A stretch of 64,000 nucleotides of DNA from Paramecium tetraurelia (lineage: Eukaryota). Each line of letters opens with the position of its first letter. Positions within the stretch are counted from its first letter, which is position 1. The stretch covers positions 310,001 through 374,000 of the forward strand of contig CT868196.1 in NCBI GenBank assembly GCA_000165425.1. Reading direction: 5' to 3'. Both the position numbers and the translations under genes were made by a program. This document shows, piece after piece, positions 1 to 64,000 of this stretch. Below the pieces are notes generated by a model. It did no database searches, had not been told where the DNA came from, and saw only the letters and a program-made list of their open reading frames with translations.

Positions 1-1119
1 TTTTCATATTATTAAGTAATTTTGTAATTGAATTCAGGATTTTCAAAATAAAAAGTAATAGTATTAATTGAGTAGTCAATATAAATAAAATGCCAAGTAT
101 TAATGTATGAGTAATTATCTATTAGAATCTCTTTAGTAATTAAGACTAAAGAATTATCTGGGATCGAACGAACAAGAATTGGAATAATTTATGAATAAAA
201 ACAGATTCTAAATATCCATTTATGTGATTCTTTATCGTAAACATAATCTAAAATAAAAGAATTAGATCCAGTTGCCATAAAGTCTTATGTAAATCTATTT
301 GCAACGACTCTTAATATATGTATAATCTAATCGAAATTGCTATCATATAATGCTTATGCTTTGGCCCAAAAGGAGACTCTATAATCCTTTTGAGTTTGGG
401 TCGAGATTGAATAAAATGAATTAGATACTCTTTCTTAAAATTCAGTGCTTTGCTCCTGTAATAAGACTGCATTGCTACCCTATAAGGAAGGGTAACCACT
501 CCAAAGATATTTCAATTCTGACATTTATATTATTGCTGCATTCATTTTCCCTGGAAATTATTTTAACAGGATTTTAGTACCAGTCATCGGGTTGATATCC
601 TAACTAAGTAAAATTGCTTACTGAATATATCCCTCCAGAGATTTATGTTACAACAAAATTAGGTTTGATGGTATTTGGAAAGGTAAAAGATTTTCTGTTA
701 GTGTTTCCCCAAAATTATTCAACCATAACCTAGCCTGAATCTTAGTAATAGATAATAGTGCTAATCCTGATGCCCTCAATTTCCAAAGGTTGAAATTGGA
801 AAGTACACTCTACCCACTTCCCTTCTGTATTGACCTGCACATGAAATACAACTAGCCTTTATTCAAATAGAATTTCCATATAAATGATATAATTCAACTC
901 CTATTTGTCTCCGAAGTACCCACCCTACAAAAAGTAGTAATAGTCTTCATTCGATTATTCATAAAGATATTTGTTAATTCCCAGAGGGCAATATAATGAG
1001 AGAACTCCTGAGGCTTAGTTAGTTGAGGTCCATTTAAAAATATATGGTTATCTTGTTTGATCTTGGACTACTCGAATATCACCGAAGGCCATTCTTAATA
1101 GGGAAAAGATTAATATCAT
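1..1119 (-). CDS. Secreted/surface protein, N-terminal part (runs off window start); resembles the N-terminus of large Paramecium surface proteins
   Basis: ATG at 1119 then signal-peptide-like MILIFSLLRMAFG; open in code 6 with one short intron (~600-621); beta-rich segments LKQFPG, VSFWAK, WHFIYIDY. Confidence 0.65.
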
Positions 1120-1143
1120 AATATATATTTTTATTATTATATT

Positions 1144-4100
1144 TCAATAATAAAATCTGCATTTTATCCTTTTCTAAAATGTTATATCTAACTCTACATA
1201 TTCTTCAAAGTCTTAAATTTCAAAAAGTAAATAGATTGGTGTTTGTAATAAGTTTTATTCCTCTTCCTTACTATTGAACATAATTGGAGAATAGAGCAAC
1301 TTAGCTTTCTATTTGATGCAAGTGACTTTCTCACCAAACACTTGTTCAGCGTAATTTATAAACCTTTCCAAATTATTGACCTGAGAACTAAAGTTTACAT
1401 CCCACCTGGACCAGAATGAGAAATTTTTTCCATTTATTTATTCATATTGACATTCTCCAGGTTCTGATTGAAGTGCATATGGAATAGCTAAATTTAAGAA
1501 CATATTCTTAAACGTCTCTAATTTTAGGTTCTCATCAATCATCAACTTTTTGATTACTTTCACCAATTCGATAGTTTATAAACCTGCTATGCAAGCACTT
1601 GTTGTAGCCATTGCAGGAACAATCTAAAATATAATATAAATTATTTACTCTTCCTGCCTTCAACTTCGTGGTCAGCCAATCCAAAGGTTCTAATCCATAA
1701 TTTTAAGCTCTGCAATTCAAGGCAGCTTATATAAATTCAACATGATGGTTGTCATCTTCATCCTTCTCAAATTGTATAGGCTATGGTAAAAAGTCTAAAG
1801 GCTTTAGTAATTTAGGAGTTGATTCAGTCACTTCGTAATAGTCCTTAAAATATTCCACTATTTAATTGATTAATTCCTATTGACTTTACTACTAAGTGTC
1901 CTGATTACCTTCTTCTTGAGCCTTGGCTTATGCATCCTTTTATACTTAATCTTGTATCTACTATAACTTTTCTTTGTTTTCTTTGTATTCTTTAGGTTTG
2001 ATATTCTTGAGCGTTTGTTCGAAATCAAATTGTTAAGGAATTTCAATGCCCAAAGCTGCAGCATATAAGTAAGAGACAGATTGAATAAATTTGATTTACA
2101 TTTCTTCTCCTTTAAATTCAAATATCTATGGAGGTCTTTTGGGAGATGACCAGAACAATTTTCCATTAACAATATGATCCAATGGATATGCTTTCAAGAG
2201 GTCCATGATTCCATAGACAAAGTACTTATAGAATTTATTAAGAGCATATTAAATGCAATCCTCAAACTTTTTAGGCATATTCTTACAGAATTTAAGAGTA
2301 GTCTCTAATCCTTCAATGGTGAAATCCTTGAATAAAAAGGTTTGTCTAATTTATTATAGTTTAGTAGTGAATAGTTTTTCAAATTTATCTCTTGCCCATT
2401 CTAAACAGTGATTACTATCTTCAGGAAACATTTTGAGAGTGCAATAAGGTATTTCATTATTTTCTTCTGGATCCTGTTTACTACCATAACTTTCAGTTAG
2501 TTTGGGTAATATGACTTGGACATGTCCCTTTGGTCCCAAAGTTCCACTCTCAAGTAGGGGTTTCATATGTTCAATGCATTGTGAATCAACGTATAATCTT
2601 GCTTACACATTGTCAAGTGCATTGGTTATCACATCCACATATTAAAATACATTAGTATATAAACGCTCGGTTTATGGAGAGATTTTATCGAGTCTAGCAA
2701 CAATCTTCATTTAAGGATTCATCTTCAGACATGCTCTGGCAGCAGTATATGATTTTGGTTGTCTAAGATGCTTTTCTCTAAATAGAAACTATCTACTAAG
2801 ATTAGATTTCTCTATCACATCAGGATCAGTGACAATGATATTCCCATTAATACCTAATCCTATCATTGCATAATTCTTAAGCAATTCGCATCCTATTGCA
2901 CCAGCTCCAATCAAAAGTAATTTGCACTTTTCGATTGCCTATTATAATTCCTTTCCCAATATTAGATTACCATCTAACAATTCTTCGCATGTATGGAAAT
3001 AGCATTATCTTATTGGCATATACTTATGAGTAATTGCTTTGATGATTTCTTAACATACTATTCCACCTAAGTAAGCAGCCTATGGAGGGAATATTTGATT
3101 GCCAGTCTTTTAGAACAATTCATTGATTTCTCCACTTTAATTAGAAAATCGATTCATTTGCTCATTAATTACTGTGTACTTCTATTCATCCAAAATAAAG
3201 TTTGGATCAAATATGGGATCAGTCATAATTGCACTCATCTGTTTATTTTAAAGAACAATCTTTTATTTAATTGTCTATCCTCTTCCATTTCTCAAATACT
3301 TACCAAACTAACTCAAATCTCCCACATTAATGGTTGATTTATTGATTACTTTTACAACAGTTAATTATTAATTATTGAGTGATTTGCCATCCTCTTATAT
3401 GATTTCTTTGAGTTCAATGACATCATTTGGACTCAAATTGTGCTTCCCTTTAATCTCTATAATACCTTGATCTTAATCAATATTTTCAATAATGAATTCC
3501 TAAACTTATTCTCCATCTGCATCATTCACTGTAAATTGATCTCCCAAATCAATCATAATCCTTCCATAAACAGAGACCAACTATGATACAATCATACCAA
3601 TTTTGTATTCTCTACAGATTGCTGATATTGTATTGACAATTTCAAGTGAATCCACTTCGCACAAACATACCACTTAATAATTCAAACTCTTAATAGAAGA
3701 TATTATATCAGTAGAATAGTCAATCTAAACATAAGGATTTAACCCTTATAAATGTAGTAAACTCTGTTCTAATCTGCTTGACTCTTCATTTTATACAAAA
3801 AATTATCCTAAATTATTGAGTTTCTTGTCTTCTACTATGGTCAGTCTTTTCAGACCTGATAACACAAGATTCTTGGCTGTTTCAATACCTAATGCTCCCA
3901 ATCCATAAATGATTACACTCGCTTATGATTATTTACTTACAGAATCTAGACCCATGACACCTATATATCTGGACATCAAATTTTGAACTTCTGCATTTTA
4001 AATATCAAATTATCTGTTGCTAACATTACTCTCACTTACATCTATCTCTGGTAATTGACTTTATAAAAATTCGCTTATTTCTTCCTTCTTCCTATAATGT

Positions 4101-6721
4101 TATTTCTTTTTCTCCTATTGTATCTGAGTATATGATTGTCTTTGAATTATCGATAATATCTTTTTATCTGATTAATGAGTTATGCAAACTTTCAATTTCT
4201 CAAGTTCTTTTTTTAATGCTTCAAATTCTGCTGTTAAAATGCTCTTGAATTTCTATGGCTATTATTAGAATGGAGCAGAGATATTATGATTCTAAGTACA
4301 ATGATAACTGACTGGCAAATCAGCTTCATCTATCCATTATTATACTTCTTTAATGATAACATCTTTTCTCAAATAAAAACTCTTTTAAATAACCTCTTCA
4401 AAACCTGCTGGTGGTTTCTACAATTATTCTATCATTGCATATCTAATGTTAGCCAATTTAACAATATTGCAATAACCTCTGTTATTCTTCTCACCATCTA
4501 CTGTTCCCATACTGCTTTCCCAACCTGGCTCATTGAAATATACATATTCAGACATAACCATTGCTTGAATGGAAACCAAGATCTGCCACAACGTTGACTC
4601 ATTTGCTTTCCAATTATCTCCCCAAGTACCTAATAAACTTAGACATACCTTTCCACAATTATAAAGATTGGGATTGAATCTAACCTTTCCATGTCCAGTT
4701 GTTTCTAATAAACATTTAGGAGGCCTGGAAGGATAATCATCACAAAATAAAAAATTGTATAAAAAGGCTCCATGAGCATACGGGGTTCCACTTGAACCAA
4801 ATATCATAGCTTGCATAGCATCCATTCTGTCTTTATCGTATCTTAAGAATATGGAATTTGTCAATTAAAGTGGCAAGTTCTCACCAATATCTGACAACTC
4901 CTTTATGATTCTATTCATCTTCTTATTTGGAGGGGATGAAGACAAATGAGAATAAGCCTCTTCCAATTGCTTTTTCCATCCTGGTTGTTTGATTACTTCA
5001 CTTGTTTTCAGCACTAAGGGCTTCATTATCATAGGATAGAGATAAGCAGGATCCTATATTTACTAAGATTCAGTCTCTTCGAATTTTACATCAATATATT
5101 TGTTCTTTTCTAAAACAATAACTAATTGATTGAAGAACTCTTGAAGGTCCTTCAAAACTTCACTTAATTGTGTATCTTGATTTGAAATACCCTTAATTAT
5201 TTTCTAATTCAATTCTGGATCCTCTTTGCTTTGAATAAATGCTGACTCATTATTAACTTTTTGTATAACTTCAAACAATGAGACATCCCCATAATCTTTA
5301 CAAGTGAAGAGATGCATGGTTTCTTCAGTTAAAAACTTTTTTAATAATTCAAAGACTATCTGAATGACTTCAAATTTCTCTGTTATTGTTTGACTCTTGC
5401 TTAAGGATGATAATATACTCTTGATAACTGGTATGAGACATGAATCTTCTACCATAAGAATGTAATCTAGATTTAGGTTTCTTAATTTCTTAAAAATTTC
5501 AGTCAATATCTTCCATCTATACCCTTCAGCTTATTAATAAATCAAATCAGAATCCAAAATCTGGACTTCTTTCTTTTTCTATTAAGTTTGATAGGTTGAG
5601 GAATAATTGATATCTCCATAACCAATACCCTTAGGTTTAGACCCCTTCTGTTTATTATTCGAACTTGCTTATGGAGCTGCTTTAACTGGTTCTTCAACTT
5701 TCTTTGGTGGCTACTTTTCCACTTTCTTTTATTTCAAATCTAATGAATTAGCTTCATAGTATTGATGCAATCTCAATAGCAACTAATCAGTTTATTATTC
5801 AGTGTAATTATTAAGGTTCACTTGCAATAGATTCTCATAAACCACTTAATGGAATATCGATGTGTCCTTAGGGTCTTCTAGACTCAAGCTAATCACATTA
5901 GTGAGCCAATCCTAACTTATAATTCTTTAACACCAATCTTAACTCTCAAATAACAAACACTCGTACAATAACATATTGACAGTTGACTTATTATCAAATT
6001 TCTCCTAAGCTAATTATATCAATAGGGAGTGAATCAATCCTTTTTTTGATAATTTCTTGCATAATTTGGTTTTTGTGTTGTCAATATTAGTGCTTTTTTA
6101 AAATACGTAGATTTTTTCAAGTTTGCTAAATTATTGTCCCATTATTCGAATTCCCTTCTATTCAAAATAGACTGTTTGATTATGATATAATTGATTATTA
6201 TAATACACTAGATCAGCCTAACACTTGAGATCAGTTTTATTGAATGTCTTCTACATTCCTAATATGACGTTCGTATAAATTAAAATGCATGGCTTTTCCA
6301 ATCCATATTGCATCTGATCTCCTTTGTCAATCCATGCATACTTGTTATTTACTTGATGAGGAAACTCCTATAGGAATGCTTCAGGTATATCAGGTGGTGC
6401 AACATAAGAGCTTTTACTTAATAATTATAAAGGTAAATCATTGAGAGGAGTATCAAGAATGTCATCATAGACTTGAATAAGTAGTTGTTCATCACAATTT
6501 TCAATGAGGGAGTTAGCCAATTCTTTGATGCAGTTATTCTTCAAGTAATCATTTTTCAAAGATTTGATGTATTGATACAGAGCCTTCTATTAGTAGATCT
6601 TCTCAAAGCTTGTCAACAGTTTGAATTCCTATAGTGTTGTAAACTCAATATTATTGCAGACTTCTTCGAGGGTTTGCTCCTTAAAGATATAAACATCTTT
6701 TCCATAATCTTCATAAAACAT
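1144..6721 (-). CDS. E2-E1 fusion protein: N-terminal region + BIRC6-type UBC domain + complete UBA6/UBA1-like ubiquitin-activating enzyme (~1850 aa)
   Basis: One code-6 frame from ATG 6721 to TGA 1144 with one 25-nt intron (1624-1648). [39 protein letters not shown] (E2 Cys ~4644), [57 protein letters not shown] (E1 Cys ~2442), [12 protein letters not shown]-terminal UFD-like region. Confidence 0.93.
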
Positions 6722-6770
6722 TTAGATAATTAATTGTGTTTTTGCGATTATTATTTGTATTAATTAATTT
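6722..6770. promoter_or_regulatory. Putative 49-bp bidirectional promoter between E2-E1 fusion and DEAD-box helicase
   Basis: Divergent ATGs at 6721(-) and 6771(+). Confidence 0.5.
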
Positions 6771-8280
6771 ATGGATCAAAACCCTGAATAAGATAGAGAT
6801 TGGGATGATTTAAAAGGTGTATTAGCTGAAGACATCATTAATAAATTCAAAGAAGTAGGTCCAAAGGTTTATTCTCACCAATATGAATTCATAAATTACT
6901 GTCTAGGACAGAATGTCAATTAACAATCTCCTGTGATTGCTCTAAGAAGTCAAACAGGCAGTGGAAAGACTCTGTGCTTCCAATCTCTCATTTATTAGGA
7001 ATTCAAGGAAAAAAATCAAAAAATTAGTGAACAGAAATAAATCAAGTAGAAAGACAATACAATGAAGGAAGTTAGAATGTTATACCCATACACAATAGTT
7101 TTGGGATAGACTATATACTTAAAATAACATGAGGAGTATTTCAGAAAGCATTTACCAGAGAGATTGAAAAATGAAAATTTAAAATTTTAAACTTTCTTTG
7201 CATTTACAAAAGACAATGTATTATATTTCATTATTAATGTAGTAATTTCAATAAGTAAAAGAGAATAGAATTGAAGACGCTGATTGCTAGGTGTATCTAT
7301 GTCATCCTAGCAAAATGTTAGTGGGATTGAAAAACCGTATAATAAATGTGTCAAATCTTCGATATTTGATAATTGATGAGGCTGATCAATTATTGGAGAA
7401 GAATGAATAAAATTAAGCTAGAGTTGAGACCATGCAATTGATCTAATTCATTCTTGGATAAACCAATAATCAAAGTTATTAAATTGTTTTTGTGAGTGCT
7501 AGTTTGAAACCTGAAGAAATTTAAAATCTCATTAAGGAATGTGTTCAAAATAATATTGATGCAAGCAAGAAAGTTGATTCTAGATTCTTGCACAAAGATG
7601 AGGATGATATCTAAGAAGTTGTTTGTAACTTAAAAGTTATCCCATCAATTCAATAACAGATTTCTCCTTATACAATTGTTCATATGTATAAAGAGGCTCA
7701 AGAATAACCTGAATAGATCTTAGTAGATTTATTAAAGGATGTTTTTGATAAATTTACAGAGGCTTAGGTTATGATATTCTTTAACAAAAAAACCATTGTT
7801 AATGAATTGATAAATTTGTTTAAAAAGTCTTAGAAATTGGAATACATAGTTAAAAATAATTGGATTGGAGAATGCACTGGAGACACCAATTAAGTAGATA
7901 GAGAAATAGTGAGGAAAGAATTTAAGGATGGAAAAAAGAAGATCTTACTCTGTACAGATGTTTTATAAAGAGGAATGGATTTTAGAAAAGTGAGAGTCAT
8001 TATTCATTATGGATTACCAATTACACCAGCAGGAGAATTTAAAGAAGAGAGGTAATCTTATATCATTTAAGTATCTAGCTATTATCAACGTTCTGGAAGA
8101 ACAGGAAGAGCAAAGGATGAAGGAGTGGTTGTCTCTTTGTTATTGGAAGAAGATCTTAAATAGAAAAGACAAGAGAAATTAGTGGAAAGTTTAGTGATGA
8201 ACAATTCAAAAATACAAAAATACGATTAGAAACAATTCTGCACTGATTTGGCTAAATTATTGAATTTCAATAAAGAGTGA
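6771..8280 (+). CDS. Divergent DEAD-box RNA helicase (Dbp5/eIF4A-like core)
   Basis: SQTGSGKT (motif I), LIIDEAD (II), VSAS (III), TDVLQRGMD (V), YYQRSGRTGR (VI); short introns near 7219-7242 and 8052-8078. Confidence 0.85.
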
Positions 8281-8309
8281 TAAAACAAATAAAATATTAA
8301 ACAATTAAA

Positions 8310-9599
8310 ATGTCAAACTAATCTCGTAGCAGCCAATCTTCAAGAAGTTCTTCCCAAAAGCGTAATACAAAAAGACCTTAGAGAGACAAAAGAAAGAAGA
8401 ATAACTCTGATGAATATGACAGTGATGATGAAGATGTATCCCAATATGAGGGTATTTTAATTCAATTCATTTTAGGCACAAGACTCAAAAATAAACAGCA
8501 ACCACTATTAGGTCCTGGTAGATTCAACAAAAGAGAAAATAAACTCAAAAAACCAAATTCTGTCTACACTCCGGCGGCAACTACATTTCTATACAAGCCT
8601 GGCACAGAATTACCTAATCTATCCAATTTCATCAACTAGACTATTGAAATTAGAATTGCCTGCGAGTATGTCAACAAAAACAATCAAGCTTTGATTCTTC
8701 GATAAATTTGGGGATCCAATGGTGTCTATGCTAGTCATAGTGATGCAGTCTGTATTGGCATACATGCAGGTCTCTTAGCCTTGGGAGATCTTAAACTAAC
8801 AGGAACCTTTTATTAAGGAATTAGTTTGTCTTGTAAAGTTATTAAAGGCAAAAAGACATTAAATGGTTAATTAAAAGTGCCTTTACTTTCAAGATCTCTC
8901 AAGACTCCTTGTGCTCATTGTCTAAAACCTGAGAAAGTGAATTGGTTGCCTCAATTGGGATCTCCTGAATAATTGATAAGTTGGGCAAGAAAGATGTCTT
9001 TGCCTCCTCATAGGAGATTAACCAAAAAAACCCATTTGAATGTATTCTTACATGAACCTCCCTAAAACAGTCTTCCAGAAAATCTATTAGTTAATAACTT
9101 ACCTCCACTAAATGAAGGTTGGATAGTTTGGGACATGTGTAATGAACCTAGTTAAAAATACAATCTACTAACATTTTTGGACAGACAAACTGCCTAAGGT
9201 ATTCCTAGTCGAACATCGTATAGACTAAAAACTAATTGTCTATATATTGAAACAAGTAACAAAAAGTATATAATCAAATATAATTGTAAGATTTGAGATC
9301 TCAATGGATCCAAATAAAATAGCTGAAGAAGTGTTTTTAGACTCTCAAGTCTTTATGATCTCTGAAATCATCATACCATAATAGTCGGATATTGAGATGT
9401 TATAAAAATATGGAGTAAATCAATTGATCTAATTAGTTAGGTTCCCTTACCAAAAGAATTTAAAAATCTAATTTTAGACAAATTGAAATGGATTAATTTT
9501 GAATGGGGTAATGATAATGTTATTATTGATGGACAATTCACAATTCAATGTTTGAAGAGCTTCAAGTTTGTGCCAATTACAAAACATTAACATTTATGA
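8310..9599 (+). CDS. RXT3/HDC1-like histone deacetylase complex protein
   Basis: IEIRIACEY..RQIWGSNGVYASHSDAVCIGIHAG (Rxt3 LWGTDIYTDDSD-like); DMCNEPSQKY..TSYRLKTNCLYIET and LKWINFEW resemble the plant HDC1 C-terminus; short introns. Confidence 0.78.
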
Positions 9600-9985
9600 T
9601 TAATCATTTTATGATATAAAGATGTTAAAATTAAATTAACAATTTATTCTTTGTTCTACTTAAAGAATAATAACCATTTATAATTGATTAAATTAATCAG
9701 ATAGGTATTCAACTCTTGCTCAAATAATGGAATGAATAAACATTTATTAATTAAACATTAGTCTCTAAAGAATTCAGTAATACTAATATAAGAATTGAAT
9801 TATTTGAAAAGATCAAACAATTTTATATATCCAATTATATATAAGGACTGAAAATTTGAGTTTTATTAAGTAAGTTATTTAGAATTGAACTTATTTTTAG
9901 TTATTAGTACATCCAGGGATTGCAATAGTTTTGAGTTAACAAGACAAATAATATTTCTATATTTATATTAAATTCATTAAATAAA

Positions 9986-12806
9986 ATGTAATCTATTGGG
10001 TCTGAAGGACTGAAGGCAGGTGTTACTAAGTCGAACATCCGCAGCAATGTTACAATGTAGAAGAGGTTTTGATTATCTGTTTAGGTAGGCCCAATAATTT
10101 AGGAGGCGGCAAAACTCAATTGGGACCACCAAAGACCAACATGGATACTCAATAGTCAGCCTCAGATAACATTATTGTGAAGTATAAAGATACAATAGTC
10201 ACTCCAAAAGAGTAAGAATTCAGTTTAATGAAAGGCTTGTGACAAAGAAATTTTTATAACTTGCAGAGTAATAAAATCGAGAAGAGGAGTAGCGATTGAA
10301 AGTATTGCAGAAGTAGAATGAAACAAAGGTTAGTTAGAGTGTTGCTGAGAGCAATGTGAAATCATTTTATTAAAGTGCTGTATGATAATAATTTTATAAT
10401 TAGGATAAATCATCTAATTCAGATGTGAAGATTTCATCATCGAATAATCCTGAACGTAGCAGTTTCATGGAGTCTAAATAATCTGAGGGTACATATTCTG
10501 ATTCAGATTCAAGGAGAGATCAATCTGAGTTATAGGAGAAGAAGACGAAGTAAAAAAAGGGATTAAAAGAAGAGGATTTAGATGAAAATATTCCCATTAA
10601 TTTATCTGAAACTTGTACAATGTAATTGCTATTTATCCCATCTTCTTTTATCAACAGTGAACAAGGGAAAAAGACTGGTGTGATTTAAAAAACTCAAGAT
10701 TATGAGAAATACATGGTTGAAAAGATTGGAAGTGATAATTATACTAAAAGACATGCCTAGACTTTCAATTATAATTAAAAACATAAGATATAATAATCAA
10801 ATAAGATAGAGAAAAATGAATATGGTGCATTTGCTGCTATTTGGGATCTTTATGATGCCTCAGTTACTGATTAATTGAATGAATTTGAACTATTGTAAGA
10901 AGATATTAAAGGTTCCATTGAAAAAGAGTATAAATAACATCTCAAGAATCCATATTTCTTATTGCCAACTGAATTGGAGGCTATTAAGATTCATACTGAA
11001 AGACCTGTATTGGGAAAGGATTATTCTGAAAAGTAAACGAATAAAACAAAAACAGGCATTAACAGCAATAAGTAGAATTAACCACTTAATAGTTTATCTG
11101 GAGGTTATACTAACTAATAATTAGATGATAAAATGTAAGATTCAAGTTCAAGTCATACAGGCACAAAGAACTTGTAATCTTAATAAGTGAATATTTAATA
11201 ATAAGTGACACGGAGTCATGGCAAGACCAGTAATCCAATGCCAGAATAATAATAAAAATAATATGAAATGAAATAAGATGAATAGGATCTAAAAGAAGAA
11301 GATTATATGAAAGAATTGGTTAAAAGGAACAATACTTAAATGTCTGATTCAGAACAAGTGATTTTTCAAAGCAATTTGGTTTAGACAAATTTGAAATATG
11401 TTGAGAGAATTTTAAATCAGAATCTATTTCATAAACAATATATTCAATATAGAAATTACCCTGAAGTCAAATTTGAAAAGATGACTTTAGATGAGGATCT
11501 AAAATAGAGAGGAGGAGCTTTCAAAAGGGCATTTCAAAATAAATAAGAGGATGAAGAAGTAGTTGAAAAGAAAAAAAACGAACCTATTGTGTAATTGTTC
11601 TAATATAAGTGTGCTTTAAGTGATTAATGCAAAGTCACACAAGCAGATTGGAATTCTGTTAATAAAGATTTGTTGGCAGTTTCCTATTCAAATAAATAAA
11701 CATCTGAGGGTCACATTATGTTTTGGACTCTCAAAAATCCTACTTATCCTGAAAGAATAATTACATATCCTTCAAAGATTAATTGCTGCAAATTTTCAAA
11801 TAGTCAACCTAATCTAATTGCTGCAGGTACAATAGATGGAATTGTTGCTGTTTGGGATATCAGAAGAAAATCAGATAAACCAATTACTGAAAATAAAGAA
11901 TTGCCAGGAAAACATAGCGATTCAGTTTGGGAAGTGCAATGGATAGGCAAAGGAGCAAAAGGAACTGATAAGGTGGAATCATTAGTTAGTATAAGCAGTG
12001 ATAGTAGAATTGCCGAATGGTCGATGAAAAAAGGATTAGAGTATACGAATTTAATGAATCTGAAAAGAGTTGTGTAATCATCCTAAAAAGAGAATTTATA
12101 AGAAGGAGTCAATTTTAGATTATCAGCAGGATTTTCATTTGACTTTCTATAAGGGTATATTGTTTATAAAATATATTAGAGAATCTTCTATGTATTTAGC
12201 AGCTACTGAAGATGGTACTATACATAGATGTTCAAAGTCATATACTGAACAATATTTGGATAACTATTTTGGTCATTCTGGCCCTGTTTACAAGGTTAGA
12301 TGTAACCCATTTTTCAGCGACATCTTTTTAACATGTAGTGCTGATTGGTCATGTAAATTATGGAATTGGAGAGAAGAATTACCAAAGGCGAATTTCTAAG
12401 TATTAAAACATATGTATTTTAGTAATAAAACTTACAAGATGAAGTTTTAGATTTTGAATGGTCACCTCATACTTCCACTTTATTCGCTTCAGTTTGTAAA
12501 GATGGAAGATTAGAATTATGGGATTTAACCAAAAATAATATGTTGGATCCCTTTGCTACATTAATGCCTTAGGATTAATAAATTTGGCCAGCTAAGACTA
12601 TGGTCCGATTTGCTCAAAATAGTCCAATTATAATCACAGGTGATGCTCATGGAGAAGTTAACACTTACAGATTATATGGTAAATATTTAAATACTATATT
12701 AAACATAGGTTATGAGGATAATGATCCACTTATCCAATAGGAAAGGTTGGAAAAGTTATTCTATCCGACTGGATATGTAAAAGGATAAAAAGAGCAAAGA
12801 GATTGA
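9986..12806 (+). CDS. DNAI4: Axonemal dynein intermediate chain, WDR78/DNAI4 (IC138)-like WD40 protein
   Basis: VERILNQNLFHKQYIQYR, FWTLKNPTYPER, KHSDSVWEVQW, LVSISSDSRIAEWSMKKGLEYTNLMNLKR, YLAATEDGTIHRCSKSYTEQYL..GHSGPVYKV; several short introns. Confidence 0.85.
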
Positions 12807-12834
12807 TGAGTGTATTAATATATATATTTTTAAT

Positions 12835-14893
12835 ATGAATGTTAATTTAATCTGTCCCTAGCACAAATAACAAGTTATCCAAGCCTGTATCGATTTAGAT
12901 TGCTCTGTGTTCCCATTTATGTGTAAAATGTGCATGGCAGATTAAAAAACTATTTCTTAACATACTAAACACAATCAATGTCTAATACCCTACCAGCAAT
13001 ACGTAACATTGGTAAGTAAATAAATTGAAGACTAACTTCATGATGCTAACAAATATGTTGATCTGTTTAACAAAGAATCTCAAATAGTCTAACAAATTTT
13101 GTTATCAGATGAACATTTGAATAATATGGAAGGATATGTGAGATCTTAAAAACAATAAATTGAATCTGACATCAACTAAGCCTTAGACTCCATCACATTG
13201 CTATTTGGATTGCATAAAACAGAACTATTTGGTAAGCTAGATCAATATCTCTAAATATACAAAAACAATTTCTTTATACTTAAAGAACAGCTAGAACCAA
13301 TACACTTCCTTCTGACTAAGTGTAAATACTATGCAAACGAAAACAACTTAAAAGTAAGCATTATCTTTATAATAGCAAAAATTACATACTAAACCTGATT
13401 TAGGATCGTAAGTTAAGGTGTCAATAAAGTAGATGTCCATCACAAAGAAACCAGAATAACTAAAATAAGTACTGGATAAAGTCAAGAAGGCTTAAGAATT
13501 GCAATATAATAATGAGAATTTCACTAAATTATTGACTGATGCTATGAATTCAATAAAAGATTACTACATCAAAAATGTTAGCATCCCTATTCAAATTCCA
13601 ATTGAAATTTAACAATAACCAAATATACTTACTACTATTCAAGCAATATCCTCTCCTCCAATCAAAAGTAAATCCATGGATGTATCAAATGCTGACAAAG
13701 TGACAATGTTGGATGATAACAAAACAGTTATTTCTGCAGTCGATACTAAGATCTCCCTTCAAAGTTAGTTATAACCAACCGTTATTCCAAATATTAATGT
13801 TTAAATATTGGATAATAGAATCATTGAGGATGCCAATCAATCAAAAGTATTATTCATCTTATCTATCTATGTAGGGACATTCAAATTAAAGATTCAGAAT
13901 TAAAAAGAAATTAAGTATTGAATTTTAAGTTACTTCTTTGGCTCTAGTCAGCAATGCATCGGTAGCCTTAGGTTTAGCTGATGGAACAGTTAAACTGTTA
14001 GACATGAGTACTAGCAAAGTTAGCTTCTATCCAAATACTTACATACAACACACCAAACCTGTTTGTCAACTTTTGATTTTGAAATAAAATAGGGGTACAA
14101 GATTGGCATCTTTAAGTGATGAAAATTATGCTATTATATGGACATTAGGAGAAAATTATGTGCCTTATCCAGAGAGAAAACTCATAGGATTCAAATCTAA
14201 ATTGAATAGAATTATGGATATTGCTGATTCATCTCACCTTCTTTGTTAAAGTGATACTAATCTATAAGTTATCAATTATCATGATAATCGAATTGCTTAT
14301 TCTTTCGATTTTAAAACTTAGCTCATCGAATTCCTTTATGTAAGTAAATATGAAAAATTTGCTACCATTTCTCAAGGGAATATAGTTTCTATTTATAGTT
14401 TAAAAATGAACAATAATTTGTAAGGGGCAATGTTATTAGTCAATTGTGAATTAGAATGTATATAATCAGCACTACCTATCTCAAATATCAGCACATGCAT
14501 TGCAACAGAATATCTGAATGACATAGTCATCTGCTATGGATGCACTGATGGCTCAGTCAAATTATTTAATGTTCTTAAAAACATCATGATAGGTGAATAT
14601 TAGGTAAGCTATTGATTCCTATTCTTAAGTTGTTCAATTCTAAGGTACAGGAGATGATTATTGTTAAATAACACAAGCTTTTTATCTTAGTAGCTTTTGC
14701 TGAAAGTTTGAAATAGATAAAAGCCATTATGATATAAGAGAGCAAAATCATTCCCATTGATATGTTTGGTGAATTGCTTGAAAGTCCTGCTAGGAGTGGC
14801 AAAAATGTTCTTTAAACATTTTTCAAAAATAGAAGTTCATTTTATTTATTAAGTGACTCACAAAAAGACATAGGATTATATGAATTATGCTGA
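12835..14893 (+). CDS. Protein with N-terminal Cys/His zinc-binding (B-box-like) module, coiled coil and degenerate WD40 C-terminus
   Basis: CPQH..ACIDLDC..MCKMC..HTKH; later LGLADGTVKLLD, YGCTDGSVKLFN; introns ~13354-13375 and ~13847-13874. Confidence 0.7.
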
Positions 14894-15836
14894 AAATAAC
14901 CATTATATATATTAACGTAAGATTAATATAAATATAGTAAAATTATAGTCATTGAAACATTTTATTCTTTTATATATTTATTTATTTATATATTTAATTA
15001 CAAATCTTTAAGCCACATCTTTTAGCAAGCAGTCATAATATAAATTATAAGCATCGTGTTGCTATTAAATTTTATTTTTAGAATGATAATAGATATGAAT
15101 CTATGTAGAATATTATTGATATGTTATTAATCCAAATCGTTATTATATTAAATATAACTGAAAATATATTGATTAATTAAAGTTATATCAAATAATTTTT
15201 TGAGATGTTTCCTCATTTTTGTGATCATTTTTAGTTTTATTCTAAAATTAGTAGTGATAATAAAAGAGATCGTAATAATCACCTTGGAATAATATATTGA
15301 ATGATTATATATTTTGACATATTTTACCAAATTCATTTTGTCTTTAAATTGGAGAGATTTACAATTATGGAAATGTAACTAAAATACTAATTAAATAACT
15401 TCTGATTATTTATCTATAGGATGATCCTTCTGGATGAGGGTGAAAATGCTATAAAAATATGTCTAATCGAATATTTGCTATTATTTATTTACTTAAACCA
15501 ATTAAATTTAATTAAATGCATAATAAAAATTTTATGAAAATAATCTATAAAATACAATATTTATTTAACCAAACCCCTGAACATTTACCTTTCAATTATA
15601 AAATTCCCTAAATGGTAATCTATAACATTAAGAATGCTTAATTCATTCATAATTAAGCTAAAATGTTGTAATTTCTCCTTTTGATAATAAATTATAGAAT
15701 TTATCATCTAAATGTGATCATAATAAATACTAATGAAATTCTGAATTTCATTAGTATTTCGCCTTTCGAACATATAGCATTTGTTATTATCGACTGCAAT
15801 TATAATATAATATTATAATATAAAATTTATATTTTG

Positions 15837-18191
15837 ATGAAGAATGGATTCTACCTTATAATTCTCTTCTTGATAAATATCTAAATATAAGCAAAGATGT
15901 ACGATGAGAGTTAAATATATGATTGTAAAGATGAGATCACTGATGAAGTGTAGGAAAAAATCAATTATTAAAAACTTAAATTGTTCCCAATCGATTGTTG
16001 GATTTTTTTATTACTATGTATAAGTTGAATGAGCAATCAAAGCCCCCGTTACCTTTTGCATTTCCATCCGAATTATTTATGAGTTCCTTTAAGACTTTAG
16101 ACTATTTGGTGGACCTGGAGATATTATCTTTGTGATTACAGCAACTAATGGAGTCCAATCAATCATTTAATTTTCAACAGCATTGTATGTGTAAATTAAT
16201 GATTCAGCTCCAGTAAATATTTTTTGTGATGTAAATATAAAAATAAATTAGATCACAGGGATAGCAACCTCAATAGTTTTTGTAATTTCAAATCTGAACA
16301 TCTTTATCTTCGCTGCTTATCCACTTGCTTTAGTATATAATTCATTGGAGTCCACAGTCAAATGTATAAGAATTTTTAACTATTCTTTCACAGCCATAAT
16401 AATAATAATAGTATTTTTAGGGTTTATTTTAAATAATGATATAATCTCAATAACACTAAATGGGTATTAATATAACTTGATATATCTTAGAATGTGTGCG
16501 ATTTCAGCTACAAAAAAGAAAATTTGGGATTTTATAATTGCTCTAGTTTATTTGTTTGTTTTTCTCTTATTTGCAACGATGTCATTAATCTATGTCTTTG
16601 CTTTCAAAAAATTAGTTCCTAAAATGTCTTCGATAAGATAATTAAGAGGCTAATACCTGAGATACTATTAAAAGTTCATCACATTTAGTTTAATAATGAA
16701 ATTTTTTCTAGGAATTTTCAGTGCAGTTAATTTACTCAATTGCTATTACTTTTATAAAGCTTATCTATTACTTACAGAAACCTTTTAAAATGTGACCCAA
16801 TCTCTTTGCATATTAGGCTAAGTCATCATTATCACAAGAGATCCCTTACTAATACCTAAATTTAAACATACACAAACTTCGAATAGTCAATAAGATTTTG
16901 ATACCTCTAATGATAAAAAACCAGTCGAAATTTCAATGCAATGTAATATTATTTTCAATAGATTTTAGAATTTAATATTTTAGAATAATTGTAAAAAGAA
17001 ATGAAAAAAACATAAGTAATTTCAATGTTGGCTGGTATTCAATTATTAAAAAGGTAGAAATAAGAACAAATAATATTTTACAAAGATCTAGCTATAAATG
17101 ATGAATAAGAAGATGGAGAAGAATCTAGTCAAGGAGATTTAAGTGAATTGTTTGAGGTTACTTTATAACCATTTGTTTCTGAAGAAGTGGAAGAGTGTTT
17201 GGTTGTTAATTTAAATAATGATCTTGCCAAATCTTAACTTTACGATAATCAAAATATCTAGGTCTTTCAAATGAGATGTATATTATATGCTCCTAAGATT
17301 TTTAACTATTTTGTTACACTAGACAATGTTGATATCGAAGATTCCTTTGATGTTTCTAAAAATCTATCAAAGGTTGAATAATTCACTGGACCTGATGGTG
17401 GAAAAAGTGGTGAATTTTTTTTTTTCACTCACAATAATCAATTTATTCTTAAAACGATGAGATAATCTGAAGTAAACACTTACAAGAAACGATTACTTAA
17501 TTTTGCTACTTATTAAGCTAACAATCCATCATCTTTATTAAATAAGATTTATGGGATGTATACTTTTGAAAGGTCTGAAAATGCTGAAGCAAAGGTTCAC
17601 TTTTTAATAATGAAGAACCTTTCTTTAGGCATCCCAAGGAATTAAATATTAAGAACTTATGATCTAAAAGGGTCTGAATATGATAGAGAAGTTCTTGCCA
17701 AAAAACCTGAAAGTGATTTGTCAAAATTAACTCTCAAAGATTTAGATTTCTTTAAAATTGAATAGCAAATTTGGGTTGAAAAAACCATGATAGAAAGTAA
17801 TTTAATTGAATTAAAGCTAGAATTAAACCAAAATTTAATTAAGGATTCAAATTTCTTAGAAAATTAAAATCTTATTGATTATTCTTTGTTAGTAATGAAA
17901 ATTGATTGGAAGTCTCAATAATAATTATTAATGTAGCAATTAAGTGACTAATAAATCAATATCATTCCTTCAATTAAGGAATAAGGAGTAAATATAAATA
18001 ATATTTATTAGATATACTATCATATTGGGATAATAGATTACCTATAATAATGGAATGTTAATAAATCTCTTGAAAGAAAAACAAAAAAGATCATCAGAAT
18101 GAATTTACAATTAGATACTTCAGCTTAAGAGCCTAACAGATATGGAAAAAGATTTAAAGAAAAATTGATAAACAGGATCCTTCCCTTGTGA
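15837..18191 (+). CDS. GPCR-PIPK: signal peptide + multi-pass (7TM-like) domain fused to a phosphatidylinositol-phosphate kinase
   Basis: About seven hydrophobic helices at 15990-16840 with Cys in FCDITG and GMCAI; then YAPKIF, GGKSGEFFFFT..FILKT, YDLKGS..R, TLKDLDF, DSNFL..LIDYSLL, IGIIDYLQQW, EPNRYGKRF. Confidence 0.9.
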
Positions 18192-18438
18192 TTATTAATA
18201 TAGTTTAAGATTATAATTTTCATTCAAATAAGAATATCTAGCCTCTCTATTTAAAAAATGGCAATATTTCACTTTTATTTATTAGATTTAAGATGTAAAA
18301 GGAGATTAATTAATACTAAATCTATCAGAGTCACTTGTTTGACCTTTCTTTTAAAATTGCAATATTTAATGCTAACTACATCAAATAAGCAAATGATGTT
18401 TGATTAATTAGTTATTAATATCTATTTAGAATTATTAA

Positions 18439-19101
18439 ATGGAAATTTTACAAAAATTAATGGCTATCCCAAAAAATATCATTAAAGCTCTCAAGAATAT
18501 GAAATAGTAAACAAACAAAGTTTAAAATAACATTGTTGAGACTTTTATTATTTGCAATGAATCGCGAGTAGTTACAAATGAAGTGAAATAGATTGATCAA
18601 TTAGTAAAAAAAAGAAAATTAACGATTAATTAAGAAAAAATAGATTCAATTACTTAAACAGATTAGCTATAAAATATTGATTAAGTACCTAAGGATGAAT
18701 CTTAAAAAATTAGTAAACTCCTATAAGTGGGTTCCAAATAAAATAAAAAATAATCTAAATTACTTAAAAAATAAAGTATAGAAGAAGACAGCATAAGTAG
18801 GAAATCAGATTAAACAGAACTGTCCTAAAAATCATATTGCTAAAATCACTTTTTGAAAATATTAGAATAATATAGGGAATAAAGTAAATTACAGCAAAAT
18901 AAAATATACTAGAGTTAAACCAAATGCTAAAACTAATTTCGTAAGAAAATACTAAAAAACTACTTAAAACAATTCACAAATAAATAAGATGATGAGAATA
19001 AAATATTAAAATCTGCTAAAACTCTATCCCCTGATGAAAAGTAGTTTAAAATAGATTAAAAAGAATCTGAAAATATCTAATAAAAGCAAGAATTGGCTTG
19101 A
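18439..19101 (+). CDS. Hypothetical Q/K-rich protein (~220 aa)
   Basis: Intronless code-6 ORF, ATG to TGA. Confidence 0.6.
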
Positions 19102-19605
19102 TGATATATTGATTGTATAAAATATATTATTTCTTTATGATATTACAAATCTAGCTGATTAAATTTCTTTAAACATTGATTATTAAATTTTTTGTTTAGT
19201 TTAATGAGTAAAAAGTTTATATATATTTGTGAAATGAAATGAGAAAACATATAGATGATCATTATTTGTTTAATAATTAACTTAAATATAAAATGGAAGT
19301 GATCAATTTTAATATTAGGATAAATTATTATTACTAATAATAGATTAATTTATTTTAAAATAAGCCCCCTAAATTACAGAATTAATGCCAAATTTAATAG
19401 AGTATAAAAATAAATGATTATTATTTTAGCTTTATTGATAATAAAAAATTCTAAATAAAAACATAAAATATCAAATGACATGGAAAATAATAGGCCTTAA
19501 CCAATTTTTTAGAAGACAGACTAGTGATTGAATTTCAAGTAGAATATAAAATTAAGTAGGAAATGTAAATTGAAAATAATAATTAATAATATGTCTTCTT
19601 AAATA

Positions 19606-21034
19606 TCATAATTATGTAAATGAAATAATATCTTACATGTGTCTGGCTACGCAAAGATGTTTAGAGTCTTGATATTTAGAAAGAAATTCATTTACTGAGC
19701 CACCTTATCTTAATCTATTTAGAGTTTGTCTTGTCTCTTCAATTCCAATAGTTTCAACACATTATTCCATTTTTAGTTTGATTAAATTATTTATAATTGT
19801 TTATGGTTTGATTGGAGCATCTAAATATTGAGGTTTCTACATGAAGTCAATCCATTGAGGTTTAGGAATTGGGGAAACTAATTTTCGATGAGTTGAAGAA
19901 ATAAAATTTTATCTAGAAAAAGTGTTACTTTTAATAATAGTATAAGATTAGGTTCCTTTAGTTTATTATGAAATTGGTCTTAAGGTTAATGTGTCATCGT
20001 TTGGTTTTTTTAAATTCAATTTAGGAATAGGCTGCTTACTGTTAGTTTTAGGTCCTAGGTTAATTGTTTTATTGATGTTTGGTTTATCTTCTTATATAAT
20101 CTGTTAATCTTTTTGTGTTTAGTCTTTGGAATCAAAGTCAAAATTATCAGTACAAACACTCTTCCTTTTTTACTTCTGCTATTTATTATTACTCCAAAAC
20201 TCAAAGGTGTCTTATTGTTCATAGGTAAAGGTGAAATGCTTTTGTTTCAATAAGATTTTAAAGTTTTCATTGTGTACTAATTGACGAATGTCTAATCTAT
20301 CTGTTTCTTGGAGATCAAGACAAGTTGCGATTATGAATCGAAGCTACTTGGAATATATCTATGGAATCTTTACAATTCTTAAATGATAATTTCAATTACG
20401 CTCCTCCATTAAAGATAACTGCTTTGATTTGCTCGATAACTTCAAACTTAAATAATTGTCTCTGTGTAGTCAATTCGTATAATACAAGACCAAATTAATA
20501 CATCATCGATTTGTATGAAAATTTATTATGAAATAACAGTTCTGGAGGTCTGTAACTGGGTTTTTGATGCTAAATTAAGTTATCAATTCCGAAATCGCAA
20601 ATCCTCACTTATTCTTGATGTATCAATATATTTTCAGGATTTAAACCTTTGTAACATATCTTATTTTCTCTCAAATAGATTAAAACAAAGACGATTTGTA
20701 TAAGAATTTTACAAATCACCCTCTCAGAAATGAAACTTCCAAGATGCTCATTTATAAACTATTTTAAATTTCCTTAATCCGCATATTCCATTATGATTAC
20801 TACATTATCATCGAGTCTAAATACTTCCTTCAATTTAATTACAAAAGGTATTTAGCATTGTTTCATAATTTATATTTCGCTTAGAGCTAGAAATATCAGA
20901 AATTTGATACCTTAATTATAAAATCCAATAAACTCTTTCATGGCATATATGTTGTTATCCCTTATATTTCTGACTTTATGAATGAGTGTCGATTTTGATT
21001 CATAAATCTTCTCTAAAATTTCATAATTCTGCAT
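19606..21034 (-). CDS. NEK-like kinase-fold protein, probable pseudokinase
   Basis: YAMKE, IIMEYADQGNL, ICDFG, RPPE, YSKQLRFIIATCL; HRD replaced by YKG and no glycine-rich loop. Confidence 0.8.
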
Positions 21035-21089
21035 TTATAATCAATTAATAAATATTTTTATTATGGAAAATAGAATTTTATCAATAAAA

Positions 21090-22757
<1,668 letters not shown>

Positions 22758-22932
22758 AAAGTTTAAGTTGGCAAATAATGAATTTTTATATATATGATCA
22801 ATAATATTTAATTTCAGATGAAATGTTTACATTTGAATTTCAATTTGCAAAAAGGAAATAATAATATCCAAATTAGTAATAATTATACAATCTTCATTTA
22901 TCTATATATAATAAGCTATTAATATATATATT

Positions 22933-25900
22933 TCATATGTAATCAAGGTTTGTAAAATTAATTCTTTATTAAATCCTTATTTTCAATCAATGTTTAAATC
23001 TGAGCAAGATCTTCCTTTCTAAGTCCCTTTGTATATTCTTAATACTTTTATTAGTCAAGACGTTGTAAATCCCTGTAAATAATTAATCATAATACTTACT
23101 TGTTGAACTATTCTGTTAGAGCATTCCAAGAAGATAACATTGTAATTTATTTATTTAACTGCTTCAAACCATCTTGTCTTAATTTGAACATCATATATAA
23201 TACAAGAAAAATCTATTTAATTTGCTCAGGACTCTCCCTAAAATAAGAGAGAAAATTGATTTTTAGTAAAACTCTATTATAAACAACAAGGTTCCCATAA
23301 ATGAAAGTAGTAATCAAAATTCTTCTAAAGTAGTTTATGAAAATTTGATTGGTATTATGAATTGAATAAGACTCAATCAATAAATGCCAAAAAGATATTG
23401 GGATATGAGTGAGCAATTTAGATTTTGTGTTTTCTAATATCAATGTGACACTTTCCAATAATGTAATCGCTCTTATTGACAATCTTGATGTGAGAAGTTA
23501 GGTTAAAAGAATCTTAGTTATTAAGATTAAATGCTCCTGGAAGTTGAAGTTTAATAGTTGAGTATTTTACTAACTCAATACCAAATTATATATTCTACCA
23601 GCAATAATAAAAGTACAAAGTAAGTCTTCCTCTGATTTCTATTTCAACAAATAATTCTTGGCTATGATATTTATGAATTATGATTTATTTTCCCCCATCA
23701 AGATATTTAAATAGTAATCAGGATTTTCAAATTGATGATTATTTGATAAAATGAACTTCGTTTAAGCAAAGATCATATGCAAGATATCATAAATGCATTA
23801 TAAAGCTCCTTTTGTGTAATTCTCGTTTCTTTATGTAAGTTTCTGGAATTGATCGTCGAAAGCCAATTTTTCAAAGTCATCAATCTATTAATCCTTTAAT
23901 TCTGGAGGATAGATACAAAACTCTTTATCGATATCATAGGTTTTAATTGATCCAACTAAATGAGTGAATTTATTTAAGATGATTGAATTTTGTATTTTTG
24001 ATTTATTAAGAGATTCAGTAATATTAATTTGAGAAGACTATTAACTTATTCTCTTTTAATTAGAAATTGATCTGCTATGAAGCATAATGATTTAAGTTGG
24101 TCTTTTGACTAGCATTCTTTAATACATAGGTTTTTAAATAACTTCAGAAGTATTCTTATTGTTGATTAATTGAATTTATTCAGTCAATACACCAAATAAA
24201 TTATTTGGATTAGTCAAAGCTTATAATTGGCTTCTTGTAGTACTAGTGGTTGTAGTTTAAGGTATAGTATCAAACTCTACAGGATTCACTACTATTGATT
24301 TTTTAAGACTGCCCTCAAGGATCGATGCAAGTCTTGGTGCTAAAATGGTTCTCCTTCTGGTAGGACTAAATACTACAGGAGTTTATTCTTCAGTTTTAAG
24401 ATTTTTAGTTTATAAAAATTGAGGTGGAGTGGCTGTTAGAGACATTCTTTATTTTGCTTTGCTTTCTTTCTTTTTTGTTGCTTAATCAAGCATTCTTTCA
24501 AAGATTTTAAGAGTCTTTTAACATTTATTAGGCAGATAAGGGAAGATTAGATCAAGATCCTAATCCAATTCATCTATTTCTTCAGCAACTTTCTTTTATT
24601 CTGGATAAGGGAATTGTTTTTCAACTTATAAAGGGGTGAAGTCAGGTCTTTTTAAAACATCTTCTAATTTTTTAGGTCTATAAAATTCATTTGATTTTTA
24701 TGTGATTACCTCATCGATTGTTTTAGAATCAAATATAGTCATTTTGAGTAGATCAGAAAAAAAATTAGAAACATCAAAATATTACCAAATCAGATTATTA
24801 GATTCAGTATGCACTTTGTTATATGGAGTATGGAGAAAACTCATTAATTGAGTAAACAATTAGGAGATTTCTGGAATATCTAAAAATAGCATCAACCTAT
24901 AAGGAATATTATAAAATATGAGAAAGAATGTTGAAATATCTGGTTCTTAGTATAAAAGGAAGGACAAATATTATACAATAATTTCTGGGCATATTGTGAT
25001 AGCCACTAAATCCTATTTGAGACATTCATAAAGCATAGAATATGCTCTTTGATAATATTCCTTATTGGCTCTTGTCAACAAGAAATTGTTTCTGTTATCA
25101 GTTAAGACTTGCATAGTTCTGAAAGCTCTGAATTGGATTAACGGTCTTTTTTCTGATGAAACATTAACATTTAGTTATCTGAATGAAGGAGGTTCTGGGG
25201 GATTGAGATCTACATAAATATTGTATAATTTCTAAAATTAAGAATAGTATAATTACATTTGGAACAACTTATGGGTTTCTTGTTGGAAACAATATGAAAG
25301 ATAAAAACAAATCTAAAAGCATATTCGATTTAAAAACTTCGCTACTCAATTAATCAATAGTAGCATGATTAGCTACTAATAATGGTACTTCACTAGGCTG
25401 AAATAACCATTCTTCTAACATTTACTATTTTAATTCTTTTTTTGTTAAACCATAACTTGATGCTTCTTCTCTTTTTTATTCTACTTTCTCACTTATAAAA
25501 TCTAAATTCTTAGTGCTCATTACTTAACTTAAGGCAACCAATGCTTAAATATTTAACATTTATACAATCTTCAACTTCGGTTTCAAACTGTAAATCCAAT
25601 TCTCTTAATAAGATCCAAACGTTTCTCTTCTCCAAAGCAAATTAGAAACAAGAATTAAGCATATCAAAATTAGAGTTGTATTTAACGAAACTCTTAAAGA
25701 AGTTGTTCACTTTTTAACAAACAATTTCATTGTTAAAAAAGGGAATCTAGATTTTATTAATAAAATTTTTAGAATTTTCTAGCAAAAACCATCTTAGCTT
25801 GGTTTCATTATTAATCACAGTTTGACACTAAACTAAAAATGTCAATAATCAGTACATTACTCTCCTGATTAATTAGACATTTGATAACACAATCAAAATA

Positions 25901-26197
25901 CAGTTTCACATAATCCTATTCTTCCCAGTACCTCTCTTATAATGCATAAAATAATAACAAGGCCTAAAATTACATTATTGATACACTATTTTCAAATAAT
26001 TAACTGGCGATCAATAAGTATTTCAAAATATTAGGTTTTTATTATAATACTGAGATAACAGAAGGAAAAGGCAATATTCTACTCAATTTTCGACATACAC
26101 TAAACAACATTGTTTATCTTTTATTGTCATCTTATTCTTGAAGCTATATTAAATATCGCATTTTTACAGTCTCTTTAAACTATTCGCATATTTCCAT
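22933..26197 (-). CDS. Large hypothetical helical protein (~1050 aa)
   Basis: Long code-6 frame interrupted by short GTA..TAG introns; Leu/Phe-rich helical regions flanking a Ser/Thr/Lys-rich linker; no motif recognised. Confidence 0.65.
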
Positions 26198-26227
26198 TTT
26201 AATTAATTATTTAATACAAATAGTATC
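26198..26227. promoter_or_regulatory. Putative 30-bp bidirectional promoter
   Basis: Divergent ATGs at 26197(-) and 26228(+). Confidence 0.45.
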
Positions 26228-27319
26228 ATGAAAAAATTAATACTTGTATTAGGTGGTTCTACTTTTATTGGTAAAGAATTACTGCAGGATCTTTCTTAAA
26301 ATGAGTCTTATGAAGTTCATTATATAAATAGAGGGAAGAATTATTGGAATAACTCAGTTAATCAAATTACAAATGTTTATTATACATATGGTAATCGTGA
26401 TGATACAAATGATTTTACCACATTGATTAGGTATCTGTCTAAGAAATTGAATGTGGGAGTCAATGGGAGATGTTGGGAAGCTGTTATCGATTTCTCTGCT
26501 TTTTATAGTAAATAGGTGAAATCTGTATATGCTGCTTTAAGAGGAGTGTGCAATTTATATATATTTATATCGACAGACTCAATTTATGATGTTTGCAAGA
26601 TCAAATAGATTCCAATAACAGAGGATTAGGATTCAAGAAAAGAATTATAGGAATCATAAAAGAAAAGGGAAAGTTATGGCCATGTAATAAATAATATGAA
26701 TAAATTAAGAATAAATTGAAATGCGAGGAGTTTCTTTAGAATTATGTAGTCGAAGGTTCTTTTAGATATGTTATTTTGAGACTGCCAGATGTTATTGGGC
26801 CTTTTGATGACTCTGGAAGATTTTTTGCTTTGGTGAAATGGCTTAAATAGAATGATAAACATCCAATTTAAGTGGTAAGTGTGATGAATAATTAGTTAGG
26901 ATTAAGCTGTGCAATCAGAATAAATTAGTTTTGTATTTAGCACAGATGTTGTGAATTGCATTAAATATTTCATTAAATATATTCCATAATAAAATTAAAT
27001 TTATAATGTTTGTTTTGATGAGACAATTTCATATATTGAATTAGCATAGGTGATTGTAATACTTTAATACTAATTTTAGCTCAATAAGATATCAGATAAA
27101 TAACTGAATATTAAACATGTAGTAGAGGCTAGCAAGTTCTATCCTTCAGTTGATTGTGGAATCATCAGCAATAAGAAAATCAAAGAATTGGGTATTCAAT
27201 TCACTCCTTTGATGGTGGCTTTGGAAAAAACCATCGACTTTTTTGTGAAGGAAGCTCACAATTACGAAGCTGAAAACAAGGCTGCTTTGGAAAAGCTCAA
27301 TAGGAAATTAAATGCTTGA
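26228..27319 (+). CDS. NAD-dependent epimerase/dehydratase (extended SDR, CSP41-like)
   Basis: ILVLGGSTFIG..INRG, YIFISTDSIY, YGHDKLKCE (YxxxK across an intron), ILRLPDVIGPFD. Confidence 0.85.
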
Positions 27320-27601
27320 GTATATATTGGATTATGAAATGATTTAAATATTAATTCCAATGATATAAATTGAAAATAAATATTTACAATTAATGCAAAA
27401 TAAATAATTAAAACTGATTAAATTTTAAGTTTACCTAATTCAAGGAATTGAGTTCTTTGATTAATGTTTGTGCATGAATTTATTTATAATTTAGTCATTT
27501 TATTTGTTTTAACTTAAAATGATAAAGTGTTTACAATATTCACAAATTTGTGTTTGGATATCATCAAAATTGAGTATGATTTTATTAATTATAATTTATT
27601 A

Positions 27602-29167
27602 ATGAAACACTCTTTATATTTCGTATCCTCCAAATAGTAATCCTTTTGGAATAGAAACTTAAGTGCTTTGGTCAATTACGATTTTCATTAATTGTCTGAA
27701 GATCAAAAGACCATCGTGTTGTTTAAACAAGGTCAAATACTCAAGATAATAACTCCTCGGAGATACAAGATTTATAGACAACACTTATTCTATTTTCGAA
27801 AGGTAAGGAATTTATTTTATAAGTGATTCTCTAAAGAGTGGTGAAATTGGGGGTTTTCTCCTTCTGAAAAATGTTTATTTTTCTTTTCGAAGCAAAGATA
27901 ATACTTTTCTCATTACTCTATCACATGATTTTTAGTAAATAGTGCTACAATCAGGAAATAAAACCGAGGAAGTTGACAATTTTATTCTTGAGTTAAAACA
28001 GAATTGCATTTAAGAATCAATCCCTGCATCTTTCTAAATTCCAAGATAAAAAATCGGAGAGGGCATAACTTCAGAAGTAATTTAATATCATTATTCTTTC
28101 TAGGTGTTTGTGATAAATCATCAAAATAATTAAAAATTTGCAATTAAAAAAGTGGTAAAGGCTCCTTTGGGACACAAAATGAGAGAAAAACAGGCCAAGA
28201 GTTTGGCTGAAGAAATATTTATAATGAGAAGTCTAGACAATCCCAACATCCCAAAATTGCATGAAGTTTATGAAAACGATGGTATCTTTTATTATTTAAA
28301 ACTCAGATTCTGTAGAATTAATAATGACTTATTACGAAGGAGGTCATCTATATGAAAAACTATAGAATTTTTCACTTTAATAGAAATAATAATTAGTAAG
28401 AGATATTCTAGAAACTATGAATTATGTCCATTCATAATAAATAATGCATCGAGATTTAAAACCATAAAATATCATGTACAAAGACAAAGATCCTTTCAGC
28501 ATTGATATAGCAATAATTGATTTTGGATTTTCTACAAACTATAAATATTAAGAACATGTATTATATAATTGTGGAACTCCTGGCTATGCAGCACCCGAAG
28601 TCTAGGAATATAAGGAAAAACAAAAAATGTATACTACTTAATGCGATGTTTACAGTTTGGGAATCATAATATATGAAATGTAATTTTTTAATTAATCTTA
28701 GATTCTATGGGGTACATCCTTTCAAATCATCTAACTCAGGTAGTCTTAGTTTCAACGATAAAATCAAATTGCCTTAATCATTAAAAAATCTTCTAATCTA
28801 AATGACTCGAATTTAACCTAAATACAGATTCACATTAAAGGAGTGTCTAGAATAAGACTTCTTTAAAGAGAATCTAGATTCTAATTACTTGGATGATTTA
28901 TTAAAATTCAGTTTGGTTGATTCTATCTATTAGAAATCTAATAATATTTCAAGAAAAAATTCTTTTGATCCTTCAATCAAATTAGAAAGATTAAATAAAC
29001 ACGAATCTGTTAAAAACAAAACTATAAATTCAACAGTTGCTGAATCAAAAAATCTACTTGGTAAAAGTTTTGGACCAATCGAGTAGTAATTACAAGATGA
29101 TTTACAGTTTAGTGAGAATCACAATTGTCCTAATGATTTCAACAATTTTCTTTAAAAAAGAATATGA
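27602..29167 (+). CDS. Ser/Thr protein kinase (CAMK-like) with N-terminal PH-like region
   Basis: IGEGITSEV, FAIK, HRDLKPQN, IIDFG, CGTPGYAAPE, DVYSLG. Confidence 0.88.
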
Positions 29168-29328
29168 AATAACATAGAGTCACTCATATATGCTGATTAT
29201 CTTAATTATATTTTATGCTTATTAATTTACTTATTAAACTATTTAGTTATTTTAGATCCTTTTTAAAATGTTTATAAAAATGAGCATTTAAAATATAAAT
29301 TTTATTAAAATTATATATCTATCTCTTA

Positions 29329-30727
29329 ATGTACTAAGATATAGATTATAATGAGGCCAACAATGTGAACGCACCAAAAACCTCAACAGAGCACAGTAAT
29401 ACAAAATCATCTGATTCGTAAAGAGTAAGTTATTTTTATTATTAGAAATTATCTCAAATGAAATATAATAATAAAGAAAATCCAGTCATTATTGATAATA
29501 AATACATATTGCTTAATGTAATCTATTAAGGAAAGACTTCAACAATCTTTGAAGGTAATAACACTACTATTTTCAAAGCAATCAATTTATAAATACAATA
29601 GGCATGTGTTGTTAGGATGACTATTTTATCAAAAACTGACAATAGCACTAAAATACTTTAGTACTTTAAAACTTAATTCGAGAATCAGTATGAGGAGAAA
29701 TATTAAAGTGGAAAAATAACATAGAACCCATAAGATTGTCTCGTGAGATTGATCGATCATGGAGTTTTCATGAATCAATATAATTATCAAGTTCTCAACA
29801 AAACCGGTCCTAGCTTAAAATTTTGGTTCAACTTTTGGAAATCAAGGTTTTCCTTTGAATGCATAATTTTAGTCATTCTGAAAACAGTAATAATGTTAAC
29901 ATTTTAGATTGATGCTCTGTAGTTATTGCATTCTGGCAACTTTATTCATGCGAATTTAAATATGTAGAGTCTATTAACAAGTCTGGAAAATTAGAGGACA
30001 CTTTCCTTAGGCAATCTATAATAGGCAATAGTATTCAAACCAAATTCAAAGATAGTCTAAAAATGTCAACATTTAAATAAATATTCAAGTTTGGGATAGC
30101 ATCTAGGAATATGTAACAAATTACTAATAAAATGATTAGAAGTTTATCCCAAAGATGATTTAGAAAGTCTACTCTATATTGTAATATAATTATTGACAGA
30201 TGGAGAATTCTTTGATTATTAAAAAAAATTTAAGACAAGAGCAGACAAGTTATAATGGTATTTTTCGACTAAGCATTCATTTCTACCTGAAAAGGTTCTT
30301 AAAAATTATCCCCCTTGTTTTACAGACTTTGCTAATAAGATAAAATTCCTAAACCCAATGGAATTACCAGTGAATTACGATGCTTTAAAGGCTGTATTTA
30401 AGGGATGCAAAAATTTGGAATTTGATTGGGTAATTTATTTAATCACAAATATAGAGTTCTTTAATTAATGGATTAAAGAAGAACAGCGGAAAAACTAGTC
30501 AATAAGTATCGACATAAAATTTAGAATTTAAATCTGGATAAGTATCACTTGATACAATTAATGAATCATTAAATGAATAAGTCATTGATTTACATCATCG
30601 TTTAGTGAAAACTCAAAAACATATTGGAGATCATTGTGATTACAATCCAGAAACTTAAGAATCTGATGGGGAAATCTCTTTTGAAGAAGAATCAACAGAT
30701 AAAAGCTATGTTTACTGCTTCAAATGA
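29329..30727 (+). CDS. Casein kinase 1-like protein, probable pseudokinase
   Basis: TGPSL, LHSGNFIHANL (HRD to HAN), KYSSLGQHLG, KDDLESLLY, PVNYDALK..FDW. Confidence 0.78.
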
Positions 30728-31268
30728 CACTTACTTAAACAATTTATTTATTTTCTATTAATAATTAAAATTTAGTTAAATATACATCTCTGAATTAATT
30801 TGAAAAATATAAAGATTTCAAATAAGTATAAAAAATATTAAAAAAGTATCAAAGAGAATAAAATATTTGATTATAATTATTATTATTTTGATTCAAAATC
30901 CATCATTAGTAAAATATGAGAATAACAATAATTATTATATCATTCAATCATTCATATATGAATTCCTTCTGATTATGCTGTTTTTCCTTCTTCTATTTTT
31001 TAATACAGTTATTGGATAATCTTATTTTATTTGTTTTTTTACTCCTAATTAATCATCATAACAAATTTAAATTAATTCTCGCGCATTGTTTAATTGCATA
31101 GCATATTAAAATGAATGACAATGTTTCAAGTGAAATTTGAATTCTTAAATAGTTTTGATAAATTAAATGCTTAAAGAATTCTTTAGCTCAGTCAATGTTT
31201 ATAAAATAATCTATATACTAATCAAATATTGAATCAATAGAGTTAATTAGATATAGATATATTATGTT

Positions 31269-32268
31269 TCAAACTAACTAAGATCTACAAACTGGACAAG
31301 TTATATTGGTTTTAATCCAAACTTGAATACATGTAGTGTGAAATATGTGATTTTTATTACATTTTAATCTTGTATAGTATTCATCATTTTTGAAGGAATC
31401 CCAGCAGATGATACATATATTTTCATCAGTCAATTATTAGCCTTCAACGTATTTCTCTTTTTTCAAAGATCTGAGAAGTTTCTAAGTATGTTGAAGATGC
31501 TTACATTATTTTTTGACGTTAATTTCTTTATTGCATCATAGCATTTAACACAAAACCATCCTATACAATGAAATACATATGGAAATATAAAAAAGACTGA
31601 GTCCAAGGAGATGATGATTAGCATAAAGCTCACGATCACATTCTAATCACCTAAAATAATAAGATCTAATACTTGTATAATAATTAGCAAAGCTAAAAAA
31701 GAAGGCAACATAAATAATGTAGTAGATGACCCAAATTCTTAAAATATATTATGTTTATACATGTTTATGGTGATTCTAAAATAGAACGCCTTTTTGTGAA
31801 GTTAGTCGAGGGCATATCTTAAAGCAAATATTGTTTAAAAGTCATTCAGTGTAAATGGTATAACTTATTAGGCATCATATAAGTTGAAGAGATTCAAATA
31901 AAATGAAACCTTCCTTAACTAATATATGGTTTCAGCTATCTTCAATCTAGTCATAAATATATTATTTACAATTCCAATCCAATACAGATTAGCAATAAAG
32001 TATTTAAAAGAGTGTTATTGCATTCAAAAGGACACTTATAAAATGGGATGAAACAAAGGAGAACATAGAGTATTCTGTAAATAAGAATAGCTTGTGTCAA
32101 TCTCTTTAAAGTCAGAAATTAAAGTCTTCCTTTCTTTAATAAATAAGATTGTCGAGCATCTTGCATCACTGCATTAAGAACGTGCTATGAACTTTGGACT
32201 TAGTCATTCCCTTAATTCTAATCAGATATTTAAGGCGCCATATTGAGTTCTATTTATTCTACATCCAT
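31269..32268 (-). CDS. Multi-pass membrane RING-H2 E3 ubiquitin ligase
   Basis: Several hydrophobic helices then CIICWDSF..LKCNKNHIFHTTCIQVWIKTNITCPVCR immediately before TGA. Confidence 0.85.
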
Positions 32269-32311
32269 TTATCTTTTATTTTATATATATATATAATTGA
32301 AGGTTATAAAT

Positions 32312-33016
32312 TCACTTCTTTATAAATATATACATATAAAATTTGAGTTCCTTTAAACCTGGATACAATGTGTGAGATTATTCACGGTCTAACAAACAAG
32401 GTTGGTAATACTTTTCATCTTCCAACAATTCCTTTTTGATCTCAAATAAACCCTCAGAATTCATAATATCTATAAATTCTGAAGTGCACATTCTACTACT
32501 TGGTATTATCAAATAAAATATCCCATTTTATTCTAAAATACAATTATAACTTACTTAATAATTTAACTATTGTTTAATATAAGTCATACAAGGGTGCACC
32601 TGAATAGACTAAATCACTTCCAACAATTGTATCCACTTAGAAACTTATTTTGTTATGATTTCTCCAATCTAATTGCATAAGAATACATGGCGACTGATTT
32701 AATTTTACATTCAGCCAAGCATTATCCAAAACATCTTAATTATAGTCTGTCATAATGACTCGAGTGTATTTTGAGATTAGAATGCCTGCAATACCTACTC
32801 CAGTTCCCAAATCCATGAATATTTATTTTGATGGCATGATATTATAATACACGTATCTCGTCAATACAATGCCTGCCTTTTAAAATGTAAAATCTTTTAA
32901 TTTACTTCCCATAAATGGAATCCATCCTATCCATGTTTGAATTATATAGTGTTCCTTATTTTGATTGATAAACCAGGAGCAAGAATAATGTCATCAATTT
33001 AGAATTATTAATTCAT
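32312..33016 (-). CDS. Methyltransferase-16 family (METTL21/EEF2KMT-like) protein lysine methyltransferase
   Basis: GFHLWEAGIVL, MDLGTGVGIAGI, VIMTDY, LDW, IVGSDLVY. Confidence 0.85.
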
Positions 33017-33144
33017 TTTATTTTTAATGACAAGGAAAATTAGGATAGTTCATAATTTATTATTTTTATACCAATCATATCTGAATGTTAGACAATATAT
33101 AAATATATTTATAATTATAATTTAAAGGACAAGAGAATATATAA

Positions 33145-34893
33145 TCAATTATTTTAAATCAGTATATGCTTCTCAATATTAGAGACTATTTTAGCAAATC
33201 TAGATTTTATCTTTTCATCCCAATAGGGTTTGGAATCTTGCAATTCTAAAATACTAGATTTGTCGAAACCATTCTCAATAACAACAGTTTCATCTGTATT
33301 AATTTTTGAACTAATTATGATTTCAGATGCTCCAAGGCCTGTATTCTCATCAATATTTAACTTCAAAATTCTTTAAATAGGATGCACATTTTTAGTTTTT
33401 ACCAGCTCTAAATCTTTGAAATAATCTATGAATAGTATTTGAACGATTTAAGTAAGAGCAGATAAATAACTTAAAGTTTAATTATTATGTTCTATATCCT
33501 TAATGTTCATATCCTTAAATATTGAGAATATATTAGGGATTATTGTTTAGAACATTAAAAATTCGGTGGCTAATAATAATTATTATTTTCTAGTGATTTT
33601 GCAAACGAATGCTGTATAATAACACGCTCTTTTTGAAACAAATAAACAAGATTAAGAAGTGCTAGATTTGTAGAAGTTCAAATTCAGTAGATGTACTATT
33701 ACTTGTGGTAACACATTCTACTAAGTTGCTATTTCTAAAGATTATAAAAGTAAAAGAGCTAATTGGCAAAACCTTTGCTTTTTTATATCTTTCTATACAG
33801 AGTCTTGAAACATAGAAATCTCTTGGCATTCTTTTAGATATTTTTTATCCAGTATGCTTGAATTTAATTTTTTAAATATCCCTTCTGCAAATTCCTTCTA
33901 ATGATATAATAAGTTTTTAGTTCTGAATTAATCTAGATATTTTTGATGTACACTTTTTGATTGATCCAAACTTGTAGAATATAATGCTCTTTCTTTTAAT
34001 ATTAATCTAGTTATAAGATTTATATATACCTATGCTTTCTTGAAATTCTAATAACTGCCAATACTACAATAATTCGTTTTCTGAGCTAATATCTTTTAAA
34101 TTAAGCCTTTCTCTTACGAAATTACTAATACTCATTATCATCAAAGACGGAATCATCTTAACCCCCAAATTTTAGGGCTTCAAAAGTATCGATAACACTA
34201 TAAAGTCTTTTCTATCGATGGAAATTTGGCTTTAGAATAGCTTTTTCATTCTTTTCAGGTAATTAAAGCTCTAACTTTATTTTAAGAAAATATACTTGGT
34301 AGAATTCTATTATTTGTTTTTGCTACCTAAATAACATATTGATTTAATTCATGTTGATTTTTCATAGTATTAAGTGGATCCAAACTCTCCATTTAATTAT
34401 ATTCCGACTCCTTCATCTCTACATCTGGTTGAATAGTATCATGCATAACAAAAGATTTAGGTGCTTGTTGTTAAACTGTTTGTTAATTTAAATATTTTGC
34501 ATGTCCCTTCTATTTGATATCCTGGAACATTGGGTTTTGATTTCTTAAATGTTCTGTCTTTGGTAATAATTCGTGGTGTCGTTTCAAGGGAATAAACTTA
34601 GGATTTCCTTACATTTTCTCCCAATTCATTAATTTTGAAAGTATATCCACCTCTTTTTTTGATTTGTGACTACTTAAAGTGGAATTGGTGTTATCATTGA
34701 AGTGAGGGGAATCAAATAACTTTATTTACTTCCTTTAGACTGAAATAGATTGCTTTCCAGTCGATATTAAAGGTATATTTAATTCTTTTGAAACTGAAAT
34801 GTATCCATGTGAATCTATTGAAGGAGTTTAACATTCAGACACAAAATTTCTTTAGGTATACCTTGATGACGATCTCTCGGAAAAAATGTTCAT
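33145..34893 (-). CDS. Hypothetical protein, tandem family member 1
   Basis: Code-6 ORF; LFVSKRACYY..ITRKQQLLLATEFLMF..IVQILFIDYFKDL shared with the next three genes. Confidence 0.65.
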
Positions 34894-35094
34894 TGAATAA
34901 AAATGGAAAATAAATTTTAAAATACCTTAATTAAAATTTCTACTTAATTCTATATATAATAATAGAAATTCCTATACTAATTATAATATTCAAGCTTATT
35001 GGGAGACCAAATTATTTGATTAAAATCAACTTATTGATTTTTATATTAATATTAAATGAAATAATATAAATATTGCAATGAACATATACTATTA

Positions 35095-36150
35095 TCATAC
35101 GATTTATTTTTCTAAATGTTTTACTGCCATCTTAAAATATTCTTAAATCTTTCCTTATTAGGATCTATTGAACTACAATAGGCTTAAAATTTATTCATCA
35201 GTGTAAAGACCATCAATTAAATTAAAAGAACCAGAATGTTTACTCTTAAATGTAAGTTATAATTTATTATTAGTAACCTTAATATCACCTTGAATACAAT
35301 CGTAATTACAGATGGCACAATTCATTTCATCAAAATATTATTTAAATAGTAATTATAGAGCACTAATGACAATTCTCTTGCTGAAATTGCAAGATAACTG
35401 ATCTTAAATTATTGCTTCGGCAAGATTAAATAGTATAATCTCCATACCAATTAGAGCTGCCTCTTTCTCTTACAACTCATCTAATATGGCTTCTTTGTAT
35501 TGAGTTCTTTCTGAAACATATTGGGTGAAGTATAATTTATAATCTTGATACAATTGAGAACATAAGAAACCTTTTAAATCGTAATGTATATAATGAGGAT
35601 GTGTATAATAAGCAAGACTTTCAACTATAAATTTAATAGCATTAATCAGCTACATTTTAGATGTATCTGCTTTAGTATTGAAATTAGGATTTTTTAAATA
35701 ATCAAAGACAGGTGATTTTATTGAAGATAACGATTTTTTGCATATTCCTCGACACCATTTGAACACTACTTCATTCAAGACTGTGTCTCTTAATGATTCT
35801 TTTCCATTCAAAGTCTTCCTCAGATTAGTGTTTGGCTTCTTATGTTTTTGATGTTATAATTTTTGTAATCTTAAACAAGCTCTAATCACTATCACACACC
35901 TTTTGAAAATTTTCTTCAGATAATTAAAATTTTATATTTAGAGCAAGTTGGGAGTCATAATCAGCTGCAGACTTTCAGTAGCTGTAGAGACTTTGATCCA
36001 TTATTTTTTGGGAGATGGTGAATTACCTGATTTTTTTGATCTGCTAGTCTCAAAATTAAAATCAGATATAAAGAGATTTTTATTTTACCTATTCGAGAAT
36101 TGTAATTGAGACTGTTAATTATCAGTCAAATATATAGATGCGGTTTTCAT
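35095..36150 (-). CDS. Hypothetical protein, tandem family member 2
   Basis: KWCRGICKK, LINAIKFIVESLAYYTHP, FTQYVSERTQY, LIDGLY. Confidence 0.7.
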
Positions 36151-36431
36151 TAATCGATTTATTATAATTAATATGATACCAATCATTTTATAAAATCCTT
36201 TATAATGATTAGGTTAAGTCCCCTAGATAAACAGCAATATAGGTAGATACAAAATTTAAGCGTCTTAATTAACCCAACTCTGTTATAATTTACATATTTG
36301 ATAAAAGATTATATTTGCTTAAGTATAATTATATATTAGCAAAATTAATAATTATTATTATAATAAAGTAATGAATATAATTTTTAATACATATAAATTT
36401 TATTTAGAGATAAGTATAAATAAATATATAA

Positions 36432-37481
36432 TCATTGATAGAAGTCTATGAGAAATAGTTATAAATGCTCTATGGTTTTATTAAAGTATTATGTTATTTT
36501 TTCATCAAAATTTGGTCGTAAGTTAAGTAACTTTTCAATTTCATCAGAAGGGTAAGTTCCATAAATTATTTAATTGCTTGAAAATAAAGTCTATTGTGGA
36601 TCTGCTTTTAAAATATATTTTTGATTCTTTGTTTCCTCTATTGTTAATTGAATCAAATTTTGTTGAGGTTGGTATTAAGACTTTAAACAGGTGTATTTTT
36701 TCAAATATAAATGTTGAAGAGTACTAATCAGCATAATAATTGCAAATTAGCTTGTATTTGTGAATTCAAAGAGAATAAATGCAAATCTAAAAAAGAGCAA
36801 AACTTCCATAATAATCATTGATTATTGATCTAATGTGATTTCGTTATTTAAATGGGATATGTAAGGGGTTCTCACAGATACAAAAGCTGTAAACTGATTC
36901 TTCTCATTTAAAAACAGTTACGAAAACAAAAAGTGTTTTATTTCAATACTCACAATATCAGGATGAGTAAAATAGGCCATGTTTTCGAAGAAGAATTTGA
37001 TTGCATTAATTAGGATAAATTGAGAATTGTCTTCTTTTATCTTATTTCCAGGGGATTTTATGTAATTAAAGAGATTTTGAGGAATTGTTGAAAATGATTT
37101 TTAAAATATTCCCAAACACCAGGCCTTGAATTTCTCATTTATTGTTTGAGGAAGCTTCAAAGTGGTTTTTTTAACCTTTTTTAGATTTGCTAGACTGTGT
37201 TAGTATGGGGATTCATTAATTACTCTTTATAATCTTCTGATAAATCTAAGAACGATCAAAAATATTCGTAATCTTTTCTTTATTCCAATTCTATTGGATT
37301 GTTTCAACAAATAGCTTGCATTAGAAAAAAGAGTCTATTGCTCCTTTGGATAATTCAACACAGCCTTTTTGGGTGATTCCCTGAATGTAGTGAGACTCTC
37401 GTATTTGGAATAGTTTGATCTGCTAGAATTAAGCTGAACTGGTTGCTTAATTAAATCTTTGAATTCATCCGAAAAAATCAT
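36432..37481 (-). CDS. Hypothetical protein, tandem family member 3
   Basis: AWCLGIFQK, LINAIKFFFENMAYFTHP, FTAFVSVRTPY, IIYGTY. Confidence 0.72.
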
Positions 37482-37527
37482 ATAAATATTATTTTAGATT
37501 TTATATACACAATATGATCAATAATAA

Positions 37528-39025
37528 TCAAAATTTATAAAGAAATAAATTATTAAGTATTCTTTTAAAGCATTTCTTAATTGATGAATGCCATGAGATT
37601 TTGGTAAACAATGGACTCAATTCATCCATTCTATATGTACCAATTATTAGCTCCTCTTTCTCTACTTAAATACACTCCTATAGAGCGTAATCTTTTTTGT
37701 TAACTTATGCAAATTTAAATTAAATTAACTTATAGTTGCCACTTAAATCATTCACTGTTGGTAAATCCGTAAATGTTTTCATAAACAAATACTGCAATAA
37801 AGTAATCAAAACTCTTATAAGAAAGATACTATTGGGTTTATTGATATTAATCACTTTTGGATTATTTATTGATAGCATCAATCCTTAAAGTAAATTGTAA
37901 ATTATAGATTCTGAATAAATCATCACTCTCTATTCATCTGCGATGATTTTATATTTGCTTGATAAGTAAGTCGTACGTTTAGAGACAAATTTACTAAAGA
38001 ACTTTCTTTATTCTTCAAACAGGTCTTTGTACATGATTAACCCAAATTCTCTAATGAATAATTTCTGATTAGTAAATAATTCGAATGAAGTCATAAAATA
38101 CCAGAAAACTTGAGTTGTTACATTAATTGCATGATCTAATTGTAATGGTGCTAATTGATTTTCCTAATATAATTCAATAAATTTACTATAAAATTGATTT
38201 TGTGATCATCAAGTGTTTCGGATTGAATAATAGAAATAGCCTTCGTAAATACCATTTAACACCATTATTTGATTTTTATTGCATTAATAGTTGTGTTGAA
38301 AGATAATTCCTGTTTGCAATCAATTTCTTTTGATATCGCCACATCCCATTATTCCCTTTTTGGTCTTATTAAAATCTATATTCTGCATAAGGCTCTGGCT
38401 ACTTAAAAGATGGATTTTAATTTTTTCAACCATTTATTTTAAAAGGTAAAGTTAGTTAACAAATTCTGAGCATGACCAGCAAAATTTCTGATTCCTTTAA
38501 TGTTTCTTCCAGGTTTTATTGACTTATCTTTGTGTTGTTATAATGAGGCTTACCTTTTCACTGTGACTAATTAGTTTCTTTCAGTTTAAGTATCCAAAGT
38601 TAAATATTTTTTATTTTATTAATTTTCTTAAGTATCTTAACCAACTTCATCAAAATTTTGATTCTACCTGATTTAGCGTTGATTTTTTTAATTTTGGTAT
38701 TCATTAGTTACTGGATTCAATTTAAATTTGTGAGAACTTATGTCTGTTTTCTGTCGTAATTAATGAGAATTCATTTCATCTTAGACTAAAATATTTTTGT
38801 TATGTGCTCTTTAAGAAGCATCATACCTTTATTCATTCCTTTCTACTGTTATAATATTTAAATACAGTGAGCTATGCTATAGTTTTCGGTGTTCTAAACA
38901 TTTCTTTCGGAACTTTAAGAAGTTTCTTTTCTCACCCATTACCTATTTGTAGGTAAATCTAAAGAATCAGATCTTTATTCTTTGTTAGTGTTTTTAATTG
39001 TTGGTAATCTATTTTGATGATGCAT
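37528..39025 (-). CDS. Hypothetical protein, tandem family member 4 (start may instead be ATG at 38939)
   Basis: KWCQMVFTK, FSKFVSKRTTY, LLQYLFMKTFTDL, LIIGTY; intron ~38164-38186. Confidence 0.68.
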
Positions 39026-39055
39026 TAAAAAGGATTAATTATTATTGTTTAAATA

Positions 39056-40171
39056 ATGTAAATAAAGCGAACTTCAATTGAATAAGCTGGTTTGGAAATA
39101 TTGTTGGAAGGCAACATGTCTCCAATTGCTAGTTAATTGGATTTGGATTAGGATACACAATCATTTTTGAGTAAGGATGATCTGAAGAACAACTTCAAAC
39201 CCTTTTAAAATGAGAGAAACTCTATTGGTAAATTAATTCATAGAGCAAAAAGTAATGACACCACGTCAAAATTTCATTTTCTAAAAAGTTAATAAATGGT
39301 TTTGCACGCAAAAGACAAAGAGGCTGTACCACAAGCTAATCATGCATTCAAGTGGAGTACCACTCACTTATTAGGACTTAAGAAACGAGATATAACTCCA
39401 AAGGATCAAGCAGTCTCTCTAAGATAGAGGTTGAGGAATTTTAAAATCAATCTATAAGCTGATTAAGGTTTCATTAAACAGTTTAGAGAATACAAAAAAT
39501 AATATGTTCCAAAAACCCAATTAACCAGAGCCTTCCTGACACCTAGAAGAGAACATTTCTATAGGGATGTATGACTATTCGACTTATTCTAGACTTCTAC
39601 TCCTGGCCCAGGAGTCTACTCAGATTAACTGTTAATCACTGAACCCGGTTAATCTATTGAGTTTAATAAAAGTTCATAAACGACCAAATCGCCATCTCCT
39701 ATGTGTTAGAGGGACTTCTATGATTTCCAATTTCTGAAAAGGAATGATAATACACCTGATTTTCAGAGAACAATTAGCAGGGATAAGGCGTATCAAAGAA
39801 GTATTTTTGCTTAGATTGAAATTCAGAAGAAGGAGAACATGGTATTTGAAATAGGTTTATAGTGAAGAAACTTCAAAAAGAGGAACCTTATGATGAATAA
39901 AAAATAGACAGAGAGATTGAGTACTTATTATATTAATAATAAAAATATGGAAAACTAAGTACTATCTTAAGATATATAGATCAGATTATTAGAGGATAAT
40001 TGATAGCAATAATGAAATCAAGAAGTTAGTATAGCCTGATGCTCTCGATAACAATTGGAGTAAAATGCTGTAAATCTACAATACTTAATTTATAGAGAAC
40101 GTTATGGGTTTAAGAAATTAAAGGGAGGTAAAATCAAAAAGTAAAGAGTATAAACAGCTGCAAATGGGTGA
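39056..40171 (+). CDS. Hypothetical protein with a PGPGxY (SHIPPO/STPG-like) motif; 3' boundary uncertain
   Basis: ATG 39056, coding-like composition with short introns; TPGPGVY at ~39599-39619. Confidence 0.5.
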
Positions 40172-40275
40172 TAATTTATATATTTATATATTGGATTCTT
40201 TTTATCCATTTTAAAATAATACATTTTCAAATACTTATTATTATTTTAACAGAAAAATAATTCAATAATTGAAAA

Positions 40276-41763
40276 ATGTACTATGCAGAAGAATATTCAC
40301 CTCCACGGATTCCTTAACTCAAACCCCTTGCTATTATTGAATAGGACGAACTTATGACTTTGAAATAAAAAAAATTGGAATTGGAACTTAAATTAAAATA
40401 GAGAGAATTAGAAATGAAGTAAAATCAAAAACAAGATTAAAATGATGATCAGGAGAACACTATTTTAAAGATTCAATAGACTCAAGAACCAAAAAAAGGA
40501 AAAGGAGGATCGAAAACAAAGTAAACAGGATAATAATAGTAATAATCATAATCCACTTTGGCATAAATGAAGGAAGCTGAAAGAGTTGAAAATGAAAAAA
40601 AAGAGATGTTATCAAAAATAACATTTTTAGAAAAAGAAAAAAAAGCACTCCAAAATTAATTTGAATAATTAAAAGAATCCATAAGAGCTGATAATGTTTA
40701 ACTTAAGGAATAAGCTATTAAAAGTAAGAGTGAAGCTACGACAATGTAAAAATAGAAGGATGATATTGAAAATGAAAAAAATGCCATGGTTAAAGAAAAT
40801 AGAAAAGTCAAATAAGAAATGAAAATTTGGTAGGACAAATACAACGATCTAGTTAAATCTGCTGCAGAAGCTGAAGCAAGAATAAAAGCTAATAAAGATG
40901 TTGTTAATGAAAGAGAGGAGAAAATTAAATGGATTGAAGATAGATTAAAAAAAGAAGAAGAATAGCATAAAAAAACTTAGGAAAGATGCATGGTCTTAGT
41001 TAATGAAATCAATTAATTAAAAAGAGAATGTGACAATTTCAGAAAAGACAAAGAAAGATTATTAGATGAAATCTAATAAATTAATCAAAAGCATACTCTA
41101 AAGTATAGTGATCTAAACGAATAAGTGCTTCTCTATTAAAGAGAATTAAACGAATAAAAATTAGGACAATCAGAATTTAAGAGATTATTGGATCAAAAGA
41201 GCAATAGAATTAAAGATTTAGAATTTGAAAGAGAAAGATTATTAGTTAGAGTTTAAGATTTGGATAGATTAGAACATAAATTGGGAGCCAGAGATAGAGA
41301 AATCATAGAATTGGAAGTTGAATTAGATAGAGTTAAGAGAATGAGAGGAACTCATATTGTTGAAAAGATAGTTCATCCAATTGGCTATGAGATTCCTAGG
41401 GAAGTGCCTGTGTATCCTCCTTAACAAGATCATGATGTTGTAAAGTTGAGGGAAGATCTTTTGTATTTGAAATAAGAGAAAGAAAGAGCATTGGATGAAG
41501 CCGAATATTGGAAGAATAGATATCAAGATCTAGAATTAGCAGAAGATAGAGCTGTTAATTTAATGGCACATCAAAATAAGAATGAATCTGATCTTAATGT
41601 AAAGTTATAAGAAGCACGAAGCATTATGTTTACAAAAGTCATGGGTTTAATTAATGATTTGAGTAAATTAAGAAGAACATCCATATCTAATGATGTAAAA
41701 GAAGCAATTGAGCAAGTTCTTAATAATCACAATGATATTTTGAAATACATAATGACATAATGA
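40276..41763 (+). CDS. Long coiled-coil protein (~495 aa)
   Basis: Continuous E/K/Q-rich code-6 ORF ending in TGA. Confidence 0.8.
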
Positions 41764-42379
41764 CGATATAATAAATTTAATTATATATTCTCTTATTAAA
41801 GTCAAATATTTTACTTTTAATTAAATTTTATGTTCTCATCTAGTATCAATTCATTAAAATAATGATCATGATATTGTAAATTACAATAAATTTTGTATCA
41901 GGAAAAACGTTCATATCACAATTAAAAAGAGGATGTCTAATCTGAATAAAAGTATCTTGGGTATTCTAATATTCAGTACCCTCCTTATCCCTTTCTTAAA
42001 TTTCATTACATTTATAATAGGTTATAATTCATCGACTCAAAATTATATTTTTTTGTCCTAAATTTTCTCTTTCCTTACTTCTCAATCTTCCATATACTGC
42101 TTTTTCTCTTCATTCTCATCTGAGGAGAACATTTGGATGAATGATGATAAATATTATTCTTTATAATTATAAAAGTGAAGGCATTATAACACACATGATT
42201 GGTCATTAATTGACATATTTTTAAGCATACATTATCTTAATTGCGTCAATCGCAAATATATTTCTCAATATTCATTTAATGTAATTAATGAACATAAATT
42301 TATAAAACGGGTAATCTGCAGATAATTATAATTAATATTATTTCAATTCATAGATTCTTAAATCCATTTATTGTAACTA

Positions 42380-42733
42380 ATGCAGATTGACAAGGAATCA
42401 TCAAAAGAAAAAGTCCCTTTGGGTGAAAATAATGAAAATCCTCATGCTTTAATAAATGTTATTTGTCAAAAACTATAAAGCATATGTACTCTGACTTATC
42501 AAATAACATATCCGAAGATATAAACTAAGAAAATCAAAAGGAAGCGTTTATACTTAAAGAAAAGGAAGGATTGTAAGACAAAAATATCAAAAATCGGTGT
42601 AAAAACAAATTAGTGTTTTTGTCAGATATGTTCAGATTTCAAACTTTTAGAATATATCTCGCAATTAAGTGCTGTTGAAAATTTACAGAATCAATTAGAT
42701 TAGGTTAAGCAGATGGTTTATCTTTTTGATTGA
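42380..42733 (+). CDS. Small basic hypothetical protein with CxCxxC (~117 aa)
   Basis: Intronless ORF MQIDKESS..KKIKRKR..CFCQIC..LFD*. Confidence 0.6.
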
Positions 42734-43118
42734 ATTAACTTGTAAATTATTTCTTTAAATAAATTTAATCAACAATAATTTTACATGTTTTGATGATAAA
42801 CAATCAAATTGTCTTACAATTTAATAAAATAAATGATATCCATCTTATGATATTCTAGATCACTTTTTATCAACATAAATAAATAATACTGATCTCGATA
42901 GAATCTCAATTTCAGATAAATTAATTATACTATAACATCTCAATATATTGAAGTTCTATATATCTATTAGCTTTTTAATATGTCCAAGTTTTGTTTCCAT
43001 TAAATTATTTGGAGTTTCTAATAGTTACAACAAATGAAATAATTGATTTTAGATAGAAGTAAAATTTTAAGAAGATTTCTTAAATTATCAAATAACAATA
43101 ATATTAAATTTATCTATC

Positions 43119-43622
43119 TCATACGGATGGGGCCTTTGGCTGACACTTCATCAACCATTTTCTTTAATTGCGGATTTCCTATAATAGAAATTAAATATTT
43201 TACTTAGATATCTGCCAATAATAGGTAGTTTGGTTGCACTATCATATAGGAATGGAAGGAAAGACTTAAACATCTGGAAAAGTCCATAAATTTACAATGG
43301 AAATCCAACTATTGATAATCTAAGGAAAACAATGATAAAGAATCCCAAAAAAAAGAAAATGCTTCCCTTAATTTTGCCTATGATTTAAATACACTTAATA
43401 TACCTTTCTTCAGGAAGAAGGATAACGTACTTTTAACTCCTATCAATAAACAAAGTCCAATCAAAAATGATAAATTTCCCATCACTAATAAGGCTCTGTC
43501 AAGGAAAAACATAACACCCAAGATAAAAAGCAAAAGACTGACAGTGAGAAAACCCATTCCAATTCCTGTGTTCCTAATATCACAATAGATGATTTACTTT
43601 TAGAGTCATCCAGAAAATACAT
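43119..43622 (-). CDS. GOT1: Got1/GOLT1 vesicle transport protein
   Basis: LDDSKK-IGIG..LGVMFFLDRALLVMGNLSFLIG..FF..GSIFFFLGF..GLFQMFKSFLP..LPIIG; three short introns; stop position ambiguous. Confidence 0.85.
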
Positions 43623-43995
43623 TATGAATTATTTATTATTAATATTAATACACGTCGATCATGTATTATTTTTTCAACTTATTCAAATAAATTACATTTT
43701 ATCTAAAATCTTATGATTATCTCTTAACAACTCTTAATACCCAAAAATATTACTTCCCAAACTACCTTAAAAAATAATATATTCATATAGTCAATAGAAC
43801 TAGCATCTTTATGATCGACAAAAATTTGTTAATTTAAAAGAGAAAAATTGTTATAAACACTTTATAATTTAGTGCAATAATCAGGATCGAATGTATCGAA
43901 AGGGACAACTATTTAATTATTGACTTGAATTGATTACTAAATAATATTTAGATATTTATTTCTAAAATAATTTACTTGAATAATAATTATAATTA

Positions 43996-44466
43996 TCATT
44001 TTTATTGCCCAAGGTAAGTTCTATCAAAGAAATGAGGTGCTGAAGTCCATTTACTTCTGTAATCAGACATTTATTAGGGATTCTTTTCAAAGACTCCTTT
44101 CTTAATTATAAATTTCTTGAGTTCTGAAGTTCTAAATTAGTTTCTGGGATTCTTGAATTCTTATCTATAAATTATATAACTGTTTTGGTTACTAATTTGT
44201 TGTTTAGAAATGATTTTGTTAATTTTTTTAGAAGTTTACCCAATTTTATGAACACTTCATAAATGATTCCTAAATCAAATGAACAAAATTACTTGTGTAA
44301 GTTTGCTCACATTATATTAGTTTTTCTCAAATTTTTATTCTTTATAAAAGGTTGAGTATTTTGATTTTGGTTCGCATCTTTCCTCATACCAATTACCAAT
44401 TAACGTTTTTGAGTTGAATTTCTTTTCAGGGTGTGAAGTTTACTGTAGAATGAATTCGTTTGGCAT
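43996..44466 (-). CDS. Ciliary microtubule inner protein with GNW motif (CFAP68/CFAP95/CFAP107-like)
   Basis: KFNSKTLIGNWYEER near the N-terminus, YRSKWT near the C-terminus; two short introns. Confidence 0.65.
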
Positions 44467-44501
44467 CTAAATTATATTAATTAAAATTATTATTTATTTT
44501 A

Positions 44502-45268
44502 TCAATCAGCCCTTGTGTGAAATCCATCATCTTTGCGATGATGATTATGATGAACATGATGTCTTTCGTCCTTATGGTGATATTTGTATGCATCTTAATG
44601 CCTTTTATGTCTAAATTTCAAAGCTTCTATATCATTAGCACTTTGTTTGCACAATCCTGAAAATTCAGCTTTACGACCGTATATACAATCTTAACCTGGA
44701 ATACCATATTTATATACATCTCCATGCAAATTTGGTTACTATTATTGAAAATATGAACTACTTTATTGTATACACATACAAAAATTTCTTGGCTCTTACC
44801 ATTCCTTCTAGTAATTTACGTTCTTCCGCAACCAAAAAATTAAGCTGTTGCCAATTCAATTTATCTTGCAAAATCTTCTTACTATAACAGCTTTTAAAAA
44901 ATTCTTGTTGCACTCCATTCTGATCCTGCATTTTCAGCTTCGCCTTTATATGTCAAGTAACCATATTATCTAGGAAAAGAACAATCAAGTTGAAAATTAG
45001 TAGGACATTTATTAGCACAATCTTAAGCATTTCTTGCCAAATGATCATCCCATTTAATACAATACATATTTGTAGCTGATGAGAATTCACCATACCAATT
45101 TCTTACCTTTCCGTAAGCTACTAAATTTCTATGTTCGTTATGCAATTCCATTAATTCATCTTCTTTTTATTTTGACATCCCACTCAACTTTATTCTATCT
45201 CTATTATCCACTTCACATTCATTTATTGCAAGTCCTATTGTAAATAATATTATTAAAACGAATTTCAT
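44502..45268 (-). CDS. Secreted CAP/SCP (PR-1/Antigen 5) domain protein with His-rich C-terminal tail
   Basis: Signal peptide MKFVLIILFTIGLA; LHNEHRNLVAYG..ATNMYCIKWDDHLARNAQDCANKC; tail HHKDERHHVHHNHHRK. Confidence 0.82.
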
Positions 45269-45529
45269 ATTTTTATTTAATTTTTGGTTTTCTTCTTAAT
45301 AATATTGGCTAGAGTCAAATCCATACAAGCATAGCAACAGCTTCCATAGTTTTGGTTTAATATTAAATTAAATTATCAACTTAATTTAAATCACCATTTT
45401 ATTATGGTAATTGCAAAAAATGTCGATAGTAATAAGATTATGTAGATATAATAATTATACTAAGAAGTTATTTAATCTATTAAGGTTTTGAAATTAAAAG
45501 TATTATTTATATATTACATAAAATTGAAT

Positions 45530-46441
45530 CAAAGAATACTTCAGGCCTTATTCTTTAGATTTCTTTGAAGCATTTCTTATTCTTTTAATTTGTTTATTTT
45601 TCTTCTTAGTTCTTCTTACTTTTAATCTATAATTTTCTCCTTAAAAAGATCAGGATACACTAAAAATATTATTATTTGGTCTAACATAATTTAGCAATAG
45701 ATTTATCTTCAGACATGAAATCTTTGGCTTTTTTCAACTACCCTGGAAATCTACCTTTTGTATTGACCAATTGTGGCTTTTATTCAGGTAACTTAATAAA
45801 TAGGTAATGAGTACTTTGAACATTTCCAATTATTATCTTTCTTATTTTAACACTTATTCAAAGTCTTTTATTGATCTGCAATTTAAATTCTCTTTAGGTG
45901 GTAGATTATAACTTTTATAATCATAAGATTTTGACTCAAATAAATGGCTCATTTCTTTGAAGTGATCTTAGTCGTTAAGATCGTAATGTTAAACAGTTGA
46001 AATTGATCTTGCTTACTTAGGATCCAATAAACTTTAATACTAGGATGCAACAGTAGATTGTGGAATATGTGGTAATGTTTAATAGCTTTAAGATTGTAAT
46101 ATGGATTTCTATTGTTGATGAATTTGCATTTATTTCTTTTCAGTTTTAAAATATTCTAAGTTCGGTAGTTTAGTAGGTCTAGGCAACTGAGAATACCAAA
46201 CTAATTTATTAATTGATGGAGTATAAGAAACAAAATTTTTTTAAAGTGACTTAGCTTTTAATGGCATATAACTTGGTTTTTTAGCTAGTTTAATTCTATC
46301 CTTGTAACCAACTGATCCAGTTAGGGATGAATCAAATTCTTTGATAAAATCTGATGTTTTGTATACTTTTTATTTTCCTCCAGTTTCATTATTGATCAAG
46401 TAATAGTTATTGGTTTCTAAATCATTCCACAGAGATATCAT
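45530..46441 (-). CDS. Hypothetical basic protein (3' end uncertain)
   Basis: ATG 46441 MISLWNDLETNNYYLINN..SLTGSVGYKDR..YSQLPRP; open code-6 frame. Confidence 0.55.
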
Positions 46442-46865
46442 AATATTATTATTAGTTGTATATAAATATAAATATTATAATCAAATTCAGATATATGAAA
46501 ATAATAATTGAAATCTAGAAAAAACATAGCATAAAGTCCAACTTCTTATTAAATATTTATTTATTAAATAGGAATTAAATTATTACATCTAGATTATTTT
46601 ATAAAATCATTACAGCATATTTTGAATGAAATCATATAGCTTTTTGTGATTCTAAACAGTATATTAAAAATAAATATCACAATCTTAGTGTTATATTTTA
46701 AATTAATTTTAAAGTATTACTCCCAAAAACAGAAGTAAGTCATTTCTTACATTACGAAAATACATCTATTTGATTTCGTTATTTTGTAGATATTTGAATA
46801 TTGATGCATAATTTATTACATTTTAAATTGATTGAATAATATTTTAAAATTGATCATAATATTAA

Positions 46866-48070
46866 ATGTTTATATTTTTATTACCTCTTTTGGGATATGG
46901 ATTCATTTCCTTACAACTAAATTAACTTTTAATGGAAACAAAAGGAAAAAGTTTGGGATTGATTACAAATCCAACAGGAGTGGATGATGATCTGGTAATG
47001 GTTACTGATAAAATATCAAAATACTCAGATATCAAGAAGTTTTTCTCACCTGAACATGGATTGAGAGGAGAACAATAGGCAGGTGTTTAAATAAAGGATT
47101 ATATTGATCCAGTTACTGGAATGTAGAAAGTGTTAATTATTTTAGATAAGTGATTTCCTTATATGGTAGCAAAAAGGCTCCAACATTAGCAGATCTAGAA
47201 GATGTTGATGTTCTGGTTTATTATATCAGAGATGTTGGAACTAGATTTTATACTTACATATGGACTATGACGTATTGTATGGAAGCAGCTCAAAAGGCTG
47301 GGATTCAATTTGTTGTTGTAGATGTTCCTAATCCTCTTGGAAGAAAGATTGAAGGATGTAGAAATGAAATGGATGCGGGATTAGTTGGACGCAAGTTCGG
47401 ATCCAATTTAGGATTACCTTAAAGATATGGATTGACAGTTGGAGAATTAGCAACTTTCATTAATAAGGAATGGCTAACAAATCCTGTGAATTTGAAGATT
47501 ATACCTTACCTTACAAATCAATTTCAATGGGTTATACTCTTAAAATAAATTAGATTTTACCATCTCCTAATATGCCTACCATAGAGACTGCAACTGTTTA
47601 CCCTGGCTTTGGAATCTTCGAAGGAACTGATTTAAGTGAAGGAAGAGGAACCACGTATTTTAAATTATTGATTAATATTTAGACATCCATTTGAAATTAT
47701 AGGATCTCCATTAATTACAAAACCTGAAGAATTGGCAAAGACATTGAATGCTAGAAAGCTGACTTCGGTAATTTTTAGACCTGTTTATTTCTCTCCAACA
47801 TTTTCAAAACACAAAGATGCAATTTGTGGAGGAGTTCAAATTCATGTCTTAGATAAAAATTCATTCAATCCAGTGTTGACAGCATTTGTTACTTTAGATG
47901 AAATATATAAAGTGATTCCAATTAAATTCAATTTAATGATAGACTATGAAAGTGGAATTTCAGGATTTGCAGAGCTGTTAAAAAATACAACTGCTGAAAA
48001 GATCTATTCCCAATGTTAAAATAATACAAAAGCTTTTTATGATTAAGTGCAACGTTATTATATATATTGA
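46866..48070 (+). CDS. NamZ/YbbC (DUF1343) exo-beta-N-acetylmuramidase-like protein with signal peptide
   Basis: [101 protein letters not shown]; three ~23-28 nt introns. Confidence 0.92.
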
Positions 48071-48431
48071 TATCAATATCATATTATTTAATTTCTTTTT
48101 TTATAACTTATCTGCATAGATGAAGAGAAGTAGAATGTTAAAGAATGTTAAATGAAAATTAGAACTGATTTTAGAATTCTATTATTCTGATAGATTAGAT
48201 GACATCATATTGATATCCTTTTTATTTCTATACTAGGTTCACATAAACTTGGTTTGTTTACTTTAAAGCACTGACGTAATTGTTAATTACTTTCATCAAT
48301 GCCATCTATTTCTTCAACTTATAATATCAATTTGTTTTGAATTGTTCTATTTTAATTTGAAAGTAGTTTAATTTTCTATTGATCTTAAATAATAATAATA
48401 AAATTGCAAAAATAGTTTTAATTTATTTTAC

Positions 48432-48869
48432 ATGGGACTGAGACTCAGAAAACTCACACAAACACTTGAAAGCAAGCATCCATAATAATACAATTTCCCT
48501 AGAGGGGCTGATCAATTCGAATATTCTCCGGATAGATCGTATAGTTCCTTATTAGGAGATGTTTACGACCTCAACAGTCAATTAAAACGTGTTCATCGTA
48601 GAGTTCTATCTTAAGTTGCATTTCAAAAAGGGAAATCGAAAGAAAACAAGATAAGCACTCTATCTCCCATCAAAGTAGATTAGTTCGTAGCCACAAAAGC
48701 AAAACTTAATTCATAAAGATTCTTTCTAATGAATTAGGTACGCAATGTTAGACCCAAGTAAAATAAAATGTAGTCTTCACAAGTGGTCGTCTAGAAGTCT
48801 TCTTAAAAGAGAGGTTTGCGAATGCATACTGATACGATTGAAAGCATAACCAAATATCGATTGGGATGA
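48432..48869 (+). CDS. Small basic hypothetical protein (~145 aa)
   Basis: Intronless ORF MGLRLRKL..KYRLG*. Confidence 0.62.
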
Positions 48870-48892
48870 CTTAAATTATTATTTTAATATAA

Positions 48893-49509
48893 ATGTCAAT
48901 TAGGCAATTTGTTGGAATTCAAGAAATAGCCAAAAAGGCTTTTAATTCTTTGATTGTGATTCGCAAGGAGATCGAGAGTAAAAACCAAGAAGTATTGGCA
49001 CATGGAATATCAGTCTACAATTAAGTTATACCTGTCGATGCAAGCAAAAGCAAATTTGGATTTTTCAGATGTAATTATGTATTATACCAATTAATAGCAT
49101 CTCGTCTTGACAATAGATCAGATCATAGATACTATGACATGAACCCATTGCCTCCTCCAGAGTCCAAGATTGCTCGTGTTTACATCATGGATGATAATCG
49201 TATGCATCAAAGTAATTGGTTTTACGAATTCGACATAGCTCCCACTATGAGATAGGGGAATATCACTGGAATGTTTAAATTGAGAGAGGACCTATTCACA
49301 GAATGCCTTGGAGTGGTTGGACATTTTCAAAGGATTAGAAGAGCAGAGAAGTTTATAAGTTCCTCAGTTTGGAAGCTGCACTAGAATTTTGCCAATAAGA
49401 TGGGTATGGGTATATTATTCAATATCCCCATTTTCGTTATACTTCTAAGAGAAAGTATGCTGACAATTTTAAGTGGAAGGGATTTCCAAAGGATGAACAA
49501 GACTCTTGA
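48893..49509 (+). CDS. NDUFS4: Mitochondrial complex I subunit NDUFS4-like
   Basis: KIARVY..WNVQIE..PWSGWTFSKD..KFLSLEAALEFCQQDGYGY..KYADNFKWKG; two short introns. Confidence 0.8.
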
Positions 49510-49703
49510 TAAGATATTATCAATAATATAACAAGGAATATCAACAATTGGCATTCTAAGTGTTTCTTATTCTTTCTCTCCTCTCTTAATAATATAACCG
49601 CACCATCATATTAAACCTTAATATTATTATACATAATGTGTATTATTTATTTATCTCATTGTGAGATTTTGGTTGAATTATAAAAGCTAGTTATTAATTA
49701 ATT

Positions 49704-52700
49704 ATGATTGAATTGCAAGAGACTAATCCAAAAGAGGAAATCGATTTTGGGTAAGGATTGCATCACTATTTGATAGATAATCGACCTTGGAATATTAGGG
49801 TGAGTATGATGATCAATATAAACTAACAGCAATCTATTATAGGATCAATAAATGCAAATAGATCATTTATTATGTCTTGCTAATTCTAACTCTTGGATTA
49901 TTGTATTTATTTCAAAGATGGTTTATAAATTTGAGATTGTTTCTATTGTAAGCTTAAATCATGTAAAAAGATTTGAAAAATGTGAATTTGGTACAATGAC
50001 ACATGTTTTAGTGATCAAGACCAAAAACATAATTCCAATCGCAGATGATCAATTGTGTGAAGTTACCGTTGTGTAGGATCATCCTTTCTCTAAAAATGCT
50101 AGAGTCTTCAATTATGAACTTAGCGATTACTACATCGATACATATACAAAAGCATTGGTTTAGATGAGAAACTCATTCTCTTAGTACACACAAGAGCGAA
50201 TCTGCAATATGAAAGGCCTCTCAGAATTGACTACGGTTTATGGAGAGAATATTATGGAAATACCAATCAAACCAATCCCACTCCTGTTACTTGATGAAAT
50301 ATTAACACCCTTCAATATCTTTTAATTTAGTGCTCTCGCCTTGTGGGCTTACGATGATTACTTGAATTACTCTCTGTTCATTTTAGCAATCACAATCATT
50401 TAAATTGGAATCGAACTCAGAGATGTAAGATAAAATTTATTAAAAATCTAAAAAATGATTAGATACAATGTAGATGTTAAAGTAATTAGAAATAATACTT
50501 AAGTAACCATTCAATCAAAATCATTGATTCCAGGTGATCTATTAATAATTGAAGGTCATACTAAACTTAGTTGTGATTGTATCTTAATTGAAGGAAATTG
50601 TGTAATGAATGAAGCTGTCTTGACAGGTGAGAGTGTGCCAATTAATAAGTCCAGTTTGGAAAATAATGAATTAATATTTTAATAGAAAGGTAATGAAAAT
50701 AAAATGTTGTTTTGTGGTACTACTTGTCTAAGAAGTTATTCCCAAAATGGTGAACTTGCTAAAGCTATTGTTTATCAAACTGGATTTCAAACATTAAAAG
50801 GCAGTCTGGCTAGATCAATAATGTTCAATAGAACTCAAACATTCAGTTTTTACAGAGATTCTTTAAGATATCTATTTGTATTAGCCACTTTAGGATTGAT
50901 ATAAGCTAATATTACAATTCTGATAAGTGGTGCTCAAGGAGTTGCTCTTGGGGAGAGCATAATAAATGCATTGGAAATAATAACCATAATAGTCCCTGCC
51001 ACATTACCTACTGCCTTGGGAGCTGGTATCAGTCTTGCTTTGAAACGTTTGGAGGACAAATGTATTTAATGTGTAAAACCTGACAAGATCAATGTGGCTA
51101 GCAAAGTTAATTTAGTAGCATTTGATAAAACAGGCACACTCACTGAATTAGGACTAGATGTTTTAGGATGTAGGGAAATTAAGGACATTGGCTTTAATAA
51201 GTTATAGATGATTAAAGATGTGACAGAGCAGTTTAATGAGTGCATGGGTATTTGTCATTCATTATCAATAATAAATAATGAGATTATGGGAGATCCAATT
51301 GATCTATGTATGTTTTAAGAGACAGGATGGGAGTTAGTGGAAGAGAGTAAAATAAGGAAGGGAGGGAAAGAAGTATCAGTGTTAAAGAGATTTGATTTCT
51401 AAGCAGAGTTATAAAGAATGTCAGTCATAACAAATCAAAATATATTATATTGTAAAGGATCACCTGAATAGATAAAGAGCATCTGTGCCATTGTTCCTAC
51501 TAATTACAATGTCATGTTGTAAAGGTACAGTAGCTAGGGATTCAGAATAATCGCTTGTTGCTGTAGAGATGTTACCCATTTGAATATGCAACAGTTGCAT
51601 AAGAGAGAGATCTATGAACAGAATATGAAGTTCTTAGGATTTCTGATTTTCGAAAACAAATTAAAAGCAGAAACTCAGGCTACCATAATGGGTTTAAAGT
51701 AGAGTAACATCAGATCTATTATGGTGACAGGTGATAATCCATACACTGCAATTAACATAGGGTTATAGTGCAATATTTTAGATCAAAACAGCAGAATCTT
51801 TTTGGGATTCCTAAATGATGGAGTGTTATATTGGAATGAGATTATGTAATTGAAAACAGATAAGGCCGATGAGAATAGAAGTTGCTATAGTTTAGATTCA
51901 CATCAAGCTCAGAATATAGAAACTAATGAGATAATGAAGTTGAGTTGTCACTTTCAATTAGCAATTACCGGGTAAGTTTTTGAACATTTGTAATATTAAT
52001 ACGCTGCATTATAGGATAATCAACCATTGATATTGAATCTATTATAAAAAACGTGCATTTACTCAAGAATGAAGCCTAACAACAAAGGAGACCTTATGTT
52101 GCTTTTGAGATAAGACATATTGAACTTTATTGCTTTTTGTGGAGATGGCACTAATGATACTTGTGCTTTGAGATAGGCAGATGTTGGTTTAGCTTTGTCA
52201 TTAGAAGATGCTTCTTTGGCATCTCCATTTACAAGTACCATCTTCAATATTTCAAACATTATTAATTTAATTAAAGAAGGAAGAGCCTGCTTAGTTACTT
52301 GTGTGGAATGCTTCAAATTTATGACTTTGTACTCATGCATTTAATCTGTGGCTGTATTGTAATGCTATTTTTATGATACAGACTTCACATAAGTCCAATA
52401 TCTTTATTAAGATCTCTGGCTGATTATCCCACTAGCATTTACAATGGATTTAACTAAGTCATATCACAAATTGGCCAATTATAGACCAATAAGCAATTTG
52501 ATCTCCTTGCCTGTCCTATCTTCTGTCTGTGTCATTGTTTTCATATCCTTCCTTGCTTAAATCATTATGCATCAAATACTGAAACATTAAGAATTCTATC
52601 AATAGATCAAAATAGAATTGGTTAACAAAGACTATTACATGCAACCCAATTATATAAATTCGATACTTCTTATAACTTCCAGCACTGAAATCTTGGCTGT

Positions 52701-52989
52701 GGCCATAGCATATACTTAGGGACCCCCATTTAGATAATCTATTCTTAAAAATATCTATTATATGGTAGTGATATGTTTAGGGATAGCTGGACAAATCATC
52801 TTAATATTCTACCCAAATTTGATTGGATTCTTAAGTTTGGAGGTTGAATTCCCAACAGATTTCAAAATTTATATCCTAATTGTAAACATAATAGTTGGAA
52901 TCTCAATTATATTGTATGAGAAACTTGTAACTGCCAAAATGAACTAGAAGTACGCAGAAGTAGAAATTAATCTAGGAAATCAAAATTGA
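49704..52989 (+). CDS. P5-type (P5B/ATP13A-like) P-type ATPase
   Basis: PFNIFQ..LWAYDDY, LTGESVPINK, TGFQTLKGSLARSIMF, VPATLP, FDKTGTLT, KGSPE, TGDNPYTA, CGDGTND..ASLASPFTS..EGRACLVT. Confidence 0.92.
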
Positions 52990-53004
52990 TAGATATAAAT
53001 ATAT

Positions 53005-54712
53005 TCACTTTGTATAATCATTATCTTGCTGTGTCTAGCTTATATTCTGCACTCTGCACTAACTAATTAATCACTGACGTGTCTAATATCTGAATATCTT
53101 GATTCAATTGTAGTTTCATTAAGTCTATGATAGGTTCATCCATGCTATTTATCAATTTCTGATTTATTGGATCCTAATAGTTTGTTATAATCTCTTTAAA
53201 TGCTTGTTGAGCTTCCAGTGCCTTCTGATATGGAGTCTTGGCAGGTTTCAAGAGTGAACAGAAGTTATCATCCGAGACGTCTTGGGGATCTGCTCCTATC
53301 AATGGTTTCGGCAAGTAATCAAACATCTTGATTTAAGCATTATTAAGAAGTATGAATTTCAATTTGTCAATTTCATGTAATTTATTGATAATATACAGAA
53401 TGTCAAGTGATTTTTAGATACGATTAATAGCAAATTCGAATTACTAATACTTTGTGTTGCTATTGTCCTTTCTTCTTGGAAATTAAAAGGTTACATATTC
53501 TAAGAAATTCAAATTCAATTTCTTGGTCACCACTCTGAAAAACCTTTTAATGGATGCTGAGATTTCATTTGTAATGTGTGCCTTCTAATTTTCACTATCT
53601 GCTTCTGTGATCATTTAACTTTTTCTTTGAATACTATATAATCTTTTCTTTATATTCAATTAATTGAGTTAACTGAAAGATTTTTATTTCTTGTATGTTG
53701 GGACTATTGGGAAATTGACTTCGCTCTAGCATAGTGGGATTTTCTTATCTATTTGTTCGGGACTAATTGCTTTTTCCCTAATGTTGTCATTAGCCATTTA
53801 AATTTTATCATTTTCAGCCGTTGCATCTTCATCGTTCGAAAAATTAAAAAGGGAATTTACAATTTGTAATCGATAGGAAAGATTGCTGAATGGCAATTAT
53901 AAGAACATAGCCAAAGTGAAGATCACATTCCACAACCCTCCAGCTTCTCCAAGGATTTACTAGAGTTTCGGATAAGATCGATATTGTACAAATTCGGTTT
54001 TGTTTAGACGTATTCTGAACTGGAGTAGTTTGTGACCATCACTGACTTCGTAGGTTTCTTGATGGTATTGATATGCTAACACACTTTCTCGTACCTCATC
54101 CTTAAATACCATCCCTCCATCTGAAATTACTGTAAATGGACTCATGAATATATCAATTCGTTTTTAGATATGGTGAGTTAGAGTAGTTTCTATTTTCTCT
54201 ATCCTAGTTTTTACGGGATCCTGAACATCGTTTAAATCGTAATAAAATGTTGGTATTGACAACTAAAAATTAAGACTTTCCTCTTTATTATGTACTTAAG
54301 TAGCATTCTTGAGATAGATCTCCACAATAACATACTAACCACTTAGATCTGACTCGTATAGACTGACCTATTTATCATATGTATAGAGATTCTCTCTCAG
54401 CTAAAGTGGCCCATCCAAAGTGCTGACATTTAAGTTTTGTTCTTCTGACCCAGTGATTGAAATTGTAAAATTCATTAATTGAGTGCGGTTTAAAGCTTAG
54501 TGGTAGATCTGATATTGATAAGAACGAGGATTTTTATCCAAATTAATGAAATTCATGAATAAAAGGACACTCATCATAGAGATTATAATCAAGGTGAGAA
54601 AGGCACCGCAATAGGTTTTGTGACGCTCTTGATCTTTGATTAGTAGGGAAACTGGTTTAGTGAAGAGATCAAGGGATCGAAAGGATTTAAGTAGTTTTTT
54701 ATATTTTTTCAT
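53005..54712 (-). CDS. Ciliate-expanded 2-TM protein with large extracellular loop
   Basis: RSLDLFTKPVSL..HKTYCGAFLTLIII (TM1), RSYPKLQQILGEAGGLWNVIF (TM2), LDILYIINKLHEIDKLKFILL..FDYLPKP. Confidence 0.8.
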
Positions 54713-54782
54713 TAAATGAAGAATCAAATAATTTGATGATTAAATGGTTAATTGATGCCTCTTAAAATCATAATTTAATTTA

Positions 54783-57854
<3,072 letters not shown>

Positions 57855-58427
57855 TATATATATAAATAATTATGAATATTCTAATTGATATTTTAATCAT
57901 TCTAAACTACATAACAATTTATTGAGCTTTCAGAAATAAAAAAAACTACTTAATTATTAATTTTCTATATTAGTATATAATTTGATTTTTACTTAATGAT
58001 ATTGATTTTCTATTTTCCTATATTTCTTTTGATTTTCCCATCCGAAAAATATTTATTGTCTATCATTTGAATTCTTGTCTCAATAATGACTTCTCTAAAA
58101 ACAAACCTTACTAAATTTAGTTTAAAAATTAAATTGATATTTTATTAACACTTTATTAGAATTATAATTTAATACCATTCTATTCAGATATATTTTATAT
58201 GGTATGATGTCAAATATTTATAAATGAAAAAAGAAATTAAATATCATAATAAGTTTTTGAATATGATCTAAACATATAGTTTTTGCTGATATTAATGTGA
58301 ATTGATAAAAGACTAGTGAACATTTGAATTTCTAAGAGAGATGTAAAAAAGCTGATAACATTCCAATCAAATCCAATCAACCATATTATTCATAATAAGT
58401 GTATATAAATTAATTTAAAATTTATAG

Positions 58428-60367
58428 ATGAAACAAAATAAGTTAAAGCAAATCCAGCGTTAAATCAAAAAAATTGATATTTTTGCATCACCTGTTGAAC
58501 TAATGATATAAAAGAAACGCTAGCATCAATCTTTATTTGGAGCAATGATGACTGTAGTGATGTTTGGTTGCATAATAACATATATTGTTAACAAATTTGT
58601 ATAATTAGGAAGAAGAAAAGAATTTCAGACTCTCTATTCGGAGGTTTATTATGAGGAAGTTCCTATATATCCATTATATTCTGATAACTTCACTTTATAA
58701 TTTGCCTTCCAAAAAGAAAATTAGAAAAATTACATAGATGAGTCAGTTTATCAAGTCAATGCCTTTATGGTTAACAAGTTTCAATCAACGTACAATTTAA
58801 TTTCAATAGCAGAGTCGATAATAAAACAATTTAAAATTTTACAAAAACAGAGATTCCGCTAACTAAATGTGCAAAGATTGGAATAACTTTTGAGGAAATC
58901 GAGGAGTAGTTGGACAATATTGACTTCAGTAATACGTATTGCATTGATTGGAATAACATTTCAGAGTTAAGTTTGACTGGCACTCCAGAGTAATAAAATT
59001 ACACTTATATGTATATAAATTTCTAATCTTGTGTGAATGATACAAGCAATAGTAGTTTTTATTATTTAATTAGGCGAGAGTGTGATATGCAAGTCAAAGG
59101 AAGAAATTTAAGAACAATTAAGAAGGAACTACATTTAATTTTAGATTTCCTCATACAACATAGATCTGAGGAATTATCAATAACCAAATGTTCCCAAAGT
59201 TGAAGAAATTTAAACCACAATTTCAAGTTAAGTATTGAAAGATATTACTTTGTTTATGCAACCTATCACCACATTGACTGAGGAAGGATTATTGGACGAA
59301 TTGGTTAGAAAAGATTCTACAATAAGGTATTAAAAGAGTCAAGAGATAATTGATTTTAATAGTGATGAAGCACTTGCAACGGTATATATTAGATTATCAA
59401 ATACTGAGAACATTAGTTATAGAATTTATCCCAAGTTATAAGACATCTTGGCTTAAGCAGGGGGTTTATGGGAATTATTGATGCTAGCGTTTTCAATTAT
59501 TGTAAAACCATTTTCTTAAATGTCATTCAAAATGGAGATCATAAATAGTTTATTTAATTTTGAAGGCCAAAAATAAATCGATTAAGAAGAAAATAAAAAT
59601 AAGGTTTTTGAGAAATTAAATGCTGGTTAGGAGAATATTTAAACCAATGAAAATGATGTTTCAATTATGTTGAATTAGATGAAATCTAAAACCAGTTCAC
59701 GATTTCCAAGAGGGAGAATCAAAGCAAAAACACAAAAAGCTGATGCAGTCAACTCTGTTTAAACTGAAAAATCTTCTTAAATTTTTGGCAACTCTCCTGA
59801 GAGTGATAAAATGTTGTAAAAAGGAATTAATTCTGCCTTTAGAAGGTTCTTTAATGTTGCAACGTTAAAATTAAAATTTAGTTTATTCGATTATTTGAAG
59901 TATTTGAAGTGTGGGTAATAGTATATTCATATTATTAAAGAAAGAAGGAAGGAAAGTACAAACAATTAAATTATTCAATCTCCAAATTAGATAAGTGTCT
60001 TGATATACTATTTATTATTGACAAGTTACAAGAAATAGACAAATTAAAAATGATCTTACTTTCTAAGGAATAGGTATAATTATTTGAATTTCTCCCTAAA
60101 CCTTTAATAACTCTTGATCCTACAAATTAATAATACGGTGAAAATTAACAGTACTCTTCATTACTAAAACCTTTCAAAGGATTTAAAGAAAAATCATTAG
60201 AAGCCTAATAAGTATTGGATTAGCTACTTGAGAATTTGGATGATCCTATTACTCATAAACTTATTTCCTTGATGGATTCAAACTTGATAAAGTTGCTATA
60301 AATATAACATGATTTAAAAAAAAAGTAAACTCCATAATTATTAGTAAATGATTTTGTCGAAGAATGA
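58428..60367 (+). CDS. Ciliate-expanded 2-TM protein with large extracellular loop (paralogue of 53005-54712)
   Basis: KKIDIFASPVEL..HQSLFGAMMTV (TM1), CVN..CKSKEEI, RIYPKLQDILAQAGGLWELL (TM2), LDILFIIDKLQEIDKLKMILL..FEFLPKP. Confidence 0.82.
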
Positions 60368-60461
60368 TAAATATATATATTTCGTAATCATAATGTTAAA
60401 ATGAATTATAATTTTATTAGTAATTATTTGGATAACTATTATAATAAAAAATAAATTAATC

Positions 60462-62795
60462 TCAAAGGTGATTCATAATCACTGTAGTATAACAAATCAT
60501 GAATTCGTCAATATTCAAACCCTTTTCTTGGGCTCCAACCATATCAAGCAACGTCAATAATCTCTTGATTGGAATATTTTTGATTTACGAAGCAATAATG
60601 TTGACTTACTGTTCTTACTATTAGGTTAATTAAAGTTTGTTTTAAGATTAAGGTGAAGTTGTCAAATAATCAGTAATGACTAATTTAATTTCATCTGGCT
60701 TAATAAGATTTGGCACTTTGAATGATACGTTGAAACATGAAACCACTTCTAATTATTTCATTATATGATATTGTGATGTTGTACCGATAATAAGAAGTCT
60801 GCATTAAGACTAAAATGATTAATATGATATACATACTTTATCTGGTAATCTCTTGATTAATACTAGCAAGGCCTATAAGATAGCATTTGAGAATCTCGGA
60901 CCAATGTCTACGTATTCTATAAGTCTTTCAATATTGTCGATCAGAATGCAAGATAATGATGATTTGTAAGCATCATTGAATATTCTAACCATTTGATTGA
61001 TTATGGCTCCTTCAGTTAATCCAATGAAGGTTTCAGGAGATATCAATTTAACATAAGGGAACCCACATTCCACTGCAAGCCAAGCTGCAACACTGGTTTT
61101 GCCTGAACCTTAATCTCCTTCCAATAATACAGAATTCAACTATGAGTTTTTACCAAATCTAGTTTAATCAATGGTATTCTTTAAGATTTTCTGTAGTTTT
61201 TTGAATTCATCTCCAAAATCAATTAATCTACTTTTAAGTAATAAATCAAATTTATTTGAATCAATACCAAATTAAGGTTTAACTTCATCTAATGCATTCA
61301 TGAAATCACTTCTTTTCACCTTGAGTTCATCTTATTTATTTAACTTCTTTTGGAAATCAAATATGTTTTGCATTCTTTGGAAAGCAAATGAAGATGCAGA
61401 TTTGACTACTGCCTCAATTTCAGCACCAGTATAATTTTTGGTGATTTATGCTAGTTCTTCTAAATTTACATCATAATCCAAAGCTTCATTCTTTCTAAGA
61501 TTTTCAGTATGAATATTCAAAATCTATTATCTTCCTCCTTCATCTGGCAATCCGACTTCAATATGCACTTCAAATCTTCCTGGTCTGAGAACAGCCTCAT
61601 CAATTAAGTCTTTTCTATTAGTCATACCAATGACCAATATGTTATTGAGAGAGTTAACTCCATCTATCATAGAGAGCAATTGATTGACAACATTATCATA
61701 GGCCCCTGATCCAGAGTTAATTGACCCTCTTTATTTGCAGATTGCATCCATTTCATCAAATACAATGATATGCAAATCACTTTAATCACCCTTTGTCTCT
61801 TAATCTGCTATGGCTTCTGCGAATAGTTTTCTGACATTTTCTTCAGCCTCTCCAACAAATTTACTGAAAATCTCTGGCCCATTCACAATCTTGGGTGGCT
61901 TGGCCTTCAATACTTTAGCCAATTATCTTGCAATCAAAGTCTTACCAGTTCCTGGTGGACCATACAATAAGAGACCTTTAATATGCTTGATTCCATATTT
62001 TTCAAGGAAAGCTTAAGGGAATCTTCTTGATGAGAATGCTCTTCTAAAGATATTTGCTAATTCCTTATCTAAACCTCCAACTCCCAATTTATCAAAAGAA
62101 AAGTCCTCTCTAAATATACTAGCTGTATGTGTTGAAGCATTCTTCATTTTTAGTTGGTTTACTCCTTGCCTAATACTGAATTCAAGTTCAGTTTCATCAA
62201 CCAACATACCTCCTCCCATAAATTTGACTTGCTATGAATCTACTCCTACACTCAAAACATCAGTTCGAGTAACCTATGCTATAAATTAGATTAACGTACT
62301 TTAAATAAGTAAGTGTTTCCTTCATATAAAAATAGCTGAATTTAACCTGCTCTGAAGAATTAGCCACTATATGCTCTTTTCAAGAATGGGGCTAAGTCTT
62401 CAGAATTCATTTCAATTCTATCGAGACTTCCTTATTATTAGACTATGTCTAATTCAATATCAAGAACTCCCAATCTGTATTCCTTATCCTTTGGAAGTGC
62501 AAACACTGCTGCTTCAATCTTGTCTGTGAATGACATTCTCAATAATTATCTTACATATTTGCTTCCTGCTATGGAATCATCTTTGTATCCATTTTCCTAA
62601 CTTATCTAATTATTAACTTACTCCTTGCAATTAAAATACATAGCCATTAATCTGTATGAATAAATCTCCTTAAACATTATATTTTTGTTTTAATTAAGTA
62701 AATGTATTCTTTGAAGTATAAAGGAACCCTGAGAATGCTTCCTCTGTTTTGTTTAGAGCAACTGGTAATAGTTAGAATGCTTTTGCTGAAATCAT
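60462..62795 (-). CDS. NSF: N-ethylmaleimide-sensitive factor (NSF/Sec18) AAA ATPase
   Basis: [65 protein letters not shown]2 [21 protein letters not shown]. Confidence 0.95.
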
Positions 62796-62910
62796 TAATA
62801 TAATTATTGTTATTCTTAATTTGGTTTGTTTAATATAATAAAAAGTGGCCAGGGTTGGTCAGAAATTTATATATTAAATTATTGATAATTATGTTGATGA
62901 TATAATTAAA

Positions 62911-64000
62911 TCATTTCTTTTTAATCTATGATAATTTACCCCATCTTTATGCTAGCTTAACAAAGTTACCCATTTTCTAATTGAAATTATGAGATTATTA
63001 ATACTTTCATGGTTGCGCTTCCATAAAACTCCTTCATCTTATTTTAAATGTTAGGAATTGATTTAACTGTATTGTTCACTAACCAAGGATGTTTCAAAAT
63101 TTTTTCAGTTCCAAATCTTTTTGCTGGATCAACTGTTAATAGACCTTTAATGAGGTCTTTAGCTATTTGGATATATGTTAATCATTCTTACCTTCATTGG
63201 TGATGCTATCCCAATAAGGAGAGGGGAAGGAGAACTGCCCAGTTTTGATGATTTTGAAAAGCTTATCATTATCCTCATCATAAAATGGTGGAAATCCACA
63301 TAACCTATTGAATTAGATAATCTCTTACATAATATAGAGTATTACACCAACTGACCAAAAGTCAATAGCTTCTGAATATCCGTGTCCACACAGTATTTCA
63401 GGTGCCACGTATCCTGGTGTACCACATTGAGTCATCATGACTTCATCATTAGTTACAAATCGTGCCAGTCCAAAATCACTTACTTTCAATAAGGCGCCTG
63501 GTTCTTTGCTTGAAAATAAAAGATTTTCAGGTTTGAGATCTCTGTGAGCAATTCCCATTTTATGACAATAAGACAATGCATCTATGATTGGTCTCAGTGT
63601 GGCAGCAGCTTCTTTTTCACTAAAGTGATCTTTTTCCACTATTCTTTCAAAAAGCTTAGAATTTAAGCATAAATCCTTACTTCACCCCCAGTCATCAATT
63701 CCAAGACCATATAAAAATTGGTGTCATCTTCATAAATTTCATAGAGTTTGACTACATTTGGATGGTCAATCTAGAAGTAAGCATAATATTGTACTTAAGT
63801 CAAAATTTCCACTTCTGTTTGCAAAGCTTATAAGTCTTCATTTTATAAGTTGTCTCTAATTGTTAGTCACATCAACAAATACTTATTGATGATTTTCACA
63901 GCATACATATCTCCATTAGACTTCTTTTTTGCTCTCTTAACAACTCCAAAGGCACCTCTAATTTATTAAATACCATGGCTTACTCTCCTAAAGTCTTTTC
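62911..64000 (-). CDS. CaMK1-like Ser/Thr kinase (5' end beyond window)
   Basis: [51 protein letters not shown]; multiple ~22-27 nt introns. Confidence 0.92.

Follow-up and report, generated by a model that had tools for sequence, protein, structure and literature searches.

A single-chain fusion of a BIRC6-type ubiquitin-conjugating enzyme and a complete E1 in Paramecium tetraurelia is a member of a ciliate family

The window, a 64,000-nucleotide stretch of a Paramecium tetraurelia contig (CT868196.1, positions 310,001 to 374,000), holds one expressed gene that encodes an E2-E1 fusion in a single chain of 1850 amino acids. Its UBC (E2) half is of the BIRC6 type, and its E1 half has the domains of a complete UBA1/UBA6-type enzyme. 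The original prediction of a single gene for an E2 and a full E1 is therefore confirmed: one TGA-free frame carries the Pfam domains of both. Judging from the sequences, it is almost certain that the fusion gene and its family exist and that the enzymes are catalytically competent. E1 and E2 enzymes usually occur as distinct proteins, and the choice of an E2 by an E1 is under active structural study. In animals, UBA6 and BIRC6 form a selective partnership; papers from 2025-26 reportedly treat the UBA6-BIRC6 and UBA1-UBE2O pairs. To our knowledge, the E2-E1 fusions studied so far are bacterial only (Cap2). Our literature search found no paper on a ciliate E2-E1 fusion, and the available parts of a 2025 review of E1 enzymes mention fusions in bacteria only (PMC12355090).

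The coding sequence lies on the minus strand (6721..1649 joined to 1623..1147, window positions) and, with its stop codon, coincides exactly with 1144..6721. The coding sequence begins with an ATG (6721..6719), and a TGA lies in the same frame 18 codons before it. Under the ciliate code (table 6), a single frame runs without a stop from 6775 to 1535 (1746 codons), in which 99 TAA or TAG codons are read as glutamine. None of the 1850 in-frame codons of the spliced model is TGA, whereas the two alternative frames on this strand contain 50 (among 1859 codons) and 91 (among 1858), which excludes an open frame by chance. Between the UBC (~4322..5038) and the E1 (from ~3970) there is neither a TGA nor a change of frame, and all the Pfam matches (UQ_con, E1_FCCH, two stretches of ThiF, and UBA_E1_SCCH) fall in this one frame. 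The features of the gene are collected in the table.

Table. Features of the fusion gene in the window
Feature	Position	Strand	Remarks
Exon 1	1649..6721	-	1691 codons, ciliate code; covered by stranded RNA reads up to 6677
N-terminal region, ~280 residues	5879..6721	-	Without recognised family
BIRC6-like pre-UBC module	5111..5878	-	Contains KPKGIGYG and a further motif of 12 residues
Extended UBC (E2), BIRC6 type	4322..5038	-	Pfam UQ_con core at 4553..4912
E2 catalytic Cys codon, TGT (GKVCLS)	4643..4645	-	Cys in 102/104 fused proteins
UBC-E1 linker, ~115 aa	3971..4321	-	Moderately conserved flanks, variable middle of ~40 aa
E1 IAD with SRY arginine finger, FCCH (3269..3448) and four-helix region	2960..3970	-	
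E1 AAD	2432..2959	-	Pfam ThiF; motifs (31 residues) invariant in 104/104
E1 catalytic Cys codon, TGC (IPYCTLK)	2441..2443	-	Cys in 104/104 fused proteins
E1 SCCH	1664..2425	-	Pfam UBA_E1_SCCH E 5.9e-56, full length (1-254/254)
Intron, 25 nt, GTAAAT...TTTTAG	1624..1648	-	From the sequence; absent from the original prediction
Exon 2, UFD of E1	1144..1623	-	159 codons and stop TGA (1146..1144)

Removal of the short intron is needed to reach the UFD. It joins ...KAGR to IVPAMATT... and gives a stop-free model, which aligns without gaps to a P. octaurelia protein of the same length (P0002, 1850 aa) with 96.7% identity. No splice joint at this intron is listed by the 58-nt RNA reads. In all three runs of oligo-dT stranded RNA (948, 1111 and 1047 reads), every bin from 1114 to 6677 is covered, and the depth is almost wholly in the minus-strand orientation (the opposite strand has a depth of 0.54 in two X21 bins and none in the others). 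RNA-seq across the UBC-E1 junction had been proposed as a check of the fusion; coverage there is continuous, with a depth of 4-13 over the linker and no drop, the 58-nt reads attesting to continuity of coverage and not to single molecules that span the E2 and the E1. A divergent gene starts at ~6783.

The UBC domain is recognised by Pfam (UQ_con, E 3.8e-19). Its best solved relative is the UBC of human BIRC6 (189 bits over 239 residues), UBE2O and UBE2Z being clearly further (112 and 96 bits). Foldseek gives the same order (E 2e-19, 1e-12 and 6e-10, respectively); its top seven matches are all UBC domains of BIRC6 or dBIRC6, with TM-scores of 0.75-0.78 on the target. The assignment of this domain to the BIRC6 type, already made in the original prediction, is thus borne out by both sequence and fold. 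The prediction had also ascribed the upstream KGIGYG..SCLIP block to BIRC6, and this too holds: when 59 long fused forms are compared to 44 animal BIRC6 sequences with hhalign, the block is homologous to the stretch that directly precedes the animal BIRC6 UBC (probability 99.1%, E 1.7e-18, 227 columns), while reversed and shuffled controls give E values of 0.28 and 0.93. The match is weak (15%, E 0.0017) when only 11 Paramecium and Tetrahymena rows are used.

The resemblance to BIRC6 (BRUCE, Apollon) includes the extended UBC, whose N- and C-terminal helices are shared, the homologous block of ~250 residues with its WAKGTGFG- and SCLxP-type motifs, and the giant size of some fused relatives (3589-4737 aa). 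However, the BIR domain (PF00653) and the Pfam BIRC6 domain (PF12356) are absent from the 1746-aa frame at E<=0.01, and also from the precomputed Pfam lists of the fused relatives. The UBC of BIRC6 is near the C-terminus, whereas in the ciliate fusion a whole E1 follows it. The window protein was considered as a BIRC6 orthologue, and this was rejected because the BIR domain is missing. In a quick UBC tree (LG+G4, 132 rows), the fused UBCs lie within one set (support 92) inside a clade of support 99*. Animal BIRC6 forms another clade, which takes in Thecamonas and Planoprotostelium, apart from the fused one on an unresolved backbone. No Pfam family matches the first 557 residues of the window protein at E<=0.01. 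UBE2O, an E3-independent E2/E3 hybrid, shares the extended UBC class and a large N-terminal substrate-binding region, but has no E1 part.

The E1 half is, by its domain content, a complete E1 of the UBA1/UBA6 type, with IAD, FCCH, AAD, SCCH and UFD and all the catalytic motifs. Pfam detects ThiF in two stretches (E 3e-62), the alignment to UBA6 spans both halves, and E1_FCCH scores 30.5 bits for a cut-off of 29.5. The UFD is weak in Pfam (E 2.8e-4, 21.9 bits, below the 25-bit cut-off), but hhalign of 102 fused against 95 canonical E1 C-terminal tails gives a probability of 100% (E 4.4e-56, 145 columns). The motifs of the ATP/Mg site (GxGxxG, the arginine finger, RQFLFR and the Mg-binding aspartate) are present in the window and invariant in the 104 fused proteins, as are the N-P-N of FNPN, the G-G-G-C-E positions of GxGxxGCE, TDPD and the Ser-Arg finger. 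Both catalytic cysteines, which had been described as intact, are indeed encoded (table).

The original prediction treated the fusion as a single curiosity. It belongs instead to a ciliate-wide family: the order UBC, linker, E1 is found in 104 proteins that pass a joint UBC and E1 coverage filter, from Paramecium, Tetrahymena, Pseudocohnilembus, Platyophrya and many metagenomes. Most members are metagenome proteins, and those with a named source are all from ciliates. UQ_con and ThiF are both carried by 90 of the 120 listed proteins, and BLAST places the UBC before the E1 in all of P0002-P0090. Sizes range from ~1340 to more than 4700 aa, the further fused giants mentioned above being 17 in number. 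The region N-terminal to the fused enzymes varies from nil to more than 3000 aa and in some relatives has ZZ, UBA or RanBP2 zinc-finger domains. One cluster member from T. thermophila is listed at 7545 aa, the presence of UBC and E1 in it being unchecked. At least four paralogous lines of the fusion exist in Paramecium. P. octaurelia also has one model with the UBC only (P0091, 1146 aa) and one with the E1 only (P0125, 999 aa); they are placed on a contig of equal length, and in the trees both pair with the same fused protein (P0023). One paralogue may thus have been split, either in nature or by the annotation. A single origin of the fusion, early in ciliate history, is most likely, since the E1 parts and the UBC parts fall into one clade each and the groupings inside the two clades correspond.

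The apparent fusion could in principle be two adjacent genes, an E2 and an E1, read as one where TGA is the only stop and the spacer is TGA-free by luck. A TGA-free spacer of 115 codons is not very rare in AT-rich DNA (~3-6 TGA are expected from the 50-91 per ~1860 codons of the other frames), and the GC content of the linker (0.283) is the lowest among the parts of the gene; the intergenic DNA on either side is nevertheless lower still (0.215 and 0.255). The steady RNA depth over the linker and its confined length (72-131 aa in the 104 proteins, median 93, with conserved flanks) also argue against two genes. Among 80 metagenome loci, 52 extend from the UBC beyond the E1 cysteine, the other 28 being cut by the contig start. 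All 52 informative loci have the order UBC, linker, E1, in one frame for 51 of them and as a single alignment for 46, and in 26 of the 52 in-frame stops are absent altogether. The same arrangement is carried by a 6239-nt contig (L061) that has CCCCAAT/ATTGGGG repeats at each end and only one ORF, of 1999 aa in the standard code; in another locus (L022), a 4003-aa ORF adjoins a G4T4 end. Telomere-capped, gene-sized chromosomes carry the fusion gene alone, and the reading as two neighbouring genes, to which we give hardly any credence, is already close to refuted.

The affinity of the E1 half is less clear-cut. The original prediction favoured UBA6 rather than UBA1. The best solved match is human UBA6 (433 bits; yeast Uba1 scores 404 and human UBA1 393), at an identity of 33-35% to UBA6 and UBA1 alike. 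In E1 trees, which are unrooted and contain no unfused ciliate UBA1, the fused E1s (22 rows) form one clade (100/100) and the holozoan UBA6 (12 rows) another (100/100). The fused E1s are outside the UBA1 clade and on the same side of an internal split as UBA6 (86/84 with LG+G4; SH-aLRT 89 with LG+C20), and in these unrooted trees they are not nested in the UBA6 clade. A firm grouping with UBA1, named beforehand as a result that would contradict the prediction, is not seen. The preference for UBA6 therefore stands for the best match, the position outside UBA1 and the side of a moderately supported split; it does not extend to membership of UBA6, as the fused E1s have a clade of their own. At 14 columns that separate UBA1 from animal UBA6, the fused consensus agrees with UBA6 in six, with UBA1 in five and with neither in three.

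There is a sizeable minority chance that the E1 half is a ciliate-specific duplicate of the ordinary ciliate UBA1 whose evolution was fast once it had been fused, so that its adjacency to UBA6 is artefactual and says nothing on an ancient UBA6-BIRC6 pairing. The sampling of the trees and the near-even split of the diagnostic columns are in line with such an origin; all five partial E1s, including one from Platyophrya (P0149), fell within the fused clade, the stem of this clade is long (0.50-0.68), and a quick free tree places it with UBA1 (support 67). However, the careful LG+G4 and LG+C20 trees set the fused and holozoan UBA6 sequences against UBA1 and amoebozoan E1s, and a tree that holds the fused clade and UBA6 together has a likelihood above that of the quick free tree (+21.7 lnL, p-AU 0.744). 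Moreover, if long-branch attraction were at work, the expected neighbour of the fused clade would be UBA1, whose stem is longer (0.35-0.56), and not UBA6 (0.15-0.18).

The original prediction had put forward transfer in cis, possibly an insulated pathway and perhaps independence from an E3. In the mechanism proposed here, the tethered UBC would dock on the retained UFD/SCCH cleft like a free E2, and its own cysteine would be loaded, either inside a single chain or from one subunit of an oligomer to another. Target choice would then fall to the variable N-terminal region, as it does in BIRC6 and UBE2O, which are E2/E3 hybrids. Charging of the tethered UBC by its own E1 is slightly favoured, and a competent fusion with a self-charged UBC, taken as one blended reading, is probable. 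Canonical E1s of the UBA1/UBA6 type are pseudo-dimeric within a single chain and need no partner, which argues against transfer in trans, and the linker, with its variable core, appears long enough for the UBC to reach the UFD/SCCH cleft of its own chain. We are more doubtful of transfer in trans, in which an oligomer would have each UBC charged by the E1 of a partner, or of an E1 half that mainly charges free E2s beside a UBC half acting as an ordinary BIRC6-like E2/E3. With the UFD, the usual dock of free E2s, still in place, such E2s could be additional or even the main clients of the E1 half; the linker, whose flanks are conserved, may be structured and not a free tether. Partner charging has a precedent in Cap2, where the available parts of the description place each N-terminal E2 beside the E1 active site of its dimer mate (bioRxiv 10.1101/2022.03.31.486616). 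It seems improbable that the fusion activates a dedicated ubiquitin-like modifier in place of ubiquitin, in a private conjugation pathway. The separation of the fused E1s from UBA1 and the several Paramecium paralogues are compatible with it, and UBA6 has a second substrate, FAT10, according to the available parts of two papers (PMC13065764, PMC13572539); but the adenylation-site motifs common to UBA1 and UBA6 are invariant in all 104 proteins, and no result of the analysis suggests a different modifier.

Cap2 of type II CBASS has the same order of an N-terminal E2, a linker and a C-terminal E1 in one chain, and the available parts of its description present it as a self-contained conjugation enzyme that conjugates cGAS (bioRxiv 10.1101/2022.03.31.486616). 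Bacterial E2+E1(+JAB) proteins of families 6a/6b have this order too, as far as the accessible text of Iyer, Burroughs and Aravind 2006 goes (PMC1779556). In the bioRxiv description, Cap2 has a single homodimerising ThiF/ATG7-like adenylation domain and a crossover-loop cysteine; its E2 is ATG3/ATG10-like and its linker domain is structured and ATG7-like, whereas the ciliate fusion has a canonical UBC and a pseudo-dimeric IAD+AAD E1 with SCCH and UFD. Given these different architectures, the ciliate and bacterial fusions are independent, and their likeness is an analogy and not common descent. Compared to UBA6 and UBA1, the ciliate E1 differs by the E2 at its N-terminus.

A bolder reading, which we regard as a long shot, is that ciliates carry an ancient autonomous ubiquitylation machine: a single chain would combine E1, E2 and a targeting region that resembles an E3, load its UBC intramolecularly and dispense with free E1 and E2 enzymes. 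The E1 half would then represent a third ancient lineage of eukaryotic E1s, with UBA6 as sister, and the E2 half would be of the BIRC6 class. If so, the UBA6-BIRC6 partnership would be no animal invention but the split form of a pairing older than the divergence of ciliates and animals. By the gene-fusion argument, the family suggests a functional link of a BIRC6-class E2 with a non-UBA1 E1 lineage outside animals. A conserved eukaryotic fusion of such an E2 with a full canonical E1 provides a natural tethered pair, useful for trapping the transthiolation state, for asking if transfer runs in cis, and for asking if cells can operate a ubiquitin pathway that is kept apart from the general E1. 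The short standard-code members from metagenome contigs (~1340-1460 aa) are practical for expression.

The minus strand of the window encodes one expressed polypeptide that combines an E1 with a UBC of the BIRC6 class, both complete and conserved. A single frame is open from 6775 to 1535 on this strand (1746 codons, including 99 in-frame TAA or TAG in the ciliate nuclear code, table 6). After ...TTKLKAGR it reads into GTAAATAATTTATATTATATTTTAG, a 25-nt intron, downstream of which the next frame continues as IVPAMATT... through to the terminal TGA. The spliced model, of 1850 aa, is stop-free; it aligns gap-free with P0002, the P. octaurelia relative of the same length (96.7% identity), and with one gap with P0003 from P. 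pentaurelia (1851 aa, 92.8% identity). The limits of the original prediction, 1144 and 6721, are therefore exactly those of the coding sequence. The 1850 in-frame codons contain no TGA, whereas the two alternative frames of this strand contain 50 and 91, which excludes that the frame is open by chance. This one frame matches the Pfam families UQ_con (E 3.8e-19), E1_FCCH (30.5 bits), ThiF in two stretches (E 3e-62) and UBA_E1_SCCH at full length (E 5.9e-56); a Pfam search of the first 557 residues gave no family match. Both catalytic cysteines are intact, as had been predicted.

Features of the fused gene and of its neighbours (window coordinates)
Feature	Position	Strand	Remark
First ATG	6721..6719	-	in-frame TGA 18 codons before
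E2 catalytic Cys codon TGT (GKVCLS)	4645..4643	-	from sequence
E1 catalytic Cys codon TGC (IPYCTLK)	2443..2441	-	from sequence
Intron, 25 nt, Paramecium-type	1648..1624	-	from sequence
Stop TGA	1146..1144	-	end of spliced frame, after the intron
DEAD-box helicase (DEAD + Helicase_C)	~6783..8280	+	Pfam; upstream, divergent from the fused gene
Rxt3-like ORF	8247..9296	+	weak Rxt3 match; after the helicase

Three RNA runs with the same species label (X21-X23; oligo-dT, paired, stranded) were placed on 900..7300, with 948, 1111 and 1047 reads, and every bin from 1114 to 6677 is covered in all three. The first mate lies on the plus strand for essentially all of the depth (the opposite orientation reaches 0.54 in two X21 bins and is 0 elsewhere), as a minus-strand RNA would give in most stranded libraries. 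As oligo-dT priming predicts, the depth is highest towards the 3' end (about 10-27) and gradually tapers to about 2-7 towards the 5' end. Across the linker (3896..4323) it is 4-13 with no gap; the reads are 58 nt long, and therefore show continuity and not single molecules. No splice joint at the 25-nt intron is listed in these reads. Run X1 gives a 7479-nt contig in which the intron is kept; this contig is therefore DNA or unspliced, and uninformative on transcription. At position 1598 the window has C on the plus strand, hence an AGT (Ser) codon in ...AMATTSA..., and the reads have G (11/11, 11/11 and 15/15 in the three RNA runs), as does a DNA-like contig. The resulting ACT (Thr) restores ATTTA, a motif present throughout the family where the UFD region starts; the discrepancy probably reflects strain variation or an erroneous base in the window.

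From about 6783 upward the read strand switches, at the start of the divergently transcribed helicase gene, where frame changes suggest small introns. Reads within that gene show mixed letters at 7055, 7073, 7169 and 7173, suggesting alleles or a close paralogue. Downstream of the fused gene, the minus strand has ORFs without a family, and RNA is almost absent at 900..1113. Nothing in the flanking ORFs, searched with Pfam, points to a functional link with the fused gene.

The protein belongs to a large family. A search of 7895 candidates with the UBC-linker-E1 junction region retrieved 154 proteins at E<=1e-3; among the 120 matches listed, at least 90 have both UQ_con and ThiF in their precomputed Pfam lists, and BLAST against both halves gives the order UBC then E1 in all of P0002-P0090. 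Fused proteins occur in Paramecium octaurelia, pentaurelia, sonneborni and tetraurelia, with several paralogues each (1850, ~2390, ~2014-2460 and ~2600 aa), and in Tetrahymena utriculariae, T. malaccensis, Pseudocohnilembus persalinus and a Platyophrya transcriptome. Extending the search to longer proteins (397 candidates, 107 matches) brought in a further 17 fused proteins, of 3589-4737 aa. Among these giants, Paramecium proteins of 4620-4650 aa carry UBA and RanBP2-type zinc-finger domains, and some others carry ZZ fingers. P0481 from Tetrahymena thermophila, named 'ubiquitin-activating enzyme E1', is in the 90% cluster of the fused P0248 (3915 aa); at 7545 aa it would, if its model is right, be among the largest E1-containing proteins. 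The shortest members (~1340-1460 aa) begin directly with the UBC, which shows that what the family conserves is the E2-E1 core, to which N-terminal parts were added or from which they were lost.

The order of the parts is fixed, the length of the linker is constrained and the UFD is retained. Indeed, in the 104 proteins that pass a joint filter (UBC >150 aa, E1 coverage >600 aa), 1 to 3383 residues precede the UBC (median 563), and the UBC and E1 BLAST matches lie 72-131 residues apart (median 93). Conservation varies along the linker, with ~2 bits per column in the ~40 residues at either end and ~1.1-1.3 bits, at 63-71% occupancy, in the ~40 between them. The E2 cysteine is present in 102 of these proteins; the E1 cysteine, the N-P-N of FNPN, the G-G-G-C-E positions of GxGxxGCE, TDPD, the Mg-binding Asp and the Ser-Arg finger are each present in all 104. 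A profile-profile comparison of 102 fused with 95 canonical C-terminal tails (probability 100%, E 4.4e-56, 145 columns) identifies the tail as a true UFD.

Metagenome contigs scanned with the family alignment gave 80 loci. In 52 of them the P0002 match spans from the UBC (query residue <=640) to beyond the E1 cysteine, in one frame in 51 and as a single alignment in 46; the other 28 are short contigs in which the match begins <=400 nt from the contig start, and which are therefore uninformative on the fusion. Ciliate-type telomere repeats (G4T4 or CCCCAAT/ATTGGGG), whose types we take to be tied to particular ciliate classes, cap ends of 16 of the 80 loci. L061, a 6239-nt contig capped at both ends, has a 1999-aa standard-code ORF as its sole ORF >=150 aa, and the 4003-aa ORF of L022 ends beside a G4T4 end. 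Gene-sized chromosomes of this kind rule out that the E2 and E1 halves are separate genes.

The UBC is of the BIRC6 type, in line with the original prediction. Against solved structures, its sequence scores 189 bits with human BIRC6 (E 8e-55; 239 aligned residues, including the extensions), 186 with fly BRUCE, 112 with UBE2O and 96 with UBE2Z. An AlphaFold model of the pre-UBC block and UBC (536 aa) has a mean pLDDT of 69.5 and a pTM of 0.52, the UBC part being mostly at 80-95, the pre-UBC block mostly at 60-85 and residues 41-117 below 50. Foldseek ranks the E2 classes in the same way: BIRC6/dBIRC6 UBC (E 2e-19 to 3e-17, TM 0.75-0.78 on target), UBE2O (E ~1e-12), UBE2Z (E 6e-10) and ordinary E2s (E ~1e-6).

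Among the Foldseek matches listed only the UBC part is matched, so profile comparison is the sole basis for the homology of the pre-UBC block to BIRC6. In 59 long fused forms, the 330 residues that precede the UBC match the corresponding stretch of 44 animal BIRC6 with a probability of 99.1% (E 1.7e-18, 227 columns), compared to E 0.28 with a reversed and E 0.93 with a column-shuffled template, which bears out the BIRC6/BRUCE type given for this block in the original prediction. KPKGIGYG is aligned opposite YWAKGTGFGTGS, and a second motif opposite BIRC6 SCLLPA..SYLRNDS. The match is weak with only 11 Paramecium/Tetrahymena rows (probability 15%, E 0.0017), and a plain phmmer search does not detect the similarity. 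The same block occurs in giant ZZ-SPRY-UBC proteins (99.9% to BIRC6), two of which, outside the aligned rows, trace to the amoebozoan Echinamoeba. These proteins, P0251-P0274, are giant unfused E2s with ZZ, SPRY and F5/8-type-C domains, and P0261 has a BIR domain too. BIRC6-like proteins thus seem, from these sequences, to be much older than animals, against the metazoan framing of the literature consulted.

Could the halves be plain orthologues of known enzymes? For the E2 half, the answer is no: neither a BIR nor a Pfam BIRC6 domain is found by Pfam in the single open frame, the class to which the UBC belongs is very large, with 1477 representatives at E<=1e-30, and in a quick LG+G4 UBC tree of 132 rows the 13 animal BIRC6 form a separate clade with Thecamonas and Planoprotostelium (support 93). 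The fused protein is therefore not a BIRC6 orthologue. In that tree, whose backbone is without resolution, 34 fused UBCs fall in one 43-row set (support 92) within a clade at 99 that also has giant unfused E2s, one from the choanoflagellate Salpingoeca helianthica. P0341 (1098 aa, three tandem UBC stretches), the top match of the UBC search, adjoins the fused clade.

The E1 half had been predicted to be of the UBA6 rather than the UBA1 type, and this holds in part. Among solved structures the best match is human UBA6 (433 bits), followed by yeast Uba1 (404), human UBA1 (393), fly UBA1 (382), S. pombe Uba1 (368) and UBA7 (328); named UBA6 and UBA1 database proteins are nearly equal, at 413-437 bits. 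Trees were built on the region from the IAD to the end of the AAD, excised per protein by BLAST. FastTree (207 rows) and quick LG+G4 (87 rows) split fused-type from canonical E1s at 100, and all five partial E1s, including a Platyophrya fragment, sit inside the fused clade. A careful LG+G4 analysis of 61 of the 87 rows (leaving out 5 partial, 13 fused and 8 UBA1) gives clades at 100/100 each for fused (22), UBA1 (16) and holozoan UBA6 (12, including the choanoflagellate Savillea). These trees clearly set the E1 half apart from ordinary UBA1; nor is it a UBA6 orthologue. An internal split of the unrooted tree (86/84) puts UBA6 and fused against UBA1 and 11 E1s, five of them identified as amoebozoan (Cavostelium, Phalansterium, Mastigella, Pelomyxa, Tieghemostelium); the UBA6 + fused split recurs in a quick LG+C20 PMSF tree of 44 of those 61 rows (SH-aLRT 89). 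The quick free tree places fused with UBA1 (support 67), and a fused + UBA6 constraint has a likelihood 21.7 units above it (p-AU 0.744). In 14 diagnostic columns, where UBA1 and animal UBA6 differ at >=80% consensus and fused reach >=70%, fused agree with UBA6 in 6, UBA1 in 5 and neither in 3. The E1 half may share an origin with UBA6; a late, ciliate-specific origin is a rather doubtful possibility, which arises because the E1 tree is unrooted and without ordinary ciliate UBA1.

The E1 and UBC trees show matching groups (the window protein with the ~2390 and ~2460 Paramecium lines, then Tetrahymena; Platyophrya P0018 with P0012 and P0021), which argues for one fusion event followed by diversification. 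Two P. octaurelia proteins, P0091 (UBC-only, 1146 aa) and P0125 (E1-only, 999 aa, beginning right at the E1), each have 279,845 nt as longest contig. P0023, a fused P. tetraurelia protein, is the partner of the former in the UBC tree and of the latter in the E1 tree. They are either a fused paralogue split by annotation or truly split in P. octaurelia.

The fusion is of good interest to the ubiquitin field, and we infer the following mechanism. The E1 half would activate ubiquitin or a UBL, the tethered UBC would dock on the UFD/SCCH cleft as a free E2 does and get charged, in cis or between chains, and the N-terminal region might steer the charged UBC to targets, by likeness to BIRC6 and UBE2O. 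The fused gene models are already public under automatic names, and the fusion may be listed in the domain-architecture surveys of Burroughs et al. (2008 and 2009).

In the literature searched, including the available sections of PMC12999496, PMC12355090, PMC4327156, PMC11354881 and PMC1779556, we found no description of a eukaryotic UBC-E1 fusion. Bacterial E2+E1 fusions were predicted in 2006 (PMC1779556), and CBASS Cap2 is a working one, whose two identical subunits are arranged so that the E2 of one faces the E1 of the other (bioRxiv 10.1101/2022.03.31.486616). Cap2 has E2, linker and E1 in the same order as the ciliate protein, but its parts are ATG7/ATG3-like whereas those of the ciliate protein are canonical. 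The ciliate fusion is an invention independent of Cap2, from canonical parts. In the sections available, a 2025 review of E1 enzymes mentions fusions for Cap2 only (PMC12355090), and the 2025 NSMB paper on UBA6-BIRC6 (PMC12999496), which used a UbDha-type trap, describes BIRC6 as conserved throughout the metazoans, reports the loss of UBA6 from nematodes and arthropods and states that in the fly it is UBA1 that charges BIRC6, with no mention of protists.

The metagenome loci also bear on the genetic codes of their hosts. Among the 52 loci that span both halves, 26 have no in-frame stop (GC 0.19-0.42), 25 have only TAA/TAG and one has a single TGA. Four homologues of the fused gene (L010, L023, L055, which ends in G4T4 repeats, and L065) have 5-18 in-frame TAG and no in-frame TAA, which hints that their hosts read TAG, perhaps not TAA, as sense.
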